DNA of 64,000 nucleotides from an uncultured PS1 clade bacterium (GTDB taxonomy: Bacteria; Pseudomonadota; Alphaproteobacteria; MED-G09): positions 2,394-66,393 of the forward strand of contig CACLNZ010000004.1 in NCBI GenBank assembly GCA_902608415.1, in the 5' to 3' direction. How positions within the stretch are numbered: the first letter of the stretch is position 1; every line of letters starts with the position of its first letter. The notes under the pieces were generated by a model that was not told the origin of the DNA, made no database searches, and saw nothing but the letters and a program-made list of their open reading frames with translations. The translations under genes were made by a program, and so were the position numbers. Below are positions 1 through 64,000 of this stretch, piece after piece.

Positions 1-77
1 TTATTTAAAAATAGTCATTATATTATAATAAGTTAACAAATTAATAATAAAAATAAATATGTAAATTGGGGAAAACA

Positions 78-2540
78 ATGAAAAAAGTAAAATACCTATT
101 TATAGGCTTTTCGTTCATGATTTTATCTTTGACTACCATTTCTTCCTATGCTCAAGAAACAGAAAATAATGTAAATACTGGTATTGAAGAAATAATAGTG
201 ACTGCTAGACAACAGGCTGAGAGCTTACAAGATGTTCCTGTTACTGTTTCAGTAATGTCGGAGATGGACCTTGATCGTTATAATATAACAAGCTTAACAG
301 ATGCCGCAAAAATGGTTCCAAATTTTAGAATTAATCCTGGAGGCTCAGGAAACGGTTCTAATATTTATTTAAGAGGAATTGGTTCAAGCTCAATATCTGC
401 AGCGTTTGATCAATCAGTTGCGATTAATATTGACGGTGTAGTAGTTAATAGAGGTCGCTTTATTCACAATGCCTATCTTGATATGTCCCAGATTGAAGTT
501 CTTAAAGGACCGCAATCACTTTACTTCGGTAAGTCTGCAACTGCAGGTGTGATATCTATCAAAACAAATGATCCTACTGATGAGTTTGAAGCTGAGTTTG
601 GTGTTGGCGTTGAAACTGAACATGAAACAACTTTTTTTGAAGGCGTTATATCTGGACCCATAAGTGATAATTTGCTTGCCAGATTTGCATTTGGTACAAG
701 CGAAACAGATGAACTACGCGAAAATTATTCATTCGGAAACGATCCTATGCCTTACGGTAATGGAACAAAACCTTACTTTGGTGAAGAATCTACGAATGCA
801 AGATTGACTCTTTTATGGACACCAACTGAAAATTTAACAGCAAAACTAAAGTATCAATATTCAAAATATGAAAATGATGGTGGCGGAACAATGTATCAAG
901 AAGAATGGTGCGCTGATGGACTCGGCAATCCTCTTGCTCATCAAACAACTGGAGTTCCTGGTGCTACTGCAGCTTTTACTACTAGGCTTGGTGTTGATGA
1001 TTGTGTAATAAATGGCAATACCTCTAAAATTAATTTGGAGCCAGGATTAAGAGCTGGTCTTCCTTATGGTTTTGATAATGGTGAACCAGGCTTAGATCAG
1101 GAAACTGATATGATTTCTCTTCAAGTTGACTGGAATATTAATGATAATTTAAACTTAACATCCATCACTAGTATTGTTGAATTAGATCATGTTGAATTAG
1201 ATGATTATAGTTATGGTGCGGGTGTTTATGGGGGTTTACATAGAAATGTTTATGAACATACATCACAAGAATTTAGACTAGTCAGTGATTATGATGGAGC
1301 ATTTAATTTCCAGGCAGGTGTATTTGTTCAGGAGATTGAGCAAAGATTTGATGCTCATCAATATGCTTTTAACCTTCCAATTACTCCAAATATATTTGGT
1401 CCAGCTTTAGCGTTTTTTGGTGCTTTTGATCCAACATCTCCTCTTGTAGGACCGGACCCAGCTACTGGAAATATGTATGACTATAATAAAGATCATTATC
1501 TTGATACTGATGTAAGGTCAGCTAGTCTTGCTATTTATGTTGATGTTAATGAAAGAACTGAATTATCATTTGGCGCGAGATATACTGAAGAAGAAAAGAC
1601 AGGATATATAAAAATTCCTTATATCCATGCTGCTGCTGCAGCCTTTGGTTTTGGTGCCCCTCCTTTAATTGAAGGTTTAGAATTTGAGGATGATAATCTA
1701 TCGCCTGAAGTTGCTATAAATTACTATATCAATGAAGATACAAGTATTTATGTTGCTTATAAAAAGGCGTTTAAATCTGGTGGAATAGATAACAGCGCTT
1801 TACCAACAGCATCTATTAATCCTTTATCGCCTACTTTCGAAGGCTTTGATGCATTGATTTATGATTCTGAAGAAGTAGATGGTTTTGAAATTGGTTTAAA
1901 ATCTAATCTTCTTGATAATAATATGAGATTAAATGCAACATATTATAAGTATGAATATACTAATCTTCAGGTTCAACTTTTCGATGCGGCAATTATCCAG
2001 TTCAGTACTTTTAATGCAGGTGCAGTTGAAACTGAGGGATTTGAAGCAGATTTACTTTGGTATACAGATATACCTGGACTATCTTTAAGAGGACAATTTG
2101 CTTGGACAGATGCTACTAACACTGGTGATTTTGTAACTCCTGGCGGAGAAAACCTTAAAGGTAGCAAGAGATCATATAGCCCTGAAATAGCTGGATCCTT
2201 TGGATTAAGTTATGACTCTGGACTATCAAATGGTTGGAGATATAATATTTCGACTGACGCAAGATACAGTGATGAATACGGTTGGGGGACTTATATAGAT
2301 TCACCAATGCAGGATTCTTTTTGGATTAATGATGCTGCATTAAGCCTATACTCCGAAGATGGTAAACATTCGTTTAATCTTATTGGAAGAAATCTCGGTG
2401 ATGAAATTGTAATTATTACAGGTGGAGCAATACCTGGAAGAATTTCAACGCAATCAGGTTCATCGGCCCTTATTCAAGACCAAGCGTTAACAACAGGGCA
2501 AGGTAGAACTCTCACATTACAATATAAATATAAAATGTAA
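78..2540 (+). CDS. TonB-dependent outer-membrane receptor (substrate unknown)
   Basis: ORF 66..2540. Signal peptide (KYLFIGFSFMILSLTTISSYA), TonB-box/plug region 'EEIIVTARQQAESLQDVPVTVSVM' and 'IEVLKGPQSLYFGKSATAGVI', then a long beta-barrel-type sequence. ATG at 78 lies 5-6 nt after a GGGGA Shine-Dalgarno, so it is preferred over TTG at 66. Confidence 0.9.
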   Translation: MKKVKYLFIGFSFMILSLTTISSYAQETENNVNTGIEEIIVTARQQAESLQDVPVTVSVMSEMDLDRYNITSLTDAAKMVPNFRINPGGSGNGSNIYLRGIGSSSISAAFDQSVAINIDGVVVNRGRFIHNAYLDMSQIEVLKGPQSLYFGKSATAGVISIKTNDPTDEFEAEFGVGVETEHETTFFEGVISGPISDNLLARFAFGTSETDELRENYSFGNDPMPYGNGTKPYFGEESTNARLTLLWTPTENLTAKLKYQYSKYENDGGGTMYQEEWCADGLGNPLAHQTTGVPGATAAFTTRLGVDDCVINGNTSKINLEPGLRAGLPYGFDNGEPGLDQETDMISLQVDWNINDNLNLTSITSIVELDHVELDDYSYGAGVYGGLHRNVYEHTSQEFRLVSDYDGAFNFQAGVFVQEIEQRFDAHQYAFNLPITPNIFGPALAFFGAFDPTSPLVGPDPATGNMYDYNKDHYLDTDVRSASLAIYVDVNERTELSFGARYTEEEKTGYIKIPYIHAAAAAFGFGAPPLIEGLEFEDDNLSPEVAINYYINEDTSIYVAYKKAFKSGGIDNSALPTASINPLSPTFEGFDALIYDSEEVDGFEIGLKSNLLDNNMRLNATYYKYEYTNLQVQLFDAAIIQFSTFNAGAVETEGFEADLLWYTDIPGLSLRGQFAWTDATNTGDFVTPGGENLKGSKRSYSPEIAGSFGLSYDSGLSNGWRYNISTDARYSDEYGWGTYIDSPMQDSFWINDAALSLYSEDGKHSFNLIGRNLGDEIVIITGGAIPGRISTQSGSSALIQDQALTTGQGRTLTLQYKYKM

Positions 2541-2561
2541 TTAAGAAATAAATAGTTATAG

Positions 2562-2592
2562 AAAAGGGCCATAAATTATGGCCCTTTTTTTT
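2562..2592 (+). terminator. Rho-independent terminator after the receptor gene
   Basis: GGGCCATA (2566-2573) pairs with TATGGCCC (2577-2584): 8-bp stem, 3-nt loop. Preceded by AAAA and followed by T8 (2585-2592). Confidence 0.85.
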
Positions 2593-2704
2593 AAAGAACA
2601 CGAAATAATTAATTTATAATTAAAAAGGTCATTTTTAAATAGCCTTTTTTTATACCTTTGTTAATAATATATCATATAAACTAAAACTGAACTGGAGCCT
2701 TACT

Positions 2705-3220
2705 ATGGAAGAAATGTCTCAAAATCCTGATGAAGAAACACTAGAATATGTTTTTAACCAAACTATGCTTCGGATAAAAGACCCTGAAAAATCAATTAAT
2801 TTCTACACTACAATCCTTGGTATGACTATTTTAAAAAAATTAGACTTCCCAGATTTTAAATTCTCTTTATATTTTCTTGCCTACCTTAGAGATGAAGATG
2901 ATCCTGTTCCTGAAAATAACCAGGATAGATTTGCTTATACTTTAAGCCAAAAGGCTGTTTTAGAATTAACTCATAACTGGGGAACAGAAAATGATGAAAA
3001 CTTTTCTCATCATGATGGCAATTCTGATCCTAGAGGATTTGGCCATATTGGTATAACTGTCCCAGATGTTTATGAGGCATGCGAAAGATTTGAATCGCTT
3101 GGAGTAGAGTTCCAAAAAAAACCAGATGATGGAAATATGAAAGGACTTGCCTTTATAAAAGATCCTGATGGATATTGGATAGAAATTCTCTCGGCTAAGG
3201 GTTTGGCTAGCACAATCTAG
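2705..3220 (+). CDS. gloA: Lactoylglutathione lyase (glyoxalase I), long eukaryote-like form
   Basis: 171 aa. '[18 protein letters not shown]', '[10 protein letters not shown]', '[25 protein letters not shown]' and '[17 protein letters not shown]' are near-colinear with the human GLO1 sequence as I remember it. Confidence 0.9.
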
Positions 3221-4134
3221 TCATTTAAATTACTAGATTTAAAATCATTAATAAGAGAAACAATCTCTTCAGTTCTAGAATTTATGATATTATGACCGCC
3301 TTCAAACGAAAATGTTTTAGCGTCAGGAACTAATTCAATTGCTTTTAGTATTGAGTCTATCGGGACATCTTCGTCATCTGGAGCATAAGTAATGTGAACT
3401 GGGATTTCATAATCATTGATTAATTGATAATCATTATAAAAATTATGCTTTGTGAAGTTTTTCATAAGAGAGCTAAATGAATATTGAGTTCCTTTAACAT
3501 TAAATTGCTCGATAAAATGATCTGGGTCTTGGCTATCATCAGTTAAACCATATCCTCTTTTCACTAACCTATTAATAATAAAAAACCTCAAATAGAAATC
3601 CCAAAAAATTGGGATAGATGCAAAGTTTTCTAACCCAATTGTCTGTAACCCAACAAAAGGTACATTTAAAATTAAGGCTTTAACTTTAGCAGGGTTTTTA
3701 GCTGCATAATTAGATGCTAAAGCGCCTCCCATAGACACCCCCATTAAAGTAAAATTATCTAACGATAAATGATTAATAAAATCATTTAGTTGGTTTTGAT
3801 AAGTATGCATATTATATTTTATTTTTGGCCTATCAGAATAACCTCTTCCGAAATGATCATAAACATAAACCTTATAGCCAATTTCAGATAAGCTTGTGGC
3901 AATCTTTTTATAATAATGCGAAGGAACAGTAACTCCGTGAATAAGAATTAAAGGTTCATTAATATCCTCACCAATTGAATAATAAGCAGTTTTACCATGG
4001 CTATTATTAAAAAAAGAATATTCACTATCTATTTCCAAATCACTTATATCAATTGTTTCTCTATTTCCAGAAACATAAACAAAAAAGAATATTAGAAATA
4101 ATATGAAAAAAATATATATAAACCAATTGACCAT
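3217..4134 (-). CDS. Alpha/beta-fold hydrolase with N-terminal membrane anchor
   Basis: 305 aa. N-terminal hydrophobic segment, 'LILIHGV' oxyanion region, 'GVSMGG' nucleophile elbow (G-x-S-x-G), and a C-terminal 'GGHN' His region. Confidence 0.75.
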
Positions 4135-4175
4135 AACTTTTCTCTAAACAATTATAACATAAGGAGGATAATAAT

Positions 4176-4952
4176 ATGCCAATTTTAGAATTATTTAATT
4201 TAAAAGATGATGTAGCTGTTGTAACGGGTGCCGGCAAAGGTATAGGAAAAGGAATTGCAATTGCTTTAGCTGAAGCTGGGTCAAATGTTGTCCTTGCCTC
4301 CAGAACAGAAAAGGACCTTAGCGAAGTACAAAAGGAAATTAAGAAATTAGGAAGAGAGGCAATAGTAGTGCCGATAGATGTTACAAACCCAAATTCTTTT
4401 GAAGACTTAAGTGAAAAAGCCCTTAAAGAGTTTGGTAAAATAAGTACATGGGTAAATAACGCTGGAGGTTTACCGGATGGAACTCCACGCTATCTTACTA
4501 AGACTTCTTTTGAGGAGTTTGAGGCACAAATAAACCTTAACTTCACTGCTGTTTTTAATGGCTGTATTACTGCGGCCATGAAAATGCAGGAGGGAGGTGC
4601 AATAATTAATATTTCTTCTAGTTCATCAAAAAATATGCAAGGAAATATAAAAAACGGCCCATATGGCGCCTCGAAAGCTGCTGTCAACAGTTTGACAGCA
4701 ACTCTTGCATTGGAGTTAGCCCCTAAAATTAGGGTTAATGCTATTGCGCCAGGTCCAATACCAACAGAAAACTTTAAGGATTCAATGAACATGCATACAG
4801 AAGAAAGAGAGAAAGAATTAAAGAAATATATTCCTATTCCGCTCAATAGATGGGGGTCTCCTGAAGATATAGGTGCGGCAGTAGTCTTTATGGCATCAAA
4901 TGCGTCAAGCTGGGTGACTGGACAATGTCTTTTTGTTGATGGCGGCACTTAA
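4176..4952 (+). CDS. Short-chain dehydrogenase/reductase (SDR)
   Basis: 'VTGAGKGIGKGIA' dinucleotide motif, 'NNAG', catalytic 'YGASKAA' (Y-x3-K). GGAGGA Shine-Dalgarno upstream. Confidence 0.85.
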   Translation: MPILELFNLKDDVAVVTGAGKGIGKGIAIALAEAGSNVVLASRTEKDLSEVQKEIKKLGREAIVVPIDVTNPNSFEDLSEKALKEFGKISTWVNNAGGLPDGTPRYLTKTSFEEFEAQINLNFTAVFNGCITAAMKMQEGGAIINISSSSSKNMQGNIKNGPYGASKAAVNSLTATLALELAPKIRVNAIAPGPIPTENFKDSMNMHTEEREKELKKYIPIPLNRWGSPEDIGAAVVFMASNASSWVTGQCLFVDGGT

Positions 4953-6331
4953 AAGTCTAAGGGGATTTCAATCAATATAATCAAGCCTGAAGGCTTAGCA
5001 TTTATTAATTTTAAAGTGCCTCCATGAAATTTAACAGCTGAACTAACAAGATTTAAACCCAATCCAGAACCTTTTAAACTTCTACTAGTATCAAGTCTCA
5101 CAAATCTCGCTAATACTCTATCTTTATCAGCATCTCTAATTCCAATACCATTATCGCTTACCCATAAAGATAAAAGGTTTTCATTTTGTTTTGCTCCAAC
5201 ATTTATAGCTGGGTTATTATTTGAACAACCATAGTTAATAGCGTTTTCAATTAAATTGGCTAAAGCCTGAGAGAGTAAATTATAATTACCATTGATAATA
5301 ATATCTTCATTAACTTCGTAATTTAATTTAATCCCATCTGACTCAGCAATAGGCTCATATAACTCATGCATATTTAAAATTAATTCTTTTAGGCTTACTG
5401 GATTTCTGTCTAAATCTGATGTACCTGATTCAACTTTTGATATAGACAAAATGGAATTAAAAGTTTTAATCAAATTGTCAGTTTCTACAAGAGCATCTTC
5501 AAATGATTTCTTATATTGATCTATATCTGGGTTTGACATTAATGTGACCTCTAAATTTGTTCTAATTCTGTTTAGAGGAGTTCTTAAATCATGGGCAACA
5601 TTATCAGAGACCTCCTTCATATTGGTCATTAGAGAATCTAATCTATCTAACATTTCATTTAAATTAGATGATAATTGATTTAATTCATCTTTACCTTTTG
5701 TTGTTGGTAAACGCTCTTTTAAATTACCATCCATGATTTTTTTACTTGTTTTATTTATATCTGAAATTCTTTTTAGAAAATTTCTACTTAGGATATAACC
5801 TCCAAAGATTCCAAGAAAAATAATAATTAGAATTGACCATAAAGAGCTATAAAGAAACCTCTCTTTCAGAATCTTTTCATCATTTACTACCCTGCCAACA
5901 ATTAATCTTAAATTCCTACGTGGAGTTATAAAATTTCTTCCTCTACCATAATGGATCTTTTCAACTCCATTTTCATTTACTTGATATGCAAACTCTATCC
6001 ATCCATCATCATTAACTTTAACATCATTAGGCTCAGATTTTATATTACCTGCTATATAGTTATTTTGAGAGTCATAAAGCCTATAAATATCAAGTGTTGC
6101 TCTAGATGTTTCGCTTCTTATATAATTTAAAAGACCTTGCTCTCTGTATCTTAAATAAATATTATTTAAATCTTCTACTTTCTCTATTATTTTTTGATCC
6201 GCTTCTAACTCAATATCTCTTGCTGTTGTGTAATATAAAAACATCAAAACAAGACCAATCGACAATCCTAAAAGCATCGTATAGGTAAAAATTAGTCTAA
6301 AACTAGCTAAATTAAATGGATTATTCATCAT
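4949..6331 (-). CDS. Sensor histidine kinase (2 TM, HAMP, HisKA, HATPase_c)
   Basis: H-box 'AHDLRTPLNRI', N-box 'NLIENAINY', G-boxes 'DNGIGI' and 'GSGLGLNLV'. Two TM segments flank a periplasmic region of about 130 aa. Overlaps the upstream response regulator by 11 nt. Confidence 0.9.
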   Translation of the reverse strand: MMNNPFNLASFRLIFTYTMLLGLSIGLVLMFLYYTTARDIELEADQKIIEKVEDLNNIYLRYREQGLLNYIRSETSRATLDIYRLYDSQNNYIAGNIKSEPNDVKVNDDGWIEFAYQVNENGVEKIHYGRGRNFITPRRNLRLIVGRVVNDEKILKERFLYSSLWSILIIIFLGIFGGYILSRNFLKRISDINKTSKKIMDGNLKERLPTTKGKDELNQLSSNLNEMLDRLDSLMTNMKEVSDNVAHDLRTPLNRIRTNLEVTLMSNPDIDQYKKSFEDALVETDNLIKTFNSILSISKVESGTSDLDRNPVSLKELILNMHELYEPIAESDGIKLNYEVNEDIIINGNYNLLSQALANLIENAINYGCSNNNPAINVGAKQNENLLSLWVSDNGIGIRDADKDRVLARFVRLDTSRSLKGSGLGLNLVSSAVKFHGGTLKLINAKPSGLIILIEIPLDF

Positions 6332-7001
6332 ACCTTAAAGCATATCCAGCACCGCGTTCTGTAAAGAGCATTTGCTTTCCTTTAAAAGGTTTATCTATTT
6401 TTGAGCGTAATCTAGATATATGAACATCAATAACATTTGTTTGAGGATCAAAATGATATTCCCAAACACCTTCTAAAAGCATAGTTCTTGTAACAACTTG
6501 ATTAGGCCTTCTAAGTAAAAACTCCAAGAGTTTGTATTCTCTAGGCTGTAGATCGATAATTTGCCCCTCCCTTTCAACTCTACGACTTAATAAATCAAGT
6601 TTTAAATCACCTAATTCAAGCAAACTGTTGTTATTATCATGTTGATTTCTTCTAATTACAGCATCTAGACGTGCTAATAATTCTGAAAAGGAAAAAGGTT
6701 TAGCCAAATAGTCATCTGCACCATATTTAAGGCCCTTTACACGCTCATCTACTTCACCTAAGGCCGAAAGAATTATTATTGGTATATCTAAATTTTTTTC
6801 TCTAATTTTAGTAATTAAAGTTAAACCATCTAATTCTGGAAGCATCCTATCAACAATCAATGCATCAAAGTTTGAGTCAAAAACCATAAACAGGCCTTCT
6901 TTTCCGTCACTAGCCCTATCTACTACATGACCGCTTTCTTTGAGGCCCTTCGTTAAATAAGATGCAGTCTCATTATCGTCTTCTACAAGCAATATATGCA
7001 T
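6321..7001 (-). CDS. OmpR/PhoB-family response regulator
   Basis: Receiver domain ('ILLVEDD', 'DALIVDRMLP', 'DYLAKPF') plus winged-helix output ('LTERGAGYALR'). Confidence 0.9.
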   Translation of the reverse strand: MHILLVEDDNETASYLTKGLKESGHVVDRASDGKEGLFMVFDSNFDALIVDRMLPELDGLTLITKIREKNLDIPIIILSALGEVDERVKGLKYGADDYLAKPFSFSELLARLDAVIRRNQHDNNNSLLELGDLKLDLLSRRVEREGQIIDLQPREYKLLEFLLRRPNQVVTRTMLLEGVWEYHFDPQTNVIDVHISRLRSKIDKPFKGKQMLFTERGAGYALRYDE

Positions 7002-7055
7002 AAATTACTCCTCTTATAAGAATAATTCATATTAACCAATTATGTCATTATTTTA

Positions 7056-7108
7056 ATTTGGCCACATCTATATGATGGGGGAGGCTTTTAATATAGATGT
7101 GGCCAAAT
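7056..7108. repeat. Perfect 18-bp inverted repeat with 17-nt spacer in a divergent intergenic region
   Basis: ATTTGGCCACATCTATAT (7056-7073) is the exact reverse complement of ATATAGATGTGGCCAAAT (7091-7108). Spacer is GATGGGGGAGGCTTTTA. Followed on the + strand by ATATTTTTC. Confidence 0.9.
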
Positions 7109-7177
7109 ATTTTTCAATCAAACCATTATCTAATAGTTTCCTTTACCAGAACATTTCTTTAATATTAATTTTTTTTA

Positions 7178-8383
7178 ATGTTCATAAGGGAGTTTAAGTT
7201 GAATATTTTAAATGGAATTAGAGTTTTAGATTTTGGAAGGTATATTGCTGGTCCTTATTGTGCTGCACTTCTAGGAGATCTAGGTGCGGAAGTTATAAGG
7301 GTTGAAAGAATTGATGGTTCCGAAGATAGATATATACATCCTATAGGAAATCCCAATGGTGAAGGCGCCATGTTTATGCAAATGAATAGAAATAAAAAGG
7401 GATTAACATTAAATCCCACAAAGGATGGATCTCAAGAAATAGTTAAAAAGCTCATTGAATCAGCAGATGTTGTGGTAGCCAATCTTCCTCCCCAAACCCT
7501 AAAAAGAATGGGTATAGATTATGAAACAATCAAAAAATATAACAATAAAATAATACTAACCACTGTTTCTGCATTTGGTCACGGTGGACCATATTCTGAA
7601 AGGGTTGGATTTGATGGCGTTGGTCAGGCTATGTCCGGAGCAACACATTTAACTGGGTATGAAGATGAGCCAATAAAAGCCTATTCTCCTTATGTTGATT
7701 ATGGAACTGCATCACTTACAGCTATGGGTACCCTGGCTGCAATTATTGACAGAGAAAAAACTGGTAAAGGACAAGTTGTTGAAGGAGCTCTTTTTGCTAC
7801 ATCTCTAGCATACATGAATACTCATCTCATCGAAGAGGCAATAACAAATAAAAATAGAAAAGCAATTGGAAATAAAAGTCCTTATGCAGGACCTGTAGAT
7901 ATAGTTAAAACAAAAGATGGATGGATTGTTGTCCAAGTTCTTGGAGAACCATTGTTTAAAAGATGGGCAAATTTAGTAGGAGCTGAAGATTTTCTAAATG
8001 ACGATAGATTTTCTACTGATATTAAAAGAGGAGAAAACTCTCAAATTCTAAGTGATAAAACTCAAGATTGGTGCAAAGGTTTATCATCAAAAGAGGCTTT
8101 AAATTTACTTTCTGAAGCTCAGGTGCCTGCTGGGCCAGTTAATAATTTAGCTGATGTTTTAAAAGATGAACATGTTAATCAGATGAATTTTTTTCAAAAT
8201 GTAGAATATCCAGGATTAAATAAACCTGCGCCAGTTATGGGATTACCGATAAACCTATCAAATTCAGAAAATAAAATTAAAAAGAGACCTCCAACTCTAG
8301 GTGAAGATACAAATCAAATTCTAACTGAACTAGGTTTCTCTGAAGAGAAAATTAATATATTTAGAGATAAACGAATTATTTAA
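7178..8383 (+). CDS. Family III CoA-transferase (CaiB/BaiF type)
   Basis: 'GIRVLDFGRYIAGPYCAALLGDLGAEVIRVE' N-terminal signature and 'VANLPP' region; about 400 aa. An alternative TTG start at 7199 sits 6 nt after AAGGGAG and may be the true start. Confidence 0.85.
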   Translation: MFIREFKLNILNGIRVLDFGRYIAGPYCAALLGDLGAEVIRVERIDGSEDRYIHPIGNPNGEGAMFMQMNRNKKGLTLNPTKDGSQEIVKKLIESADVVVANLPPQTLKRMGIDYETIKKYNNKIILTTVSAFGHGGPYSERVGFDGVGQAMSGATHLTGYEDEPIKAYSPYVDYGTASLTAMGTLAAIIDREKTGKGQVVEGALFATSLAYMNTHLIEEAITNKNRKAIGNKSPYAGPVDIVKTKDGWIVVQVLGEPLFKRWANLVGAEDFLNDDRFSTDIKRGENSQILSDKTQDWCKGLSSKEALNLLSEAQVPAGPVNNLADVLKDEHVNQMNFFQNVEYPGLNKPAPVMGLPINLSNSENKIKKRPPTLGEDTNQILTELGFSEEKINIFRDKRII

Positions 8384-9075
8384 AACCCTATAAAGTCTGT
8401 AAAATCTTCAATATCTACTCTTTTACTCCTAAATGTATTTATTGGGTCATCTTCATCAGCGTAACCAATGCCCATTCCACAAAATAGCATTAATTCTTCA
8501 GGTATATTTAAGAATTTACTAACTGTTTTATACCAAACTGCCCATGCCTCTTGTGGTGCTGTATGTAAGCCCTCTTCTCTTGCTAACAGCATGATTGACT
8601 GCATAAACATTCCTAAATCTGACCATTGACCTTCTTGCATTTGCCTGTCGATTGCAAAAAAGATTGCTACAGGAGCACCAAAGAATTCAAAATTTCTTTT
8701 AAATTGATTAAGCCTCCCAGCTTTATCATCTTTAGGTATATTCAAAACCTCATACATAGACCTTCCTACTTCCCTTCGCCTTGACTCATATGGCTCTTTT
8801 AGGTTTTTTGGATAAATATTATATTCTGTTCCTTCTCCCATAGGGTTTTCTTTAATTTTATTAGCAACATCTCCGATGAAATCTTTTAGAGGATTCCCTG
8901 AAACAACCCATATTTTCCATGGTTGAAGATTCCCGCCTGATGGGGCTCTTTTAGCTTTCTCTAAAAGATCAATAATTACTTTCTTTTCTGGAACTTTGTT
9001 AGTGAAAGCTCTACATGTTAAACGAGTGTCTAAAGCTTCACTAACTGTAGCCGCTTTTTTAGATAATTTTTTCAT
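8380..9075 (-). CDS. Nitroreductase-family flavoprotein
   Basis: 'RLTCRAFTNK', 'APSGGNLQPW' and 'FGAPVAIFF' are typical of the nitroreductase fold. Confidence 0.8.
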   Translation of the reverse strand: MKKLSKKAATVSEALDTRLTCRAFTNKVPEKKVIIDLLEKAKRAPSGGNLQPWKIWVVSGNPLKDFIGDVANKIKENPMGEGTEYNIYPKNLKEPYESRRREVGRSMYEVLNIPKDDKAGRLNQFKRNFEFFGAPVAIFFAIDRQMQEGQWSDLGMFMQSIMLLAREEGLHTAPQEAWAVWYKTVSKFLNIPEELMLFCGMGIGYADEDDPINTFRSKRVDIEDFTDFIGF

Positions 9076-9078
9076 CTT

Positions 9079-9864
9079 TTAACTTTCATTTTCTTTTACG
9101 CTTTGATGCCAACGCCTTAAAATACTATATTCTATGGTAGACATTAATAAAAATAGAAATATTCCTGATAAGACAAGCAATACTAAAGCTGAAAATAGCT
9201 TCGCTATATCTAATCTGTTACCAGATTCTATAATAATCCAAGATAAACCAGCAGATGAACCAGTGCCAGCTACAAATTCTGCTACAACAGTTCCAATTAA
9301 TGCCAAACCTATTGAAGTCTTCATCCCAGTTAAAATATAAGGTGTTGCGTAAGGTAAATTCAATTTTGTTAAAGTTTGCCACTTTGAGGCTCTATTTATA
9401 AGAAACAGTTCTTTTAAATTTTTATCAACTGAACGAAAACCTAAATTAGTATTTGCTAGTACAGGAAAAAAGGCAACAATTACCGATAAAATAAGTATTG
9501 CTATTTCAGCGTTATCAAGACCTACCCATATTATAATTAATGGCGCAATTGCAACAACCGGGGTCACTTGAAAGATTACCGTAATTGGATAGAGAGAGAT
9601 TTCCAAAATCTTTGATAAGGAAAAAATTATAGCTAAACCTATTGCAATAAGTGTAGCAATTAAGAATGCAAATAATGTAATTTTAAGTGTATTTAATGTT
9701 GCCAGTAGTAATTCCTTTAAATTATCATTTAAAGAAAGAAAAATATCTGTTGGAGCTGGCAAAATATAGAGTTGTATAGAAAATAAATTAACAAGAAACT
9801 CCCATATTATAAAAATGATAGTTAAAGCAATTATTGGAGAAAAATAAGTAGATAATTTATTCAT
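9079..9864 (-). CDS. ABC transporter permease (NitT/TauT family)
   Basis: 261 aa with about 6 TM segments; the 'RASKWQTLTKLNLPYATPYILTGMK' EAA-like loop is typical of SsuC/TauC/ThiX-type permeases. Confidence 0.85.
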   Translation of the reverse strand: MNKLSTYFSPIIALTIIFIIWEFLVNLFSIQLYILPAPTDIFLSLNDNLKELLLATLNTLKITLFAFLIATLIAIGLAIIFSLSKILEISLYPITVIFQVTPVVAIAPLIIIWVGLDNAEIAILILSVIVAFFPVLANTNLGFRSVDKNLKELFLINRASKWQTLTKLNLPYATPYILTGMKTSIGLALIGTVVAEFVAGTGSSAGLSWIIIESGNRLDIAKLFSALVLLVLSGIFLFLLMSTIEYSILRRWHQSVKENES

Positions 9865-10582
9865 TATTTACACCACTTTTTAATTTTTCAAAAATTTCAC
9901 TATTTATATTTTGGAATTCTTTACTTCCTCTAAATTCTTCTTTTGAATTGTATTGATTAATATTTTTTTCATATACTATCTTACCCGGCCCAGATGAAAG
10001 AACGAGCACTCTTTGAGATAAATAAATTGCCTCAGATACAGAATGAGTAACAAACAATACAGTAAACTTTTCTTTTTCCCATATTTCTAGAAGATCATCC
10101 TCAAGCTTCCTTCTTGTGATCTCATCTAAGGCTGCAAAAGGCTCATCAAGGAGTAAAAGATTACATCCATTAATGAGTGATCGAGCGATAGAAACTCTCA
10201 TCATTTGGCCGCCAGATAACTCATTAGGGTAACTCTTTTCTTTGTCTTTTAAACCTACTCTCTCTAGCCACATTAAAGCTTCTTCCTTCGAAGATTTCTT
10301 CTTATTTAATTCTAGAGGTAAAGTGACATTCTCCAGAACAGTACGCCATGGCATTAATGTTGGGTTTTGAAAGACAAACCCAATTGATAAATCTTTATAA
10401 GAGATATAATCCACAACACCTTTGGTAGGCTTCGTTAAATTTGAAGCTAATCTTAATAATGTAGACTTTCCGCATCCCGATGGGCCTAAAATTGATACAA
10501 ATTCTCCAGAGTCTATATTTAAATTTATATCGGAAAGAACATCCTTATCAAATTTCATATGAACATTAGAAAAATTTAACAT
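9857..10582 (-). CDS. ABC transporter ATP-binding protein (NitT/TauT family)
   Basis: Walker A 'GPSGCGKST', signature 'LSGGQ', Walker B 'LLLLDEPF', H-loop 'VTHS'. Confidence 0.9.
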   Translation of the reverse strand: MLNFSNVHMKFDKDVLSDINLNIDSGEFVSILGPSGCGKSTLLRLASNLTKPTKGVVDYISYKDLSIGFVFQNPTLMPWRTVLENVTLPLELNKKKSSKEEALMWLERVGLKDKEKSYPNELSGGQMMRVSIARSLINGCNLLLLDEPFAALDEITRRKLEDDLLEIWEKEKFTVLFVTHSVSEAIYLSQRVLVLSSGPGKIVYEKNINQYNSKEEFRGSKEFQNINSEIFEKLKSGVNNE

Positions 10583-10584
10583 GT

Positions 10585-11580
10585 TTATCTTCTATTAATA
10601 AATTCAAGGGAGTATGACTCTCTCCATTTAAGCTCTTTATTATAAACATTATAATCTGACATTGTTTTAAAGAATTCTTCCCATCTTTTATTTTCCATCA
10701 AACCTATATCTATATACCCATCCATACTTGAAATTAAATTATATTCTCTAATTTTATCGATCGCCTGAAAAATAATTTCTTTAGTCATTTCTTTATTTTC
10801 TTTTAGAATAAGCTCATTACCAGCATCCGGATTTTCATAAATATACTTCTTCCAACCTAAAATACTTGCCTCAACAAAAGCCCTTACAACTTCTGGTTTT
10901 CTTTCAATTATATCATTCCTAGCTAGAATCATTGCTCCATACCCTGGAAAACCATAATCAGATAAAAGAAAGATATTTGGCGCCCTACCTAATTCCTTTT
11001 CTACAAGATACGGTTCTGATGTTAAATAACCTTGTAATATTGCCTCTTGATTAACTAAAAAAGGAGCCAAACTAAAAGTTTTTCTTCTTATTTGTTTATC
11101 GTTAAATAAATATTTTGATTTTAACCAAACCCAAAAAGCACCAATACTATTCTCAGAAATCATGATTGGTTTATTCACCATTTCATTTAAATTCTCAATT
11201 GGAGAAGAGTTATGTGTTATAATTACTTGAGGATCTTTTTGAAATGAAGCCATAACTGCTTTTGCTGGTATTCCATTACTAAGAATATTAAGAGGTACAA
11301 AGCTATTTGATCCTATACCAAATTCTATTTCTTTAGCTGCAAGAAGTCTTGGAATATTAATACCAGCGTTGCCTTGAATGATTTCAACATCTAAACCCCT
11401 CTCTTCATATAGCCCAAGTGCCAACGCATGATAGAAACCACCTTGTTCTGCTTGAGCTCGCCAATCCGTTGCAAATTTAATCTTAATTAATTCTCTATTT
11501 TCTTCTGCACTAATTGAAAAATGTATTGAATTCAAAAGCATTATTAACGAAAAAGTAATTATTTTAAGAAATTTAATCAT
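10585..11580 (-). CDS. Periplasmic substrate-binding protein, NMT1/THI5-like
   Basis: Signal peptide, then 'IKFATDWRAQAEQGGFYHALALGLYEERGLDVEI', which is typical of SsuA/THI5/ThiY-like binding proteins. Confidence 0.75.
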   Translation of the reverse strand: MIKFLKIITFSLIMLLNSIHFSISAEENRELIKIKFATDWRAQAEQGGFYHALALGLYEERGLDVEIIQGNAGINIPRLLAAKEIEFGIGSNSFVPLNILSNGIPAKAVMASFQKDPQVIITHNSSPIENLNEMVNKPIMISENSIGAFWVWLKSKYLFNDKQIRRKTFSLAPFLVNQEAILQGYLTSEPYLVEKELGRAPNIFLLSDYGFPGYGAMILARNDIIERKPEVVRAFVEASILGWKKYIYENPDAGNELILKENKEMTKEIIFQAIDKIREYNLISSMDGYIDIGLMENKRWEEFFKTMSDYNVYNKELKWRESYSLEFINRR

Positions 11581-12403
11581 CTAAACCTATAATTATAGTT
11601 GGCATCTTTAAAGGTGCGTTTCTTATTGTTGCAACTATTGTCCCAGGCTTTCTTCCCTTTCTTATCTCAGAAAGATCAAAATTAGAATCAATTAATCTTT
11701 TGTGACATTTAGAGATGTTTTCACTATGCCACCCTACTCCACCAAAAGATAAAGATTCAGAATCAGGATTTTCAATTACCTCAAGCGTAACGCTGCCAAT
11801 GCGAAAAAACATCATTCTTATATCCTTTTCACCAAAATTAAAAACCTTATCAAGCGCTAGTCTAATTCCAAGTTTTTCAGTGAATAAATTTTTTAGATAT
11901 TCGATATCAGGAGTATAGATGATTATTTGATTAAACTTTGAAATAGTATAATCTTCATAATTCCCTTTATCATTTAAAGCTGCGCCTTGATCAAAAACTA
12001 ATAAATTTAAATCGGAAGAATTAGTTTTTTTTAGTGAAAAAAATGTAGATTTTGTATTTTTTTTATCTCTGAAATTGAAGTCAATTTCTTCAATACTACT
12101 TATATTTAAATTCATTTCTTTAAATTTTCTATGATCTTCAAAAATATCGTCAGATACAAGTGATAAAGCTTGAATGCCATTATCCATGTTATGTTTTTTC
12201 AACTGCGAATAATAAAAAATATCTTTTTGATTTCTATTTTCGTATAACTCAATAGATCCATTTTTTAAACTATGGTTATATATTTTTGAATCGCTATCAT
12301 TACCTATATCACTTGTGTCATGACCAAATAATTTATGAAACTGCTCATGGCTTTCTTCAATATTTTCAGATGTAATTAGTATACTTTTAAAATGTGTAAG
12401 CAT
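11573..12403 (-). CDS. Hypothetical protein, possibly a two-domain VOC/glyoxalase fold
   Basis: First gene of the ABC operon (8-nt overlap with the SBP gene). Two beta-alpha-beta-beta-beta-like halves ('FKSILITSENIEESHEQFHKLFG', 'FNQIIIYTPDIEYLKNLFTEKLGI'). The functional call is weak. Confidence 0.4.
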   Translation of the reverse strand: MLTHFKSILITSENIEESHEQFHKLFGHDTSDIGNDSDSKIYNHSLKNGSIELYENRNQKDIFYYSQLKKHNMDNGIQALSLVSDDIFEDHRKFKEMNLNISSIEEIDFNFRDKKNTKSTFFSLKKTNSSDLNLLVFDQGAALNDKGNYEDYTISKFNQIIIYTPDIEYLKNLFTEKLGIRLALDKVFNFGEKDIRMMFFRIGSVTLEVIENPDSESLSFGGVGWHSENISKCHKRLIDSNFDLSEIRKGRKPGTIVATIRNAPLKMPTIIIGLDD

Positions 12404-12466
12404 GTTTTTTTAAATCTATCATTTAAATAAGTTTAAATTAATTTTTATAATGGTTAAAATTATAGC

Positions 12467-13873
12467 ATGAAGAACAATATCATCAAAAAAATTGAAGAAA
12501 TAATAGGAAAAAAGAATATATTGCTATCGAGTGAAGATAAAAGCAAATACCTTGTTGAGTGGAGAAATAGATATATCGGAAAAGCACAGGCGATATTAAG
12601 ACCCAAATCTACTAAAGAAGTATCTTTATTACTTAAATTATTTAATAAAAATAATATTTCAGTTACCCCTCAAGGTGGGAATACTGGGCTTGTAGGTGGC
12701 CAAATCACATATAACAGTAAAGATTTTATAGTTTCTTTAGAAAGAATGAAAAAACTAATATCTTTCAATAAGATAGACCAAACAATGGTTGTACAATCTG
12801 GTATGTTACTGTCTGAAATTCATAGCGTATGCGAGAAAAATGATATGTTATTTCCTCTTTCTTTAGCCTCGGAAGGAAGCTGCACAATAGGGGGTAACTT
12901 GGCTACAAATGCTGGAGGTGTAGGTGTTTTATATTATGGTAATACAAGGGACCTAACTTTAGGGCTTGAGGTCGTTTTATCAGATGGAAGCATTATCAAT
13001 CTTCTAAAAACTTTAAAAAAAGACAATACTGGCTATTCTTTAAAGGATCTATTCGTTGGATCAGAAGGAACATTAGGTATAATTACTGCTGCAAGCCTAA
13101 AGATATTCCCAAAGCCAAGGGAAAAATTTACTTTTTTGGCATCTTCAAGAAGTCCAAAAAAATCATTGGAATTTCTTAGAATGATCCAAAAAAATACATC
13201 GACCCCATTAACCTCTTTTGAGATTATGAATAATAATTCTATCGAAACAGTTTTGAAAAATATCAACGGGGCTATACTGCCAATTTCTGAGGAAGCAGAG
13301 TGGTATATATTGATTGAATTTTCTTCTTATGAAAAAAACTTAGATGCCATTGATAAAATTAATGAGATTGTAAATCTAGGTTTAGAGAAGAAAACAATAT
13401 TAAATGCAGTTTTTGCAAACTCAAAAAAACAATCAAAGCAAATTTGGAATTTAAGAGAGAATATATCTGAGGCTCAGAAAAAAGATGGAGCAAGTATAAA
13501 GAATGACGTATCTGTTCCTATTTTTGAAGTAGATGAATTTATCAGAAAAGCAGATTTAATAGTTTCAAAAGAAATTCCAAAGGCTAAAAAAATTACTTTT
13601 GGTCATTTAGGGGATGGGAATATTCATTATAATATTAGTCAACCAGAAAATTTAAGCCAGGATAGTTTTTTTAAGTTAGAAAAACCGCTTAGAGAAAAAA
13701 TTCTATCTCTTATAGTTAAAATGGAAGGCTCTTTTAGCGCTGAACATGGCATAGGTATCGTTAGAAAAAAAGATGCTCTAAAAATTAAAGGTGATGAAAT
13801 AAAAATAATGAAAAGTATTAAAAAATCACTTGATCCAAAAAATATTCTTAATCCTGGTAAGATTTTTGATTAG
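12467..13873 (+). CDS. FAD-linked oxidase (GlcD / D-lactate / D-2-hydroxyacid dehydrogenase family)
   Basis: 468 aa. 'VTPQGGNTGLVGG' FAD-binding PCMH motif, 'GSEGTLGIIT', C-terminal 'SAEHGIG' and 'LDPKNILNPGK'. Confidence 0.85.
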   Translation: MKNNIIKKIEEIIGKKNILLSSEDKSKYLVEWRNRYIGKAQAILRPKSTKEVSLLLKLFNKNNISVTPQGGNTGLVGGQITYNSKDFIVSLERMKKLISFNKIDQTMVVQSGMLLSEIHSVCEKNDMLFPLSLASEGSCTIGGNLATNAGGVGVLYYGNTRDLTLGLEVVLSDGSIINLLKTLKKDNTGYSLKDLFVGSEGTLGIITAASLKIFPKPREKFTFLASSRSPKKSLEFLRMIQKNTSTPLTSFEIMNNNSIETVLKNINGAILPISEEAEWYILIEFSSYEKNLDAIDKINEIVNLGLEKKTILNAVFANSKKQSKQIWNLRENISEAQKKDGASIKNDVSVPIFEVDEFIRKADLIVSKEIPKAKKITFGHLGDGNIHYNISQPENLSQDSFFKLEKPLREKILSLIVKMEGSFSAEHGIGIVRKKDALKIKGDEIKIMKSIKKSLDPKNILNPGKIFD

Positions 13874-13877
13874 ATTC

Positions 13878-14348
13878 CTATTTTAAAGGAACGCCGGGCA
13901 AATATTTTGATTGTCTTATAGTTAGTGATGTTTTCACACTTGCTACATTTGGAGCTGAAGTTAACTCGTTAGTAAGAAAGGTTTGAAAACTAGATAGATC
14001 AGGAGCCACACACTTTAAAATAAAGTCAATTTCTCCATTAAGCATATGACATTCTCTAACATAATCTAAGTTGCCAACATGCTCCTCAAAACTCAATAAA
14101 TCTGCTTCAGCTTGGTTATGTAAACCAACCATTGCAAAGACCGTAACCTCAAACCCTAATTTTTCTGGATCTAATTCTGCATGATATCCTCTAATATAAC
14201 CTTCATTTTCAAGTGCTTTTACTCTTCTTAAGCAAGGAGGTGCTGAAAGCTCAACAAACTCTGATAGCTCAACATTTGTAGTTCGGCCATTTTCTTGCAG
14301 TTTATTAAGTATTTTAATGTCTATGAAATCTAAATTATCTCGTTTCAT
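13878..14348 (-). CDS. Lrp/AsnC-family transcriptional regulator
   Basis: 'LDFIDIKILNKLQENGRTTNVELSEFVELSAPPCLRRVKALENEGYIRGY' HTH followed by a RAM domain. The track ORF starts at TTG 14384; ATG 14348 gives the canonical N-terminus. Confidence 0.85.
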   Translation of the reverse strand: MKRDNLDFIDIKILNKLQENGRTTNVELSEFVELSAPPCLRRVKALENEGYIRGYHAELDPEKLGFEVTVFAMVGLHNQAEADLLSFEEHVGNLDYVRECHMLNGEIDFILKCVAPDLSSFQTFLTNELTSAPNVASVKTSLTIRQSKYLPGVPLK

Positions 14349-14410
14349 GAAATTTATGTTATAGATTATATTGTTAATACGCAAGATTATTACAATAATC
14401 GATAATAACT

Positions 14411-15346
14411 ATGGTTTTAAAAGAAATAAAAAATAGCTGGATACTTTCATCAGGTTTAATTGGGTGCGAAAACCAGTGCCTTGGTGTGATTGAACGATTA
14501 GGAATAGAGACAGAAATTAAAAAAATAAAGCCCTCAATGGCTGTTTCTCTTTTTGCTCCTTACGGGACTCCATTTCTTAATCCCCAAGTTCGTGAACCAT
14601 GGCCTGATCTTGTGATAGCGGCTGGAAGAAAAACAATTCCTTATCTTAAATACATAAGGAAAGCCTCTAAAAAAGAATGCAAAACAATATATCTTCAAGA
14701 TCCCAGAATAAACTCAAAAGAATTTGATATAGTTTGGGCGCCAGAACATGACTCTATAGAAGGAAGTAATGTTGTAAAAACCATAACATCACCAAACAGG
14801 GTAACAAACGAACTACTTAATTATCATCACGATGAATGGTTGGATAAATTATCAAAACTCAAAGGGCCTTTTATAGGTTTTTTGATTGGAGGAAAAAGTA
14901 AGGCTTATAATTTTAATGATGACGAATGTGAAAAAATCATTCAAGCTATAAATTTTGTTATTAGTAATGGATATACTCCGCTAATTACATTATCTAGAAG
15001 GTCGCCTAAAAAATTATCCAACAGAATTAAAAATTTATTAATAAATGAAAAAAATTTATTTTACGATGGGCAAGGTGATAATCCATATTTTGCTATTTTA
15101 AAAGCTTCAGAAATAATAATAACAACACCAGACTCGGCAAATATGATAAGTGAAGCAATAAATGTTCCAAAACCGGTTTATTATATTGATATAAAAAGTA
15201 AGTCAAAAAGATTTAATAAATTCATTAATACATTAGTAAATTCCGGACATATAAGACTTTTTGAAAACAATATTGATTATTTTCAGAATAAAAAATTAGA
15301 CCCTACAAAAGAAATAGTTGACTATATCTATAAGAATCTTTTTTAA
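14411..15346 (+). CDS. ELM1/DUF1022-family protein
   Basis: 'GLIGCENQCLGV', 'PWPDLVIAAGRKT' and 'TPDSANMISEAINVPKPVY' match my memory of the alphaproteobacterial ELM1-like family. Confidence 0.6.
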   Translation: MVLKEIKNSWILSSGLIGCENQCLGVIERLGIETEIKKIKPSMAVSLFAPYGTPFLNPQVREPWPDLVIAAGRKTIPYLKYIRKASKKECKTIYLQDPRINSKEFDIVWAPEHDSIEGSNVVKTITSPNRVTNELLNYHHDEWLDKLSKLKGPFIGFLIGGKSKAYNFNDDECEKIIQAINFVISNGYTPLITLSRRSPKKLSNRIKNLLINEKNLFYDGQGDNPYFAILKASEIIITTPDSANMISEAINVPKPVYYIDIKSKSKRFNKFINTLVNSGHIRLFENNIDYFQNKKLDPTKEIVDYIYKNLF

Positions 15347-15366
15347 ATGAAATAAAGCTAATTAAA

Positions 15367-16305
15367 ATGACAGATAACACTCATTCAAAATTATTAATTC
15401 TTGGTTCTGGACCTGCTGGCTATACTGCAGCTATCTATGCTTCAAGAGCGATGTTAGAGCCAACTCTTTTAACGGGGATTGAACCAGGTGGTCAAATGAC
15501 AATAACTACTGATGTAGAAAATTATCCAGGTTTTGCAGATATTATTCAAGGTCCATGGTTAATGGATCAGATGAAAGAGCAAGCAATAAGTGTTGGAACA
15601 AATATAGTTTTTGATACCATTGTTGATGTCGATTTATCAAATAAGCCTTTTAAATTAAAGTCTGATTCAGAAAAAGAATATACATGTGATGCTTTAATCA
15701 TTGCAACTGGTGCTCAAGCAAACTGGTTAGGGATAGAATCAGAAAATAAATTTAAGGGGTATGGTGTTTCAGCATGTGCAACTTGCGATGGTTTTTTTTA
15801 TAAAGATAAAACAGTTGTTGTGGTTGGAGGAGGAAATACTGCCGCTGAAGAAGCAATTTTTTTAACTAACTTTGCAAGTGAAGTAAAATTAATACATAGA
15901 AGAGACTCATTGCGTGCTGAGAAAATTCTTCAAAAAAGATTAATGGAAAATAAAAAAATTGAAATTATTTGGGATACAGAAATTACAGAGATAGTTGGTG
16001 ATGAAGATCCCTTAAGTGTAAACCAAGTTGTTTTAAAAAATAAGAAAACAAATAGTATAGAGAATCTCAAAGCTGATGGTGTTTTTGTTGCGATTGGACA
16101 TAGTCCTTCCTCATTAATATTTCAAAATCAATTAGATATGAATGACGCGGGTTATATTTTTACTGCAGCTGATTCAACTAAAACAAATATTAGCGGTGTT
16201 TTTGCAGCCGGTGATGTTACTGATGATAAATATAGACAAGCCGTTACCGCTGCAGGTATGGGCTGTATGGCAGCACTTGAAGTAGAAGAATATTTATCTG
16301 AATAA
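15367..16305 (+). CDS. trxB: Thioredoxin-disulfide reductase
   Basis: 'ILGSGPAGYTAAIYA', redox-active 'CATCDG', 'VVGGGNTAAEEA', 'HRRD', 'GVFAAGDV'. Confidence 0.95.
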   Translation: MTDNTHSKLLILGSGPAGYTAAIYASRAMLEPTLLTGIEPGGQMTITTDVENYPGFADIIQGPWLMDQMKEQAISVGTNIVFDTIVDVDLSNKPFKLKSDSEKEYTCDALIIATGAQANWLGIESENKFKGYGVSACATCDGFFYKDKTVVVVGGGNTAAEEAIFLTNFASEVKLIHRRDSLRAEKILQKRLMENKKIEIIWDTEITEIVGDEDPLSVNQVVLKNKKTNSIENLKADGVFVAIGHSPSSLIFQNQLDMNDAGYIFTAADSTKTNISGVFAAGDVTDDKYRQAVTAAGMGCMAALEVEEYLSE

Positions 16306-16319
16306 AAAGGAAAAGATTA

Positions 16320-17402
16320 TTGAGCAACACTCCTTTAGTTAAATATTCAAAATCAAAAAATACAGAATATGAGGAGCATAGTGCTTCAAAAATATTAAGG
16401 AACCTAATTGAGTTCTCAATTAATGATAGCGCTAACAAAATTAGCATTAAGATTGAAAGAAATGGCTTAAGCCTCATTGAAATTAAAAATAATGGAAATG
16501 GATTAAGTTCAAAAGACCTTGCAGAATCTGTTGAGAATAATTCTGTTACCTTAAACAACAATCAGAATATATTTTTAAATTTGTCTAAAATTAGTAATTT
16601 AGAAATCATCAGCAAAGAAAAAGATAAAACAAGAGGATCTTTATTAAAAATTACTAATGACAAAATACAACCAATTAAAGAATGCTATGCAGATATAGGA
16701 ACAAAAATATCATTAAAAGATATTTTTTATAATGATAATGAAAAGAGGACTAATCCAGAGAATTTTATCGAGGATGATATAAAAAATATAATATTCAATT
16801 ATGCTTTAGCTTTTCCTAATATTAATTTCTTAGCTAAGCTAAACAATACATCAATAATTAATACTCCCATTGAAGATAAACTTTCTAAAGACAAAATAAT
16901 TTCAAGAATAAGTAAAGTATTTGATAATAAAATTGCTAAATCTCTAATAAAAGAACAATTAGAAACAGAGAAAATAAAAATTAAGATCTATTACAGCAGT
17001 AAAAAACAAGTCTCGAAAAAGATGAATAATCAATACATTATTGTAAACAATAAACCAGCAAGATTTCTAGAAATCAAAAGGGTATTTAATGATATTTATA
17101 GGAAGTCATTTGAAGTTGATGGATATCCATCTTTCTTTATTTTTTTAAACTATAATGAAAATTTAGTTGATAGAAAAAAAGTTGAAAAAATGACAAAAGG
17201 CTTAATATTAAAATCATTTTCAAAACAGATATACGAATTTGATGGAGATAAAAAAAATAAAAATAATTCAATTAAATCAGTTTTCAATTTTCACAAAAAC
17301 TTTCAACTAACTGAATCAAAAAACGGAATAATTATAAAAAATAATAAGAATAATAAAAAAGTTGAAATATCAATTTCAAATATTAAGAATCTTTTTAAAT
17401 AA
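16320..17402 (+). CDS. Truncated, motif-degenerate MutL N-terminal (GHKL) homologue
   Basis: TTG start, 360 aa. 'ILRNLIEFSINDSANKISIKIERNGLSLIEIKNNGNGLSSKDL' aligns with E. coli MutL '[43 protein letters not shown]'. 'GTKISLKDIFYNDNEKR' aligns with 'GTTLEVLDLFYNTPARR'. The catalytic and ATP motifs are substituted and no C-terminal dimerisation domain is present. Confidence 0.5.
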   Translation: MSNTPLVKYSKSKNTEYEEHSASKILRNLIEFSINDSANKISIKIERNGLSLIEIKNNGNGLSSKDLAESVENNSVTLNNNQNIFLNLSKISNLEIISKEKDKTRGSLLKITNDKIQPIKECYADIGTKISLKDIFYNDNEKRTNPENFIEDDIKNIIFNYALAFPNINFLAKLNNTSIINTPIEDKLSKDKIISRISKVFDNKIAKSLIKEQLETEKIKIKIYYSSKKQVSKKMNNQYIIVNNKPARFLEIKRVFNDIYRKSFEVDGYPSFFIFLNYNENLVDRKKVEKMTKGLILKSFSKQIYEFDGDKKNKNNSIKSVFNFHKNFQLTESKNGIIIKNNKNNKKVEISISNIKNLFK

Positions 17403-17403
17403 T

Positions 17404-17820
17404 TTAATTAATTTTTTTTGCTGGAGTATTTATAATTTGAGTTTCAAGGTTTGCATTAACCTCTTCTACATCGCGCATCTCTGAGTCCAAAACTTCTTTT
17501 ATATTTGGTATAGATTCTGCAACATCAGCACCTGTCATTAAATTAATCTCTGACTGACTAAAGTCTTCTGAATTATTTGAATTATTAAATAATATTGCTT
17601 GTAGTTCTCTGCTTGGTTGTTGTGGTGTAGGCCTAACCTCTCCTTCAGCGGGAGGTCTTAAATTATATTCTGGAGGTATAATTAAATTAGGCTTTGTTAA
17701 AATCGTAAATTCATCTGGAGGTAATTTGTCAGTACCCAAAACTTTGGCAAGTTCACTCCCGCAACCAATTAAAAGTATTGGCGATAACAAAACTAACATA
17801 ACTATAAAATTTTTAACCAT
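17404..17820 (-). CDS. Lipoprotein (DUF3035-like)
   Basis: Lipobox 'LLIGCGS' after a signal peptide; Pro-rich 'PPEYNLRPPAEGEVRPTPQQP'. Sits directly downstream of lspA. Confidence 0.6.
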   Translation of the reverse strand: MVKNFIVMLVLLSPILLIGCGSELAKVLGTDKLPPDEFTILTKPNLIIPPEYNLRPPAEGEVRPTPQQPSRELQAILFNNSNNSEDFSQSEINLMTGADVAESIPNIKEVLDSEMRDVEEVNANLETQIINTPAKKIN

Positions 17821-17823
17821 AAT

Positions 17824-18318
17824 TTAATTTCCTATATTCTTTTTAGATAAAATAAACTGACTAAGAATAAAAAGAATTACTCCTAGAACAATAAACATAT
17901 CTGCAATATTAAATATATACCAAGAAAAACCTTTCGCATGAAGAGAAATAAAGTCTACTACTGCACCATATGTAAATCTATCTAATACATTTCCTAAGGC
18001 ACCTCCGATTATGAAGGATATACCAAGCTTTGAAAGAATTGAAGATTCATTTCGAACAAAACTTAAAAGAAAAATTATAATTAAAATGGAAAGTGAGATT
18101 AGAATCCATTTCTGAAAATCTCCTCCTCCAGAAAATAGACCATAGGAAATACCTGTATTAAAAACTAAAATAAAATCCAAATATTCATTAACATATATTT
18201 TTTCAACAATACCGTCTTTGAATATTGATATAATTTTGTTTTTACTTAAGAAATCAATTAAAAGGACGCCACCAGATGATGCTACAACAAAAAGATATTC
18301 TCTAATTCCCTTTATCAT
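17824..18318 (-). CDS. lspA: Lipoprotein signal peptidase (signal peptidase II)
   Basis: 'NTGISYGLF', 'GGALGNVLDR' and 'VVDFI...FNIADMFI' motifs. 17-nt overlap with ileS. Confidence 0.9.
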   Translation of the reverse strand: MIKGIREYLFVVASSGGVLLIDFLSKNKIISIFKDGIVEKIYVNEYLDFILVFNTGISYGLFSGGGDFQKWILISLSILIIIFLLSFVRNESSILSKLGISFIIGGALGNVLDRFTYGAVVDFISLHAKGFSWYIFNIADMFIVLGVILFILSQFILSKKNIGN

Positions 18319-21148
18319 TAATTTCTCTCATTACATCCGCATCACGAAGACTTAGGTCTGGGTATTCCTTATCCGTCCCTACTTCTGGTAAAATTTTCCA
18401 AGATCTGCTACATTTATTACCTTCTGCAATATCACATATCACAGCAACATCATTAATTTCATCCAAAGTAAATGCATTTTTGGGACCTTTTTCATTTCTC
18501 AACTCTGCTTGGGAAGTAATAAATATCTCAGGTAAATCAATATCTTTTAATGCACCAACATAATTGTCATCTGAAATAAAAAGTATTGGTTTTGCTTCAA
18601 GACTTGAGCCAATTCTTTTTTCTTTTCTTTCAAGCTCAATTGCTCCAGTAACTACCTTTCTTATTGATCTAATGCTCTCCCATTTTTCAAATAATTCTGA
18701 ATTATTCCATTCATTTTTAACATCTAAAAATTGCATTTCATGAATAGAATTTTTTAAATCAGGAAATCTAGATTTTCTGACTTCTTCAGCAGTAAAACAT
18801 AAAATTGGAGCAAACCACCTAACCAAATAATCAAAAAGTAAATCAAGAACAGTCCTAGTTGATTTTCGTATATTGCTTTTTGGACTGTCGCAATATAAGC
18901 AATCTTTTCTTATGTCAAAATAAAATGAAGAAAGATCAAGGTTTGAAAAATTTAATAATATTTGAAACACTGACTTTAAATCAAAATTTTTATAAGACTC
19001 TCTAACTTCATTATCTATTAAGCAAAGCTTATGAAGAATATACCTTTCTAACTCTGGCATATTTTTATAATCTACAATTTCATCTTCAGAAAAGTTATCA
19101 AGGTTTCCGAGTAAAAAACGAAAAGTATTTCTAATTTTTCTATAAGACTCTACATTTGCTTTCATGATGTCCTGGCCAACTCTTAGATCGTCTGTAAAGT
19201 CGGAAGAAACTACCCACAATCTGATAACATCAGCACCATATTGTTTAATCAAATCTTCAGGTTTAGTAACATTTCCAAGTGATTTAGATTCTTTTTTTCC
19301 ATCTTTATCAACTACAAATCCATGAGTTAAAACCTTTTTAAAGGGTGCTTTACCTCTTGTTCCACACCCAACAAGTAATGAAGACTGGAACCAACCACGA
19401 TGTTGATCTGATCCCTCAAGATATAAATCTGCAGGAATACCTATTCCTTGATTTCCCTCTAATACAAAAGCTTGTGTAGATCCTGAGTCAAACCAAACAT
19501 CTAAAATATCATCAATTTTTTCCCATTCATCAGAATTATACTTTTCGCCCAAAATTTCTTCTGAAGATAACTCAAACCAAGAGTCTGAACCATATTCTTT
19601 AAAACTATTAAATATTTTTTCATTTATTTCTTTATCTTTAAGGATTTCTCCTGTTTTTTTATTTAAAAAGATTGCTAAAGGTACTCCCCATGCCCTTTGA
19701 CGAGATACAACCCAATCTGGTCTGTTATCTACCATGGATTTAATTCTATTTTTCCCTCTCTTAGGTATCCATTCGACATTCTCGATCGCAGATAAAGATT
19801 TATTTCTAAGATTATTTTTTTCCATAGAAATAAACCACTGAGGGGTATTTCTAAATAATAAAGGCGCTTTAGATCTCCAACTATGAGGATATTGATGACG
19901 GAGTTTGCCTTTTGCAAATAAGGCATTGCAATTAATTAATTCTCTAATAACTGCGCCATTACCATCACCGTAAGAACCATCATCCTCATATACTTTCTTT
20001 CCAGAAAAGATTTTTACACTTGGCAAATAAACACCTTCATCATCAATCATGAAAGGGGCCTCAATTCCATTTTTAGATGCTAAATCATAATCATCCTGAC
20101 CATGGCTAGGAGCAATATGCACAAAACCTGTTCCTGTTTCATCAGTAACAAATTCACCCTCTAGAAGAGGAATATCAAAATCATAGCCAAGAGGATTAAA
20201 AGGATGTTGACAAACTAATTTTTCAATATCATCAACATTTTGAATAAGATTTATTTTTGTTTTTGATGCGTTTTCTAGGTTTTCCTTGAGAGAGTTATTA
20301 ATGATTATTTTTTCCCCAATTTTTGCTAAACTGCCTTCTTCTATTTCCATAACCTCATAAAGTCCATATTCATACTTCGATGAAAAGGCAATTGCTCTAT
20401 TTGCAGGGATTGTCCATGGAGTAGTTGTCCAAATAAGAATACTAGAATCGTCATATGGTTTTTCTTTTGAAGTTAAAGGAAATTTAACCCAGATTGTTGG
20501 CGAAACATGCTCTTTATACTCTACCTCAGCCTCAGCTAATGCAGTTTTTTCTATAACTGACCACATAACAGGTTTAGATCCACAATACAAATCATCATTC
20601 ATTAAAAATTTATGAAATTCTCTAACGATAATAGCTTCGGATTCGAATTCCATTGTTGTGTAAGGGTTTTCCCAGTCCCCAAAAACACCTAATCTTTTAA
20701 ATTCTTCTTTTTGAACTTTAATCCATTTCTTTGCAAATAATCTACACTCACTTCTGAATTCATTTATTGGTACTTCTTCTTTTGACTTTCCTTGCTCTCT
20801 ATACTGTTCTTCAATTTTCCATTCGATAGGAAGGCCATGACAGTCCCACCCTGGTCTATAAATTGCATCAAAACCTGCCATTTGTTTAGATTTAACAATT
20901 ACATCTTTAAGGATTTTATTTAATGCTGTGCCCATATGCACATTACCATTTGCATAAGGGGGTCCATCGTGAAGAACAAACTTTTCCTTACCGTGAGAAG
21001 ATTTTCTGATAGAGGTATATGTATCAATCTTATCCCAATTCTCTAAAAGTATAGGTTCATTTTCAGATAATTTAGCTTTCATTGGAAGGTCTGTCTTTGG
21101 TAAAAGAAGAGTATCTCGATAATCCTTAGTATTTTTTTTATCTGACAT
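18302..21148 (-). CDS. ileS: Isoleucine--tRNA ligase
   Basis: 948 aa. 'PPYANGNVHMGTALNK' (HIGH region), 'WDCHGLPIE', 'KESKSLGN' (KMSKS region), editing-domain insert. Confidence 0.97.
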   Translation of the reverse strand: MSDKKNTKDYRDTLLLPKTDLPMKAKLSENEPILLENWDKIDTYTSIRKSSHGKEKFVLHDGPPYANGNVHMGTALNKILKDVIVKSKQMAGFDAIYRPGWDCHGLPIEWKIEEQYREQGKSKEEVPINEFRSECRLFAKKWIKVQKEEFKRLGVFGDWENPYTTMEFESEAIIVREFHKFLMNDDLYCGSKPVMWSVIEKTALAEAEVEYKEHVSPTIWVKFPLTSKEKPYDDSSILIWTTTPWTIPANRAIAFSSKYEYGLYEVMEIEEGSLAKIGEKIIINNSLKENLENASKTKINLIQNVDDIEKLVCQHPFNPLGYDFDIPLLEGEFVTDETGTGFVHIAPSHGQDDYDLASKNGIEAPFMIDDEGVYLPSVKIFSGKKVYEDDGSYGDGNGAVIRELINCNALFAKGKLRHQYPHSWRSKAPLLFRNTPQWFISMEKNNLRNKSLSAIENVEWIPKRGKNRIKSMVDNRPDWVVSRQRAWGVPLAIFLNKKTGEILKDKEINEKIFNSFKEYGSDSWFELSSEEILGEKYNSDEWEKIDDILDVWFDSGSTQAFVLEGNQGIGIPADLYLEGSDQHRGWFQSSLLVGCGTRGKAPFKKVLTHGFVVDKDGKKESKSLGNVTKPEDLIKQYGADVIRLWVVSSDFTDDLRVGQDIMKANVESYRKIRNTFRFLLGNLDNFSEDEIVDYKNMPELERYILHKLCLIDNEVRESYKNFDLKSVFQILLNFSNLDLSSFYFDIRKDCLYCDSPKSNIRKSTRTVLDLLFDYLVRWFAPILCFTAEEVRKSRFPDLKNSIHEMQFLDVKNEWNNSELFEKWESIRSIRKVVTGAIELERKEKRIGSSLEAKPILFISDDNYVGALKDIDLPEIFITSQAELRNEKGPKNAFTLDEINDVAVICDIAEGNKCSRSWKILPEVGTDKEYPDLSLRDADVMREINDKGN

Positions 21149-22066
21149 TTATTTATCCAATATTTTAATTGCTTTTTTAGAGTCCAATGCAATTTGTTCT
21201 TTTAGTAAATCAATACCATCAAATTTTTTTTCTTTTCTGATAAACTCGATAAACGAAACTACTATATCCTTACCATAAATATCTTTTGAAAAGTCAAATA
21301 AATGGGTCTCAAGAAGTAATTTTTCACCATCAAAAGTTGGTCTAATACCATAGTTAGATACGCCATTATAACTCATACCATCTATCTCAACTTTAACAGC
21401 ATAAACACCAAAATTTATTTGCAAAAAATCATTTACTTCTAAATTAGCAGTTGGAAAACCAATTTCTCTACCTCTCTTATCACCTGAAACGACTGTTCCT
21501 TTTATTAACCATTTATGACCAAGCATTTTTTCAGCTTCTTTGAAATCGCCAACTTTTAAAAGATCTCTCACATTTGATGAAGAAAGAACAGTTTCATCCT
21601 TTTTTTGTTCCTCTACAATTTTAACAATAATATTGTTCTGTGAACATATTCTTTTTAAGTCTTCAATATCGCCAGCCCTATTTTTACCAAATCGAAAGTC
21701 ATAGCCAACTATTATTACTGATGGTTTAATTGTTTCAATTATAATATCATTAATGAATTCTTCAGGGCTTCTTTCGGCCATATTTTTATCAAAATTCAAA
21801 ACAACGAAGCATTCTATACCAAGTCTATTCAGCAAAAACTCTTTAGTTTTTAAATCAGATAAATAAAAATTTTTAGAGTTCTTGCTAAAAAATTTTCTTG
21901 GATGAGGCTCAAATACGATTACACCTGCATAGGAGGATTTTTTAATGGATGTTTCTTTAGCAATTTCAATAATTTCTTTATGACCCAGATGTACTCCGTC
22001 AAAATTACCTAAAGCAAAAACCCCTCCTGGTTCAATAACTTTGTTATAATTTTTTACAACTAACAT
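21149..22066 (-). CDS. ribF: Bifunctional riboflavin kinase / FMN adenylyltransferase
   Basis: 'ALGNFDGVHLGH', 'GYDFRFG', 'GFPTANL', 'ETHLFDF'. Abuts the ileS start. Confidence 0.93.
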   Translation of the reverse strand: MLVVKNYNKVIEPGGVFALGNFDGVHLGHKEIIEIAKETSIKKSSYAGVIVFEPHPRKFFSKNSKNFYLSDLKTKEFLLNRLGIECFVVLNFDKNMAERSPEEFINDIIIETIKPSVIIVGYDFRFGKNRAGDIEDLKRICSQNNIIVKIVEEQKKDETVLSSSNVRDLLKVGDFKEAEKMLGHKWLIKGTVVSGDKRGREIGFPTANLEVNDFLQINFGVYAVKVEIDGMSYNGVSNYGIRPTFDGEKLLLETHLFDFSKDIYGKDIVVSFIEFIRKEKKFDGIDLLKEQIALDSKKAIKILDK

Positions 22067-22075
22067 TAGAAATAT

Positions 22076-22933
22076 TTACCAATTAAATTCATCTATAAAA
22101 AAATTAGGATATATACCCTTATTTTCTATCGATTCTAAAATTTTATCTTTACTATTGTTGGAAAATAACCCTCCAAGGACTAAAATAGAATCCAAACCAA
22201 TTAAATTTGCTCCCTTAATGTCTGTTTCCAAGCCGTCGCCTACAACTAAAATACTTTGTTTGTTTGAAAGGCTTATTTTTTTTATCTTTTCAATGGCTTC
22301 ATTAAAAATTGGTGAATACGGTTTTCCAATATTTACGACTTTTCCTCCAATGTTTTCATAGGTTTTTGAAATTAACCCAGCACATGGTATTAGTTTTTTT
22401 CCACGTTGAACCAAAAGATCAGGATTTGCACAAACCAAAGTCATATTTCTTTCTTTTGCAGAATTTAGAAGATCTAAATAATCATTTTCATCTTCATTTT
22501 CATCATCAAAAAGCCCAGTAACAAAAATAAAATCTGAGTCATTGAAATCAACCCTTTTAACACTTGTGCCTTCAAATATATTTAAATCTCTATCAGGTCC
22601 AATATGATAACAATTATCACCAAATATTTTTTCATTAAGTGATTTTCTTGTTAAATCTCCTGATGTGATTATGTCATCGTAGCAATCACTCTTAAAACCA
22701 AAGTTATCTAAAACTGTTTTAACATATGAAGATGGCCTAGGAGCATTAGATAAAAGTATGACAAGTTTATTTTGTTCTTTGTAGTTAAGCAGGCATTCAT
22801 TTATACCTGGAAATAGCTCTTGCCCATTATGAATTACTCCCCAAATATCACATATCAAAGCATCATATTGATATGAAATATCAGAAAACCTCTTAACCTC
22901 CTGCAATCCCTCAAAACTATTTTCCATTTGCAA
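22076..22933 (-). CDS. HAD-superfamily subfamily IIA hydrolase (TIGR01459-like)
   Basis: 'ALICDIWGVIHNG' (DxxG nucleophile motif), 'LLSNAPR', 'GKP', 'VGDGLETDIKGA'. Confidence 0.7.
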   Translation of the reverse strand: MQMENSFEGLQEVKRFSDISYQYDALICDIWGVIHNGQELFPGINECLLNYKEQNKLVILLSNAPRPSSYVKTVLDNFGFKSDCYDDIITSGDLTRKSLNEKIFGDNCYHIGPDRDLNIFEGTSVKRVDFNDSDFIFVTGLFDDENEDENDYLDLLNSAKERNMTLVCANPDLLVQRGKKLIPCAGLISKTYENIGGKVVNIGKPYSPIFNEAIEKIKKISLSNKQSILVVGDGLETDIKGANLIGLDSILVLGGLFSNNSKDKILESIENKGIYPNFFIDEFNW

Positions 22934-23022
22934 TTCACTAATCTAACTATCATATTCAGTCAACTATTGGTTCATTTAGTTTTAAAGCTCTGGTAAGTTA
23001 AAGTTACTAAAAGGAGGGATTC

Positions 23023-23787
23023 ATGAATTTATTTGATTTAGATGGCAAAAACGCACTAATCACAGGCTCGACAAAAGGTATTGGTGAAGCTATAGCAAGA
23101 CAATTTTCAAATCATGGAGCAAAAGTGGTTATATCTAGTAGAAAAGAGGATTTATGTGAACAAGTAAAAGATGACATAAATAGTAAAAACCCAGAAAGCG
23201 CAGTTTCTATTCCTTGTAATATTAACCATAAAGAACAATTAGAAAACTTAGTTAATGAAACAAATAAACAACTTGGAGGAGTTGATATACTTGTTTGTAA
23301 TGCAGCAATTAATCCCTTTTTTGGATCATCATTAAATATCCCAGATGATGCTTTCGATAAAATATTAAGTGCAAATATAAAATCCAATCATTGGCTTTGT
23401 AATCTTGTGCTACCTCAAATGATAGAAAAAAAAGATGGTGTAATAATAATTATTTCGTCTGTTGGAGGTTTGAAAGGGTCGGAACTTCTCGGCGCATACA
23501 GCATATCCAAAGCAGCAGATATGCAACTAGCAAGAAATATAGCAGTTGAACATGGGCCAAACAATATAAGAGCAAATTGCATTTCACCAGGATTAGTAAA
23601 AACTTACTTTGCAAAGGCTCTTTGGGATAATCCTGAAATTCTTGAAAACACAACATCGAAAGCACCCCTAAGAAGAATTGGTATGCCAGATGAAATAGCT
23701 GGAGCTGCAGTTTTCCTAGCGAGTGATGCTGGTGCTTTTACAACTGGGCAGAATTTTGTGATTGATGGTGGCGTAACTATTACATAG
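23023..23787 (+). CDS. Short-chain dehydrogenase/reductase (SDR)
   Basis: 'ITGSTKGIGEAIA', 'CNAA', 'YSISKAA'. AAGGAGGG Shine-Dalgarno upstream. Confidence 0.85.
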   Translation: MNLFDLDGKNALITGSTKGIGEAIARQFSNHGAKVVISSRKEDLCEQVKDDINSKNPESAVSIPCNINHKEQLENLVNETNKQLGGVDILVCNAAINPFFGSSLNIPDDAFDKILSANIKSNHWLCNLVLPQMIEKKDGVIIIISSVGGLKGSELLGAYSISKAADMQLARNIAVEHGPNNIRANCISPGLVKTYFAKALWDNPEILENTTSKAPLRRIGMPDEIAGAAVFLASDAGAFTTGQNFVIDGGVTIT

Positions 23788-23797
23788 GAAGATACTA

Positions 23798-24829
23798 ATG
23801 GAAGTTTTATTATTGGGTGAGAAATGTACTCCATATTTATCTATATTCAGTAAAAATTTGGATGAAAGATGGAAAATCTCTACTTGGAAACCTGAAGAAG
23901 GAAGTGATATTCTTGTTAAAAAATATAAATCGGCAGAAATAATTGTTACTGGCTTCGATGCAATGAATACTGGCAATGTATTTAAATATATTTCAGAAGC
24001 AAAAAACTTAAAATTACTTCAAATACCTTTTGTTGGTGTAGATTGGCTTGATAAATCGTTTATCCCTTCAAATGTTATGATAGCAAATGCGTCAGGACAT
24101 GAAATAGCAATGGCTGAGTACACTATTGGAACAATGCTAGCTTTAGCGCTAGACCTATTTAATGTTGATAAATCATTTAGAGATGGCTCTTGGGAAAATT
24201 GGCCTGGGCTTACACATACAAAATTAATAAATAATGAAATTTTTGGAAAAACACTTGGTATTATAGGTTATGGATTAATTGGTCAAGAATGCGCAAAAAG
24301 AGGGAAAAGCCTTGGAATGGAAGTTATGGGAATTAATAGAAAAATAAAGAAAATACTTCCTCAAAACCTTGACTGGCATGGATCAACTGATGAAATAGAT
24401 AAATTACTTAGCGAAAGCGATTATGTTTTACTAGCCTGCGATTTAAATGAGACAACACATAATCTTATAAATAAGGAAACACTAGGTAAAATGAAAAAAA
24501 CTTCTTTTCTTATTAATATAGCTAGAGGAAATGTTTGTAACGAAGATGATTTATACAATTGTCTTAAAAATAAAAAAATCGCAGGTGCAGCAATAGATAC
24601 TTGGTGGGTATATCCATATTCTAATAAAGAAAATAAAAATCCAATGCCATCAAATCTCCCTTTTCATGAGTTAACAAATTTAATCATGTCTCCGCATAAC
24701 TCTTCAAATTCATTGGAATCTGATATAAGAAGAGCTGAGTTTATGTCTAAAAACTTTTTGGCATTTAAAAATAACGATGAGGTTCCTGGTTTCGTTTTCT
24801 ATGGAACAGGAGATAAAGTAGAGGTATAA
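23798..24829 (+). CDS. D-isomer-specific 2-hydroxyacid dehydrogenase family protein
   Basis: 'GIIGYGLIGQECAKRG' NAD motif, 'INIARG', 'AAIDTW', 'SPHNSS'. Confidence 0.8.
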   Translation: MEVLLLGEKCTPYLSIFSKNLDERWKISTWKPEEGSDILVKKYKSAEIIVTGFDAMNTGNVFKYISEAKNLKLLQIPFVGVDWLDKSFIPSNVMIANASGHEIAMAEYTIGTMLALALDLFNVDKSFRDGSWENWPGLTHTKLINNEIFGKTLGIIGYGLIGQECAKRGKSLGMEVMGINRKIKKILPQNLDWHGSTDEIDKLLSESDYVLLACDLNETTHNLINKETLGKMKKTSFLINIARGNVCNEDDLYNCLKNKKIAGAAIDTWWVYPYSNKENKNPMPSNLPFHELTNLIMSPHNSSNSLESDIRRAEFMSKNFLAFKNNDEVPGFVFYGTGDKVEV

Positions 24830-24837
24830 TAATTGAT

Positions 24838-25056
24838 ATGAATAATTCAGATAAAAAAATCGAAAGAATAACTGTATTAGCAAAAGATTTTACACCAGCA
24901 GCCATGGAATTTCATAAAAAGAATATGAGTGCAAAAGGATATAGAATGGAAGGCACTATAGTACCAAGAAGATTTCAAATTATTGAAGGTGTTGATGACG
25001 CAAAAGATTTATTTGAAGGTGAAGAATATTATGCTGTAACCTTTGTAAAAGAATAA
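24838..25056 (+). CDS. Small hypothetical protein (72 aa)
   Basis: ORF only. It fills the gap exactly between two genes and has an ordinary, non-repetitive composition. I recognise no family. Confidence 0.45.
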   Translation: MNNSDKKIERITVLAKDFTPAAMEFHKKNMSAKGYRMEGTIVPRRFQIIEGVDDAKDLFEGEEYYAVTFVKE

Positions 25057-25058
25057 AT

Positions 25059-25802
25059 TTATTCGAGTATCTTATTCTTTATTTTATCGATTATATCTAA
25101 AGTGATATTCAATTCCTTAATCACAAAATCATCAATTTTAATGTATCTACTCTCTATTTCATTAAACGCAGCATTTATATAATCTATTCTTGCTTCAAAA
25201 AGAGGTTTAATTTTTTTTGAAATCACTTCATTCCAGTTACTCCCTGATGTAGGGCCTTTATAATATTTGTTAGTTAATAAGTAATCTTCAATAATTACAT
25301 CTTTCTTAACACCCATTAAACCCAATAAAAGCAATGACGCAAAGCCTGTTCTGTCCTTACCTGCAAAGCAATGAAAGACAATCGGTATTTCTCCTAAGGC
25401 AATATTTTCAAGAAATGAAGAATATTTTTTTTTATGCTGATTTACATATAAAACATAATGACTTTGAAGTGCATTTGCTAGTTCTTGACTAGTAATACCT
25501 TCTCTAGATGAAAGCTCCTGGAGATCATGTGTCCCAAGTGTTTTAATAGGTATATGAAGTAATTTTGGCGAGGATAATTGGTTGAACGGAGATGGATTCT
25601 CTATCATTTCATTTTCACTTCTAAAATCACAAACAGTTTTTATTCCTAATTTATTAAGGACATTAAAATCTGATGAAGTCAGGTTTGATAAATGATCAGA
25701 TCTATAAATTAAACCTTTTCGAATTTTAGATCCTTCTGATGCTTCATAACCACCCAAATCTCTAAAATTAGTTGCACCTTCAAGTTGAATAGTTCTTTCC
25801 AA
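25059..25802 (-). CDS. Protein-tyrosine/dual-specificity phosphatase-like protein
   Basis: Active-site P-loop 'HCFAGKDRTG' (C-x5-R). N-terminal 'GATNFRDLGG' is typical of the Y_phosphatase3 type. Confidence 0.8.
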   Translation of the reverse strand: MERTIQLEGATNFRDLGGYEASEGSKIRKGLIYRSDHLSNLTSSDFNVLNKLGIKTVCDFRSENEMIENPSPFNQLSSPKLLHIPIKTLGTHDLQELSSREGITSQELANALQSHYVLYVNQHKKKYSSFLENIALGEIPIVFHCFAGKDRTGFASLLLLGLMGVKKDVIIEDYLLTNKYYKGPTSGSNWNEVISKKIKPLFEARIDYINAAFNEIESRYIKIDDFVIKELNITLDIIDKIKNKILE

Positions 25803-25815
25803 TTAAATCTCCTAT

Positions 25816-25892
25816 GGTAGCGGGGGAGGGATTTGAACCCCCGACACGCGGATTATGATTCCGCTGCTCTAACCAACTGAGCTACCCCGCCA
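25816..25892 (-). tRNA. tRNA-Met (anticodon CAU; elongator-like, lysidine-modified Ile2 not excluded)
   Basis: Reverse complement is GGCGGGGTAGCTCAGTTGGTTAGAGCAGCGGAATCATAATCCGCGTGTCGGGGGTTCAAATCCCTCCCCCGCTACCA. It folds as a 77-nt cloverleaf with anticodon stem GCGGA/TCCGC, loop AUCAUAA, T-loop TTCAAAT and an encoded CCA. It lacks the 3 G-C pairs of initiator tRNA. Positions 1-72 form G-U. Confidence 0.9.
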
Positions 25893-25938
25893 TGAAATGA
25901 CACCATTAATCCTTTCAAGATATTAATGTCAACAATAC

Positions 25939-27063
25939 TTATTGAGTTATCCATCCTCCCCCAAGGACTCTTGATGAATTATTTGCATCATAGAAAACAC
26001 ATGCTTGACCAGGGGAAACACCCTCCACATCTTCGTAAAAGTTTATACATAACTGCTTATTTGATAAAAACAAATTAGCTAACTTTGGTTCTTGGGTTGA
26101 GCGTATTTTTGCTTTTATTTTAATTTTTTTATCTTCTATTTGACTGATATCATCATCTCCAATCCAATTTACATCCCTAACATAAATATTTCTTGTTCTT
26201 AAATCATCTTTTGAACCAAGAATTACATCATGATTGTCTGGATTAATATCAATTACATATAATGGTATTCCAGTTGCAACTCCGAGACCCTTTCTTTGCC
26301 CAATTGTAAAGTTGACTATACCTTTATGTTGGCCAAGTATATTTCCGTCAACAGATTTTAAATGGCCTGGCTTGAGATTATTTGGATCAATTTTTTTTAA
26401 AATATCAGCATATTTTCCGTCTGGAACAAAACATATATCTTGACTGTCTGGCTTATCAGAAACAGTTAAACCAATTTCATTTGCAAAAGATCTTATTTCA
26501 GATTTTTTAAAATCCCCAAGAGGAAACCTTAAAAATTCTAGTTGATCTCTTGTTGTTTTAAATAAAAAATAACTTTGATCTTTTTCTGAGTCTTTTGCGC
26601 GATGCAATTGGCGATTATGTTCAAAGCCTTGAGATATTATATAATGTCCAGTGATAAGAGCTTTAGCATTTAAACCTTTTGCAGCTTCAAACAAATCATC
26701 AAATTTAACTTTTTCATTACATAAAACACACGGTATTGGAGTTTCACCTTTTTGATAGGATTCTGAAAAACTATTAATAACTTTTTCTTTGAAAATATCT
26801 TCATAATTTAAAACATAATGAGGGATTCCAAGATCTGCAGCTACTTTTCTAGCATCTTGAATATCCTTTCCGGCACAACAGCTACCCTTTTTACCATTTG
26901 AAGATCCTGAGTCATATAATTTTAAGGTTATTCCAATAACAGAATATCCTGCGTTCTTAACCAACGCGGCAGCAACGGATGAGTCCACTCCTCCGCTCAT
27001 CGCCACAACAACTTTAGTCTCTTCTGGCTTTCCCTTTATATCTAAATCAATAACCGGTAACAT
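25939..27063 (-). CDS. mnmA: tRNA 2-thiouridine(34) synthase
   Basis: PP-loop 'VAMSGGVDSSVAA', 'CCAGKD', 'TPIPCVLCN', 'KDQSYFL'. Confidence 0.95.
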   Translation of the reverse strand: MLPVIDLDIKGKPEETKVVVAMSGGVDSSVAAALVKNAGYSVIGITLKLYDSGSSNGKKGSCCAGKDIQDARKVAADLGIPHYVLNYEDIFKEKVINSFSESYQKGETPIPCVLCNEKVKFDDLFEAAKGLNAKALITGHYIISQGFEHNRQLHRAKDSEKDQSYFLFKTTRDQLEFLRFPLGDFKKSEIRSFANEIGLTVSDKPDSQDICFVPDGKYADILKKIDPNNLKPGHLKSVDGNILGQHKGIVNFTIGQRKGLGVATGIPLYVIDINPDNHDVILGSKDDLRTRNIYVRDVNWIGDDDISQIEDKKIKIKAKIRSTQEPKLANLFLSNKQLCINFYEDVEGVSPGQACVFYDANNSSRVLGGGWITQ

Positions 27064-27172
27064 ATAAAAAACCTTAATATTTTAAAACCCTTATAAAGCA
27101 CTATAGGTTAATTATTCAATAATTTATAAATAATTTATTGATTTGAAATATGTTATATAACTAACTAATAAA

Positions 27173-27961
27173 ATGACCCAATATAATGATATAATCAATG
27201 AAATGGTTTCTTTGTCTTTTTTTGCAGGTGAAGAAATAATGAAGTTTTATCCAAATAAGATTGTTTCAGAAAAAAAAGATGACTTTTCTCCAGTTACAGA
27301 AGCTGACAGAGCATCAGATAAATTAATTTGCGACAGACTTGAAAAGAAATTTCCTGAAATATTATGTATTTCTGAAGAAAGCTATAAAAGTAAAAATTTA
27401 ACTAAAATTAGTGATATTTATTTTCTTATAGATCCTCTTGATGGAACAAAAGAATTCATCGAAAAAAATGATGAATTTACAGTCAATATTGCATTAATTA
27501 TAAATAACAAAACTGAATTCGGTGCTATTTATGCGCCAGCAAAAAGAGAGTTGTATTATACAAGTAATGAGAAAAAGTCATATCAATTAAACATAAATTA
27601 TAATGAAAATAATGTAAGATTAGAAAATTCAAAACAAATACATGTTTCTAATGAAAAAAAATATCTCATTTCAACTACTAGTAGGTCACATAATAATGAA
27701 AAAACTAACAACTATTTGAAAAATTATAAAATAAAAGACAAAATAATATGCGGATCCTCTCTTAAATTTTGCCTTATAGCAAATGGTACTGCAGATATTT
27801 ACCCAAGACTTGGCCCTACATGTGAATGGGATACTGCAGCTGGTCATGCAATACTAAATGGTGCAGGTGGATCTTTAAAAAAACTTAATGGTGATAATTT
27901 TCTATATGGAAAAATTGATAAAGATTTTTTAAATCCAGAATTTATTGCAACAAATTTTTAA
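27173..27961 (+). CDS. cysQ: 3'(2'),5'-bisphosphate nucleotidase / inositol monophosphatase family
   Basis: 'SPVTEADR', 'LIDPLDGTKEF', 'WDTAAGHAIL'. Confidence 0.7.
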   Translation: MTQYNDIINEMVSLSFFAGEEIMKFYPNKIVSEKKDDFSPVTEADRASDKLICDRLEKKFPEILCISEESYKSKNLTKISDIYFLIDPLDGTKEFIEKNDEFTVNIALIINNKTEFGAIYAPAKRELYYTSNEKKSYQLNINYNENNVRLENSKQIHVSNEKKYLISTTSRSHNNEKTNNYLKNYKIKDKIICGSSLKFCLIANGTADIYPRLGPTCEWDTAAGHAILNGAGGSLKKLNGDNFLYGKIDKDFLNPEFIATNF

Positions 27962-27995
27962 GTCCTATAATATTTTTATAAATTTGGAGTAACTT

Positions 27996-30194
27996 ATGAA
28001 ATTTAGAAATTATCTTTATATCTTTATTATAGTAATCGCTGGGGGTTATATATTTACACAAACAAACACAGGCAATAAAGAATTAGAAAATAAAAAAGAT
28101 GAAATTATTAAATCAGATATAGCAAATCCTATATTTGCAAACATTAACCAGGAAAGAATAATAAATGCAGATAATGAACCTGGTTCATGGTTATCGCATG
28201 GAAGAAATTACGAAGAGCAACGATACTCTCCTTTAGTTCAGATAAATAAAAACAATATAGACAATCTTGAATTAGCTTGGTCATTTGATATGAGCAGCAC
28301 TAGAGCTCTTGAATCAACACCAATAGTTGTTGACGGCATTATGTTTCTAACAAGTGAATGGAGTATTGTTTATGCGGTAGATGCAAAGACAGGTAATGAA
28401 GTTTGGTACTATGATCCCGAAGTTCCAAAAGATTGGGGTAGAAAAGCCTGTTGTGATGTTGTTAACAGAGGAGCAGCAGTTTGGAAAGGTTATGTATATT
28501 CTGCAACACTTGATGGTAGATTAATAAAGTTAGACGCTAAGACTGGCGAACTAGTATGGGAAATAGACACCCTTATAGATAGAGCAGGAGATTACACTAT
28601 TACTGGTGCTCCACGAATTGCCAATAATTTAATTTTTATTGGTAATGGTGGCGCGGAATATGGGGTAAGAGGTTATGTATCAGCTTTTGATGTTGATACA
28701 GGTAAATTGGCTTGGAGATTTTATACCGTACCTGGTGATCCTTCCCTACCCTTCGAACATCCAGAAATGGAACTTGCTGCTGAAACCTGGAAAGGTGGTG
28801 AATGGTGGAAAATTGGAGGCGGCGGTACCGTTTGGAATTCAATAGTTTATGACCCTGAATTTAATCAAGTATATATAGGTGTAGGTAACGGTACGCCTTG
28901 GACAAGAGTAATAAGATCACCTGGCGGTGGAGATAATTTATTTTTATCATCAATGATTGCCTTAGATGCAGATACCGGAAAGATGAATTGGCACTATCAA
29001 ACTACACCAGGGGATAATTGGGATTACACGGCTGTACAGGATATGATGTTAGCCGAAATTGAGATTGATGGTGACAAAAGAAAAGTTATTATGCAGGCTC
29101 CAAAAAATGGTTTCTTTTATGTTTTGGATAGAAAAAATGGTGAGCTCTTAAGGGCGCACAAATATGCAGAAGTAAATTGGGCCACTCATGTTGATATGGA
29201 AACTGGAAGACCTATAGAAAATAAAGATAAAGATTATCTAGAAGAAAAACAATGGATATTGCCTGGGGCTTTAGGTGGTCATAACTGGCAAGCTATGTCA
29301 TTTGATCCTGATCTGGGGTTAGTTTATATCCCTACTCAAATTGCACCAACTATATATAAAATGACTGAAGAATGGCAGAAAACAGGAAAACTAAAATACA
29401 AACCAAATTCATGGAATACAGGTGTTGAGTTAGGAAAGTATCTAGATTTAGCTTTAACGACTCCTGATGTACCTATTCCTACTGGTTCCTTACAGGCATT
29501 TGATCCAATAAGCGGTGAAACTAAATGGGAAGTCAAGTACCCCCAGCATTGGAATGGTGGTACTATGTCAACAAAATCTGGTATTACATTTCAAGGTAAT
29601 GGAATGGGTACTCTTAACGCCTATGATTCTTTTTCAGGTGAATTATTATGGTCAAAAGATATTCAGACAAGCATGTTAGCTCCTCCAATAACCTTTATGA
29701 TAGATGGAGAACAATATATTGCTATTTTAGCTGGAACTGGTGGAGGGAATAATCATGGTGGAGATACCCTAGGTTTTCATGCTGAGCATTTAGCATCATT
29801 AAAATATGGAAATGCTGGTAGATTATTAGCATTTAAATTAAATGGTGAACTAACTTTACCGAGATTAGATTTATTAGAAAAGATAATACCTGAGCAACCA
29901 CTTTTACAATCAACTGAATTTCAAATTTCAAGAGGAACGGAGCTCTATGGAGAATATTGTGCTTTTTGTCATGGTACAGCTGTAAGAGCAGGACCAGCTC
30001 TACCGGATTTACGCATGATGAATAACGATAGTCATGAATTATTTAAGGAAATAGTTTATGAAGGAATTTTAAGTGAAAATGGTATGTCATCTTTTTCTGA
30101 TGTTTTATCAGAAAATGATGTTGAAAGTATTTATCATTACATTGTAAAAACAGCTTCAACAGATAGACAAATTCAATTAGAGCAAAATAATTAG
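27996..30194 (+). CDS. PQQ-dependent quinohemoprotein alcohol dehydrogenase, paralog 1 (N-terminal TM anchor, C-terminal cytochrome c)
   Basis: 732 aa. 'WLSHGRNYEEQRYSPL', vicinal-Cys 'CCDVVNRG', 'GAPR', 'GGGTVWNS', catalytic region 'NWDYTAVQD', C-terminal 'CAFCHG' heme-c motif. Confidence 0.9.
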   Translation: MKFRNYLYIFIIVIAGGYIFTQTNTGNKELENKKDEIIKSDIANPIFANINQERIINADNEPGSWLSHGRNYEEQRYSPLVQINKNNIDNLELAWSFDMSSTRALESTPIVVDGIMFLTSEWSIVYAVDAKTGNEVWYYDPEVPKDWGRKACCDVVNRGAAVWKGYVYSATLDGRLIKLDAKTGELVWEIDTLIDRAGDYTITGAPRIANNLIFIGNGGAEYGVRGYVSAFDVDTGKLAWRFYTVPGDPSLPFEHPEMELAAETWKGGEWWKIGGGGTVWNSIVYDPEFNQVYIGVGNGTPWTRVIRSPGGGDNLFLSSMIALDADTGKMNWHYQTTPGDNWDYTAVQDMMLAEIEIDGDKRKVIMQAPKNGFFYVLDRKNGELLRAHKYAEVNWATHVDMETGRPIENKDKDYLEEKQWILPGALGGHNWQAMSFDPDLGLVYIPTQIAPTIYKMTEEWQKTGKLKYKPNSWNTGVELGKYLDLALTTPDVPIPTGSLQAFDPISGETKWEVKYPQHWNGGTMSTKSGITFQGNGMGTLNAYDSFSGELLWSKDIQTSMLAPPITFMIDGEQYIAILAGTGGGNNHGGDTLGFHAEHLASLKYGNAGRLLAFKLNGELTLPRLDLLEKIIPEQPLLQSTEFQISRGTELYGEYCAFCHGTAVRAGPALPDLRMMNNDSHELFKEIVYEGILSENGMSSFSDVLSENDVESIYHYIVKTASTDRQIQLEQNN

Positions 30195-30213
30195 AAAATT
30201 TTAGAGGTTTATT

Positions 30214-32439
30214 ATGGGACATCCAAGTTTAGGAAAAGGATCAGCTACTGCAATAAATATTATTGCAATACTAACCTTATGTTTACTTGTTTTATATAAG
30301 ATTGTTTTAACTGCTGAAAAAAATGTTGTTAAAGAAATTAACATCAATAAAGAAATATCACTTAAAAAAGATGAACTATACGGAAATATCAATACTCAAA
30401 GGATAATTAATTCTAATACTGAACCGCAGAACTGGCTTTCACATGGTAGAAATTATCATGAGCAACGTTACTCTCCACTTAATAAAATAAATACTGAAAC
30501 AGTCAAAAACTTGGAATTGGAGTGGTCATTAGATATGGGCACAACTCGAGGTCTCGAAGCAACACCTATAGTAGATAATGGAATAATGTTTGTGTCCAGC
30601 ACCTGGAGTGTTGTTCATGCAGTTGATGCTAGAACTGGTGAAGAATTATGGGTTTATGATCCAAATGTTCCAAGAAGTTGGGCGCGTAAAGTCTGCTGTG
30701 ATGTTGTTAATAGAGGTGTCGCTGTATGGAAAGGTAAAGTATATTTTGGAACTATTGATGGGCGCCTTATTAGTTTAGATGCAAAAACAGGAGAGCTATT
30801 TTGGGAAATAAATACACTCATTGATACGGATAAAGATTACACTATTACTGGCGCACCAAGGGTAGCAAATGGTTTGGTTTATATTGGAAATGGCGGTGCT
30901 GATATGGGCGGAGTTAGAGGTTATGTATCAGCTTACAATATAAATGATGGTAGTTTAGAATGGCGCTTTTTTACTGTTCCTGGCGATCCATCATTACCAT
31001 TCGAGCACCCTGAACTAGAAATGGCAGCTAAAACTTGGACAGGGCAATGGTGGACAATGGGTGGTGGTGGAACTGTATGGAATTCAATAGTCTATGATCC
31101 CGAATTTAATCAATTATATATTGGGACAGGTAACGGCTCTCCCTGGAATCAACAAATAAGATCTCCTGAGGGTGGTGACAATTTATTCCTTTCTTCGATT
31201 GTCGCATTAGATGCTGATACTGGTAAAATGAATTGGTATTATCAAACAACACCTGAGGAAAGGTGGGATTATACAGCTACCCAAGATATTATGCTGGCTG
31301 ATCTTGAGATTGATGGCATAGACAAAAAAGTCTTAATGCAAGCGCCAAAAAATGGTTTCTTTTATGTTTTGGATAGAAAAAATGGTGAACTTCTCAGGGC
31401 TAATAACTACGTAAGGACAAATTGGGCTAGCCATGTTGATCTAGAAACAGGAAGGCCTGTTCTTAATCCTGACAAAGACTACTATGAAAAAGCAGTTTGG
31501 ATGTTACCTGGAACTTATGGAGGTCATGGCTGGCAAGCAATGTCTTACGACCCAAAACAAAAAATAGTTTTCATACCAATTATGGAAATTGCAGCAGTTC
31601 ATAAAGTAAAGGATTCATTTGCAGAAACTGGCTTATTTAAAATGCAACCTGGAACAATAAATACTGGCACTGAATTTAATTTATTCCAAACAGTTCCAGA
31701 TATGTCTGATGGCGAGAGTATTCCTCCTATTACAGGTGAGCTTATTGCCTTTGATCCTTTAACTGGTGAAACTAAATGGAAAGTAAAACATGAACAATTT
31801 TGGAATGGAGGCCCTCTTACAACTGCAGGAAATTTAGTTTTTCAGGGTAATGGTTCAGGTTTTTTTGAAGCTTATAACGCAGAAAATGGTGAATTACTAT
31901 GGTCAAGAAATACATGGATAGGAATCATGGCACCTCCAGTTACATATATGATTGATGGACAACAATATATTAGTATTTTAGCTGGTGATGGAGGTGCAAG
32001 TAATTTTCTTGGAGATAATTTTGGTGAATGGGAAGGCAAAGTCGCATCAATAAAATATGGTAATTATGGCAAACTATTAACATTTAAGTTAGGTGGAAAA
32101 TCTAAAATTGAGGCATTACCTGAGAGAGATCTGACAATTCCTCAGCAACCAACATTAAATGCTAGTCTTGAGAATATAAATGCTGGTTTGGATATTTATG
32201 CAAATTACTGTGCTATTTGTCATGGAAGCGGTGTTCATGGAAAAACTATTTCTGATTTAAGATATATGAGTGAAAGTACCCATGAAAACTTCAAAAATAT
32301 AGTTTTTGATGGAATGCTAGAGGACAATGGCATGAAGGGTTTTTCAGATATATTAACGGAACAGAATGTATTTGAGGTTCACTCTTACATTGTCGATGTA
32401 GCAACAAGAGAAAGAAAAAATCAATTAAATAAAAACTAA
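30214..32439 (+). CDS. PQQ-dependent quinohemoprotein alcohol dehydrogenase, paralog 2
   Basis: 741 aa, colinear with paralog 1. 'CCDVVNRG', 'RWDYTATQD', 'CAICHG'. N-terminal hydrophobic anchor 'INIIAILTLCLLVLY'. Confidence 0.9.
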   Translation: MGHPSLGKGSATAINIIAILTLCLLVLYKIVLTAEKNVVKEININKEISLKKDELYGNINTQRIINSNTEPQNWLSHGRNYHEQRYSPLNKINTETVKNLELEWSLDMGTTRGLEATPIVDNGIMFVSSTWSVVHAVDARTGEELWVYDPNVPRSWARKVCCDVVNRGVAVWKGKVYFGTIDGRLISLDAKTGELFWEINTLIDTDKDYTITGAPRVANGLVYIGNGGADMGGVRGYVSAYNINDGSLEWRFFTVPGDPSLPFEHPELEMAAKTWTGQWWTMGGGGTVWNSIVYDPEFNQLYIGTGNGSPWNQQIRSPEGGDNLFLSSIVALDADTGKMNWYYQTTPEERWDYTATQDIMLADLEIDGIDKKVLMQAPKNGFFYVLDRKNGELLRANNYVRTNWASHVDLETGRPVLNPDKDYYEKAVWMLPGTYGGHGWQAMSYDPKQKIVFIPIMEIAAVHKVKDSFAETGLFKMQPGTINTGTEFNLFQTVPDMSDGESIPPITGELIAFDPLTGETKWKVKHEQFWNGGPLTTAGNLVFQGNGSGFFEAYNAENGELLWSRNTWIGIMAPPVTYMIDGQQYISILAGDGGASNFLGDNFGEWEGKVASIKYGNYGKLLTFKLGGKSKIEALPERDLTIPQQPTLNASLENINAGLDIYANYCAICHGSGVHGKTISDLRYMSESTHENFKNIVFDGMLEDNGMKGFSDILTEQNVFEVHSYIVDVATRERKNQLNKN

Positions 32440-32984
32440 TCTTTAGAAGGCAATCTTGTTATTGGTGGATCTATTAACTCGAGTATCCATTCATCATCAA
32501 CAGAATAATATATATTCCCTTCTTTAAATTTTTCCTCGAGACCGGTTTCATTTAAATTATCTAATTCTTCAGTATCTACTTTTTCAAATTTATAAATTTG
32601 GTATTTCTCTGCATCTGAAAATGCTTCACAATATCTTCTATCATAAGGAAATTCACTAATCTCAGGGACAACATTAAAGTTATCACCCTCTTCTTTTCGA
32701 TAAATGACGAACATTTTACCTAATGTATTTTCAATCTTATTTGGTTCAATACAATCATGAGCTATATAAATAAATCTATCTCCTTCAACAAACTTTAATT
32801 TTGTTATTCTTGGTTTACCAAGCATTTGATCTATCAAGTTGTAAGATAGAATAAATAAGAAAAATGCAATAAAAATTAAACACAATTTAAAGGCTATAGA
32901 GAAACGAGTATAAAAAACAAACAGCAACAAGAATGAAAAAGATAGAGCAAAAAGAACAGCTACTGTAATTGAATCCGGATTCAT
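32436..32984 (-). CDS. Hypothetical 2-TM membrane protein (third gene of the MotA/ExbB-like module)
   Basis: 182 aa. Two N-terminal TM segments, then an acidic soluble domain of about 125 aa with 2 Cys. Its ATG overlaps the upstream stop (TAATG-type coupling). Confidence 0.6.
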   Translation of the reverse strand: MNPDSITVAVLFALSFSFLLLFVFYTRFSIAFKLCLIFIAFFLFILSYNLIDQMLGKPRITKLKFVEGDRFIYIAHDCIEPNKIENTLGKMFVIYRKEEGDNFNVVPEISEFPYDRRYCEAFSDAEKYQIYKFEKVDTEELDNLNETGLEEKFKEGNIYYSVDDEWILELIDPPITRLPSKD

Positions 32985-33631
32985 TATTTAAGGATTCCGC
33001 TTTTAGTAATTAAAAGTTTTTCTATGAAGCTTAAATCTTCAACATTACCTTTATCATCAAGAAAAAGGCGCACGGCAGTCAATTCATGTCCTGTTTTTGT
33101 CAAAAAGTGATCTCCAAAATATATAGTTTGCACTGTTGGGTTAATTTTTTCAATTTTAACCCTAGTTTTTAATGGAGTTACAAGATGTGCCTTATAATGT
33201 AAGAGATTCACAATATATTCACCGCCCATAATACCTCTAATTGTTACAATTTCTTGATTTGTGGGGTTTTCAATATTTTTTCCATCAATCGTTATTCTAT
33301 CGGCAAGCGTACCCCTATCATCTCTTTCAAGATGCATTAATCCGTCTTCTTTGTTTTGAAAATAAACAACATTACCTTTTGGATCTTCAACTATTAAATC
33401 AACATCATCAGGATTATGATCTTCCCATTCAACCGAAATTATAAATTCTGCTTTTGACTCAATATTTCCATCTTCTAAAGGTTTTTGTATTAGAGCAAAT
33501 GAAATAAAAAACATAAAAGCAAAACCCAAAAGCGCATTAAATAATAAATCAGTAAATGCGTCTCCGCTGCTATCATCATTAAAAATTACTTTATCTCTCA
33601 AGTTATTCTTCCGTATAAAAAGATAATTCAT
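32984..33631 (-). CDS. Single-TM protein with MotB/ExbD/TolR-like Asp-containing anchor and non-canonical beta-rich periplasmic domain
   Basis: 215 aa. The 'DAFTDLLFNALLGFAFMFFISFALI' TM carries an Asp at its cytoplasmic edge. The C-domain 'ISVEWEDHNPDDVDLIVEDPKGNVVYF...GGEYIVNLLHY' resembles the DUF2135/YfaP-type pattern from memory (unverified). An alternative TTG start at 33601 begins 1 nt after the upstream stop. Confidence 0.6.
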   Translation of the reverse strand: MNYLFIRKNNLRDKVIFNDDSSGDAFTDLLFNALLGFAFMFFISFALIQKPLEDGNIESKAEFIISVEWEDHNPDDVDLIVEDPKGNVVYFQNKEDGLMHLERDDRGTLADRITIDGKNIENPTNQEIVTIRGIMGGEYIVNLLHYKAHLVTPLKTRVKIEKINPTVQTIYFGDHFLTKTGHELTAVRLFLDDKGNVEDLSFIEKLLITKSGILK

Positions 33632-34226
33632 TAATTAGCGTTGCAACATTTGCAGATGCTATTTGAAATTCAAGTCGAATAAGAATGCTTGAAATTAAAC
33701 CAGTTAATGTTGTGTATAAAGCTACAGCCATTCCAGAGCTCATCGCAGATAATGCTAATTTTAATTCTTCTGGGCTTGTATTGTTAAGCTCTGAGATAGG
33801 TTGCAGCATTAGAATAAAACCAATCACTGTCCCTAATAAACCTAATTTTAAAGATATGTCTGCAGCCATCCATCCATAACTTAGTTTTTTTGCATATTCT
33901 GCTTCAAAAATTCTTAACAATAACTCTTTGTCTTCTCCCTGCTTAAGTGAGCGTATATATTTATTAATGGATAAAATTTTTTTTGATTTAGCGCTATTAA
34001 CGAGAATGGATTTTTCTAAATAAATGTTTCGAGAAATATAAATCCAATAGACTGATACTATTACCCAAAGAATTAATATTGCTTTAGATATATGGCTTTT
34101 ATCGCCCTCTAAAACAATAGCCACCAACCCTTGGTCATTGAGAACCCAGAAACCGAAAAGAATTAAAACCAAAAGAAGAAGAGATCGAAGTAAACCTGTC
34201 GATTTTGGTTGTTCAAAATTTGTCAT
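33603..34226 (-). CDS. Miniature MotA/TolQ/ExbB-family proton-channel protein (4 TM, 207 aa)
   Basis: C-terminal half 'LKLGLLGTVIGFILML ... ALSAMSSGMAVALYTTLTGLISSILI' matches the MotA_ExbB signature (GLLGTV.G ... A..TT..GL). Confidence 0.75.
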   Translation of the reverse strand: MTNFEQPKSTGLLRSLLLLVLILFGFWVLNDQGLVAIVLEGDKSHISKAILILWVIVSVYWIYISRNIYLEKSILVNSAKSKKILSINKYIRSLKQGEDKELLLRIFEAEYAKKLSYGWMAADISLKLGLLGTVIGFILMLQPISELNNTSPEELKLALSAMSSGMAVALYTTLTGLISSILIRLEFQIASANVATLINELSFYTEE

Positions 34227-34334
34227 TGCTTATCTTGCCTTTATTGAAAATTTATAGCTAATTATAAACCTTATTAACTAATTATCGCGAATAATGTATA
34301 AAATTGCTAATATAATGCAACAGAGGTTTTAAAA

Positions 34335-35663
34335 ATGGAAGAAAAGACTCTTATACAGAATGGAGTTATCATTGATGGAACTGGTACAAAACCCAAAAAA
34401 GAGTCCATACTTGTTGATAACTGTAGCATTAAAGCAACAGGTAAAGATGCAGATAAACTTGCTGACTCTAATGATGTCATCAAAATAGATGCCTCCGGTA
34501 AAACAATAATGCCAGGTCTTATTGACGCACATATACATGTGACTTTTGATGAACCATCATCAAATGATGAATTATTTTTTCATAGAAGAGAAGCTTTATC
34601 AGCTATTATAGCAGCATATAATGCAAAAAAAGTTCTTTATGCAGGAGTTACTGGTTTTTGTGATCCAGATAGCCTTCATAGTATCGGTGTTGATTTAAGA
34701 GATGCAATCAAAAGTGGTTATGTAGAGGGACCAAGAATGTCTGTTGGCGGAAATGCATTATTAACATCTGTTGGTGGAACAGCTGGAAGATTAATTCCTG
34801 ATGAGGGTTTAAGAGGCTACGCAAAGATTGTTCAAAATAAAGATGAGATTGTAACTGAGGTTAGAAGACAAATTAAAAATGGAGTCGATTGGATTAAAAT
34901 TCATGTTACAGGTTTAATCCCTAATCAAAAAGAAGAAGGTGAAATTTCCGTCTGGTCATTTGAAGAACTTAAGTTAGTTTGCGATTTAGCTCATGATTTA
35001 GGAACACCAGTAGTCGGGCATGTTAGAAATGCAAAAGGCGTTAAAGACTGTATAAAAGCGGGCATGGATATGATTTTACATGCCACTTTTATGGACGAAG
35101 AGGCAATTGACTTAGTTTGCGAGACAAAAACACCAATTGTGCCTACTTTCACATTTCAAGCAAATCTTGCTGATTTTGGCGAAGCAATAGGTGCTTCAGA
35201 AGATTATCGCCAAATCTTTAAAAAAGAAATCGATGATAACGCAGAAATATTTAAAAAAATACATGATGCTGGAGTACCTCTTCTTTGTGGAACAGAAAGT
35301 GGTTTTTCAATTACTCCTTATGGAGAATGGCACTATAGAGAGTTAGAGGTATTTATTAAAGATATTGGCATGACAAATCTAGAGGCGATCACTTGCGCTA
35401 CAAAGAATGCCGCTAAATCAATTAAGATGGAAAATAAAGTCGGAACTATTGAAAAAGGAATGTTAGCAGATATTCTTGTTGTTGATGGTGACCCACTTAA
35501 AGACATTACAGTCTTAGGTGACAAAACAAAATTATCTCACATTTTCTTAAATGGTAAAGAAATAAAAAGAGAAGAAGAAATTAAAGATATTACACCACCT
35601 CAAGGATGGCGATTATCACCCTATTCTGATGGAATTTTAACTCAGGAACTTGCTAAAAAATAA
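34335..35663 (+). CDS. Metal-dependent amidohydrolase
   Basis: 442 aa. 'GKTIMPGLIDAHIHV' metal-binding H-x-H motif, 'KIHVTG', 'GHVR', 'ILHATF', and 'GMLADILVVDGDPL' C-terminal barrel-closing motif. Confidence 0.8.
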   Translation: MEEKTLIQNGVIIDGTGTKPKKESILVDNCSIKATGKDADKLADSNDVIKIDASGKTIMPGLIDAHIHVTFDEPSSNDELFFHRREALSAIIAAYNAKKVLYAGVTGFCDPDSLHSIGVDLRDAIKSGYVEGPRMSVGGNALLTSVGGTAGRLIPDEGLRGYAKIVQNKDEIVTEVRRQIKNGVDWIKIHVTGLIPNQKEEGEISVWSFEELKLVCDLAHDLGTPVVGHVRNAKGVKDCIKAGMDMILHATFMDEEAIDLVCETKTPIVPTFTFQANLADFGEAIGASEDYRQIFKKEIDDNAEIFKKIHDAGVPLLCGTESGFSITPYGEWHYRELEVFIKDIGMTNLEAITCATKNAAKSIKMENKVGTIEKGMLADILVVDGDPLKDITVLGDKTKLSHIFLNGKEIKREEEIKDITPPQGWRLSPYSDGILTQELAKK

Positions 35664-35665
35664 AA

Positions 35666-36871
35666 ATGAAAGAATTTAACTTCACTAAATACGAAGATGC
35701 TATCAAGATCTATCGGGAAAAAAATCTCAAGCAAGCCCTATATGATGAGGGTGAAATTATTATGGATCAGGTTTTAGTTTGTCTGCATGGAGATGATCAT
35801 AGAAAAAGAAGAAAAGTTGAAAATAAAGTTTTTTCTCGTGAAACCTTCAGACTTTATGAAACCGATATTTATCCAGTAACATTAGATCAAACTATTCAAC
35901 CTTTTTTAAAAAAAGGTAAAATGGATCTAGTAGATTTTGGTTTCAGAGTTTTATTAAACCTAACAGCAGATTTTTCTGGTGTAGATAGGCCTGAAAAATC
36001 CCCTGAAGAAACTGAAACACTAATAAAGTTATTAAAAATATTTGCTTCTGGAGCTACTTTAGCACATTCAACTCGGGATAGAGATGAAGTGAAAGAAGAA
36101 ATTAAAGTTGCTCTTAAAGAATTTGAAAGTAAATTTCTTGGTCCTTCAATAAAAAGGCGTGAGGAATTAATTAAAAATTCGAATGAAAATGAATTACCGA
36201 CAGGAGTTCTTATTAATCGCCAAGATATACTTACAGCATTATTGAATAATCAGGACGAATTAAAGTTACCATATGATGTTTTGATGAGAGAAATAGCGTT
36301 TTACTTGCTTGCAGGTGCTCAGACATCTATTCATTCTTTAGTTCATACCTTTCATGAAATTACTAAGTGGGTTGAAAAAAATCCAGATAAGAAAAAAAAT
36401 ATATATGATCCAATATTTGTTCAAAAGGCAGTTCATGAAAGCACAAGACTTCATCCATCAAGCCCAGTTGCTTGGAGAAAACCAACATGTCCGGTTCACC
36501 TCCCAACTAATGAAGAGGCAAAGGAAGGAGATAAGGTTATTATTGATTTATATGCCTGTAATAGGGATGAGGAAATGTTTGGCGAAGATGCTAAAGAATT
36601 CAATCCAAATAGGAAGGCCCCAAGTGGACAAAATGTATATGGTCTATCTTTTGGATTGGGCATGCACTCCTGCATTGGTAGAAATCTTGCGGCAGGTGTG
36701 GTTCCAAAAGAAGATACAGATCCTAATGACCATCATTACGGAACAGTCGCCTTAATTTTAAATAAATTATTTGAGTACAATGCACAACCTGACCCCGACA
36801 ATGCTCCAAAAATGGATGAGAAAACAAAAAGGCCAAATTGGGGATATTATCCGATAATTTTTGATGTTTAG
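35666..36871 (+). CDS. Cytochrome P450, paralog 1
   Basis: 401 aa. EXXR 'HESTRLHP', Cys-ligand loop 'FGLGMHSCIGRNLA', I-helix 'LLAGAQTSIHS'. Starts 3 nt after the amidohydrolase stop. Confidence 0.9.
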   Translation: MKEFNFTKYEDAIKIYREKNLKQALYDEGEIIMDQVLVCLHGDDHRKRRKVENKVFSRETFRLYETDIYPVTLDQTIQPFLKKGKMDLVDFGFRVLLNLTADFSGVDRPEKSPEETETLIKLLKIFASGATLAHSTRDRDEVKEEIKVALKEFESKFLGPSIKRREELIKNSNENELPTGVLINRQDILTALLNNQDELKLPYDVLMREIAFYLLAGAQTSIHSLVHTFHEITKWVEKNPDKKKNIYDPIFVQKAVHESTRLHPSSPVAWRKPTCPVHLPTNEEAKEGDKVIIDLYACNRDEEMFGEDAKEFNPNRKAPSGQNVYGLSFGLGMHSCIGRNLAAGVVPKEDTDPNDHHYGTVALILNKLFEYNAQPDPDNAPKMDEKTKRPNWGYYPIIFDV

Positions 36872-36882
36872 AAGGTTTAAAT

Positions 36883-38091
36883 TTGACCCAATTTAAGATA
36901 TCTGATTACGAAACAATTAAAAATGCAATGGTTAATAGAGATCTTAAGCAAGCCCTTTACGATGAAGGAAAAGTTATTATGGATGGGGTTCTTTTAACTC
37001 TTCATGGAGAAGAGCATCACAAAAGAAGAAAATTAGAGCATAAAGTTTTTCAAAGAGACTATTTCAAATATTACGAGCAGGAACTTTTTCCAAAAACATT
37101 AGATGAAACAATAGAACCATTTATAAAATCAAAAAAAGCAGATTTAATAGACTTTGGTTATAGAATAACAATGAACCTAACCGCTGATTTTGCAGGAATT
37201 GATAGAACACAAAAAACGCCTAGTGAAACCAATAAACTTTTAACTCTTGTAAAAAAATTTAGCGAAGGAGCAACATTAGTACATTCGAAAAGAGATAAAA
37301 GTATTGTAGAAAAAGAAGTTTTAGATGCTTTAGATATTTTTGAAATAGATTTTCTAAAACCTTCTATTAAAAAAAGACTGAAATTAATTTCTGCATATAA
37401 TAATGCCGAAATAGAAAAAGATCAGCTTCCTAGGGATGTACTCACTGTTCTCTTAATGAATGAAGATGATATAAATCTAGATGATGATATTATAAAAAAA
37501 GAAATTGCATTCTATCTTCAGGCTGGTTCACACAGTACAGCTAACTCAATGACGCATGCATTTCATGAAATTTCGAACTGGATTAACAATGACAGACAAA
37601 AGTTTAATAAAATAAAAAATGACCCTATCTTTCTTCAAAAATGTGTTCATGAAAGTATGAGGCTACATCCTGCAAGCCCTGTAGCTTGGAGAAAATCAAC
37701 ATGTCCAGTTAAAATAGAAAAAAATACTCATTTAAAAGAAGATGATCTTCTTGTTATGGATTTGTATACAGCAAATCGTGATGTTGGGATATTTGGAGAA
37801 GACGCCAATTCCTTTAATCCTGATAGAGAGCTAAAATCTCAACAAAATCTATGGGGTCTAACTTTTGGTATAGGTCTTCATATGTGTTTTGGAAGAGATT
37901 TAGATGGCGGTGTTTCTCCAAATCAAGAAACAGACCCATCAAAACATCAGTATGGTGTTGTAACATTATTGATAAAAAAGCTTTTTGAGCATAATGTTCA
38001 AAGGGATCCTAAAAATAAACCAGAAAGAGATATAAAAACAGAAAGGCCTAATTGGGGAAAATACCCTGTAATATTTGGAGAAAAAAAATGA
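36883..38091 (+). CDS. Cytochrome P450, paralog 2
   Basis: 402 aa, TTG start. 'HESMRLHP', 'FGIGLHMCFGRDL', I-helix 'LQAGSHSTANS'. Colinear with paralog 1. Confidence 0.9.
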   Translation: MTQFKISDYETIKNAMVNRDLKQALYDEGKVIMDGVLLTLHGEEHHKRRKLEHKVFQRDYFKYYEQELFPKTLDETIEPFIKSKKADLIDFGYRITMNLTADFAGIDRTQKTPSETNKLLTLVKKFSEGATLVHSKRDKSIVEKEVLDALDIFEIDFLKPSIKKRLKLISAYNNAEIEKDQLPRDVLTVLLMNEDDINLDDDIIKKEIAFYLQAGSHSTANSMTHAFHEISNWINNDRQKFNKIKNDPIFLQKCVHESMRLHPASPVAWRKSTCPVKIEKNTHLKEDDLLVMDLYTANRDVGIFGEDANSFNPDRELKSQQNLWGLTFGIGLHMCFGRDLDGGVSPNQETDPSKHQYGVVTLLIKKLFEHNVQRDPKNKPERDIKTERPNWGKYPVIFGEKK

Positions 38092-38828
38092 AAAATGCAA
38101 TCGTTACCGGGGCAAGCAACGGAATTGGGTTAGAGATTTCTAAAAAACTTAGTGAAAATGATTACCATGTTGGAATGATAGATGTTGATAAAGAAAATCT
38201 ATTTAAAGAAAGTGAAAATATCAACAATAGTGTTGCCATTGAAGGGGATGTAACTAACGAAGACTCGATAAAAAAAGCATTGGATATATTTAATAAAACA
38301 CCTGATTTAATTGTTAATAATGCTGGTATAGTTATTTTTGGTGGACTGGAAGAACAAAGTATTGAAGATTTTAAAAAGAGTGTAGATGTTAGCCTTATAG
38401 GATCTTACTTAGTTTCACGACTAGCAATAACTTCAATGATAAAAAAGAACTCGGGTTGTATTATCAATATGTCATCAATAAATGGTGTGCACCCTGGTCC
38501 GGGTACTGGTGGCTACCCTCCAGCAAAAGCAGGGATTGTTTCATTAACTCAGCAAATGTCTATTGAATGGGGTCCCTATGGGATTAGAACAAACTCAATA
38601 GCGCCAGGTTTTATTGATGCAGGAATGTCTAAACCAATATATGCAGTAAATAAAGTTAGAGAATTAAGGGGTAATGCTGTTCCTATAAAAAAGCTTGGTG
38701 AAGCTGAAGATATAGCTAATGCCGTTCTTTTTCTTGCCTCAGATAATGCATCCTATATCAATGGACATAATCTAGTAGTTGATGGAGGTGTAATTAATAG
38801 TGTTTTAGGTCAGCTACCAAGGGATTGA
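38088..38828 (+). CDS. Short-chain dehydrogenase/reductase (SDR)
   Basis: 'VTGASNGIGLEI', 'NNAG', 'YPPAKAG'. ATG 38088 overlaps the P450 stop (ATGA); the track start at 38052 lies inside the P450 gene. Confidence 0.85.
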   Translation: MKNAIVTGASNGIGLEISKKLSENDYHVGMIDVDKENLFKESENINNSVAIEGDVTNEDSIKKALDIFNKTPDLIVNNAGIVIFGGLEEQSIEDFKKSVDVSLIGSYLVSRLAITSMIKKNSGCIINMSSINGVHPGPGTGGYPPAKAGIVSLTQQMSIEWGPYGIRTNSIAPGFIDAGMSKPIYAVNKVRELRGNAVPIKKLGEAEDIANAVLFLASDNASYINGHNLVVDGGVINSVLGQLPRD

Positions 38829-39508
38829 TGAAAAAAAATTTAATAGTAACTGGTGGAATATTTCATCCTTTTGAAGAAACCTCTAATTCATTATCTAATA
38901 TTCTTTCTGAAATGGATTATGTATCTGAAATAACTACAGATGTAGAAAAAGGATTTAGCAACCTAAATAATTATGACCTTCTAACGATGAATTTTTTAAG
39001 ATGGCGAATGTTGAATCATGAAAAATACATTCCCTACCTTGATGAGTGGCAATTTAGTTTATCAAAAAAAGGTCAAGAACATTTAAAAAAATTTTTAAAA
39101 AATGGAGGTTCAATAATTGCTTTTCATACATCGTCAATTTGCTTTGATGATTGGCCTGATTATAAAAAAGTTATTGGAGGTAAATGGGTTTGGGATAAAA
39201 CCTATCATCCACCTCAAGGAGTAGTTGAAATATCACCTATTAATGGTCATGAAATTTCAGAAAATATAGACCACTTTAAAATTAATGATGAAATTTATCA
39301 TCACTTAGAGCTTGAAAACTCATCAGAACCATTTCTCAAGGGTTTAACAAAAGAAACTAATGAAGAGCACATAATTGGATGGACATATCAATTTGAAAAA
39401 GGGAAAGTTGTATATAACGCTTTAGGTCATGACAGTGAATCATTAGAAAATGAAAACTTTGTAAAAATAATTAAACAATCTATAAATTGGCTCGAGGATA
39501 AGGAATAG
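38828..39508 (+). CDS. ThuA-like (class-I glutamine-amidotransferase-fold) protein
   Basis: 'VTGGIFHPFEE', 'GGSIIAFHTSS', 'DEIYHHLE' and 'ALGHD' match my recollection of ThuA-domain proteins. Its ATG overlaps the SDR stop (TGATG). Confidence 0.6.
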   Translation: MKKNLIVTGGIFHPFEETSNSLSNILSEMDYVSEITTDVEKGFSNLNNYDLLTMNFLRWRMLNHEKYIPYLDEWQFSLSKKGQEHLKKFLKNGGSIIAFHTSSICFDDWPDYKKVIGGKWVWDKTYHPPQGVVEISPINGHEISENIDHFKINDEIYHHLELENSSEPFLKGLTKETNEEHIIGWTYQFEKGKVVYNALGHDSESLENENFVKIIKQSINWLEDKE

Positions 39509-40269
39509 TGGATAATCTAGATAAGAAATCAATACTAGTAACTGGTGGCGCTACTGGACTGGGATTTTCTATGGCCAAAAGATTTTCAGAAAAAGGTGCT
39601 TTTGTAACAATTTGTGGAAGAAGAAAAGAAAAAATAGATGAAGCAATAAGTAATTTAAAAGTTAATACAATCGGAATTGTTGCTGATGTCACTAATGAAG
39701 AAGATAGAGATAGAATTATTAATCAAACTATAGAGCATGGCGGAAAAATTGATGTACTTATTAATAATGCAGGGAACATGTATCGAGGTAATATTGATGA
39801 ACTTGAAGAAAACAAACTAATTGAAATTTTTAACTCAAATGTAATTTCTGGTATGTTGCTTTTAGGTAAAGCTAAACAATATTTAAAGGAAACTGAGGGA
39901 GTAAATATTTTCATTGGCTCTGTTCATAATCGAAGAGCTTTCCCTGGAGCTTCGCCATATGCCGCAACAAAAGGAGCTTTAGAAACTCTTACAAGAGTAT
40001 TGGCTGCTGAGTTAGGAAAAGACAAAATAAGGGTAAATTGTGTGGTGCCTGGGGCGATTTTTACAGAAATTAACCAAAGAGCTGGTTTATTTGATGATGA
40101 TCAAGCAAAAAAACGTCTTGATTCAATGGCAAAAATACATGCATTAGGGGAAATTGGAACTCCAGAAGATATATCGGAAGCAGTTGAGTATTTAATTAAC
40201 GCCCGATGGACAACAGGAGCAATACTTGATGTGGATGGGGGTTTAGGATTGGGCCTTACAGAAGATTGA
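39508..40269 (+). CDS. Short-chain dehydrogenase/reductase (SDR)
   Basis: GTG start overlapping the previous stop. 'VTGGATGLGFSMA', 'NNAG', 'YAATKGA'. Confidence 0.85.
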   Translation: MDNLDKKSILVTGGATGLGFSMAKRFSEKGAFVTICGRRKEKIDEAISNLKVNTIGIVADVTNEEDRDRIINQTIEHGGKIDVLINNAGNMYRGNIDELEENKLIEIFNSNVISGMLLLGKAKQYLKETEGVNIFIGSVHNRRAFPGASPYAATKGALETLTRVLAAELGKDKIRVNCVVPGAIFTEINQRAGLFDDDQAKKRLDSMAKIHALGEIGTPEDISEAVEYLINARWTTGAILDVDGGLGLGLTED

Positions 40270-41061
40270 CTATATTGGAAGACTAGAAATACCTCCATCA
40301 ACTGCAATTGATTGACCAGTTATATAGCTAGCTTTTTCAGAGGATAGAAATGCAACTAAAGCCGCAAGTTCTTCAGCTTGACCAACTCTTTTTGCAGGAA
40401 TATCACTTGCAATAGACTTTATGATATCCTCACGTGAAGAGTTTGAATTCTCAACTTGTGCTTTTATAAGTCCATCAACTCTTTCTGTATGAGTAAAGCC
40501 AGGACATACATTATTAATCAAGATATTATCAGGAGCTACCTGATTAGATAATGTCTTTGCCCATCCATGAATAGACATTCTCACTCCATTGGATAGCATA
40601 AGATTGTCTATAGGTTGTTTTGCTGATACTGAACTTATATTAATTATTCTTCCCCATTTATTTTTTTTCATAAAAGGTAAAACTTTTCTAGTAACTCGAA
40701 CTGCAGATAAGAAAGTTGACTCAAATGTTTTTAACCAATCGTCATCAGAAAGATCATCAAAAAAACCTGCTTTTGGACCACCAGTATTATTAACAAGAAT
40801 ATCAACCGTATTAAATTTCTTTTCTATTTCTTTTATTAGATTTTCTATATCATCTGTGCTGTCTAAATCAGCTTTAACTGCTAGAACTTCTGCGCCTGAT
40901 AAATTTTGAATTTCCTCAGCGGTTTGGTTTATTTTATCTTGATCTCTTGAGCAAATGACTAATTTAACCCCCTCATTAGCAAGTTCTATTGCTGAAGCTT
41001 TACCCAAACCCTGACTTGCAGCTGTAACAAGTGCCAATTTATTTTTAATTCCAAGATCCAT
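40270..41061 (-). CDS. Short-chain dehydrogenase/reductase (SDR)
   Basis: 'VTAASQGLGKASA', 'NNTGG', and 'SNGVRMS' in place of the classical Y-x3-K region. Its stop abuts the convergent SDR stop with zero spacer. Confidence 0.8.
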   Translation of the reverse strand: MDLGIKNKLALVTAASQGLGKASAIELANEGVKLVICSRDQDKINQTAEEIQNLSGAEVLAVKADLDSTDDIENLIKEIEKKFNTVDILVNNTGGPKAGFFDDLSDDDWLKTFESTFLSAVRVTRKVLPFMKKNKWGRIINISSVSAKQPIDNLMLSNGVRMSIHGWAKTLSNQVAPDNILINNVCPGFTHTERVDGLIKAQVENSNSSREDIIKSIASDIPAKRVGQAEELAALVAFLSSEKASYITGQSIAVDGGISSLPI

Positions 41062-41141
41062 TCTATCCCCTTAAAATTTAATATGTTATTATACAGATAA
41101 TTTTGATAATTATTTACTTATAATAAATAATTTTAAAGGTT

Positions 41142-43499
41142 TTGAAAATGCTAGAAAAAGGTATGGGTCAGTCTGTTAAGAGAAAAGAGGATTTCCGATT
41201 TATTACTGGAAGAGGAAATTATACTGATGATATTAACCTTCCCCATCAATTATATGCTTACTTCTTAAGATCACCAATAGCACATGCTAAACTTAATTCA
41301 GTAAATATTGAGGAAGCTTTAAAATGTGATGGGGTTAAAGCAATTTATTTTGGAAAAGATACTCAAGCTTTTCTTCCGTGTGGTTGGGAAACCCCTACAA
41401 GAGATGGTACTCCCCCTATGGCAGAACCTCCATGGCCTTTATTTGCTCAAGACAAAATAAGGTTTGTAGGTGAGATCATTGCTGTTGTTATAGCTGATAC
41501 AGTTAACCAAGCAAAAGATGCAAGTGAGTTAATTCAGTATGATTATGAAGAGCTTGGAGCGGTAGTTTCGCCTGAAAAATCATTGGAAATAAGTTCCGAT
41601 TTAATATGGGACAACATACCTAATAATCAATGTTTCGATTGGGAAATTGGTGATAAAGAAATGACAGACAAAGCTTTCAATAGTGCTGCATTTACAGCCT
41701 CAATTGAGCTTTTAAACAATAGACTTGTGCCAAATGCCATGGAGCCAAGATCTTATATTGGATCATATGATAAAGGAAAGGACGAGCATACTCTCTACAC
41801 CACTACACAGCTACCTCATATAATTAGAATGTTAGTTTGCGGTGTTTTAGGATTAGAAGAACAAAAAGTAAGAGTTATTTCACCTGATGTTGGAGGTGGT
41901 TTTGGTTCTAAAGCATTTCACTACGCAGAAGAATCTATAGTAACCTGGGCGTCACAAAAGCTAAATAAACCTATCAAATGGACTGCTGAAAGAAGTGAAG
42001 CCTTTATAAGTGACAGACATGGTAGAGATCATATTACTAATGCAGAAGTTGCAATTGATGATAGTGGAAATTTTATGGCAATGCGTGTCAATACTGTTGC
42101 AGCTCTTGGAGGTTATTTATCTGGATCAGGACCAGCTATTCCAACTTTCTTTTATGGACCATTAATTCCTGGTCCATACAAAACCCCTACTTTTTATTGT
42201 AATGTTCGTGGTGTTTTTACTAATACAGTACCTGTAGACGCGTATAGAGGGGCTGGTAGGCCTGAAGCAACATATGTAACTGAACGTTTGGTAGAAGCTG
42301 CAGCAGAGGTAACTGGTATAGATTCAATAGAATTAAGAAAAAGAAACTTTATACAACCAGATCAATTTCCATATAACTCTCCGGGAACACTAACTTATGA
42401 TAGCGGTGATTATGAAGCAACTCTTGATTCAGCATTAAAAAGCATAAATTATGATGATTTTAATAAAAGAAAAGCTGAATCAAAAACTAATGGTAAATTA
42501 AGAGGATTAGGCATTTCTTGCTATATTGAAGCGTGCGGTGTTGCGCCTTCAAAACTTACTTTAGAAGCAGGTGGCAGGGGTGGATATTATGAGTCTTCAA
42601 CTGTTAGAGTTAACCCTACTGGGTCTGTAACTGTCTTCACTGGCTCACATTCACATGGGCAGGGACATGAGACAGTTTTTGCACAAATCGTTCATGAAAA
42701 ACTTGGTGTAGCTTTTGAGTCGATTGATGTAGTTCATGGCGATACAGGTAGAGTGCCTTTTGGTGTTGGGACTGTTGGTTCACGTTCGCTTGCTGTTGGA
42801 GGTCCTGCATTAATGCGATCAATTGATAAAATAATTGAAAAGGGAAAGAAAATAGCAGCTCATCTTTTAGATGCATCAGTTGAAGAAATAGTTTTTAAAG
42901 ATGGAGAATTCTCAGTATCAGAATCAAACAAATTTGTTGCATTTGCTGATGTTGTTGGAGCAGCATATGTTCCTGGTAACTACCCAATAGAAACCCTTGA
43001 ACCTGGTTTAGAAGAGACATCATTTTATGATCCGCCTAATCTTACTTACCCAGCAGGAGCACATATATGTGAAATAGAAATAGACCCTGAAACAGGTCAA
43101 ATTGATATCAAAAATTATTGTGTATCCGATGATTTTGGTATCGTAATGAATCCTATGATAGTCGAGGGGCAAGTACATGGAGGTGTTGCTCAGGGTATTG
43201 GCCAAGCATTATTTGAAAACTGTATCTATGAAGAGAATACAGCACAATTAATTAATGGATCATTTATGGACTATACAATGCCTAGAGCAGATAATGTCCC
43301 ACATATGATAGTAGAAACCGAGGTAACACCTTGCGCTCATGGATTAGGTGTAAAAGGATGTGGTGAAGCGGGGGCAATTGCTGCTCCGCCAGCTGTTATA
43401 CATGCAATATTGGATGCCCTTAAAGAAAAAGGAGTAACTGAATTCGATATGCCTGCGACACCTAATAAAGTCTGGAACGCAATTAATAATAAAAGCTAA
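41142..43499 (+). CDS. Molybdopterin-binding large subunit of the xanthine dehydrogenase / CO dehydrogenase family (form-II CoxL-like)
   Basis: 785 aa. 'GQSVKRKEDFRFITGRGNYTDD', 'GGGFGSK', active-site loop 'AYRGAGRPEA' (form-II type, not the AYxCSFR of bona fide CODH), 'GCGEAG'. Confidence 0.85.
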   Translation: MKMLEKGMGQSVKRKEDFRFITGRGNYTDDINLPHQLYAYFLRSPIAHAKLNSVNIEEALKCDGVKAIYFGKDTQAFLPCGWETPTRDGTPPMAEPPWPLFAQDKIRFVGEIIAVVIADTVNQAKDASELIQYDYEELGAVVSPEKSLEISSDLIWDNIPNNQCFDWEIGDKEMTDKAFNSAAFTASIELLNNRLVPNAMEPRSYIGSYDKGKDEHTLYTTTQLPHIIRMLVCGVLGLEEQKVRVISPDVGGGFGSKAFHYAEESIVTWASQKLNKPIKWTAERSEAFISDRHGRDHITNAEVAIDDSGNFMAMRVNTVAALGGYLSGSGPAIPTFFYGPLIPGPYKTPTFYCNVRGVFTNTVPVDAYRGAGRPEATYVTERLVEAAAEVTGIDSIELRKRNFIQPDQFPYNSPGTLTYDSGDYEATLDSALKSINYDDFNKRKAESKTNGKLRGLGISCYIEACGVAPSKLTLEAGGRGGYYESSTVRVNPTGSVTVFTGSHSHGQGHETVFAQIVHEKLGVAFESIDVVHGDTGRVPFGVGTVGSRSLAVGGPALMRSIDKIIEKGKKIAAHLLDASVEEIVFKDGEFSVSESNKFVAFADVVGAAYVPGNYPIETLEPGLEETSFYDPPNLTYPAGAHICEIEIDPETGQIDIKNYCVSDDFGIVMNPMIVEGQVHGGVAQGIGQALFENCIYEENTAQLINGSFMDYTMPRADNVPHMIVETEVTPCAHGLGVKGCGEAGAIAAPPAVIHAILDALKEKGVTEFDMPATPNKVWNAINNKS

Positions 43500-43939
43500 G
43501 GTTTAAAAACAACAAGAAATACAATAACTATCATTATTAAAGTTGGCACTTCATTGATAATTCTAAAAAACTTTGAAGAAAATTTATTGCTATCTAAGGC
43601 AAAACTGCGAAGACATTGCCCTAAAAAAATATGAAATAATGTCATTAGAAAGACAAAGAAAAGTTTTATAATTAACCATAATTGAAAACCATTAAAATAA
43701 AAAAGCGTTAATCCTGTTATCCATACTAATGCAACAGCAGGATTCATAATTACTCTATAAAGTTTATTTTCCATAATTTTGAATGTGTTGGTTGTATCTT
43801 CATTTTTTTTGATAAGATCATCACTATGATAAACAAATAATCTTGGTAAATATAATAATCCTGCCATCCAAGCGATGACTGAAATTATATGTGTGGCTTC
43901 GAAAAGAGAATAAATCATATAATTATTCCCAACGCGCAT
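43496..43939 (-). CDS. hemJ: Protoporphyrinogen IX oxidase, HemJ type
   Basis: 'THIISVIAWMAGLLYLPRLFVYH' signature; 4-5 TM. An alternative ATG at 43918 would remove the 17-nt overlap with hemF. Confidence 0.8.
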   Translation of the reverse strand: MRVGNNYMIYSLFEATHIISVIAWMAGLLYLPRLFVYHSDDLIKKNEDTTNTFKIMENKLYRVIMNPAVALVWITGLTLFYFNGFQLWLIIKLFFVFLMTLFHIFLGQCLRSFALDSNKFSSKFFRIINEVPTLIMIVIVFLVVFKP

Positions 43940-44735
43940 CTGGAGGCATAGACATTAGAATTGCATCAGTATTACCGCCGGTTTTAATCCCAAATTGCGT
44001 ACCTCTATCCCATAGGAGATTAAATTCGACATATCTTCCCCTTTTTAATAACTGCTTATTCTTCTCTTCCTCTGTCCAATTGTCATCTTTTCTTTTGTTA
44101 ATAATATGAGGGACTATTTTAAAAAAAGATAACCCAACATCTCTAACAAATGAAAAATCAGTTTCCCAATTATCTGTTGTAAGATGATCAAAAAAAATAC
44201 CGCCTACTCCTCTTTCTTCTCCTCTATGTGGTAAGAAGAAATATTCTGCACAATTTTTTTTAAAGTCAGGGTAGTAATTTTTATTATATTTATCACAAGC
44301 ATCTTTAAGAGAATTATGAAAATCCTCTGTGTCATCATTATAAATGTAAGTAGGAGTCATATCTGCACCCCCACCAAACCAACTCTTCCCGGTAACTATA
44401 AAACGTGTATTAAAATGAAATGCAGGCACAAAAGGAGAGTTCATATGTGCAACAATACTTAATCCGCTAGCCCAATATTCTGGTGAGTCCTTCGTTCCTG
44501 AAACATTACTTCGATAATCATCTTTAAATTCTCCACTTACTGTAGAAATATTCACACCAACTTTTTCAAATATGTTACCTTTCATGAGACTAATTTCACC
44601 ACCACCACTTCCAGAATGATTCCATTTCGTTCTTTCAAAACTTGAACCATCTAATGTTTCGAATTCTTTACAGAACTGATCTCGGAGATTCCTAAACCAT
44701 GAACTTGCTAAATCTTTTTTCTCTTCTATTTCCAA
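43923..44735 (-). CDS. hemF: Oxygen-dependent coproporphyrinogen III oxidase
   Basis: 'GGGADMTP', 'HRGEERGVGGIFFD', 'KRGRYVEFNLLWDRGTQFG'. Confidence 0.92.
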   Translation of the reverse strand: MEIEEKKDLASSWFRNLRDQFCKEFETLDGSSFERTKWNHSGSGGGEISLMKGNIFEKVGVNISTVSGEFKDDYRSNVSGTKDSPEYWASGLSIVAHMNSPFVPAFHFNTRFIVTGKSWFGGGADMTPTYIYNDDTEDFHNSLKDACDKYNKNYYPDFKKNCAEYFFLPHRGEERGVGGIFFDHLTTDNWETDFSFVRDVGLSFFKIVPHIINKRKDDNWTEEEKNKQLLKRGRYVEFNLLWDRGTQFGIKTGGNTDAILMSMPPDARWE

Positions 44736-44748
44736 GATAATTCCTCAG

Positions 44749-45786
44749 TTAGCTAAAAATTTTTCTTATAGTCTCAATAAAGTAATGAACATTTTCCTCA
44801 GGTGTATCTTTTAATATTCCGTGACCTAATCCACAGACCCAACCAGCTCTATCTTTTTCACTTATATTTTGTATATGATCAACATATACATCAAAGTCTT
44901 TTTTAAATTCATCATGGTCCTTAACCATACTTTCTTGATTGAAGTTACCTTGAATAAAGCCGTTATTTATCTCTTTAAACCAATGATCCATAGATAATTG
45001 GTGATCTACACCTAAGCCAGCTAGAAAACAATCATCGCTATTAAGGTCATCAACAAAGAATTTATTATCAAAAGGTGATTTTGAATAATATCCAATTTTT
45101 TTCGGGAATTCTTTAATGATTTCCTCATATAAATACTTAGAATAATTATTAAAATTTTTACTATCGGATATACTTTTAGCATCTGTATCAAAAATCATAA
45201 CTAATTCTGCTCCAGCATTTAATTGAAGTGAAATATTATATTTAATTAGAGGAATAATCTTTTCTGAAAGAACTTTAAAAACAAAACTATTAGAGTAATT
45301 GTTTTCATATTGGATACCTTTATTTAAACCAAGACCATATGATAAAACTGTCCATGGACCACCGACAAAACCAATAAGGCTTTTATGGTCAGGCAATAAA
45401 TCTCTTGTTGCCAATAAAGCATTTTCTTGAAAATTCATTTCCTTAATTGCATTTTCTGGAGATTTTAATTCATCATAATTATTTTCGTCAATAAATTGAC
45501 TAAAGATAGGACCAGGATCATATTTTAATGACATACCTAATGCTTCAAGGACAAATAGAATATCGCTAAATAAAATTGCTACATCAAAATCAAAATCATT
45601 TATTGGACCCAGAGCTGTTTCAGCTGCCAAATCAGGGCTTTTACATAATTCTTCAAAGGTATAGCTTTTTTTTAAATTTTGATAATGGGAGTGATATCTT
45701 CCTGCTTGCCTCATAAACCATATAGGGGGTGTCTTTTGCGGGATATGCTTTAAAGCATTACTAAATCTTTCATTACATATTTTCAT
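44749..45786 (-). CDS. hemE: Uroporphyrinogen decarboxylase
   Basis: 'PPIWFMRQAGRY' signature, 'ILFSDIL', 'GFVGGPWT'. Confidence 0.93.
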   Translation of the reverse strand: MKICNERFSNALKHIPQKTPPIWFMRQAGRYHSHYQNLKKSYTFEELCKSPDLAAETALGPINDFDFDVAILFSDILFVLEALGMSLKYDPGPIFSQFIDENNYDELKSPENAIKEMNFQENALLATRDLLPDHKSLIGFVGGPWTVLSYGLGLNKGIQYENNYSNSFVFKVLSEKIIPLIKYNISLQLNAGAELVMIFDTDAKSISDSKNFNNYSKYLYEEIIKEFPKKIGYYSKSPFDNKFFVDDLNSDDCFLAGLGVDHQLSMDHWFKEINNGFIQGNFNQESMVKDHDEFKKDFDVYVDHIQNISEKDRAGWVCGLGHGILKDTPEENVHYFIETIRKIFS

Positions 45787-47312
45787 TTTTTATCGCCAGA
45801 TCTTTTTACATTTTTTAGAGCATCTTCATATGAAAGGAAAACATTTATATTATTTTTATTTATATGCTTTTTAATTGTTTTATGCGTATTTCCTGGTCCA
45901 CAAGAGTGATTAGCATTTATTATTTTAGGATAATTTTTTAAGGCTAATTTAAAAGCTGATCCACTCATCCAATAGAAATGGCTCTTTTTATTTAAATCTT
46001 CAATCACATTAACTGGTTTTAATTCATAGGTAGCAATAGTACGGGCATTTTGTGGATCTTTATGTAATTTGAAATAATTCTTTGGCGTCAGATTATGAGT
46101 CAACTTCACCCATTTTTTATTTTTTGATAAACATTTAATTTTTGGATCCTCTTCCCCTAGGCTATCCGAAGAACCGTTTATCCAATAGCCTTTTTTGGCT
46201 AATTTTTTCCATGTTTTAACTCCACTTGTCCAGACCACATTTGTTGATTCAATATTTTGATCTCTTGGTAAAGCATTTTCTCTACTCACATAAATATTTG
46301 TATTTTTTAGTTTGTTAATTTTTTTTAAATTTTTATTAATTATTTTTCTGTCAAACAATTTGTACTTACTTATATTTGAAGGGAAAAAATTTGCTTCCGG
46401 AATATTTTTCCAATCAGTATTTTGATTTACGACCTCTCTTTTTTCAATTTTCAAACCCTCTTCAGTCTGGCCTTTTATAGTAAGAATTTTTCCAAAGAAT
46501 TTAGACTCAATGCTTACACCAATTTTTTGATGACAGCCTCCTCCATAATTTTGAAGAATCTCTCTCTCTTTTATAACCTGGGAAAATGTTTCAATGTGGT
46601 TAATTTTATTAATTAACTCAATAATATCTTTTCTTTTCGAATTTACCTCTACAGCAATTGCTCCTTGACCAGGAGCGCATGGATTTAAAGATAAAGGAAT
46701 AATCATCCATAACAAATCATCAAGATATGATTGTATTTTACCTGATACATCTTTATTTCCATATGAGATTAATCTATCAATCGCAGCTTTAGCAACAATT
46801 AACCCTTGGCAGTCTCCATTTAATAACTTTCTTAGTCTTGTAGGAATATTGCCTCTTACATCCTCAAAAGTTATCCTTTTTGGATTAAAAGGAAGCAAAG
46901 ATTCTAAGAAATTCGAAAAATTGTAAACTCTTCTAGGCGAGGAAGTAAGAATTCTTAATTCTTTATTATTGTAGTTTTCAAATATGTCTTTTTTTAGGAA
47001 TAAAATATCTCTTGAATCAGCGCGCTCAAGCATAGAAACTATTAATGTATCCTTTTGATCTTCAATTGGGAGATCTTTAAGAGAATGAACTGCTAAATCA
47101 GCCTCATTATTTAAAAGTGATTCCCTAATATCATTAGTGAATACACCAATATTAGATAACTTACTTAATGATGTTAACTGATCAATATCCCCCTCTGTTT
47201 CCTTTTTAATAAAAGATATAGAAATATTTTTATCAGCTTGCTTTAAGGCTTTAGCAACAATCTCAGCCTGAATAACAGCTAAGTCACTTTTTCTAGAGAT
47301 AATTTTAATCAT
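45783..47312 (-). CDS. hemC: Porphobilinogen deaminase with a C-terminal extension of about 200 aa (candidate fused uroporphyrinogen-III synthase)
   Basis: The N-terminal ~300 aa is colinear with HemC ('SRKSDLAVIQA', 'AVHSLKDLP', 'RGNIPTRLRKL', 'APGQGAIAVE', cofactor Cys in 'GGGCHQKIG'). The remaining ~200 aa has a weak HemD-like pattern ('HFYWMSGSAF', 'SCGPGNTHKTI'). Confidence 0.8.
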   Translation of the reverse strand: MIKIISRKSDLAVIQAEIVAKALKQADKNISISFIKKETEGDIDQLTSLSKLSNIGVFTNDIRESLLNNEADLAVHSLKDLPIEDQKDTLIVSMLERADSRDILFLKKDIFENYNNKELRILTSSPRRVYNFSNFLESLLPFNPKRITFEDVRGNIPTRLRKLLNGDCQGLIVAKAAIDRLISYGNKDVSGKIQSYLDDLLWMIIPLSLNPCAPGQGAIAVEVNSKRKDIIELINKINHIETFSQVIKEREILQNYGGGCHQKIGVSIESKFFGKILTIKGQTEEGLKIEKREVVNQNTDWKNIPEANFFPSNISKYKLFDRKIINKNLKKINKLKNTNIYVSRENALPRDQNIESTNVVWTSGVKTWKKLAKKGYWINGSSDSLGEEDPKIKCLSKNKKWVKLTHNLTPKNYFKLHKDPQNARTIATYELKPVNVIEDLNKKSHFYWMSGSAFKLALKNYPKIINANHSCGPGNTHKTIKKHINKNNINVFLSYEDALKNVKRSGDKK

Positions 47313-47466
47313 TATTATATTTTTATAGTTTATTTATTGCTTATTTTAACTAATTTGTTACTACTATGCGACATATTGTCTAAAGAAAATAAAATAATAT
47401 TATTTTTGTTATTTATATTTATAAAGATGGGTGCTAATCCTATTTAACGCATAAAGGGGACAAGCT

Positions 47467-48702
47467 TTGGACTACGATAAATTTTTTGAAGATGAACTTA
47501 AAACTCTTAAAGATGAAGGTTTGTATAGAACCTTTAGATCAATTGACAGAGTTCAAAATATGTTTCCTAAAGCCCTTGAAACCGTCGATGGTAATGATAG
47601 AGAAGTCGAAATATGGTGTTCAAATGATTATTTAAATATGAGTCAGAATCCTGAAGTTTTAGACTCCTGTATTAATGTAATCAATAAATTGGGAACTGGC
47701 TCGGGTGGAACTAGAAATATTTCTGGAACATCTTCTTATCATGTAAAATTAGAACAAACATTAGCAGAGTTACATAATAAAGAAGCGGCATTGGTTTTTC
47801 CTTCTGCTTATACCGCTAATCAAGCTACAATTGCTACCTTATGCAGAAACATTGAAGGTATTGAAATTTTTTCTGATAGGTTGAATCATGCTTCTCTTAT
47901 TGAAGGCATTAGAAACAGTAAAGCGCAATATCATATTTTTGAACATAACGATATGGATCATCTTTCAAGTTTACTTCAAGCAACTGATATTGATGCTCCA
48001 AAATTAATTATTTGTGAATCAATCTATTCTATGGAAGGCATTAGATCGCCATTAAAAGAGATTGTCTGTTTAGCTAAGCAATATAATGCAATAACATATC
48101 TGGATGAAGTGCATTCCGTTGGCTTGTATGGGAATGAAGGAAGAGGAATTGCAGAAGAATTAGGATTAAGTGATCAGATAGATATTATCAATGGCACATT
48201 ATCAAAATCCTTTGGTCAATTAGGTGGTTATGTTGCTGCTAACGCAAATATCATTGATTATATCAGAAGTTTCGCATCTGGTTTTATTTTTACATCATCA
48301 ATAAATCCTTCAATTGCAGCAGCATCAATAAAAAGTATTGAACTAAGTAAGGAATCTGAAACCTTAAGATTAAGAATTAGAAGAAATTCAAAATTTATTA
48401 GAGAAGGTTTAAAATCAATTCAAGTCCCATTCATTGATAATGATAGCCATATTGTTCCAATCCTTGTTAAAGGTCCTTTAGAGTGTAAACAAATATCAAA
48501 ATTGCTTTTAGATAAATTTGGAATTTACATTCAACCAGTTTTTTATCCAACTGTTCCTAAAGGTGATGAAAGATTAAGGGTAACAATAACACCAAAACAT
48601 TCTAAGAAAGATATTCAGAGTTTTGTTAATTCTATTGATGAAGCATGGAATATTCTTGGTTTTGACAGAGTTGAAGAGCAAATAATTCATAACCAAATAT
48701 AA
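47467..48702 (+). CDS. hemA: 5-aminolevulinate synthase
   Basis: TTG start after AAGGGGA. 'MDYDKFFEDELKTLKDEGLYRTF', 'WCSNDYLNMS', 'GGTRNISG', 'DEVHSVGLYG', PLP-Lys in 'GTLSKSFG'. Confidence 0.93.
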   Translation: MDYDKFFEDELKTLKDEGLYRTFRSIDRVQNMFPKALETVDGNDREVEIWCSNDYLNMSQNPEVLDSCINVINKLGTGSGGTRNISGTSSYHVKLEQTLAELHNKEAALVFPSAYTANQATIATLCRNIEGIEIFSDRLNHASLIEGIRNSKAQYHIFEHNDMDHLSSLLQATDIDAPKLIICESIYSMEGIRSPLKEIVCLAKQYNAITYLDEVHSVGLYGNEGRGIAEELGLSDQIDIINGTLSKSFGQLGGYVAANANIIDYIRSFASGFIFTSSINPSIAAASIKSIELSKESETLRLRIRRNSKFIREGLKSIQVPFIDNDSHIVPILVKGPLECKQISKLLLDKFGIYIQPVFYPTVPKGDERLRVTITPKHSKKDIQSFVNSIDEAWNILGFDRVEEQIIHNQI

Positions 48703-48802
48703 TAAGGGCCAAAGAAAAATCCTTGACCCTTATCTTTAGTGAAAGTTTCCTCTCACACAATCTAGCATTCTTAACTTAGGGGGAAGAGATATAGCTAGAC
48801 AA

Positions 48803-49267
48803 TTAGTTTACTGCATATTCTTTTGTATTTAATTCCTGATAAAAAATGTTTTCATTTACATCGCTTTTAATAATCAAATTATTTTTGAAGAAATTTTCAG
48901 CTACACTGTTAGCAGCACTAATAAAGTGCGAAGAATCACCTTCAAAAAAGAATTTAGAAAATATTATATTGAGCTCTTCATCATCACCTCTTTGAGCAAG
49001 TCTAATTATTTTAATTAATAATTCCTCTGCAACACCAGTAACTGGAGTTTGATAATTTGGTGATAATTTAGATTTGGTCATATGAGCTACAGCCATCATT
49101 ACTGAATGAAAATCTCTAATAGAGTTAGATAAATTAGCAGATTTAAAAACATCTCTTAAAAGAATTAGAGGGGTATTACATCTAAACATATGAGCTTTGA
49201 ACCAGAATCTTGAGCTTACTACTAAAAGATTTTCAGTGGATGTCAAATCTCGCAAATGTCTAGTCAT
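48803..49267 (-). CDS. Hypothetical protein (154 aa) downstream of the siderophore-type receptor
   Basis: ORF with a good Shine-Dalgarno (GAGGGG 5 nt before the ATG). No TM segments and no family I recognise. Confidence 0.55.
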   Translation of the reverse strand: MTRHLRDLTSTENLLVVSSRFWFKAHMFRCNTPLILLRDVFKSANLSNSIRDFHSVMMAVAHMTKSKLSPNYQTPVTGVAEELLIKIIRLAQRGDDEELNIIFSKFFFEGDSSHFISAANSVAENFFKNNLIIKSDVNENIFYQELNTKEYAVN

Positions 49268-49283
49268 CGTACCCCTCTTCTTA

Positions 49284-49319
49284 CTGTCTACATAGATGCC
49301 CTAATAACTATGCAGACAG
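49284..49319 (-). other. Intercistronic 12-bp stem-loop between the receptor gene and the 154-aa ORF
   Basis: CTGTCTACATAG (49284-49295) pairs with CTATGCAGACAG (49308-49319) around a 12-nt loop. On the minus-strand RNA every position pairs (one G-U). No U-tract follows. Confidence 0.6.
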
Positions 49320-49333
49320 ATTGTTCATAAAAG

Positions 49334-51394
49334 TTAGAATGTTTTCCTTAGTGAAATACGAGCATTCAAAGGCTCACCTACTGATGCTTGGTGAGTACTG
49401 TGAGAATGTGGGAAATAAAGTTCATCTGTCACATTTTCAACATTTAATTGAATACTTAGATCATCAGCTAGGTCATAATATGCTGCAAAATCTACTCTAG
49501 TATAATCAGGAAGTATTAAGCCTGGTTTATCATTTTTAATATTTGACTCACCCTGTGCTGTAACTCCAAAACCTATACCAAAGCGATCATTAACTTCATA
49601 TGTCGCCCATAGAGAAGCCGTATATTCTGGTATTTCTCTTGGTTCGCCGCCTTTAGCTGTCTCGCCATCAAGATCACTATAACCTATAGCTAACGATAGT
49701 TTTTCTGTAACTTGTCCTTTAAGTTCAAGCTCAATACCATCAACTTGTAGACCAACAATCTCAGAATTTTCTCCTGTATCGCTGTCGCGAGTAGCTACTG
49801 TTTGCTCACTATCGAAGTAACTAGCAGTAAAGCTTAATCCAGGTCTGATATCCCACTTTACTCCAATTTCAGTGCTTTCATACACATCTGGATCTAATCT
49901 AGCAGCGTTTGCGTCAAGTTTTTTGAACTGCTCACCAGATCGTGGAAGAAAGCTTTCAGCATAACTTACATAAAGAGATACATTTTCTTGTGGTTTAAAT
50001 ATCAAACCAGCTCTTGGTGAAAATTCTTCGTCCTCTCTAGTCTCAGAAGTTCCTTTTTTAACGTCTTTTACAGTAATATCAAAGTTATCAAATCGACCGC
50101 CTAATAATATCTTAAATTTATCAGTCACATCAATCTGATCTTGAATGTAAATAGAAGTTACTTCAATATCTGACTCAGTTTTACTTTTTAGATCTGCGGT
50201 AAAGTCGTTATAAGTTCTGACACCAGCCGCATTTACTCCAAAGTTTATTGGTCTAGTGATATTGAATACTTCATTATCATCTTCTGTAGTGATAAAGAAT
50301 GTGTTGTAACGATAGTTTTCATTTTCAGTATCAATAATTTCAGCTCCAACTAATAGAGTATGTTTTACTGATCCAGTTTGAAATTCATTAACAATGTTAC
50401 CAGAAATTATTAAATTAGTTCTTTCTGTAGGGTCTTTATAACCATCCGCTGTAAATGTGTCTCCACCTGAGTAACCTGATGCGTAATAATTTTTATACAT
50501 TTTTGCAAAATCACTGTACTGAACAACAAGATTACCTTTTCTATTGTCAGAAAACTCATGACTTAAATTTGCGCGATAAATGTCAGCTCTAAGTGTTGTT
50601 AAGTTGGTATCAGTGTCACCAAAAACTATTTCTTCAAAAGCTTCAACTGGTTCTCCATTAAGTGTAGGTACACCACGATCAATAAATCTTTCATGATCAG
50701 CGTGTTCATAAGATAAATCTAATGTTGTTACAGGACTAAGCTCTAGTCTTAAAGTTGGATTAAATCCATAACGATCGCCATCATAATAATCTCTGTGATT
50801 TTCTAAAGTGTCACTATGAAAGTTAATTCTTAAAGCAGATTTTTCACCAGTAGATACATTATAATCCACAGCAAAATCAAATGCTCCAAAAGAGTCAGCG
50901 CCCATATCAAATGAACCAAACTGCTCATCTAAGACAGCTTTTTTAGTTACTCTGTTAATGATACCACCTGTACCACCACGCCCAAATAAAAGAGCATTGG
51001 GTCCTCTTAGAATTTCAACTTGCTCTAGGTTATATAATGAACGGTAATACTGAACATCATCCCTTACGCCATCAAGATAAAAATCTGCAGTAGACCTTAC
51101 ACCTCTAAAGACGATAGAATCACGGTGACCTTCACCTTGAGATGTATTAACACCTGGAGTATAGCGAACGATATCACCAAGCTCTCTAAAACCTTGTTTA
51201 CGAATTTCATCATCCGTAACAATTGATAGAGTTTGTGGAACATCAATAATCGGAACAGGTGTTTTTAGTGCAGTAACCTGATCTGAATAAAGTACTTTAC
51301 CCTTAACAACAATTTCTTCTACATCCTGTGAAAATGAAGAAGTATTTGATGCAATTAGAGCAAAAGCAAAAGTACATAAAAATAATTTTTTCAT
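49334..51394 (-). CDS. TonB-dependent siderophore-type receptor
   Basis: Signal peptide, 'EEIVVKGK' TonB box, 'VPQTLSIVTDDEIRKQG', 'VEILRGPNALLFGRGGTGGIINRVTKK', terminal '...LRKTF'. ATG 51394 follows GGGGAGA; the track start at 51409 is a TTG. Confidence 0.9.
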   Translation of the reverse strand: MKKLFLCTFAFALIASNTSSFSQDVEEIVVKGKVLYSDQVTALKTPVPIIDVPQTLSIVTDDEIRKQGFRELGDIVRYTPGVNTSQGEGHRDSIVFRGVRSTADFYLDGVRDDVQYYRSLYNLEQVEILRGPNALLFGRGGTGGIINRVTKKAVLDEQFGSFDMGADSFGAFDFAVDYNVSTGEKSALRINFHSDTLENHRDYYDGDRYGFNPTLRLELSPVTTLDLSYEHADHERFIDRGVPTLNGEPVEAFEEIVFGDTDTNLTTLRADIYRANLSHEFSDNRKGNLVVQYSDFAKMYKNYYASGYSGGDTFTADGYKDPTERTNLIISGNIVNEFQTGSVKHTLLVGAEIIDTENENYRYNTFFITTEDDNEVFNITRPINFGVNAAGVRTYNDFTADLKSKTESDIEVTSIYIQDQIDVTDKFKILLGGRFDNFDITVKDVKKGTSETREDEEFSPRAGLIFKPQENVSLYVSYAESFLPRSGEQFKKLDANAARLDPDVYESTEIGVKWDIRPGLSFTASYFDSEQTVATRDSDTGENSEIVGLQVDGIELELKGQVTEKLSLAIGYSDLDGETAKGGEPREIPEYTASLWATYEVNDRFGIGFGVTAQGESNIKNDKPGLILPDYTRVDFAAYYDLADDLSIQLNVENVTDELYFPHSHSTHQASVGEPLNARISLRKTF

Positions 51395-51431
51395 TGGTTT
51401 TCTCCCCAAAAAATTAAAATATAATTTTGTT

Positions 51432-51481
51432 ATTAATAATCATTCGCAATTACTAACGCAATTAATAATCAATTGCAACTA
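51432..51481 (-). promoter_or_regulatory. Two 21-nt direct repeats with Fur-box-like cores upstream of the receptor gene
   Basis: ATTAATAATCATTCGCAATTA (51432-51452) and ATTAATAATCAATTGCAACTA (51461-51481) are 18/21 identical. The reverse complement of the first contains AATGATTATTAAT, identical to the 13-mer at 52091-52103. Confidence 0.5.
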
Positions 51482-51486
51482 GAAAA

Positions 51487-52035
51487 TTACCTTCTTTTTG
51501 AATTTGCAATCTTTTTGAAATTAAGATTCTTATATTTATACGAAACTGGCATAATTAAAGGATAATTAGCTTCATCTACCCAATCATAATGATATCCTAT
51601 TATTCCGTCTTTTGGAGGATATATAAAAAATTCTATATCATAACTATCATCAATTTTTCCTGGTAATTTAATATTTGAAGCGTAATGAAAATTATCAGAC
51701 ATATTAAGATGAGGAGTTAATAAGAATTTTTCTTTAATATCATTTCTTATGTTTATAACAAGAGCTTCTACTTCTAAATAGGGAATAAAACCTCCAATAG
51801 GTGATCCAATGGGTGATTTTTCAGACCAATTAATTAATGCTTCTAGATGAACATCTGTTAACTGTTGGTCTAAAAAGAATTTACCTGGTTCAATTTCATC
51901 TTTTATTGCACCCTCAAAAACAATATCTATTCCCGGTTCAATTGTTTCCTTACCTATTATCATTTCGTTTGAGTAAATAGAATCGTTAATAAAAAAACTA
52001 ACTATAAAAACTATTATTTTTATGGATGTATTCAT
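51487..52035 (-). CDS. Periplasmic P19/FetP-like iron(copper)-binding protein of FTR1-type iron uptake systems
   Basis: Signal peptide. 'TDVHLEALI', 'GGFIPYLEV', 'LNMSDNFHYASNIKLPG' and 'YDIEFFIYPP' parallel the P19 pattern (DiHLEAdIH / PYL / PMvAsDGpHYG.N). Confidence 0.7.
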   Translation of the reverse strand: MNTSIKIIVFIVSFFINDSIYSNEMIIGKETIEPGIDIVFEGAIKDEIEPGKFFLDQQLTDVHLEALINWSEKSPIGSPIGGFIPYLEVEALVINIRNDIKEKFLLTPHLNMSDNFHYASNIKLPGKIDDSYDIEFFIYPPKDGIIGYHYDWVDEANYPLIMPVSYKYKNLNFKKIANSKRR

Positions 52036-52087
52036 AAAACTTTCATATTTTATTAGTTGATTAAAAACGCTAACTAAATTATTTAGT

Positions 52088-52106
52088 GATAATGATTATT
52101 AATAGC
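52088..52106. promoter_or_regulatory. Fur-box-like operator in the divergent P19 / FTR1 promoter region
   Basis: GATAATGATTATTAATAGC matches the GATAATGATAATCATTATC consensus at 15 of 19 positions by hand alignment. Confidence 0.5.
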
Positions 52107-52126
52107 AATAAATTAATGAGAGAAAA

Positions 52127-53011
52127 ATGAACGAATTTATAATTACTTTTAGAGAATGTTTAGAAGCATCTCTAATAATTGGAATTATTTATACAATTTT
52201 AGATAAAAATAACTTAACCGCTGAGAAGAGAGTTCTTTGGTACGGTGTTGCTGCTTCATTATTTGCAAGCGCTATTGTTGGCTTCCTTCTTACATCTATA
52301 AATGAAAGTGTCGGCAATACTTCTTATGAAAAACTTTTCGAAGCTATTTTCATGTATATAACTGCTGGTATCCTATTTTATGTTATTTTTTGGTTGGCAA
52401 AACATGTTAGTGATCGCAAAGAGATAGAAAATTCAGTTAAAAATGCTATAGCCGGTTCAGGTTTTGCCCTTTTTCTTTTAGTCTTCTTTTCAATTTTAAG
52501 GGAAGGTTTTGAAACCGCTTTATTTCTTATTGCTAGTGTTACAAATACTGGAAGTTTCTCTTATTTAGGTTTTTTCATAGGTGCAATATTGGCTATTTTC
52601 ATTGGTTATGCAGTTGTAGTACAAGGAAAGAAAGTGAATCTAAGATCGTTTTTCAAAGCTACAACTCTATTACTAGTTTTATTTGCCTCTGGAATGATTG
52701 CATATGGAACACATGAAGTTGAATCTTACTTAGTTAAAAATGAAACAATTGATAAAAATAATATACCAAGAGTTTGGAATATCCTTCAGCCAAAATCTTC
52801 ATTGGATAATAATGAAAATGAATTATTTTATACCTATGATGAATCCAAAGGTGAATATTACCATTTGCTGCATGATAAAGGGAATGTAGGTGTATTCATG
52901 AAGGGTTTCTTTGGGTACAACAGTGATCCAAATTATGTAGAACTAATATTGTGGATTCTTTCAATGTTATTTGGGATAAGGATGTGGTCGTCATTTTATA
53001 GGGCTAGTTGA
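52127..53011 (+). CDS. FTR1/EfeU-family high-affinity iron permease
   Basis: Two REXXE motifs in TM segments ('FRECLEASL', 'LREGFETALF'); about 7 TM. Confidence 0.85.
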   Translation: MNEFIITFRECLEASLIIGIIYTILDKNNLTAEKRVLWYGVAASLFASAIVGFLLTSINESVGNTSYEKLFEAIFMYITAGILFYVIFWLAKHVSDRKEIENSVKNAIAGSGFALFLLVFFSILREGFETALFLIASVTNTGSFSYLGFFIGAILAIFIGYAVVVQGKKVNLRSFFKATTLLLVLFASGMIAYGTHEVESYLVKNETIDKNNIPRVWNILQPKSSLDNNENELFYTYDESKGEYYHLLHDKGNVGVFMKGFFGYNSDPNYVELILWILSMLFGIRMWSSFYRAS

Positions 53012-53112
53012 ATACCTCTATAAACAATAGTTGTTACAACTATAAAAAAACTTACAATTATCATTAAGCCAAGAATAATTACGATTAACATTAATATAAT
53101 GGTATATCTATC

Positions 53113-54141
53113 ATGTTGCTTAAAGAGTTTCATGCTATGCCGCCCAAAAAAGAAACAATAACATATAAAGTATCTATTGAGGAATTAGGTTTGAGACTTG
53201 ATCAATTTTTATCAAATAATATTTCTAATTTAAGTCGATCAAGAATAAAGCATCTAATAAATGAGGGTAATGTATTTAAAGTTTATGACAATAGACATAT
53301 ACCCATAGAGGATCCTTCTAAAAAGGTAGCTTCAGCTGAAAATTATTATATTAATATTCCAGAGCCAATCGATCCAAAACCTATAGCTCAAGAAATTCCT
53401 CTTGAAATTATTCACGAAGATAAAGATTTAATTGTCATTAATAAACCTATTGGGCTTGTTGTGCACCCTGCCCCAGGAAATTATAATAATACTTTAGTAA
53501 ATGCATTAATTGCACATTGTGGTGAGAGTTTATCTGGTATAGGAGGTGAAAAAAAACCTGGTATAGTTCATAGGCTTGATAAAGATACAAGTGGTATCAT
53601 GGTAATAGCCAAAAATAATAATACTCATGAAAGTTTATCAGAACAATTTGCCAGTCATGGTAGAGATGGAAAATTAATAAGATCCTATAAAGCATTAGTT
53701 TGGGGTATTCCAAATATTCAATCAGGAAAAATTGAAACTTTTATAGGAAGATCAAAAAAAAATAGAAAAAAAATGGCTGTTTATAAAGAAGAAAAAAAAG
53801 GAAGAAGATTTGCCATTACACATTGGAAAAGAATTAAGTTTAATAAAGAATTAGATATTTCTAAAATCCAATGTAATTTAGAAACAGGAAGAACACATCA
53901 AATAAGAGTTCATCTAACACATATAGGTCTTCCAGTTATTGGTGATCAAGTTTATGGCACTGGGTTTAAATCAAAAATAAATAAATACGATGATGTAATT
54001 AGAAATATTTTATTAAATGCTTCAAACAGACAATCCTTGCACGCATATAAATTAGGATTTGAACACCCAACATCAAAGAAAAATATGCTCTTTGAAACCA
54101 ATTTACCCCGTGCTATGCAAGAAGTATCGGATATACTTTAA
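53113..54141 (+). CDS. rluD: RluA-family 23S rRNA pseudouridine synthase (RluD-like)
   Basis: S4 domain 'RLDQFLSNNISNLSRSRIKHLINEGNV', catalytic 'HRLDKDTSG', 'GRTHQIRVHL'. The true start may be the internal ATG at 53137. Confidence 0.8.
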   Translation: MLLKEFHAMPPKKETITYKVSIEELGLRLDQFLSNNISNLSRSRIKHLINEGNVFKVYDNRHIPIEDPSKKVASAENYYINIPEPIDPKPIAQEIPLEIIHEDKDLIVINKPIGLVVHPAPGNYNNTLVNALIAHCGESLSGIGGEKKPGIVHRLDKDTSGIMVIAKNNNTHESLSEQFASHGRDGKLIRSYKALVWGIPNIQSGKIETFIGRSKKNRKKMAVYKEEKKGRRFAITHWKRIKFNKELDISKIQCNLETGRTHQIRVHLTHIGLPVIGDQVYGTGFKSKINKYDDVIRNILLNASNRQSLHAYKLGFEHPTSKKNMLFETNLPRAMQEVSDIL

Positions 54142-54178
54142 TTTGCATCGAATCATACCCATATGCTATTAGAGTGTT

Positions 54179-55081
54179 ATGGCTAAAAATAAAAAAATAA
54201 GCAATTTACCTGTGTTATCTGGAGATGTAACTCTAAGCAATTATCTTAATGAAATAAAAAAATTTCCTATGTTAAGTGCTGAAGAGGAATACACCCTAGC
54301 AACTCGACTTAGTATTCATGGTGATACTGATGCAGCTCATAAGCTTGTAACAAGTCATTTACGATTAGTCGCAAAACTAGCCATGGGGTACAAGGGTTAT
54401 GGCCTACCAATTACAGATATTATGTCTGAAGGAAATGTTGGACTTATGCAAGCTGTTCAGAAGTTTGATCCTGAAAAAGGTTTTAGATTAGCGACATATG
54501 CTCTCTGGTGGGTAAAGGCAGCAATGCAAGAATATATTCTTAGATCATGGTCTTTAGTAAAAATAGGAACTACAGCTGTTCAAAAAAAATTATTCTTTAA
54601 TTTAAGAAAAGCAAAGAACCAAATTCAAGCGTATGAAGATGGAGATTTAAATCCTGAAAACTTAGAAAAGATTTCTAAACGATTAAATGTCCCAGAAAAA
54701 GAAGTTGTTAATATGAATAGGAGGTTATCTGGTGCAGATCCATCGCTTAATGCAAAGATTTCATCAGATGATGGTTCTCAAACTGAGTGGCAAGATTGGA
54801 TAGAAGCTGATTCGCCTAATCAGGAAGAGGAATATGCTGAAAAAGAGGAAGATAGCATTAGAAAAGATCTAATATCTGAATCATTAAATGTGCTTAATGA
54901 AAGAGAGCTAGATATTGTTCAAACAAGACGTCTTAGTGAAGAGACAACAACTTTAGAAGAGTTAAGTGAAAAATATGACATTAGCAGAGAAAGAGTAAGA
55001 CAAATAGAAGTTAGAGCTTTAGAGAAAATAAAAGAAGAAATACAAAAACTAATGAAAAATAAAAATATTATTGATATCTAG
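54179..55081 (+). CDS. rpoH: RNA polymerase sigma-32 (heat-shock sigma factor)
   Basis: 'HLRLVAKLAMGYKGYGLPITDIMSEGNVGLMQAVQKFDP', RpoH box 'QKKLFFNLRKAK', region 4 'ISRERVRQIE'. Confidence 0.92.
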   Translation: MAKNKKISNLPVLSGDVTLSNYLNEIKKFPMLSAEEEYTLATRLSIHGDTDAAHKLVTSHLRLVAKLAMGYKGYGLPITDIMSEGNVGLMQAVQKFDPEKGFRLATYALWWVKAAMQEYILRSWSLVKIGTTAVQKKLFFNLRKAKNQIQAYEDGDLNPENLEKISKRLNVPEKEVVNMNRRLSGADPSLNAKISSDDGSQTEWQDWIEADSPNQEEEYAEKEEDSIRKDLISESLNVLNERELDIVQTRRLSEETTTLEELSEKYDISRERVRQIEVRALEKIKEEIQKLMKNKNIIDI

Positions 55082-55803
55082 TCTTGATAATTAATTTCCG
55101 TCCAAAGTTCCTTCATAATCATTATTAAATCATCAATCATTTCATTTCTTTCTATTAAACCAATAGAATATCTATCAAAATCATGGAAACCATTACCAGC
55201 ATATTCCCAATCAATAATTTTATAACAATTATCAGTAACTAAAATATTTGCTTCTAGGTCATGATGGGTTAACAAAGCGGGCCAATTTGATTTTTGAAAA
55301 TTACTCAGATTAACCAAGAAGGCTTCCATTTTATTTTCTCTTGAGTCACTTATATAGTTGATTTCTTTAATTTTTTTCCAATATAAGCTGATATGATTCA
55401 AGTAGTTAAATTTTGGTAAATCTATTTTTATATCCTGATATGACTCTATTAAACTTAATAATTTATTTCTGTCTTCAGTATCAGTCTTCCTGAGATCTAA
55501 TTCAATTCCTTCAATATATTCATAAATTATAAATTCATATGAATCGTCGATATAGACTAAATTAGGAATGATATTTTTTTTATCTAAAGACTGTAAAATT
55601 AATGACTCATTTTTCCTATTGATTCCTAAATTCAAAGAATTTTTATTATTTAATCTTAAAACTAATTTGAATTTTTTAAAATCAAGTAAATAACTATCAT
55701 TTGTCTTACCATTTATAAGATAGGAGATATCTGCATCATCAATATTAAAATCTAAATCGCTTACATTTTCTAATAAAAATTTAATTTTGTGATTTGTATT
55801 CAT
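55078..55803 (-). CDS. Thiamine-kinase-like protein (APH/choline-kinase fold)
   Basis: 'LTHHDLEANILVTDNCYKIIDWEYAGNG' parallels E. coli ThiK 'H.D....N......LIDWEYAGDGD'. Last gene of the TPP-riboswitch operon. ATG 55803 is preferred over 55833. Confidence 0.6.
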   Translation of the reverse strand: MNTNHKIKFLLENVSDLDFNIDDADISYLINGKTNDSYLLDFKKFKLVLRLNNKNSLNLGINRKNESLILQSLDKKNIIPNLVYIDDSYEFIIYEYIEGIELDLRKTDTEDRNKLLSLIESYQDIKIDLPKFNYLNHISLYWKKIKEINYISDSRENKMEAFLVNLSNFQKSNWPALLTHHDLEANILVTDNCYKIIDWEYAGNGFHDFDRYSIGLIERNEMIDDLIMIMKELWTEINYQD

Positions 55804-56350
55804 AATAGCTCTTTCGCCATTGATAATATCCATAAACAGACATTACCTGGTATGTCATTAATAAAATCACAGTAAGATATAACTCTCTATCAAAATTAAG
55901 AAAAATTGCTATTGAATTTATAATTATCCAGAATATCCAATTTGAAAGTATTTTTTGAGCAACCATAAATGTAGTAACAACTGATGCCCATGTAGTAAAA
56001 GAATCTAAATATGGATATACAGCATCAGTTTTCTGAAGAGAAAAACCAGAAATGATAGTCAAAATTATAATCATTAATATTACTATAATATGATTTTGGT
56101 ATGACCACGAAATAACATAATTTTTATCTATTTGAGATTTTTTATTCCAATTAATCCAACCGTATATAGCCATTAAAAGATAATAGAAATTAAGTAACGA
56201 TTCCATATAAAGTGAAACATCCCAATATATTAATATATAAATTAATGTGCTTATAAAAGCCGCATACCAACAAGCAATGTGTTGTTTCATAGCTAAAAAT
56301 AAATAAAGAAGGGCAAAAATTACTGCAAAAATTTCTAAAGCTATAAACAT
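55781..56350 (-). CDS. PnuC-family transporter (PnuT-like candidate thiamine/vitamin permease)
   Basis: 189 aa, about 7 TM. The 'YGWINWNKK' and 'YGYYQWRK' W-motifs are typical of PnuC. Confidence 0.8.
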   Translation of the reverse strand: MFIALEIFAVIFALLYLFLAMKQHIACWYAAFISTLIYILIYWDVSLYMESLLNFYYLLMAIYGWINWNKKSQIDKNYVISWSYQNHIIVILMIIILTIISGFSLQKTDAVYPYLDSFTTWASVVTTFMVAQKILSNWIFWIIINSIAIFLNFDRELYLTVILLMTYQVMSVYGYYQWRKSYYEYKSQN

Positions 56351-56354
56351 CTTA

Positions 56355-58526
56355 CTAGAATTTTCTTTTTCCGTTTACTCCAATAACTCTTGGAGAACCG
56401 TATTGAAAATATGGTTCTGTAGCATAAAATTTTCTTGGATCATTACCAAAGCTTCCGAACCCTCTAGTTTGATAATCTTCGTCACTTAAATTTTTACCAA
56501 ATAAATTAAATTCCCAAGACTCTTTTTGATATCCTAATAATAAATTAAACAATACATAATCATCTGATTGAATATTATGACGATCAGAAAAATAAAACTC
56601 ATCTTTTGCTTCAATATCAAACTTAATAAATAAATTATCTGTTATTTTGTAATTTAAACCTAAGCTTAATTGATACCGAGGAGCATGAGACTGCTCTCTT
56701 CCATTTAAATTAATTGGAATTCCATTTTCAAGATCTGAGTCAACATGTGAAAAACTTAAGTAATTATTAAACTCAGTTTCTAATAATCCTAAATTGAAGA
56801 ATAGATCTATTTTATTATTTATTAACCAGATTAATTCCATTTCTAAACCATAATTTGATCCTTTTACAGCATTACCGATATAATCAGTGAAGCTACATGG
56901 GCATAACCCACCTTGCTCGTCAGAATTAATTGATGTCACTATACTTTGTTTTGTTTGGACATCCTCGCGATCTTGATAAAATATAGAAGTTTGAAATAGA
57001 AAATTTTTATTTAAATTTCCTTTAAAACCTATTTCATAATTAATCATTGTTTCTGAATCATATTCTAAATTTTCATTACTTACATTTCCTTCAATATTAA
57101 TCCCACCTGACTTATAGCCTTGTGAAATAAGGAAATAACTGAGCAAATTATCGTTAATTTGATTTTTAAAAACTATTTTTCCTCCCCAAAAATCTTCGGA
57201 ATTATTATACTCATTATTAAATAAGCAACTTTCAGGTTTTGGGTAAATTGCTATACAGAAAAATCCATCTGGGGCAGGACCATTATTGTCAATATAATCA
57301 GCATTCCTTGATTCAATTCTTAAGCCAACTTCAATATCGATAGTTTCTGAGAATGGATATTTATATTGCCCATATAAGGCTATATTTTCAGTATCAAATG
57401 AACTTTTAAAATTATTTTCTAAATATGTATATTCCCTGACTAAGTTTATTTTTTGATTTCTATAATATAACCCTAAAACCCAGTCATTATTACCTTTTGA
57501 TAATAATCTAGTATCTAAAGTGAAGTTCTCATTATTTCTAATATAATTATCAAAAGATGAATACCACCAATCAAAACCAAATACTTTTGAATCGCAGGAT
57601 GTTTGATCGCATATTCCTTCATTACTCCAATCTTCATCATAGCCATATTCAAGATCTGAATCTGCAAAGCTCAATAAAACTTCCACATTTATTTTAGTAA
57701 ACTCTTTTAAATATTTAAGAGAACCAGAAAATGTCTCTTGACGGTCATGTCCAGGCTCATCCGAAAGAGTTATTCTAGTGTTGTCCAAACTAAACGCGTC
57801 ATAACCATTATCAACATCAGAATATATTAAGTTAACCTCTAATAATTGATCATCAGAATCCATATAGATTTTAAAACGCGAAACAAACTCATCAATATTA
57901 TTTGTTTTATCTGTTTGTAAGTGTTGATTTTTTATAAAACCATTACTCTCGTACTTTTTGACACCAAATCTAAATCCAGAGTTTTCATTTAATGGCCCAG
58001 TAAAGACAAAACCTAAGCTTCTACCATTAAATTCTGATAATGATCCTAAAATTTCAGAATGAAATACTTCTTCTGGTTTTTTCGAAACTATATTTACTAA
58101 ACCAGCTAGAGCATTGGCTCCATAAATTGTTCCTTGAGGACCTTTCAAAACTTCTATTTGCTCAATATCAAAAGTACTTGCAGCTAATGATATACCTGTA
58201 AAGTCAATTCCATCTATAATAACTCCTACAGAATAATTTACAGGTTCAGTAAACTCGCTTCTCTCTCCAATTCCACGAATTTGTAAAAATTTACCTCTAG
58301 ATGATCCTGTTGAATAATTAATATTAGGTATTACAAATAAGATGTCTTCAATGTGTTGTGCATCTCTATTCTTAATAACCTCTTCATCAATAACTGATGC
58401 ACTTAAAGGCAGTTTATATAAAGAATTGTCTTTAAGCTCTGCAGTTACAACAATTTCATCAATTATTTCATCAGCATACAAAGATGTCGCATTGAATAAA
58501 AAAAAGATAATTAAAAAAAATTTCAT
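56355..58526 (-). CDS. TonB-dependent receptor under TPP-riboswitch control
   Basis: Signal peptide 'MKFFLIIFFLFNATSLYA', TonB box 'DEIVVTA', 'IEVLKGPQGTIYGANALAGLVNIVSKK', terminal '...GKRKF'. ATG 58526 follows GGAGGA; the track start at 58550 is a TTG. Confidence 0.9.
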   Translation of the reverse strand: MKFFLIIFFLFNATSLYADEIIDEIVVTAELKDNSLYKLPLSASVIDEEVIKNRDAQHIEDILFVIPNINYSTGSSRGKFLQIRGIGERSEFTEPVNYSVGVIIDGIDFTGISLAASTFDIEQIEVLKGPQGTIYGANALAGLVNIVSKKPEEVFHSEILGSLSEFNGRSLGFVFTGPLNENSGFRFGVKKYESNGFIKNQHLQTDKTNNIDEFVSRFKIYMDSDDQLLEVNLIYSDVDNGYDAFSLDNTRITLSDEPGHDRQETFSGSLKYLKEFTKINVEVLLSFADSDLEYGYDEDWSNEGICDQTSCDSKVFGFDWWYSSFDNYIRNNENFTLDTRLLSKGNNDWVLGLYYRNQKINLVREYTYLENNFKSSFDTENIALYGQYKYPFSETIDIEVGLRIESRNADYIDNNGPAPDGFFCIAIYPKPESCLFNNEYNNSEDFWGGKIVFKNQINDNLLSYFLISQGYKSGGINIEGNVSNENLEYDSETMINYEIGFKGNLNKNFLFQTSIFYQDREDVQTKQSIVTSINSDEQGGLCPCSFTDYIGNAVKGSNYGLEMELIWLINNKIDLFFNLGLLETEFNNYLSFSHVDSDLENGIPINLNGREQSHAPRYQLSLGLNYKITDNLFIKFDIEAKDEFYFSDRHNIQSDDYVLFNLLLGYQKESWEFNLFGKNLSDEDYQTRGFGSFGNDPRKFYATEPYFQYGSPRVIGVNGKRKF

Positions 58527-58582
58527 TGGTTCCTCCAAATAAATATTCAATCTAAATAGAGATCCAAATTAATAGGCGTTTA

Positions 58583-58676
58583 TAAGAATCCAATTCCTAC
58601 GCCGGCATTAACCGGATCAGGTTCAAAGGGTCAGGTTTATTCCTTCTCAGCCAAATGGCACCCCTCGGACATCAAT
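58583..58676 (-). promoter_or_regulatory. TPP (THI-box) riboswitch
   Basis: Minus-strand sequence is GUCCGAGGGGUGCCAUUUGGCUGAGAAGGAAUAAACCUGACCCUUUGAACCUGAUCCGGUUAAUGCCGGCGUAGGAAUUGG. It contains the invariant GGGGUGC, CUGAGA, ACCC, AACCUGAUC.GG.UAAUGCC.GCGUAGG blocks. Confidence 0.9.
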
Positions 58677-58708
58677 ATTATTATAATGGTTTGATCTGAA
58701 ATTCAATA

Positions 58709-60004
58709 TTAATCCTCAAAAGGATCTTTTACTAATATTGTATCTTCTCGTTCTGGACTAGTTGATAATAATGCAACTGGGGTACCTGTTAATTCTTCAA
58801 TTCTTTTAACATATTTAACAGCTTCTGCAGGTAAGTCATTCCAGAGCCTAGCTCCAAAAGTTGTTGTATCCCATCCATCAAATTCTTCAAAAATAGGTTT
58901 AATTCTTGACTGTTCTTCAGACGAAGATGGCAAATAATCAATTTTTTTACCGTCAAGCTCATAAGCTATACAAATATTAATTTTTTCAAATCCATCAAGT
59001 ACATCAAGTTTTGTAAGAGCCATTCCATCAATACCCGATACCTCAATTGCATGTCTAACTAGGACAGCATCAAACCAGCCACATCTTCTTTTTCTTCCTG
59101 TAACAGTACCAAATTCATGCCCTTTTTCACCAAGCTTATTTCCAACATCATTATCTTGTTCAGACGGGAATGGCCCCTCACCTACCCTTGTCGTATAGGC
59201 TTTAGTTATTCCTAATACATAATTTATGGATTTAACACCTTGACCTGATCCAGTTGCAGCCGCAGATGCAATGGTATTTGATGAAGTTACATATGGATAT
59301 GTGCCATGATCAATATCCAGTAAGGCACCTTGAGCACCTTCATACAAAATTCGCTTTCTATCCTTTCTTGCTTGAATAAGAAATTCTTGGGTTCTAGAGA
59401 TAAACGGTTTAATAATTTCTGAAACTTCAGTTAAATCATCATAGATAATATCTGGATTTATTTCTTCTTCATTCATACCTCTGAGAATTATATTATGATG
59501 ATCAACAAGATTATTAACTTTTAATTTTAAAGCTTTTGAATCTCTTAAATCACCAACCCTTACAGATCTTCTACCAACTTTATCTTCATATGCTGGGCCA
59601 ATTCCTCTTTTTGTAGTTCCTATTTTTGAATCATTTGAGTTTTTATGTTCTCTTAAGATATCAAGATTTTTATGAACAGGAAGTATCAAGGAAGCATTTT
59701 CAGCAATTTTTAGATTTTTCGAATTTATTTTAACATCTTGATTAATAAGAATTTTTAATTCTTTGGTAAATGCCCAAGGGTCCACAACCACGCCATTACC
59801 AATTATTGATACTTTATCCTCCCTAACAATTCCTGATGGAAATAATGATAGTTTATAAGTTTTGCCATCTATAACTAATGTATGTCCCGCGTTATGGCCG
59901 CCTTGAAATCTTACCACTACATCTGCTCTGCTTGATAGCCAGTCAACTATCTTTCCCTTTCCTTCATCACCCCACTGAGATCCGACTACTACTACATTTG
60001 CCAT
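58709..60004 (-). CDS. purA: Adenylosuccinate synthetase
   Basis: '[14 protein letters not shown]', 'GGHNAGHT', '[14 protein letters not shown]', '[11 protein letters not shown]'-type block. Confidence 0.97.
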
Positions 60005-60018
60005 ATAATCCTCTATAT

Positions 60019-61605
60019 TTATTTAATATTAAAAATTAAATTATTAACTGTTACAATTGATTCAAGTTTCTTTACATTTTCCATAACATTTGAATTAATC
60101 TCAGAGTCAACACCTATTAAAGCCATTGCATCTTTCAAAGGTGCATTTCTACCTAGATTAAAACTTGCTATATTTATTCCCTCATCACCCAATATAGAGC
60201 CTAGATGACCTATCAAACCTGGAAGATCTTTATTAGTTACATAAAGCATATTTCTATTCAATTCGGCTTCTAAATTAATTCCATTTATTTGTACAATTCG
60301 TGGATTGCCATCAGAGAAAACAGTTCCTCCAACAGAAAAGCTATCTTTTTTGGTGTGTAAGGTCACTTTAATATAGCTTTCATACGCACTACTTTCATCT
60401 TTTTTAACTTCACTAATTGTAATGCCTTTCTCACGTGCAATTGAAGGTGCGCTAACCATATTAATATCTGATAAAGACGGTTTTAAAATTCCAGATACCG
60501 CAGCAGATGTTATCGGCGAGCAATTAAAATCAGAAATTATTCCAACATATTCAATCTGAATCTTATTAAAATTAGATAACATAAGTTGCCCTGCAAATAA
60601 TCCAAGTTGTTCAGAAAGTTTGACGAACGGTCCTAAAATTGGTGCTTCATCAGCGCTTATAGATGGCATATTCAAAGCATTTGTTACCGCTCCTTCAATT
60701 AGATATTCGGACATTTGCTCGGCTATTTGAATAGCAACATTTTCTTGAGCCTCTATTGTAGAAGCGCCTAGGTGTGGTGTACAAATTATTTTATCATTCC
60801 CAAATAAAATACTCTCTTTAGCTGGTTCAACCTCATAAACATCAATTGCTGCGCCAGCAACTGTGCCATCTTCTATGGCATCAATTAATGCTTTCTCATC
60901 AACTAAACCTCCTCTTGCACAATTAATAATTCTGACACCTTTTTTGCATTTACCTAGAGTTTTCTTATTTAAGATATTTTTTGTTTGTTCAGTCATTGGA
61001 ACATGAAGACTAATGATATCAGCCTGCTGTAAAAGTTGATCTAACTCAACCTTTTTAATACCAAGAATATTTGCTCTTTCAGGAGTCAAGAATGGATCAT
61101 AAGATATTACTCGCATGCGCAAACCTTTAGCTCTATCAGCTACTATTGAACCAATATTTCCACATCCAATAATTCCTAGAACTTTACCTGTAACTTCTTG
61201 GCCCATATATTTTGACTTCTCCCACTTTCCATCATGAGTGGATATATTTGCCTGAGGAAGATTTCTCATAAGACCTAACATTAGAGCAATAGCATGCTCT
61301 GCAGTTGTAATAGCGTTTCCAAAGGGGGTATTCATTACGACAACACCATTAGCTGTAGCAGAATCGACATCAATATTATCAACCCCTATTCCTGCTCTGC
61401 CAACAATTTTCAAATTTTCTGCTTGTTTTATAATTTTTTCAGTAATTTTAGTAGATGACCTTACAACCACGCCATCATATTTTCTTATAATTGAAAGCAA
61501 CTCATCTTTCTCTAAACCAGTTTTGACATCTACATCTAAACCTCTTTCAGAAAAAATTTTTTCAGCTTTTTTACTCATTTTATCTGCAATTAAAACTTTA
61601 GGCAT
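60019..61605 (-). CDS. serA: D-3-phosphoglycerate dehydrogenase (long form with ACT domain)
   Basis: 528 aa. '[13 protein letters not shown]', '[11 protein letters not shown]', 'AAIDVY', 'TPHLGAST', C-terminal ASB/ACT region. Confidence 0.93.
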
Positions 61606-62767
61606 TTTTATCTCCAGTTTTATTTACCAATTTTTGATGTGCCCAATCGATCCAAGGTAATAATCTTAAAATATCCTCAGACTCAACTGTTGCTCCTGCC
61701 CATATTCTTAAACCAGGTGGAGCGCTTCTATGATTAACAATATCAAATGCAACTTCCTCATCAACTAATATTTTACCAATAGATTTAGCAAAACTTCTTT
61801 GGTCATCTTCACTAAGCTCAGATAATTCATTAGAAAATTTCAAACATACAGATGTATTAGATAAATTTGCATCATCATCACATAGAAAAGTTAACCAATC
61901 GCTTTGGTCTACCCAATCTTTAATAATTGAAAAATTTTTATCGGCTCTTTCAATAGTTCCTTTGTATCCACCTATGCTATCTACCCACTTAAGTACATCT
62001 AAATAATCTTCAACACATAACATTGATGGTGTATTTAATGTTTCACCTCTAAAAACACCTTCAATTAATTTCTGATCTTTTGTTAGCCTAAATATTTTCG
62101 GAATTGGCCACTCAGGAGTATAACTTTCAAGAAGGTTTACAGCTTTTGGGCTTAAAATTAGAATACCATGCGCAGCTTCACCTCCTAAAACTTTTTGCCA
62201 GCTGAATGTTGTTGCATCCAGTTTAGACCAATCCAAGTCTTGTGCAAAAACAGCAGATGTTGCATCACATAAAGTTACGCCATGTCTATTATCAGGAATC
62301 CAATCAGCATTCGGTACTCTTGCTCCAGATGTAGTTCCGTTCCAAGTAAAAATGACATCATTATCAAAATTAATATTTTCTAAATCAGGCAATAAACCAA
62401 ATTCAACATCATGATAAATAGATCCTGATATTTTTAGTTGTTCTTGAACATCCTTTTTCCAGTCTTTTCCAAAAACTTCCCAAGACAACACTTCAACAGG
62501 CCTTGAACCAAGAAGATTCCACATGGCCATTTCAATTGCTCCAGTATCAGAAGCAGGAACAATACCTACCTTATAACTCTCAGGAATGGATAATAATCTT
62601 TTAGTTTCATCAATCGCAGTGCTAAGTTTTAACTTCCCTTCTGAGGATCGATGACTTCTTCCTAATAATGCATTTTTTAAGACTTCTACTGACCATCCAG
62701 GTCTCTTTGTACATGGACCAGAAGAAAAATTTAAGCATACAGGCTTATTTTTCGGTTTTTCTATCAT
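61598..62767 (-). CDS. serC: Phosphoserine aminotransferase (long alphaproteobacterial/actinobacterial type)
   Basis: 389 aa. 'NFSSGPC', 'GRSHRS', PLP-Lys region 'FSWQKVLGGE'. 8-nt overlap with serA. Confidence 0.88.
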   Translation of the reverse strand: MIEKPKNKPVCLNFSSGPCTKRPGWSVEVLKNALLGRSHRSSEGKLKLSTAIDETKRLLSIPESYKVGIVPASDTGAIEMAMWNLLGSRPVEVLSWEVFGKDWKKDVQEQLKISGSIYHDVEFGLLPDLENINFDNDVIFTWNGTTSGARVPNADWIPDNRHGVTLCDATSAVFAQDLDWSKLDATTFSWQKVLGGEAAHGILILSPKAVNLLESYTPEWPIPKIFRLTKDQKLIEGVFRGETLNTPSMLCVEDYLDVLKWVDSIGGYKGTIERADKNFSIIKDWVDQSDWLTFLCDDDANLSNTSVCLKFSNELSELSEDDQRSFAKSIGKILVDEEVAFDIVNHRSAPPGLRIWAGATVESEDILRLLPWIDWAHQKLVNKTGDKNA

Positions 62768-62790
62768 TTGTCTACCCTTACAGATAGTTG

Positions 62791-62808
62791 CTCCTCGTTG
62801 GGGAGGAG
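62791..62808 (-). promoter_or_regulatory. Short GC-rich hairpin in the serC 5' leader (possible serC-type leader element)
   Basis: On the mRNA strand, CUCCUC-CCCAAC-GAGGAG lies about 25 nt upstream of the serC ATG. It stands out in an AT-rich spacer. Confidence 0.3.
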
Positions 62809-62877
62809 TGTCCCAAGAGTGAGATATAACTAATAATAATATTAGTCAATGATATTTTAAAACAAAAGAATAATTTA

Positions 62878-64000
62878 TTATAAAAGAGCTAAAGATGTTT
62901 TGATTTCATCTAATATTTCGTTGCTTAGATTTTGATTATCAGTTTCAATCATTACTCTAATTAATGGCTCTGTTCCGCTCTTTCTAATAATAATTCTTCC
63001 TTCGTTTCCAATTTTTTCTTTCATTTCTTTTGAAAGGTTTTCCAGAATTGAGTCTGAAATATCTTTTTTATCATCAGATATATGCTCATAATGTTTTTGA
63101 GAAATAAGAGGAAAAAGATTTGTAAGATTCAAAATAGATTTATTCTCTTCAATCATTAAAGATAAAACCTGCAATGAGGAAATAATAGCGTCTCCAGTGG
63201 TTGAAAAATCATTAATTATTAAATGACCTGAGGGTTCACCTCCAAAATTTGAACCACTTTTTAACATTTCCTCAATTACATATCTATCTCCAACATTAGC
63301 TCTAATTAATTTAAGGTCGATTGAATCAAGATAGTTTTCTAGTGATAGATTGGCCATTATTGTTGAAATAACTTTATTGCTTTTCAACAAATTCTTTTTC
63401 TTAAGTGATAATGCTATCATGGCAAGCAAATGGTCTCCATTAACTTGATCTCCATTTTCATCTATTATTGCTAATCTGTCGCCATCTCCATCAAATGCAA
63501 TCCCTAAATCGGCATTCTCATCTTTTACTTTTTTTCTTAAAGCTTTTGTTTTAGTAGATCCACAATCTTGATTTATATTTCTTCCATTAGGTTTGTCTCC
63601 TATAACGATAACATCAGCACCTAGCTCCCAAAATATCATTGGCGCAACCTTATAAGCAGCGCCATTTGCGCAATCTAAAACGATTTTAAGATGATCTAAC
63701 CTCATAGAATTTGGAAAAGATGCTTTTGCAAATTCAATATAACGCGACAATGCATCATCGACTCTTCTTGCAGCGCCTATTTGGTTTTTATCCTGCAGAC
63801 TCATTATATCTGATCTATTCATTAACTCATTTATTTCTGTTTGCTTTTCGTCGGTAAGCTTATAGCCATCTGGGCCAAAAAGTTTAAAGCCATTATCCTC
63901 ATAAGTATTATGAGAAGCTGTTATCATTACTCCTAAGTCAGCTCTTAATGCTTGAGTTAAATGTGCAACGGCTGGTGTTGGTATTGGGCCAGTAAGAAAC
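62878..64000 (-). CDS. glmM: Phosphoglucosamine mutase (5' end lies outside the window)
   Basis: The reading frame stays open to the window edge. Translation upstream of the track Met reads 'GPIPTPAVAHLTQALRADLGVMITASHN' with the active-site 'TASHN' Ser. 'FDGDGDR' metal loop and 'GGEPSGH' are present. Confidence 0.9.
   Translation of the reverse strand, partial: FLTGPIPTPAVAHLTQALRADLGVMITASHNTYEDNGFKLFGPDGYKLTDEKQTEINELMNRSDIMSLQDKNQIGAARRVDDALSRYIEFAKASFPNSMRLDHLKIVLDCANGAAYKVAPMIFWELGADVIVIGDKPNGRNINQDCGSTKTKALRKKVKDENADLGIAFDGDGDRLAIIDENGDQVNGDHLLAMIALSLKKKNLLKSNKVISTIMANLSLENYLDSIDLKLIRANVGDRYVIEEMLKSGSNFGGEPSGHLIINDFSTTGDAIISSLQVLSLMIEENKSILNLTNLFPLISQKHYEHISDDKKDISDSILENLSKEMKEKIGNEGRIIIRKSGTEPLIRVMIETDNQNLSNEILDEIKTSLALL

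Follow-up and report, generated by a model that had tools for sequence, protein, structure and literature searches.

A three-gene membrane module with a MotA/ExbB-family channel subunit, conserved beside a PQQ alcohol dehydrogenase and common in phages

Three genes on the minus strand of the window (the whole stretch of 64,000 nucleotides that was analysed), here called G1, G2 and G3, were found to belong to a large uncharacterised family whose gene order is kept almost everywhere, and there is about an even chance that their products make up a Ton/Tol-like proton-driven inner-membrane motor, tied functionally in this lineage to the PQQ/cytochrome-c alcohol dehydrogenase encoded next to them. 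The lineage is that of a PS1-clade/OCS116 ('Rhodobiaceae') alphaproteobacterium and not Pelagibacterales/HIMB59, where the sequence-only reading had placed it; the three proteins are 93–99% identical to those of the single-cell genomes L009 and L010.

Gene order and coupling of the trio

G1 (33603..34226, minus strand) encodes a minimal channel subunit of 207 aa with four transmembrane (TM) segments, G2 (32984..33601, minus strand) a single-TM partner of 205 aa with a membrane Asp and a periplasmic beta-sandwich, and G3 (32436..32984, minus strand) a two-TM protein of 182 aa that combines a small beta-rich domain with an acidic linker and ends in a PPxxLPxK-type tail. The TTG start of G2 at 33601 lies one base after the stop codon (TAA) of G1. 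An alternative start, ATG at 33631, would give an ORF of 215 aa (32984..33631), but alignment of the homologues showed that these begin where the TTG falls and the 205-aa form is therefore more likely. The stop of G2 and the start of G3 have one base in common (TAATG), so that the translational coupling proposed earlier for the three genes is borne out at both junctions. At its 3' end G3 overlaps the convergent dehydrogenase gene by 4 nt (32436-32439). In the 108-bp gap upstream of G1 a weak promoter-like site was identified (TTAGCA-18-GATAAT, 9/12 matches; 34281..34310, minus strand), the likely start of a putative G1-G2-G3 transcript, but promoter-like sites in this upstream region showed no excess over shuffles.

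The order G1-G2-G3, with the genes overlapping or abutting, is kept in 79–80 of 80 bacterial genomes, a conservation as a unit far beyond what had been expected. In all, the ordered trio recurs in hundreds of genomes, which is more than chance would give. Among 80 viral loci G1 was adjacent to G2 in 73 and G3 in 79, and the same order was found in cultured Rhizobium phages and on a plasmid of Azospirillum Sp7.

The channel subunit and its partners

By its sequence G1 is a MotA/ExbB-family protein, as had been assigned: it scores 46.7 bits against PF01618 (MotA_ExbB), above the curated cut-off of 22.9 bits (a phage homologue, EVC06_145, reaches 23.0 bits), and a profile of its family run against PDB finds MotA (8GQY, 2.9e-7, the best match), TolQ (2e-6) and ExbB (1e-4), together with the solved PomA. 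Pairwise comparison with E. coli TolQ using hhalign gave a probability of 87.6% (E 3.5e-6). The four expected hydrophobic segments are present, with 11 Lys and Arg in the loop 69–122, and so are both signature motifs, GLLGTVIG and ALYTTLTGL. Among 39 diverse members D42, G129, G132, T133, G136, A169, T173 and G176 are invariant and T172 nearly so; the GT and TT motifs holding the three Thr correspond in the alignment to GTV and AT of TolQ and ExbB; there the Thr that line the channel in the final two TM helices are T145/T178 and T148/T181, respectively.

For G2 a single TM segment was found by hydropathy and likewise in the AF2 model (helix 23–49, beta-sandwich 61–201; pLDDT 64.5, moderate confidence). 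The Asp noticed earlier in this helix, Asp18 in the 205-aa form and Asp28 in the 215-aa form, is shared by 90% or more of 57 diverse relatives and lies about 3 residues from the cytoplasmic end, giving G2 the architecture of a B subunit, with one N-terminal TM and a conserved Asp near its cytoplasmic end; the position is comparable to that of MotB Asp32, ExbD Asp25 and TolR Asp23. In the same 57 members W59, D66, D68, D94, D95, G97 and E117 are invariant, including an acidic cluster (DxD and DRDD). The G2 family comprises 1,722 clusters at 50% identity, and in one member, P0205 (411 aa), a MotA_ExbB domain is fused in front of G2.

No family match was found for G2 in Pfam, NCBIfam or PADLOC. 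Neither MotB_plug (PF13677) nor OmpA-like (PF00691) was detected in Pfam and NCBIfam searches, ExbD (PF02472) was not matched in Pfam at E up to 1, and among the 57 relatives only one matched the ExbD profile (E 0.005). Comparison with E. coli TolR using hhalign gave a probability of 0.9%, and chains of ExbD, TolR and MotB were absent from the PDB profile search with the G2 family at E up to 10. These results agree with the earlier description of a periplasmic part free of OmpA-like and ExbD-like sequence, and G2 was assigned neither to ExbD/TolR nor, its periplasmic part being an all-beta sandwich in the AF2 model, to MotB. A likeness to DUF2135 that had been suggested earlier appears real but faint: DUF2135 (PF09906) is matched by 2 of the 57 relatives (best 6e-4) and PPC (PF04151) by 3 (best 0.024), with the G2 of the window matching neither. 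The G2 profile also gave a weak match to the jelly-roll domain of Tk-SP subtilisin (E 0.08–0.1), the motif WD..DxDLyl.DP.G being common to both, and a Foldseek search of the G2 model against PDB gave nothing below E 0.036. The periplasmic domain thus appears to resemble, faintly, the jelly-rolls of PPC/DUF2135.

In G3 two TM segments are followed by an acidic tail (30 Asp and Glu against 18 Lys and Arg); of its three Cys two belong to the soluble part and one to TM2. The family alignment showed GWP following TM2, PRxY..PYS..HE and a Lys at the very end, conserved in more than 90%, as well as conserved basic residues in the loop between the TMs and a conserved PPxxLPxK tail, with an acidic linker that varies; homology across clades was detected only with iterated HMM. 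As the sequence-only reading had anticipated, G3 resembles nothing familiar: Pfam, NCBIfam (TonB families included) and PADLOC gave no family match, and the AF2 model (pLDDT 63, moderate confidence) no significant fold match in PDB. In hhalign it reached a probability of only 1% against E. coli TolA, of which it is therefore no divergent form, and with its two TM segments and no match to TonB_C or TolA_III in Pfam and NCBIfam it departs from the single N-terminal TM, Pro-rich or helical spacer and C-terminal domain that mark TonB and TolA.

The trio shares with TolQ-TolR-TolA and ExbB-ExbD-TonB the arrangement of three co-ordered inner-membrane genes with the channel gene first, a second subunit with a single TM and a conserved Asp, and an anchored third subunit whose flexible linker is here proposed to reach into the periplasm. 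It differs in that G1 spans the membrane four times and is nearly devoid of a cytoplasmic domain, that G2 carries its faintly PPC/DUF2135-like jelly-roll in place of a TolR/ExbD domain, that G3 has a second TM helix, that Pal, TolB or a receptor partner is lacking and that the trio is common in phages. Since G2 has no detectable homology to TolR, ExbD or MotB, nor G3 to TolA, the analogy with Ton and Tol is purely one of architecture and gene order. With the flagellar stators MotA-MotB and PomA-PomB it has in common the 4-TM A subunit and an Asp placed close to the cytoplasmic end in the helix of the B subunit; however, the cytoplasmic loop between TM2 and TM3 of G1 is only ~50 residues, leaving no room for a torque-generating domain of the MotA type, G2 has neither plug nor OmpA-like peptidoglycan-binding domain, no flagellar genes lie near the trio and there is always a third subunit.

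Linkage to the dehydrogenase and occurrence in phages

The convergent neighbour of the trio (30214..32439, plus strand) encodes a PQQ/cytochrome-c alcohol dehydrogenase of 741 aa, the syntenic homologues of which carry PQQ and Cytochrome_CBB3 in precomputed Pfam annotation. It is preceded by a tandem paralogue of 732 aa (27996..30194, plus strand; PF01011 PQQ 1.6e-82, PF13442 Cytochrome_CBB3 3.7e-10), and the dehydrogenases adjacent to the trio in other phyla are 55–62% identical to this latter copy. The pair had been taken as a mere flank of the trio, but a dehydrogenase lies convergent just downstream of G3 in 76 of 80 species genomes of the G2 clade of the window, the 3' ends being a median of 49 bp apart, and stays there while the upstream neighbours vary. 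The linkage, seen in many marine bacteria, was found in PS1, SAR86, Pseudomonadales/Azotimanducaceae, Myxococcota, Limisphaerales and others, and neighbour-joining groups the linked G2s as a single clade. Being convergent, trio and dehydrogenase are not co-transcribed, and no conservation is seen in the N-termini of the dehydrogenases (lipobox or signal anchor), which speaks against their touching the motor through a specific TM contact. In a second bacterial clade a true pqqA, which is an orphan, is located ~2 kb from an operon YkuD-DUF302-trio-VWA/FHA, a link limited to one lineage.

Accessory genes kept beside a PQQ enzyme have a precedent in MxaACKL/MxaRS, genes for membrane or periplasmic proteins beside the PQQ methanol dehydrogenase which are needed for Ca2+ insertion. 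The Mxa proteins are not of the MotA/ExbB type and no sequence relationship to the trio was found; the second clade does have a VWA-domain protein after the trio. The comparison serves as an analogy for what the trio might do and is not evidence.

Outside the dehydrogenase clade, viral members make up most of the sampled family, and no PQQ enzyme lies near them. Two peptide patterns picked up the trio family in at least 318 IMG/VR contigs, and it occurs in 29 GenBank phage records as well. Neither this phage spread nor the conserved dehydrogenase linkage had been noticed in the sequence-only reading.

This abundance, together with the placing of the phage trio amid variable auxiliary genes, would suit an envelope module of phage origin, serving perhaps in superinfection exclusion, defence or the timing of lysis, that was captured by bacteria, the dehydrogenase adjacency being a frozen accident spread by co-transfer with no functional tie. 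One bacterial instance adjoining genes for NERD and patatin, such as defence islands typically contain, points the same way, as do weak ZorA matches of G1 (8.4e-7 in PADLOC; 2.9e-4 in NCBIfam, at 18–20 bits against cut-offs of 100–500). We nevertheless regard this explanation as unlikely, since the dehydrogenase adjacency persists across several phyla despite changing upstream genes, the second clade lies near pqqA, no phage genes were seen around the trio in the window, and PADLOC found no ZorB, ZorC, ZorD or other effector. Zorya itself, whose ZorA-ZorB is likewise a non-flagellar MotAB-like pair with mobile-element associations, was rejected as an identity for the locus: the ZorA matches are limited to the channel core of G1, which has no long ZorA tail (the ZorA models span 383–699 positions), G2 and G3 are unmatched in PADLOC and no ZorB-, ZorC- or ZorD-like proteins are encoded there.

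Proposed function of the module

The earlier suggestion that the trio energises the TonB-dependent receptors of the window fares worse and is considered quite improbable; G3 would then play TonB, and PQQ or the alcohol substrate would be a candidate cargo. The gene order does mirror tolQ-tolR-tolA and exbB-exbD-tonB, G3 is anchored in the membrane and ends, beyond a flexible linker, in a conserved peptide, and PQQ uptake via a TonB-dependent transporter is known in other bacteria (bioRxiv 10.64898/2026.04.27.721047). In three loci that closely resemble one another, L058, L077 and L085, a receptor gene also comes after the dehydrogenase (the Pfam scan covered the one in L058). However, neither the 80 genomes nor the 80 viral loci have a TonB-dependent receptor as a conserved neighbour, the TonB families of Pfam and NCBIfam leave G3 unmatched, as does TolA, and an energiser of receptors has no evident use for a phage. 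Slightly less probable still is that the trio, instead of generating force, is a regulated proton leak or proton-motive-force sensor in which G2 and G3 gate the G1 channel on a periplasmic cue such as Ca2+, for although the cytoplasmic part of G1 is tiny (147–193 aa for the whole protein in phages), offering no obvious cytoplasmic output surface, and the invariant acidic cluster of G2 is like those by which PPC-like domains bind Ca2+, the relatives that have been characterised (MotAB, ExbBD, TolQR and ZorAB) to our knowledge all couple ion flow to an output, and the conserved linker and tail of G3 look like a tether or transducer rather than a gate.

As a Ton/Tol-like motor, the three proteins would make up an inner-membrane machine on their own, of the kind represented by MotA/ExbB/TolQ, predicted to assemble at 5:2 stoichiometry and to be driven by protons. 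G1, which retains the channel Thr in TM3 and the Thr-Thr in TM4, would be the ion-conducting ring subunit, and G2 the central single-helix subunit, its membrane Asp the putative proton-binding site and its Ca-type acidic beta-jelly-roll lying immediately against the membrane on the periplasmic side. G3 would be peripheral, with its two TM helices, a small domain probably located in the periplasm, a flexible acidic linker of variable length and the conserved PPxxLPxK, and may act as a transducer or tether in the Ton/Tol style. Proton flow through G1 and G2 would move G2 against G1 and so perform mechanical work in the periplasm.

The mostly viral membership outside the dehydrogenase clade indicates that a dehydrogenase task is not the general function of the family. 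In this lineage the module may serve the neighbouring membrane-tethered PQQ/haem-c alcohol dehydrogenase and could have a part in its maturation, the likeliest task being assembly of the enzyme, loading of its cofactor (PQQ/Ca2+) or its positioning.

Organisation of the locus and its channel subunit

The three minus-strand open reading frames described in the sequence-only reading are present in the window and encode a MotA/ExbB-type channel subunit (G1, 33603..34226, 207 aa), a partner with a membrane Asp (G2, 32984..33631, 215 aa counted from the ATG) and a third membrane protein (G3, 32436..32984, 182 aa), with four, one and two transmembrane (TM) segments, respectively, according to hydropathy. 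The stop codon of G1 (TAA) is followed after one base by a TTG at 33601 and, since nearly all G2 homologues begin at this position (alignment A1), G2 is most likely 205 aa long. One base is common to the stop codon of G2 and the ATG of G3 (TAATG), and the 3' end of G3 overlaps the 3' end of a convergent dehydrogenase gene by 4 nt. In the 108 bp gap upstream of G1 the sole promoter-like site was weak and no better than chance. Upstream of the trio, at 34335-40269, genes for an amidohydrolase, two tandem P450s, an SDR, a ThuA-like protein and an SDR were identified, a block that is syntenic across PS1-clade genomes (L001-L007) and is probably a catabolic island for some substrate. Elsewhere in the window Rfam models gave matches above their gathering scores for a TPP riboswitch (58576-58675, minus strand, 76.3 bits), a serC leader (62767-62818, minus strand, 66.2 bits) and one tRNA (25818-25891, minus strand).

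The assignment of G1 to the MotA/ExbB family, made earlier from its signature, was confirmed by Pfam (MotA_ExbB, 46.7 bits, gathering score 22.9) and by a profile built from 39 diverse members of the family (A6), which matched the solved structures of MotA (8GQY, 2.9e-7), TolQ (2e-6), ExbB (1e-4) and PomA (1e-4). The family profile was needed, as a single-sequence search of the PDB with G1 gave nothing useful, and the matches in NCBIfam and PADLOC (MotA, MotP, PomA, TolQ, ExbB and ZorA) were weak and far under the cut-offs. When the family was compared with E. coli TolQ, hhalign gave a probability of 87.6%. G132, T133, G136, T173 and G176 are invariant in A6 and T172 nearly so, and these GT/TT residues align with the GTV and AT of TolQ and ExbB, positions which we take to be the channel-lining threonines. 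The G1 family has, as a specific feature, an invariant Asp (D42) directly before TM2. The topology is MotA-like with its four TM segments but the cytoplasmic loop comprises only ~50 residues; the 69–122 loop is rich in lysine/arginine. Phage versions of G1 are 147–193 aa. At one locus (L071:2228-3934) the MotA_ExbB domain of G1 shares a 568-aa ORF with an enoyl-CoA hydratase domain, an arrangement that may be a real fusion or a naive ORF call running through the upstream gene.

The two partner proteins

No curated family for G2 was found in Pfam, NCBIfam or PADLOC, and PHROGs contains no family for G1, G2 or G3, G2 matching only weakly to phrog_1735 (unknown function). The close relatives of G2 form 1,710 clusters at 90% identity, and an exhaustive profile search gave 1,722 clusters at 50% identity (E up to 1e-3), 1,087 of them below 1e-10, almost all members being 190–230 aa and matching over their full length. 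An alignment of 57 diverse members (A2) revealed the TM motif F-x-D-L-L-F-N-x-L-L, its Asp (Asp18, or Asp28 when numbered from the ATG) being kept in at least 90%, together with the invariant residues W59, D66, D68, D94, D95, G97 and E117, which make up the signatures DDVDLxVxDPxGN and LMHLDRDDLG. The AF2 model (pLDDT 64.5, moderate confidence) places a TM helix, ~10 residues and then a beta-sandwich. The DUF2135-type fold suggested for this part by the sequence-only reading survives as a faint likeness, DUF2135 matching 2 of the 57 members (best 6e-4), but no curated library matched G2 of the window itself; PPC matched 3 of the 57. Also faint is the match of the G2 profile to the Ca-binding beta-jelly-roll domain of Tk-SP subtilisin (E 0.08-0.1), with which G2 has the pattern WD..DxDLyl.DP.G and GxYxxxVxxY in common. 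Foldseek searches with the G2 model gave nothing significant in the PDB and one marginal match in BFVD, an uncharacterised Cellulophaga phage protein (E 8e-4).

The comparison of G2 with E. coli TolR by hhalign was negative (0.9%) and, as there is also no curated match, G2 resembles a MotB/ExbD/TolR-type subunit in architecture only; an ordinary ExbD/TolR was ruled out by the same comparison and by Pfam. In one family member, P0205 (411 aa), a MotA_ExbB domain is fused ahead of the G2 region, an arrangement that fits a physical association of G1 and G2 if it is not a gene-call read-through.

G3 is fast-evolving and a direct homologue search returned only 12 close relatives, so that its AF2 model (pLDDT 63, weak) rests on a shallow alignment. 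When an HMM was iterated over the neighbours of G2, the gene after G2 was recruited as G3 in nearly every locus. In the resulting alignment of 52 members (A5) the two TM helices, linked by a short loop that contains a conserved Lys, come first, with GWP immediately behind TM2 and then a small beta-rich domain (EPxK..G.IY.W..PRxY..PYS..HE). Next are a linker that varies in length and is acidic or Gly-rich and, at the C-terminus, the motif F..hPPxxLPxK, the Lys of which is kept in >90%. The loop between the TM helices is basic, which suggests a periplasmic location for the domain and the tail. Earlier described as matching nothing known, G3 indeed gave no useful match in Pfam, NCBIfam, PADLOC or PHROGs and no significant fold match by Foldseek against the PDB. 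A divergent TonB/TolA was ruled out by Pfam and by a negative hhalign comparison with TolA. Very tentatively, L,D-transpeptidases might attach G3 to peptidoglycan by way of its flexible linker and conserved C-terminal Lys tail, a YkuD gene heading the trio operon in one clade; G3 would in that case take over from the OmpA-like anchor that MotB has.

Conservation with a PQQ dehydrogenase and spread among phages

A scan covering one genome per species, with a 13-sequence G2 alignment as query, confirmed at least 580 G2 loci, and neighbours were counted in the best 80 of these using HMMs on six-frame fragments. As a unit the trio is kept in relatives, which bears out the coupled module proposed earlier: G1 is adjacent to G2 in 79 and G3 in all 80 of these loci, the only break being an inserted 760-aa penicillin amidase gene between G1 and G2 in a gammaproteobacterial MAG (L031:3686-5968). 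Taxa in this set include PS1, SAR86, Pseudomonadales/Azotimanducaceae, Myxococcota, Limisphaerales and K189A; the window belongs to the PS1 clade/OCS116 and not to the Pelagibacterales/HIMB59 setting first flagged. A gene for a PQQ and cytochrome-c alcohol dehydrogenase (~740 aa) lies convergent and directly after G3 in 76 of the best 80 loci, the 3' ends being a median of 49 bp apart, while the upstream neighbours vary (amidohydrolase, SDR plus GFA, endonuclease III and others). The G2s of these genome loci group together in a neighbour-joining tree, in a single clade that holds 65 dehydrogenase-linked leaves and L035, a locus whose flank contains no dehydrogenase.

The trio-linked dehydrogenases carry WDYTA, which we presume to be a Ca-type and not a lanthanide-type motif. 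Two tandem paralogues are found in the window (27996-30194 and 30214-32439, adh1 and adh2), and usually a single copy in some PS1 relatives and in genomes of other phyla; the copy adjacent to the trio is adh2-like in PS1 and adh1-like (55–62% identity) in other phyla. The N-termini consist of a lipobox or a signal anchor and a ~30-residue linker and are otherwise unconserved. Many dehydrogenases of gammaproteobacterial loci, including SAR86, have lipoprotein signal peptides (e.g. LVITGCSNSN; L020, L025, L036, L043 and others), and those of PS1 and other gammaproteobacterial ones have uncleaved-looking signal anchors. The same dehydrogenase is thus membrane-tethered in two different ways, and a specific TM contact between its anchor and the motor was ruled out by the unconserved N-termini.

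Outside the dehydrogenase-linked clade the family is largely viral. Phage hallmarks (terminase, tail, lysozyme and Gp3-like genes) were seen in six of the eight contexts examined for distant members, and a scan of IMG/VR with two peptide patterns gave 318 viral contigs, some of 200–500 kb. In the viral set, again limited to the best 80 loci, adjacency holds for G1 in 73 and for G3 in 79, and the commonest other neighbour is a GDP-mannose dehydratase (21/80), followed by rarer ones such as ClpP, glycosyltransferases, subtilase (5 loci), matrixin (4 loci), GlpX and SbmA; a fixed phage partner gene was ruled out, the neighbours being varied auxiliary genes. On three large viral or viral-like contigs (L088, L091 and L124) the trio is near Volactin (actin-like), Toprim and glycosyltransferase genes, the first contig being 216 kb and an identical locus (L102) residing on one of 527 kb. 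In cultured phages the G2 gene occurs in 29 GenBank records, all of Rhizobium or Sinorhizobium phages, including the T4-like RHph_N34 (EVC06_145/146/147), P10VF and RL2RES and the temperate 16-3 (p040); EVC06_145 (148 aa) barely reaches the MotA_ExbB cut-off. The trio could be a phage-derived exclusion, defence or lysis module, whose place by the dehydrogenase is historical, a reading that we regard as unlikely and that is hard to square with adjacency in 76 of the best 80 bacterial loci under changing flanks.

Further bacterial contexts include one locus beside NERD and patatin genes and a complete, unannotated trio on plasmid p1 of Azospirillum brasilense Sp7 (NZ_CP012915.1, L178:4180-6024; PLSDB lists no genes there), flanked by hemerythrin-like and YajQ-like genes and, further downstream, by a gene for an M23 peptidase. 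A second matching place is present in each Azospirillum record; an Azospirillum fructose proteome paper was rejected as a source of trio data, as it concerns canonical ExbBD-TonB and MotAB. In a gammaproteobacterial clade the operon reads YkuD-DUF302-G1-G2-G3-VWA/FHA, and ~2 kb upstream of it is a genuine orphan pqqA (MAWETPSFDDIRFGFEVTMYINNR, L179:3118-3231, plus strand), conserved in four loci (L179, L174, L180 and L181) in copies diverged to 77% identity and with no pqqBCDE next to it. Adjoining this pqqA are a cytochrome b561-like gene and a sigma-54 two-component pair.

Putative working and role of the trio

The trio was shown to consist of a MotA/ExbB-family subunit with intact channel residues, a conserved-Asp partner and a third membrane protein, strictly co-inherited, and is best regarded as a new family of MotA/ExbB-type motors, both partners of which are novel. 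By analogy with MotAB, ExbBD and TolQR, G1 would form a ring around a central G2 dimer, which proton flow would move against G1, with the G2 jelly-rolls on the periplasmic face of the membrane. G3, by its linker and tail, may act as a transducer or tether in the style of Ton/Tol, and the gene order is the same as in tolQ-tolR-tolA. The energiser of TonB-dependent receptors put forward in the sequence-only reading is improbable, since no receptor is a conserved neighbour and the trio lacks any TonB-like domain. The minimal cytoplasmic face that G1 has would be in keeping with a gated proton leak or sensor, but this alternative does not suit the tether-like design of G3 and is considered very improbable. 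Zorya was ruled out as there is no ZorB-D.

The near-invariant pairing with the dehydrogenase in the clade of the window argues for a functional tie, and the separate neighbourhood of pqqA and VWA in another clade adds to this case. Two VWA proteins, MxaC and MxaL, help to insert Ca into methanol dehydrogenase. Near the dehydrogenase a task in enzyme assembly, cofactor loading or positioning is favoured, though speculative; the distribution among phages shows that at its core the trio must do something broader than the maturation of the dehydrogenase. Very tentatively, the trio may be a third, hitherto unnamed branch of Ton/Tol-like proton-driven periplasmic machines, spread largely by phages and in marine bacteria recruited for the PQQ quinohaemoprotein dehydrogenase, which it could serve in the periplasm by loading of cofactor or Ca2+ or by positioning. 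Such recruitment would make it the first ion-driven 5:2-type motor serving a periplasmic redox enzyme.

To our knowledge only a handful of MotA/ExbB-type motors are understood (flagellar stators, Ton, Tol, gliding/T9SS and Zorya), and each of these revealed a new route for inner-membrane energy into the envelope. Literature searches found no paper describing the trio module, and a 2025 survey of MotAB, which analysed A subunits paired with B-subunit homologues, would probably miss it because the partner is not recognisably MotB/ExbD. The trio adds a large family, both partner proteins of which are without a curated family, found in many environmental phages as well as in abundant marine bacteria (PS1 and SAR86), and Azospirillum brasilense Sp7, the Rhizobium phages RHph_N34 and P10VF and the Sinorhizobium phage 16-3 offer tractable systems. 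The pairing with a PQQ alcohol dehydrogenase leads to a concrete, testable idea of the way in which periplasmic quinoproteins are assembled or used without ATP, and the occurrence of the trio in phages makes one ask how a virus would benefit from having its own proton-driven machine in the envelope.

Follow-up and report, generated by a model that had tools for sequence, protein, structure and literature searches.

The question raised by this locus is which pathway is served by a tight cluster of genes encoding an amidohydrolase (AH), two cytochrome P450s (P450a and P450b), two short-chain dehydrogenases (SDR1 and SDR2) and a ThuA-like protein. The cluster occupies positions 34335-40269 of the 64,000-nucleotide stretch of DNA analysed here (the window), which comes from an alphaproteobacterium of the PS1/OCS116 clade whose genome measures about 1.3 Mb. 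The ORFs are all on the plus strand, in the order AH (34335-35663), P450a (35666-36871), P450b (36883-38091), SDR1 (38052/38088-38828), ThuA-like (38825/38828-39508) and SDR2 (39508-40269), and a further dehydrogenase gene, SDR3 (40270-41061), is convergent with them on the minus strand. Read directly from the letters, the spacing is 2 nt between AH and P450a and 11 nt between P450a and P450b, the P450b stop overlaps the SDR1 start (ATGA, 38088-38091), the SDR1/ThuA-like boundary reads TGATG (38826-38830), the ThuA-like stop overlaps the GTG start of SDR2 (TAGTG, 39506-39510), and SDR2 and SDR3 meet stop codon to stop codon without a spacer. ORFs and junctions are as given in the preliminary description, which had claimed six coupled genes with overlapping junctions and an abutting minus-strand SDR, and they support treating AH to SDR2 as one coupled unit. 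A -10-like TATAAT element (34311-34316, +), about 20 nt 5' of the AH start, and AGAGG (34322-34326), downstream of it and ahead of AH, are judged from sequence to be the probable operon promoter and ribosome-binding site. The TATAAT lies in a conserved block, with five of six columns invariant in an alignment of the motA-AH spacer from about 10-11 genomes of the PS1 order. Inside the gene block, promoter- and terminator-like sites were not in excess of those in shuffled sequence.

Coupling of this kind could still reflect the chance juxtaposition of functionally unrelated genes, and since the whole 20-kb neighbourhood is collinear within the PS1 order, synteny within the order is uninformative on this point. 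Against such an origin, the genes are found in the same order and with the same coupling in bacteria of distant classes. Roughly 20 loci at least, distributed amongst Alpha-, Beta- and Gammaproteobacteria and 'Deltaproteobacteria' MAGs, retain the arrangement AH-P450a-P450b-SDR1-ThuA-SDR2 at 45-60% identity, with unrelated flanking genes. The distant carriers include Steroidobacteraceae, Pseudomonadales, Burkholderiales, Sphingomonadales, Devosia and Woeseiaceae, and Novosphingobium sp. THN1, which is in culture, also carries the block, on its conjugative megaplasmid pTHN. A lack of synteny in any related genome had been named beforehand as an outcome that would refute the reading; the recurrence of the block far outside the lineage, among unrelated flanks, effectively refutes the chance explanation instead. 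The six-gene block is therefore regarded, from these sequence comparisons, as a real and ancient unit common to many aquatic bacteria. No characterised pathway with its gene composition was found in annotations or in the literature, so that the earlier view of an uncharacterised oxidative pathway stands; the homarine hom operon, a recent description (PMC13236597), is unrelated.

In the distant lineages the block belongs to an enlarged set that includes SDR3, an ACMSD-like Amidohydro_2 protein, a CoxL-type molybdenum hydroxylase, transporters and MarR regulators; a molybdenum hydroxylase and two amidohydrolase-superfamily genes travel with it. The accessory neighbours (HAAT-type ABC transporter, MFS transporter, TonB-dependent receptor, MarR regulator and OYE-type reductase) are typical of catabolic islands. 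In the window, a CoxL-like large subunit of a molybdenum hydroxylase, identified by Pfam and NCBIfam matches, is encoded at 41142-43499 (+) and carries a form-II AYRGAGR loop at residue 367. Its orthologues (50-54% identity) stand directly upstream of AH in four distant loci (L069, L072, L080 and L083), diverge from the block in a fifth (L109), and occur on pTHN (L120) together with CoxS, CoxM and CoxG, while a paralogue within the same genome is only 39% identical. The presence of these orthologues beside distant blocks links the CoxL-like gene functionally to the cluster, and the gene belongs to the conserved set although it lies beyond the coordinates first described. The ACMSD-like gene is kept in PS1 at a second locus, along with genes for a KstD-like FAD protein, a Rieske oxygenase, an enoyl-CoA hydratase, a SnoaL-fold protein and a canonical P450. 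The pairing of a CoxL-type hydroxylase with an ACMSD-like Amidohydro_2 presumably resembles the picolinate pic cluster. In pyridine-carboxylate pathways of that type a CoxLMS-type hydroxylase is paired with an Amidohydro_2 decarboxylase, but flavin or Rieske monooxygenases stand where P450s occur here, and no ring-cleavage dioxygenase is conserved with the present block.

P450a (Pfam p450, 67 bits) and P450b (60 bits) share 52-53% identity, and the pair is present in all eight high-quality genomes of the PS1 order. The Cys loop (FGLGMHSCIG in P450a, FGIGLHMCFG in P450b) and the EXXR motif (ESTR and ESMR) are intact, so that both proteins look competent for haem binding. Their I-helix motifs, AGAQTS and AGSHST, lack the acid residue, which is missing from all 85 sampled members of the family; its position is taken by Q, F or H in the P450a orthologue clade and by His in every sampled P450b-type sequence, these clustering apart from the P450a clade. 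Among solved structures, only chains of CypX/CYP134A1 matched the family profile below 1e-12 (4.7e-16 and 1.1e-15), a remote similarity of 45-62 bits that falls well short of family-level identity, and the top NCBIfam match of both proteins was TIGR04538 (cyclodipeptide-synthase-associated P450), at 66-74 bits against a cut-off of 500. CypX (pulcherriminic acid synthase, a cyclo-L-Leu-L-Leu oxidase; PDB 3nc3, 7ow9) shares with P450a and P450b the P450 fold, the intact Cys loop, a length of about 400 aa and the lack of a fused reductase. Both also deviate at the I-helix oxygen-activation residues, although in CypX the alcohol residue is replaced by Pro, whereas here Thr/Ser is retained and the acid is lost. 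CypX further differs in adjoining a cyclodipeptide synthase as a biosynthetic pair, in contrast to the two paralogues in a catabolic genomic context found here. With the acid absent, and with the only clear solved relative being a multi-step cyclodipeptide oxidase whose own I-helix is atypical, simple hydroxylation is not assured.

The claim that the cluster has no redox partner holds locally, as no ferredoxin or ferredoxin reductase is encoded in or beside it, but not for the genome as a whole. The near-identical sibling genome G004 has genes for two 2Fe-2S ferredoxins, one next to a ferredoxin-NAD+ reductase that carries a Reductase_C domain and the other next to a TrxR-like reductase; both loci are missing from the present assembly only because of assembly gaps. 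The sole flavoprotein reductase-like ORF of the window (15367-16305) encodes a true thioredoxin reductase, scoring 415 bits with TIGR01292, for which the cut-off is 343. The operon of one Woeseiaceae MAG (L110) contains an adrenodoxin-type ferredoxin, 44% identical to one PS1 ferredoxin, the only such case in about 60 distant loci. The redox partners are encoded in trans, and the lack of a local one is not special. Class I bacterial P450 catabolic operons (such as P450cam camDCAB or the PipA/MorA cyclic-amine systems) similarly place an alcohol-oxidising dehydrogenase after a soluble P450, and in both cases a 2Fe-2S ferredoxin and an FAD reductase are the expected electron source. Unlike them, the present operon has its redox partners outside, contains tandem paralogous P450s without the I-helix acid, and is associated with a ThuA-like protein, two amidohydrolase-superfamily enzymes and a CoxL-type molybdenum enzyme.

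All three SDRs match adh_short_C2, and their matches are generic only. SDR1 (38088-38828, +; 183 bits; TGASNGIG, NAG and YPPAK) and SDR2 (162 bits; TGGATGLG, NAG and YAATK) are classical short-chain dehydrogenases; the ORF of SDR1 opens mechanically at TTG 38052, from which the Pfam domain starts only at residue 14. SDR3 (175 bits) is an atypical member of the PRK08339/BacG-like subgroup, possessing TAASQGLG without YxxxK, with 1o5i, 2z1n, 6jh7 and BacG (3u49) as nearest solved relatives, and at no fewer than 12 distant loci its orthologues (42-50% identity) adjoin the block. The ThuA-like protein (38828-39508, +; PF06283, 78.6 bits) has a class-I glutamine amidotransferase-like fold without the Cys-nucleophile elbow. 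Its AlphaFold2 model (pLDDT 96.5) has the ThuA-like proteins 4e5v, 4jqs and 1t0b as top folds (TM 0.69-0.78; 13-18% sequence identity). Across 22 orthologues H13, H100, D107, H127, D154, E155 and H201 are invariant and C105 nearly so (at least 90%). The protein is probably an enzyme or a dehydrogenase partner. ThuA is the subunit of ThuAB that cooperates with an oxidoreductase, ThuB (PMC8121099). That 3-keto-disaccharide-forming dehydrogenase of rhizobia and Agrobacterium likewise places a ThuA-family gene beside NAD(P)-dependent dehydrogenases, but its partner is a Gfo/Idh/MocA protein rather than an SDR, and sugar transporter and glycoside genes do not accompany the present block.

AH (34335-35663, +; Pfam Amidohydro_1, 117 bits) is assigned by sequence to the metal-dependent amidohydrolases, in the carboxypeptidase/prolidase-like subgroup COG1228. 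It falls under every NCBIfam equivalog cut-off (NF051886, 239 against 500). Its closest solved relative is 2qs8, annotated as an Xaa-Pro dipeptidase (5e-50), followed by the Arg carboxypeptidase 3mtw and by ochratoxin- and molinate-type hydrolases; as a group these solved relatives are carboxypeptidase-like hydrolases of N-acyl amino acids or dipeptides. With COG1228 enzymes such as the Arg carboxypeptidase Cc2672, the Sgx9260 prolidases, ochratoxinase and molinate hydrolase, AH shares the TIM-barrel metallohydrolase fold, the HxH motif, the carbamylated-Lys position (K188) and two further His residues (H229 and H249). It differs in that the Asp usual at beta-8 is apparently replaced by Glu321, invariant in 26 orthologues, and in that its gene sits inside an oxidative operon.

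Taken together, these features are best explained by a conserved operon with a catabolic role, in which a small dissolved organic compound that is widely available in aquatic environments would be oxidised step by step and cleaved at an amide bond, a reading to which we give a probability of about 0.5. Most likely the compound contains a carboxylate together with an amide or lactam bond; an N-acyl-amino-acid-like conjugate, an N-heterocycle or a cyclic amide would be examples. The substrate class, the order of steps and the ThuA-like role we infer as follows. P450a and P450b would each hydroxylate a C-H position, receiving electrons through a 2Fe-2S ferredoxin and an NADH-ferredoxin reductase whose genes lie elsewhere and which would also serve the many Rieske oxygenases. 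The new alcohols would be oxidised to carbonyls by SDR1, SDR2 and SDR3, with the ThuA-like protein probably aiding SDR1/SDR2 as ThuA does ThuB. The CoxL-type enzyme would then convert an aldehyde to an acid or hydroxylate a heterocycle, the ACMSD-like Amidohydro_2 would take off the resulting carboxyl group or open the ring, and AH would finally hydrolyse the amide bond to release an amino acid or amine.

Other substrates have also to be considered. The P450s could hydroxylate an alicyclic or aliphatic terpenoid, sterol or lipid skeleton for oxidation by the SDRs, with the amidohydrolase-superfamily proteins acting as lactonases or hydratases, both of which occur among Amidohydro_2 members, instead of as amidases. 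Degradation of alicyclic compounds is known from many carrier lineages, among them Steroidobacteraceae, Comamonadaceae and Novosphingobium, and the gene content of the second PS1 locus is of the kind expected. This explanation is nevertheless unlikely: in other lineages the block is not accompanied by the genes of that locus, acyl-CoA ligase, acyl-CoA dehydrogenase and thiolase are all absent from the block's conserved neighbours, the relatives of AH are peptide or amide hydrolases, and heterocycles or aldehydes are a better match for the CoxL association. An amide or N-heterocycle is accordingly favoured over a lipid or sterol. Less likely still is a pathway for cyclic dipeptides (diketopiperazines) or lactams, in which CypX-like P450s would dehydrogenate or aromatise the ring rather than simply hydroxylate it, the CoxL-type enzyme would hydroxylate the N-heteroaromatic product, and the prolidase-like AH would act on the amide, opening or cleaving it. 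The CypX and TIGR04538 matches, the I-helix deviation common to both P450 families and the dipeptidase annotation of 2qs8 are consistent with it, as are the N-heteroaromatic substrates of CoxL relatives (quinoline and 6-hydroxypseudooxynicotine, for example). Those P450 matches are, however, remote or far under cut-off, the SDR, ThuA-like and ACMSD-like genes do not point specifically to diketopiperazines, and the literature gave no known catabolic pathway for them with which to compare.

It is highly improbable that the cluster instead makes or modifies a secondary metabolite, cofactor or signal, even though the nearest characterised P450 relatives (CypX and the cyclodipeptide-synthase-associated P450s) are biosynthetic and the relatives of SDR3 include BacG of bacilysin biosynthesis. 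A scaffold-forming enzyme is encoded in none of about 60 loci, where PKS, NRPS, terpene synthase and cyclodipeptide synthase are absent from the conserved neighbour families, and this lack of a biosynthetic core enzyme makes a catabolic role most likely. The block is moreover accompanied by uptake systems and MarR regulators, is carried on a conjugative megaplasmid, and is a core trait of streamlined planktonic genomes of 1.3 Mb. Catabolism is therefore clearly favoured over biosynthesis, and, as a cultured carrier exists, the proposed role of the operon in breakdown is testable.

The six co-directional genes at 34335-40269 (+) carry, in Pfam order, Amidohydro_1, p450, p450, adh_short_C2, ThuA and adh_short_C2 domains and are followed by a convergent adh_short_C2 gene (SDR3, 40270-41061, -). 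The six are named here AH (amidohydrolase), P450a, P450b, SDR1, ThuA-like and SDR2. This layout, as given in the preliminary description, was borne out by ORF calls and Pfam assignments, and the overlapping junctions claimed there are all present on direct reading of the sequence. The ATG of SDR1 overlaps the stop codon of P450b (ATGA, 38088-38091), and TGATG and TAGTG junctions lie at 38826-38830 and 39506-39510. The spacers among the first three genes (AH, P450a and P450b) are 2 nt and 11 nt, and SDR2 and SDR3 meet stop codon to stop codon. The TTG at 38052, a start proposed for SDR1 by mechanical ORF calling, appears unlikely because the SDR domain starts at residue 14 of that ORF. Promoter-like and terminator-like sites were not over-represented within the block in a consensus scan. 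Upstream of AH, TATAAT (34311-34316) and AGAGG (34322-34326) are conserved across all three genera of the PS1/OCS116-clade order, unlike the remainder of the spacer, which diverges among them; this pattern would fit an operon beginning at AH. The 108-nt spacer between a motA-like gene and AH also contains the octamer CTAATTAT twice (34258-34265 and 34278-34285). Its copies lie just 5' of a conserved GCGAAT and of TATAAT and are kept within the genus only, and the repeat could be a candidate operator.

The assembly holding the window (1.12 Mb in 51 contigs, 83% complete, ~32% GC) belongs to an order represented by 25 species in 3 genera. The P450a/P450b pair is found in every high-quality genome of this order. 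The stretch from mnmA to hemE is collinear throughout the order, down to ~60% protein identity. As the entire neighbourhood is collinear, synteny within the order says nothing on functional linkage; it was therefore dropped as linkage evidence and replaced by a scan across all genomes. The haem genes hemJ, hemF, hemE and hemC (43496-47312, -), immediately past the P450/CoxL block throughout the order, may reflect coincidental collinearity. In another species of the same genus, P450a shows 96-99% nucleotide identity to window positions 35701-36900 and its flanking genes ~75%; either P450a alone underwent a recent recombination or sweep, or the MAG assembly is chimeric. The assembly is also unusually rich in oxygenases for a streamlined genome: ~15-17 loci resembling Rieske ring-hydroxylating oxygenase alpha subunits are spread over contigs C1, C2, C6, C10, C12, C13, C15, C23, C26 and C34 of its 1.1 Mb, along with four P450s and two Baeyer-Villiger/FMO-type flavoproteins.

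In the scan, one genome per species was searched for the P450 family, and every window protein was then used as a tblastn query. At 45-60% identity (29-41% for ThuA), the gene order AH-P450a-P450b-SDR1-ThuA-SDR2 is found again in distant lineages: Steroidobacteraceae, Woeseiaceae, several Pseudomonadales including one complete Azotimanducaceae chromosome, Comamonadaceae/Rhodoferax/Polaromonas, Sphingomonadales, Devosia, Rhodospirillales and 'Deltaproteobacteria' MAGs. Flanking genes vary between the carrier lineages. The synteny that the preliminary description had proposed to look for thus exists as one gene order between unlike flanks. A search of plasmid records further located the full gene set on pTHN, a conjugative megaplasmid of the cultured Novosphingobium sp. 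THN1, at ~199-215 kb of NZ_CP028348.1. A reduced variant, containing only P450a, SDR1 and an Amidohydro_2 gene, was encountered at seven loci of marine Gammaproteobacteria, with two luciferase-like monooxygenases and a methyltransferase upstream.

Recurrent neighbours were sought by clustering the ORFs of ~60 distant loci and annotating the clusters with Pfam. The conserved unit exceeds six genes, as SDR3, an ACMSD-like Amidohydro_2 protein and CoxL are also linked to it. SDR3 orthologues (42-50% identity) adjoin the block in at least 12 loci. The Amidohydro_2 protein, whose nearest relative is ACMSD (3e-38), is present in 24-32 of the ~60 distant loci. PS1 genomes hold its orthologue (~50% identity, E ~1e-107) at a second locus, represented in a near-identical sibling genome (G004, contig C3:161000-179000), together with a 32%-identical AH paralogue. 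The other genes of this second locus encode a Rieske oxygenase, an ABM monooxygenase, an enoyl-CoA hydratase, an SDR, a KstD-like FAD protein, an NmrA-like protein, a canonical P450 and a SnoaL-fold protein. In the assembly holding the window it is divided between the ends of contigs C2 (~100.5-104.9 kb) and C15 (~20.6-25.9 kb).

The CoxL-like gene (molybdenum hydroxylase large subunit, 41142-43499, +) has orthologues at 50-54% identity, compared with 39% for its in-genome paralogue. In four Pseudomonadales the orthologue is the gene immediately 5' of AH, and in one further locus (L109) it is divergent. On pTHN the orthologue is accompanied by CoxS, CoxM and CoxG; in the Pseudomonadales the CoxL genes are fused into the operon, with no adjacent CoxS or CoxM. 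The window gene also has no adjacent CoxM or CoxS, and a CoxG-CoxS-CoxM set is located on a separate 2-kb contig (C50:97-1817). Assignment as form I CO dehydrogenase was rejected, as the active-site loop reads AYRGAGR rather than the AYXCSFR of the form I aerobic enzyme, the TIGR02416 score (612 bits) falls below the cut-off of 991, and coxM and coxS are not adjacent. Other recurrent neighbours are OYE-type flavin reductases, MarR regulators and transporters, the last comprising HAAT-type ABC systems (Burkholderiales and some Alphaproteobacteria), MFS proteins and a TonB-dependent receptor (Steroidobacteraceae). Against solved structures, the HAAT binding protein had generic matches only.

Both P450s pass the PF00067 gathering cut-off of 22.8 bits (P450a 67.0, P450b 60.1). 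The Cys loop and EXXR motif (FGLGMHSCIG and ESTR in P450a, FGIGLHMCFG and ESMR in P450b) are invariant in a 12-sequence alignment. Neither protein has the (A/G)Gx(D/E)T(T/S) acid-alcohol pair found in the I-helix of typical monooxygenating P450s. Among 83 family members the acid position is never Asp or Glu: P450b has H there and P450a has Q, F or H; two outgroup P450s of the same genome have the canonical E (GGYETT and AGNETT). In the tree of these 83 members P450a forms a clade and P450b-type sequences group apart, so the duplication predates the spread of the cluster. The only solved structures matching the family profile at <1e-12 are chains of CypX/CYP134A1, the cyclo-L-Leu-L-Leu oxidase, which likewise has atypical oxygen-activation residues (PMC7731078). 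The CYP family assignment called for in the preliminary description gave a remote match to CypX (45-62 bits). This falls short of membership of CYP134, for which the CYP nomenclature asks >40% identity, or of the cyclodipeptide-synthase-associated family TIGR04538, where the scores are 66 and 74 bits and the cut-off is 500. No cyclodipeptide synthase was detected in the window or among the conserved neighbour families of the ~60 loci. The likeness to CypX may be treated as a lead.

No ferredoxin or ferredoxin reductase, the partners of a class I P450 system, was found in the cluster, and the only candidate reductase of the window, a Pyr_redox_2 ORF, is TrxB. The absence of a redox partner pointed out earlier thus holds at the cluster and does not extend to the organism. 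A profile search of the contigs of the window's assembly for PF00111 matched only NuoG and a CoxS-like protein, and a 7Fe-type ferredoxin is encoded on contig C10. Small 2Fe-2S ferredoxins are present in every more complete relative. The sibling genome, with 97% protein identity across the cluster, encodes a 106-aa ferredoxin next to a reductase of 405 aa that combines Pyr_redox_2 and Reductase_C domains (oxygenase-coupled AndAa/HcaD-like type), and a second 106-aa ferredoxin beside a TrxR-like flavoprotein. The window's assembly lacks these genes as well as their neighbours ahcY and tsaE, and a contig end truncates the coxE-like gene next to one ferredoxin; their absence is therefore an assembly gap, and the genome-wide search yields candidate pairs that lie in the gaps of this assembly. 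These proteins are candidate electron donors to the P450 pair. Given the ~15 Rieske alpha-subunit paralogues in the genome, a shared ferredoxin and reductase acting in trans is the expected design. A regular-expression scan of the high-GC loci for ferredoxins gave mostly out-of-frame noise, with genuine hits only in the Woeseiaceae MAG locus L110 and a Streptomyces locus (L121). The Woeseiaceae locus is the only one with an in-operon ferredoxin; this adrenodoxin-type protein is encoded by the first gene of the operon and shares 44% identity with one PS1 ferredoxin.

AH falls in the COG1228 group; dipeptides or N-acyl amino acids are the substrates of the group's solved members. Identification as an Xaa-Pro dipeptidase (NF051886 equivalog) was rejected, as the score of 238.9 bits is below the curated cut-off of 500. 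Of the metal ligands of binuclear amidohydrolases (HxH, carbamylated Lys, His, His and Asp), HxH, K188, H229 and H249 are conserved; judged by motif position, the metal-binding Asp of beta-8 appears to be replaced by Glu321, which is invariant (GTESG/GSESG). ThuA-like passes PF06283 (78.6 bits, cut-off 33.4) and has no match among solved structures by sequence. Its AlphaFold2 model (pLDDT 96.5) was matched by Foldseek to 4e5v (TM 0.78, E 2e-12), and the fold search returned only ThuA-like structures, themselves of unassigned function. Seven invariant His/Asp/Glu residues, together with one Cys that is nearly invariant, may form an active or metal-binding site; a glutamine-amidotransferase-type amidase was rejected for want of a nucleophile elbow. 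The one role known for ThuA is as partner to the dehydrogenase ThuB (PMC8121099), and the position of ThuA-like between two translationally coupled SDRs would be compatible with a partnership of this kind. The ThuAB 3-ketoglycoside dehydrogenase differs in having a Gfo/Idh/MocA partner and a sugar ABC transporter, neither of which occurs in the block, where the neighbours are SDRs. SDR1 and SDR2 are classical SDRs with TGxxxGxG, NAG and YxxxK all present. SDR3 has TAASQGLG in place of TGxxxGxG and lacks YxxxK; it may act as an ene-reductase or ketoreductase-type SDR whose catalytic set is non-canonical. Among solved structures it is nearest to 1o5i, 2z1n, 6jh7 and BacG, and all three SDRs gave only generic matches to solved structures.

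The best-supported reading of the block is a P450-centred catabolic operon. We infer a route in which the P450 pair would hydroxylate first, followed by dehydrogenation, oxidation by the molybdenum enzyme, decarboxylation or ring opening, and finally amide hydrolysis; its substrate would carry an amide or lactam bond together with a carboxylate. A biosynthetic role is unlikely, and a secondary-metabolite gene cluster was rejected, as neither the window region nor the conserved neighbour families of the ~60 loci include a scaffold-forming core enzyme. Degradation of a lipid or sterol is less supported, because the block is not accompanied by beta-oxidation genes. Homarine, which is N-methylpicolinate, would suit the pair of CoxL and a decarboxylase. 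As a known route it was rejected, since the hom operon, as published, is flavin-based and has no P450 gene (PMC13236597).

Within the catabolic reading, a cyclic dipeptide or N-heterocycle as the specific substrate is attractive but tenuous. In its fullest form, the acid-less P450 pair, ThuA-like with its SDRs, the prolidase-like AH and the CoxL-type enzyme would make up the first catabolic route for cyclic dipeptides or related cyclic-amide or N-heterocyclic DOM, with the P450s performing CypX-like multi-step ring oxidation instead of simple hydroxylation, and would be core to the PS1 clade and to many freshwater and marine Proteobacteria. We give this full proposal roughly one chance in eight.

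Literature searches on P450s of PS1/OCS116, on ThuA with P450s and on diketopiperazine degradation gave no matching pathway, and papers on molinate/azepane and on microcystin in THN1 contained nothing on the cluster; the earlier impression that its composition is not that of a characterised pathway agrees with this. Bacterial catabolic operons built around P450s, with redox partners in trans, are already known as a general kind. New are the enzyme combination, the P450 family lacking the I-helix acid, and the breadth of conservation. The operon takes up ~0.5% of a 1.3-Mb streamlined genome, its P450 pair is in all high-quality genomes of the order and many abundant Proteobacteria of fresh and marine waters carry the block, and the substrate is therefore probably common in natural waters. 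Most pathways by which planktonic bacteria consume DOM are still unknown. What appeared as a curiosity of a single genome becomes a testable unit of a six-gene core and three linked genes (SDR3, the ACMSD-like Amidohydro_2 and CoxL), which comes with candidate redox partners and a cultured, plasmid-borne copy in Novosphingobium sp. THN1 that is usable for genetics. A sizeable P450 family in which every sampled member lacks the I-helix acid is also of enzymological interest.

Follow-up and report, generated by a model that had tools for sequence, protein, structure and literature searches.

A TPP-riboswitch operon for predicted thiamine uptake in an uncultured PS1 clade bacterium

We analysed a 64,000-nucleotide stretch of DNA from an uncultured PS1 clade bacterium (contig CACLNZ010000004.1), referred to below as the window. 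The window contains a compact locus in the order purA, TPP riboswitch, TonB-dependent receptor (TBDR), Pnu-family permease and kinase, followed by a convergent rpoH. The features of the locus are as follows:

58680..58706, minus strand: candidate sigma-70 promoter (-35 TTGAAT at 58706-58701, 15-nt spacer, -10 TATAAT at 58685-58680)
58576..58675, minus strand: TPP riboswitch aptamer (THI element), RF00059, located with Infernal
58527..58575, minus strand: expression platform, holding the Shine-Dalgarno sequence GGAGGA at 58536-58531
56355..58526, minus strand: TonB-dependent outer-membrane receptor, 723 aa, with a Plug domain (PF07715)
55781..56350, minus strand: Pnu-family facilitator, 189 aa (PF04973)
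55078..55803, minus strand: kinase of the APH/choline-kinase fold, 241 aa, read from the conserved ATG at 55803

The three genes are tightly packed, as an earlier sequence-only reading had described them, with a 4-nt gap between the TBDR and Pnu genes and a 23-nt overlap between the permease gene and the kinase start at 55803. The longest open reading frame for the kinase begins at 55833, and the second ATG, at 55803, is the start conserved among relatives. At its other end, 55078, the kinase gene overlaps the stop of the convergent rpoH by 4 nt.

Infernal aligns the aptamer to the full length of the RF00059 model (positions 1-105 of 105) with a score of 76.3 bits against a gathering threshold of 54.3 and an E-value of 2.9e-13. 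The riboswitch previously placed at 58583-58676 is thus confirmed, with boundaries of 58576-58675 on the minus strand and its end 50 nt ahead of the TBDR start. No other TPP riboswitch was found in the 1.12 Mb assembly, and members of the family carry one per genome. Across 15 relatives the aptamer core hardly varies, a small number of compensatory changes occurring in P3. The TBDR is always the first gene after the riboswitch: in this genome, in every one of the 15 family loci whose assembly covers the region, and in all 10 more distant module loci with an intact upstream region. The candidate promoter starts 2 nt past the purA stop codon, and both boxes and the 15-nt spacer read as originally proposed. 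In 15 aligned leaders from three genera, TTG in the -35 box and T.TA in the -10 box do not vary, and their spacing is fixed. A generic promoter scan of this AT-rich DNA returned 21 sites against 27.9 expected, which is no enrichment, and the argument for the candidate promoter therefore comes entirely from conservation.

The expression platform leads into the receptor ATG at 58526, and both this codon and the Shine-Dalgarno sequence are where the first reading put them. No terminator-like hairpin with a U-tract was found in the leader. In all three genera the Shine-Dalgarno sequence is predicted to lie in local helices with pyrimidine-rich partners, the sequences of which differ between genera. 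Leader folding in eight relatives, with the aptamer enforced or P1 blocked, left the Shine-Dalgarno sequence mostly paired in both states with no separation of ON and OFF, the constraints being not cleanly honoured for every sequence. In an RNAalifold consensus of 15 leaders the only helices recovered were those of the aptamer, none being conserved in the platform. The riboswitch probably acts on translation, through sequestration of the Shine-Dalgarno sequence.

The complete unit from purA to rpoH is conserved in 13 of the 13 relative loci fetched, which come from two genera. We rejected the idea that some members of the genus lack the operon, since the contigs of genomes G008 and G004 break exactly at purA and rpoH. 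The sister genus g3 has the riboswitch, the TBDR, the Pnu gene and ThiL and lacks the operon kinase gene, so the kinase must be either dispensable to the unit or replaceable by another enzyme. A NadR-type kinase was considered as the substitute in g3 and discarded, the matches being weak and falling on a P-loop protein of nearly all family members.

The receptor has a signal peptide, a TonB box (DEIVVTA), a Plug domain (PF07715, 67.8 bits) and a C-terminal Phe. The barrel domain PF00593 is found in orthologues at 92% identity and is not detected in the window protein itself. Its place behind the riboswitch suggests that its ligand is thiamine. The permease scores 164 bits against PF04973 (cut-off 27.3) and aligns to the 7-TM core of PnuC (4QTN), bearing out its description as a 7-TM PnuC-family protein. 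Judged by the Pnu-family criteria of PMC5749112, TM6 reads WIFWIIIN (residues 138-145), matching WxxW(x)3[D/N], and the two gate tryptophans occur in WINW at 65-68 and in YQWRK near the C-terminus. The NCBIfam name would be PnuC (77.8 bits, cut-off 42.45). Asn rather than Asp ends the TM6 motif in all OCS116/PS1 members, in Halioxenophilus and at locus L104; the other riboswitch-linked homologues have Asp. The permease gene always follows the TPP riboswitch, with the TBDR gene before it and the kinase gene after it, and it is this invariable context, not its sequence, that points to a thiamine transporter of the PnuT type.

The kinase carries the motifs HHDLEANILV and IDWEYAG noted at the outset, and these align with HMDVHAGNLV and IDWEYAGDG in E. 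coli ThiK. The catalytic residues expected of the fold are intact and invariant: K46 and E66 as the Lys-Glu pair, H181-D182 and N186 of the Brenner motif (HHDL..N), and D198 (IDWE) as the Mg-binding Asp. Its best NCBIfam model is ThiK (TIGR02721; 76.4 bits, E-value 1.9e-21, short of the 299.45 cut-off), and NF007620 gives 19.8 bits, short of 206. ThiK is the top curated model for all family members tested, with distant members of the clade reaching 100-115 bits, and hhalign pairs the kinase with E. coli ThiK at 94.8% probability and approximately 25% identity over 163 aligned columns. A maximum-likelihood tree of 50 kinases places it within a 21-member clade linked to PnuT and the TBDR (support 95/89). 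ThiK, the PnuT-linked clades and a choline-kinase-like clade meet in one polytomy in this tree, which has long branches for E. coli ThiK and for this genome's own APH paralogues and does not favour ThiK over choline-kinase-like proteins as kin of the window kinase. The sequence-only reading had named two tests, an Rfam score for the riboswitch and the clustering of the kinase with ThiK or with choline or aminoglycoside kinases, and neither refuting outcome was seen. The riboswitch has a good Rfam score; for the kinase, ThiK is the best curated model and a positional ThiK orthologue the nearest named outlier. On sequence grounds we class the kinase as ThiK-like and not as ThiK, given its sub-cut-off score and its membership of a separate clade that is always linked to PnuT.

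A different assignment would have the permease and kinase serve nicotinamide riboside (as PnuC) or choline (as a LicA-like enzyme), with the riboswitch controlling the receptor only. The permease does exceed the NCBIfam PnuC cut-off and shares with PnuC the final Asn of its TM6 motif, while the closest structures and the Pfam family of the kinase are choline kinases. PF01633 (choline kinase) scores 30.4 bits over a cut-off of 29, PF01636 (APH) scores 21 bits, below 23.2, and the top Foldseek matches are LicA, choline kinases and APH(2'') with TM values of 0.5-0.6, obtained with an AlphaFold model that has a pLDDT of 72, drops below 50 over the catalytic loop (175-213) and was used for fold only. 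A profile search of the PDB with the kinase likewise returned LicA, and a single-sequence search of the PDB returned no match. However, ThiK of E. coli and Vibrio also match the Pfam APH and Choline_kinase families, so the Pfam label does not discriminate. No structure was found when the PDB was searched with E. coli ThiK; with no ThiK there to compete with LicA, the PDB cannot separate ThiK from choline kinase. The 4-nt gap and 23-nt overlap also leave an internal promoter unneeded, and the permease-kinase pair follows the TPP riboswitch in every examined lineage with the receptor. We regard nicotinamide riboside or choline as quite improbable substrates. The genomic context suggests instead that the kinase traps thiamine as TMP.

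The assembly is 83% complete and encodes four TPP-dependent enzymes. Within it, none of ThiC, ThiE, ThiD, ThiG, TPK or ThiB was found. ThiE, ThiD and TPK were likewise found in none of 15 family genomes, seven of which are at least 90% complete, and neither this genome nor any of 24 relatives gives a match to the TPK model TIGR01378. ThiL scores above its cut-off in 22 of the 24 family relatives and is not found in this assembly, where the gap coincides with a contig end. Loss of ThiL was considered and rejected, because the relatives have it, the matches in this genome are PurL and PurM, and the gap falls at the contig end. Of the thi genes suggested earlier for defining the auxotrophy, thiC, thiE and thiD were not found in this assembly, and thiL is retained among its relatives. 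The description of the host as a Pelagibacter-like, SAR11-type precursor auxotroph does not hold. Same-genus relatives are labelled as OCS116 cluster, Rhodobiaceae or Rhizobiales MAGs, and the genome encodes 19 Plug-domain receptors, alongside a single TonB gene.

Because ThiD and ThiE were not found in the 15 family genomes, precursors should be unusable and intact thiamine the only form that serves, contrary to the earlier suggestion of HMP or a degradation product as possible ligands. The operon might nevertheless import one of the precursors or breakdown products of thiamine (HMP, AmMP, FAMP or the thiazole moiety), as in SAR11, with the kinase phosphorylating that compound. Some distant versions of the module contain a small YkoF-like ORF, and the name of the YkoF family refers to thiamine/HMP binding. 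TPP riboswitches also govern precursor transporters in other bacteria, including SAR11 (as cited in PMC10308909). Such import would, however, be useless in the 15 family genomes, where neither ThiD nor ThiE was found; ThiC and ThiG were not found in this genome either, the retained ThiL has TMP as its sole substrate, and PnuT binds thiamine (PMC5749112). Precursor import is thus very unlikely. We favour the reading that the host cannot make vitamin B1 and is an obligate thiamine auxotroph, scavenging intact thiamine by way of a TPP-repressed operon, and give it a probability of approximately 0.8.

A further alternative makes ThiL irrelevant: the kinase could produce TPP directly or act on a substrate other than free thiamine. 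In another version the operon would import TMP or TPP. The presence of ThiL without the operon kinase in g3 implies that TMP may have another source, and ThiL is missing from the present assembly. Against this, APH-fold kinases transfer a single phosphate, ThiL is kept in 22 of 24 relatives without ThiE, and its absence here maps to a contig end. Shewanella PnuT binds neither TMP nor TPP (PMC5749112). We give little credence to any of these variants and retain the two-step route through TMP and ThiL.

On the favoured reading, the TBDR would take up external thiamine into the periplasm, powered by TonB, and thiamine would then diffuse over the inner membrane through the PnuT-type facilitator. 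Since PnuT is a facilitator that binds thiamine and not TMP or TPP (PMC5749112), a trapping kinase is needed. The translationally coupled APH-fold kinase would fill this role by converting thiamine to TMP, so trapping the substrate and sustaining the inward gradient, and ThiL, encoded elsewhere, would convert TMP to TPP. When plentiful, TPP would bind the leader aptamer and switch the operon off; the most likely means is occlusion of the receptor gene's ribosome-binding site. The outer-to-inner-membrane salvage route proposed from sequence alone, comprising a riboswitch, TBDR, Pnu-family permease and ThiK-like kinase, is supported.

The design has clear precedents. Rodionov et al. are reported to have predicted TPP-riboswitch thiamine uptake genes of Bacteroidetes in 2002. 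In most gut Bacteroidetes, OMthi, pnuT and tnr3 form a single TPP-riboswitch operon, for which thiamine uptake has been proven genetically; the B. thetaiotaomicron genes are BT2390 (OMthi), BT2396 (pnuT) and BT2397 (tnr3) (Costliow and Degnan 2017, PMC5613172). The two operons have in common the TPP riboswitch, a TonB receptor, a PnuT-type facilitator and a thiamine-phosphorylating enzyme. They differ in that Bacteroidetes use TPK/Tnr3 to make TPP in one step, whereas here no TPK was found and the corresponding gene encodes an APH-fold ThiK-like kinase, so that ThiL is needed. The hosts differ too, the present one being a thiamine auxotroph whereas B. thetaiotaomicron also makes thiamine. The three-gene arrangement had been singled out as noteworthy, which overstates it, as the form with a TPK kinase is published for Bacteroidetes (PMC5613172) and marine gammaproteobacteria widely carry the ThiK-like form. 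The operon is real and coherent, and as a design it is a fairly ordinary variation on a known one and not a new system.

Compared by motif, the permease shares with Shewanella woodyi PnuT the 7-TM core, WxxW(x)3[D/N] and the gate tryptophans, and facilitated diffusion with metabolic trapping is expected in both. In S. woodyi PnuT the TM6 Asp is essential for thiamine binding (PMC5749112), whereas the window protein has Asn. The Pnu facilitator here belongs to an auxotroph and is coupled to a TonB receptor. The kinase has the APH/choline-kinase fold, the Brenner motif H.D....N and IDWEYAG in common with ThiK (YcfN) of E. coli and Salmonella, the gene for which sits in a different context, hinT-ycfL-lpoB-thiK-nagZ.

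The order riboswitch-TBDR-(YkoF-like)-Pnu-kinase also occurs in Cellvibrionales-type and other gammaproteobacterial loci and in a Flavobacteriales MAG. Marine gammaproteobacterial loci, such as those of Halioxenophilus aromaticivorans KU68F and Alteromonadaceae bacterium Bs31, have the same gene order and a kinase of the same clade (30-38% identical), in hosts with larger genomes. Identities to the Cellvibrionales-type and Flavobacteriales loci are 37-46% for the receptor and 45-51% for the permease. L053 and L055, the only such loci with gene calls, have a YkoF-like ORF of approximately 83 aa between receptor and permease, and the other gammaproteobacterial and Flavobacteriales loci have a gap of 70-440 nt there; the window has 4 nt and no YkoF-like ORF.

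Taken across lineages, we lean towards the view that the PnuT-linked APH-fold kinases form a thiamine kinase family distinct from ThiK orthologues, travelling with the receptor and facilitator across Alphaproteobacteria, Gammaproteobacteria and Bacteroidota, and that OCS116/PS1 cells have no visible route to TPP other than this module. Three gene families to which pipelines give the wrong names 'PnuC', 'iron receptor' and 'phosphotransferase' would gain a functional label. In seawater vitamin B1 is in short supply, and the vitamer need of each abundant lineage shapes microbial interdependence. The locus and the gene inventory of 15 related genomes, in which ThiL and the uptake operon are kept, predict a need for intact thiamine in OCS116/PS1-type alphaproteobacteria, in contrast to the need of SAR11 for a pyrimidine precursor. 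If so, these streamlined and abundant cells would depend strictly on taking up intact thiamine, whereas SAR11 depends on HMP. Jaehme et al. 2018 doubt that a facilitator of micromolar affinity suffices at picomolar marine thiamine (PMC5749112); if our reading is correct, pairing with a TonB receptor allows a Pnu facilitator of low affinity to function at such ambient concentrations. The module is present in the cultured carriers H. aromaticivorans KU68F and Alteromonadaceae bacterium Bs31, where these predictions can be tested.

The sequence-only reading proposed that a TPP riboswitch precedes a receptor, permease and kinase operon, and scanning the whole window against Rfam bears out the riboswitch. 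The scan matches RF00059 at full length with 76.3 bits against a gathering score of 54.3. The promoter boxes, their spacer, the Shine-Dalgarno (SD) sequence and the receptor start that the reading named are likewise all present in the sequence. The features of the operon are as follows.

58706-58701, minus strand: candidate -35 box, TTGAAT
58685-58680, minus strand: candidate -10 box, TATAAT, with a 15-nt spacer to TTGAAT
58576-58675, minus strand: TPP riboswitch (full length)
58536-58531, minus strand: SD sequence, GGAGGA
58526, minus strand: receptor ATG
56355-58526, minus strand: TonB-dependent receptor of 723 aa with a Plug domain and a signal peptide; its TonB box is DEIVVTA and its last residue is Phe
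55781-56350, minus strand: Pnu-family permease of 189 aa (PF04973, 164 bits), 4 nt after the receptor
55833 (longest ORF) or 55803 (conserved start), minus strand: start of the third ORF, a kinase of the APH/choline-kinase fold

Relatives keep the kinase start at 55803, the second ATG, giving a 23-nt overlap with the permease. At the other end of the kinase gene, 4 nt (55078-55081) are shared between its stop and that of rpoH, which is convergent, and terminators have no space between these transcription units.

The aptamer is near-invariant in an alignment of leaders from relatives, and both promoter boxes sit at fixed positions. The -35 box lies 2 nt past the end of purA, and only 33 nt separate purA from the aptamer. 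The leader holds no terminator-like element. In each of the three genera, folding places the SD sequence in local helices, paired with pyrimidine-rich stretches; it does not separate bound from unbound states. The lack of a leader terminator and the position of the SD sequence inside predicted helices together favour a model in which the riboswitch represses translation of the operon. Such repression would act on purA read-through transcripts too. The operon shares its strand with the serC leader (RF00517, 66.2 bits, 62767-62818, minus strand), a cis-regulatory RNA of alphaproteobacteria that lies some 4 kb upstream.

The order of purA, riboswitch, receptor, permease, kinase and convergent rpoH is kept in all 13 fetched loci from two genera. 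Identity among relatives is 59-95% for the receptor, 62-98% for the permease and 37-94% for the kinase, which diverges fastest. We considered that the operon might be variably present within the genus and rejected this, as the apparent absences are assembly breaks: in one genome (G008) the contig stops 58 nt from the end of purA, and in another (G004) a contig end cuts rpoH. Contigs of several relatives break right at the operon edges (G008:C7:59-1351, G004:C44:3-728, G002:C80 and G021:C27), a possible sign that this fast-evolving receptor-kinase region is micro-diverse within populations. In the closest relative (G003, locus L024, 2198-4409), two frameshifts split the receptor gene into three overlapping ORFs of 94-97% identity each, either through a MAG assembly error or because it is a pseudogene. 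A third genus keeps the riboswitch, receptor and permease and has no kinase before rpoH:

L042 (genome G013), 1494-4399: purA-riboswitch-receptor-permease unit without kinase
L043 (genome G015), 3766-6671: the same unit

The best NCBIfam model for the kinase is ThiK (TIGR02721; 76.4 bits, E = 1.9e-21), far under the 299-bit cut-off, and the second is GntI. Pfam assigns Choline_kinase at 30.4 bits, barely above its cut-off. This label is non-discriminating because E. coli ThiK itself has a weak Choline_kinase match beside its APH match, and a Vibrio protein at the thiK position (hinT-ycfL-lpoB-thiK-ycfP-ndh) passes both models. A profile of 14 orthologues matches E. coli ThiK with 94.8% probability, aligning HHDL..N and IDWEYAG, and the catalytic residues of the fold are all invariant. 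By both sequence profile and fold, choline kinases, among them pneumococcal LicA, are the nearest solved structures; the PDB holds no ThiK structure. A tree of 50 sequences groups the OCS116/PS1 kinases in one clade with kinases of receptor-permease-kinase loci from Cellvibrionales-type gammaproteobacteria and Flavobacteriales (support 95/89). The order among this PnuT-linked clade, ThiK, a clade of Arcobacter Pnu-kinase pairs, a second small clade from three-gene loci and a choline-kinase-like remainder is not resolved. Given the sub-threshold ThiK score and the separate clade with unsettled branching, sequence comparison places the enzyme among ThiK-like kinases that form their own PnuT-linked clade, and it is not ThiK.

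Kinases 30-38% identical to this one are present in Cellvibrionaceae, Agarilytica, a Pseudomonadales MAG, Halioxenophilus aromaticivorans KU68F, Alteromonadaceae bacterium Bs31 and a Flavobacteriales MAG. Each follows a receptor and a permease that are homologous to those here, at 37-46% and 45-51% identity respectively. A TPP riboswitch lies upstream of the receptor in two metagenomic contigs (L053 and L055, one of them from a Flavobacteriales MAG) and in all eight genome loci where the region upstream is intact. Both gene-called contigs carry, between receptor and permease, a YkoF-like ORF of about 83 aa that is absent from the OCS116/PS1 version:

L053, 4921-5169, and L055, 5112-5366: YkoF-like ORF, thiamine-binding fold (PF07615, 23-30 bits)

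In Arcobacter/Aliarcobacter (L084, L093, L099, L121 and L127) only the permease-kinase pair is present; the receptor is missing, no TPP riboswitch was detected at gathering score, and the kinases form their own well-supported clade.

ThiC, ThiE, ThiD, ThiG, TPK and ThiB were not found in this 83%-complete genome (1.12 Mb, 51 contigs), and ThiE, ThiD and TPK were not found in 15 family genomes, seven of them at least 90% complete. Four genes with a Transket_pyr domain imply that TPP is needed. Of 24 family relatives, 22 have a ThiL match that passes the cut-off. Its apparent matches here were rejected as PurL and PurM; when the region around ThiL in the two closest relatives is mapped to this assembly, correspondence starts only at base 1 of contig C27, roughly 1.3 kb past the gene, so ThiL falls in an assembly gap. 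The assembly holds one TPP riboswitch, and family genomes have at most one, always at the thiamine operon. The observation is real, and reading it functionally as a thiamine route is sound. The earlier proposal left the ligand open and included HMP; with ThiD and ThiE not found, HMP and thiazole are unusable. This leaves intact thiamine, or a compound turned into thiamine outside the cytoplasm, as the ligand, and largely closes the question. TMP for the retained ThiL would come from a thiamine kinase, as keeping ThiL without ThiE is sensible only if such a kinase supplies it. The kinase-less sister genus also retains ThiL and lacks ThiE, ThiD and TPK; no NadR-type or strong ThiK-like substitute was found there.

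The permease aligns with the 7-TM core of PnuC (4QTN) and has the WxxW(x)3[D/N] motif, as defined in PMC5749112, with both gate tryptophans. The last motif residue is Asn, the residue found in PnuC, and the NCBIfam PnuC equivalog model scores the protein above cut-off (77.8 versus 42.45). The motif Asp is essential in Shewanella PnuT (PMC5749112). Since riboswitch-linked homologues end in Asp in some cases and Asn in others, we infer thiamine specificity from context only. The receptor family is very large, with roughly 50% identical members in many gammaproteobacteria labelled generically or as iron receptors; the public label for homologues is 'iron complex outermembrane receptor'. Permease and receptor are likely systematically misannotated.

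Thiamine uptake by OMthi and PnuT of B. thetaiotaomicron is proven genetically (Costliow and Degnan, PMC5613172), and OMthi, pnuT and tnr3 form a single TPP-riboswitch operon in most gut Bacteroidetes (PMC5613172). The present operon shares this architecture but replaces the TPK with a non-orthologous APH-fold kinase, which would yield TMP and need ThiL. PnuT is a facilitator (Kd ~12 µM) that does not bind TMP or TPP, and therefore requires a trapping kinase; Jaehme et al. doubted its use at picomolar marine thiamine (PMC5749112). We found no paper on this kinase type beside pnuT, or on thiamine acquisition in OCS116/PS1. What is new is thus an unpublished kinase type in a lineage so far not discussed for vitamin B1, within an overall architecture that is already known.

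The genome had been taken as Pelagibacter-like. Same-genus relatives are labelled OCS116 cluster bacterium AG-430-B22, Rhodobiaceae bacterium and Rhizobiales-LRMED-253, and sister-genus relatives include further OCS116 single-cell genomes, PS1 clade and MED-G09. NCBI taxonomy places the OCS116 cluster in Alphaproteobacteria incertae sedis. The genome encodes 19 Plug-domain receptors and one TonB. From these labels and receptors, the host is a streamlined AT-rich marine alphaproteobacterium and not Pelagibacter-like. Nineteen such receptors in 1.1 Mb is unusually dense for a streamlined alphaproteobacterium; spans quoted for them in the window are, for example:

224-550: Plug-domain receptor
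50960-51250: Plug-domain receptor
58101-58418: Plug-domain receptor
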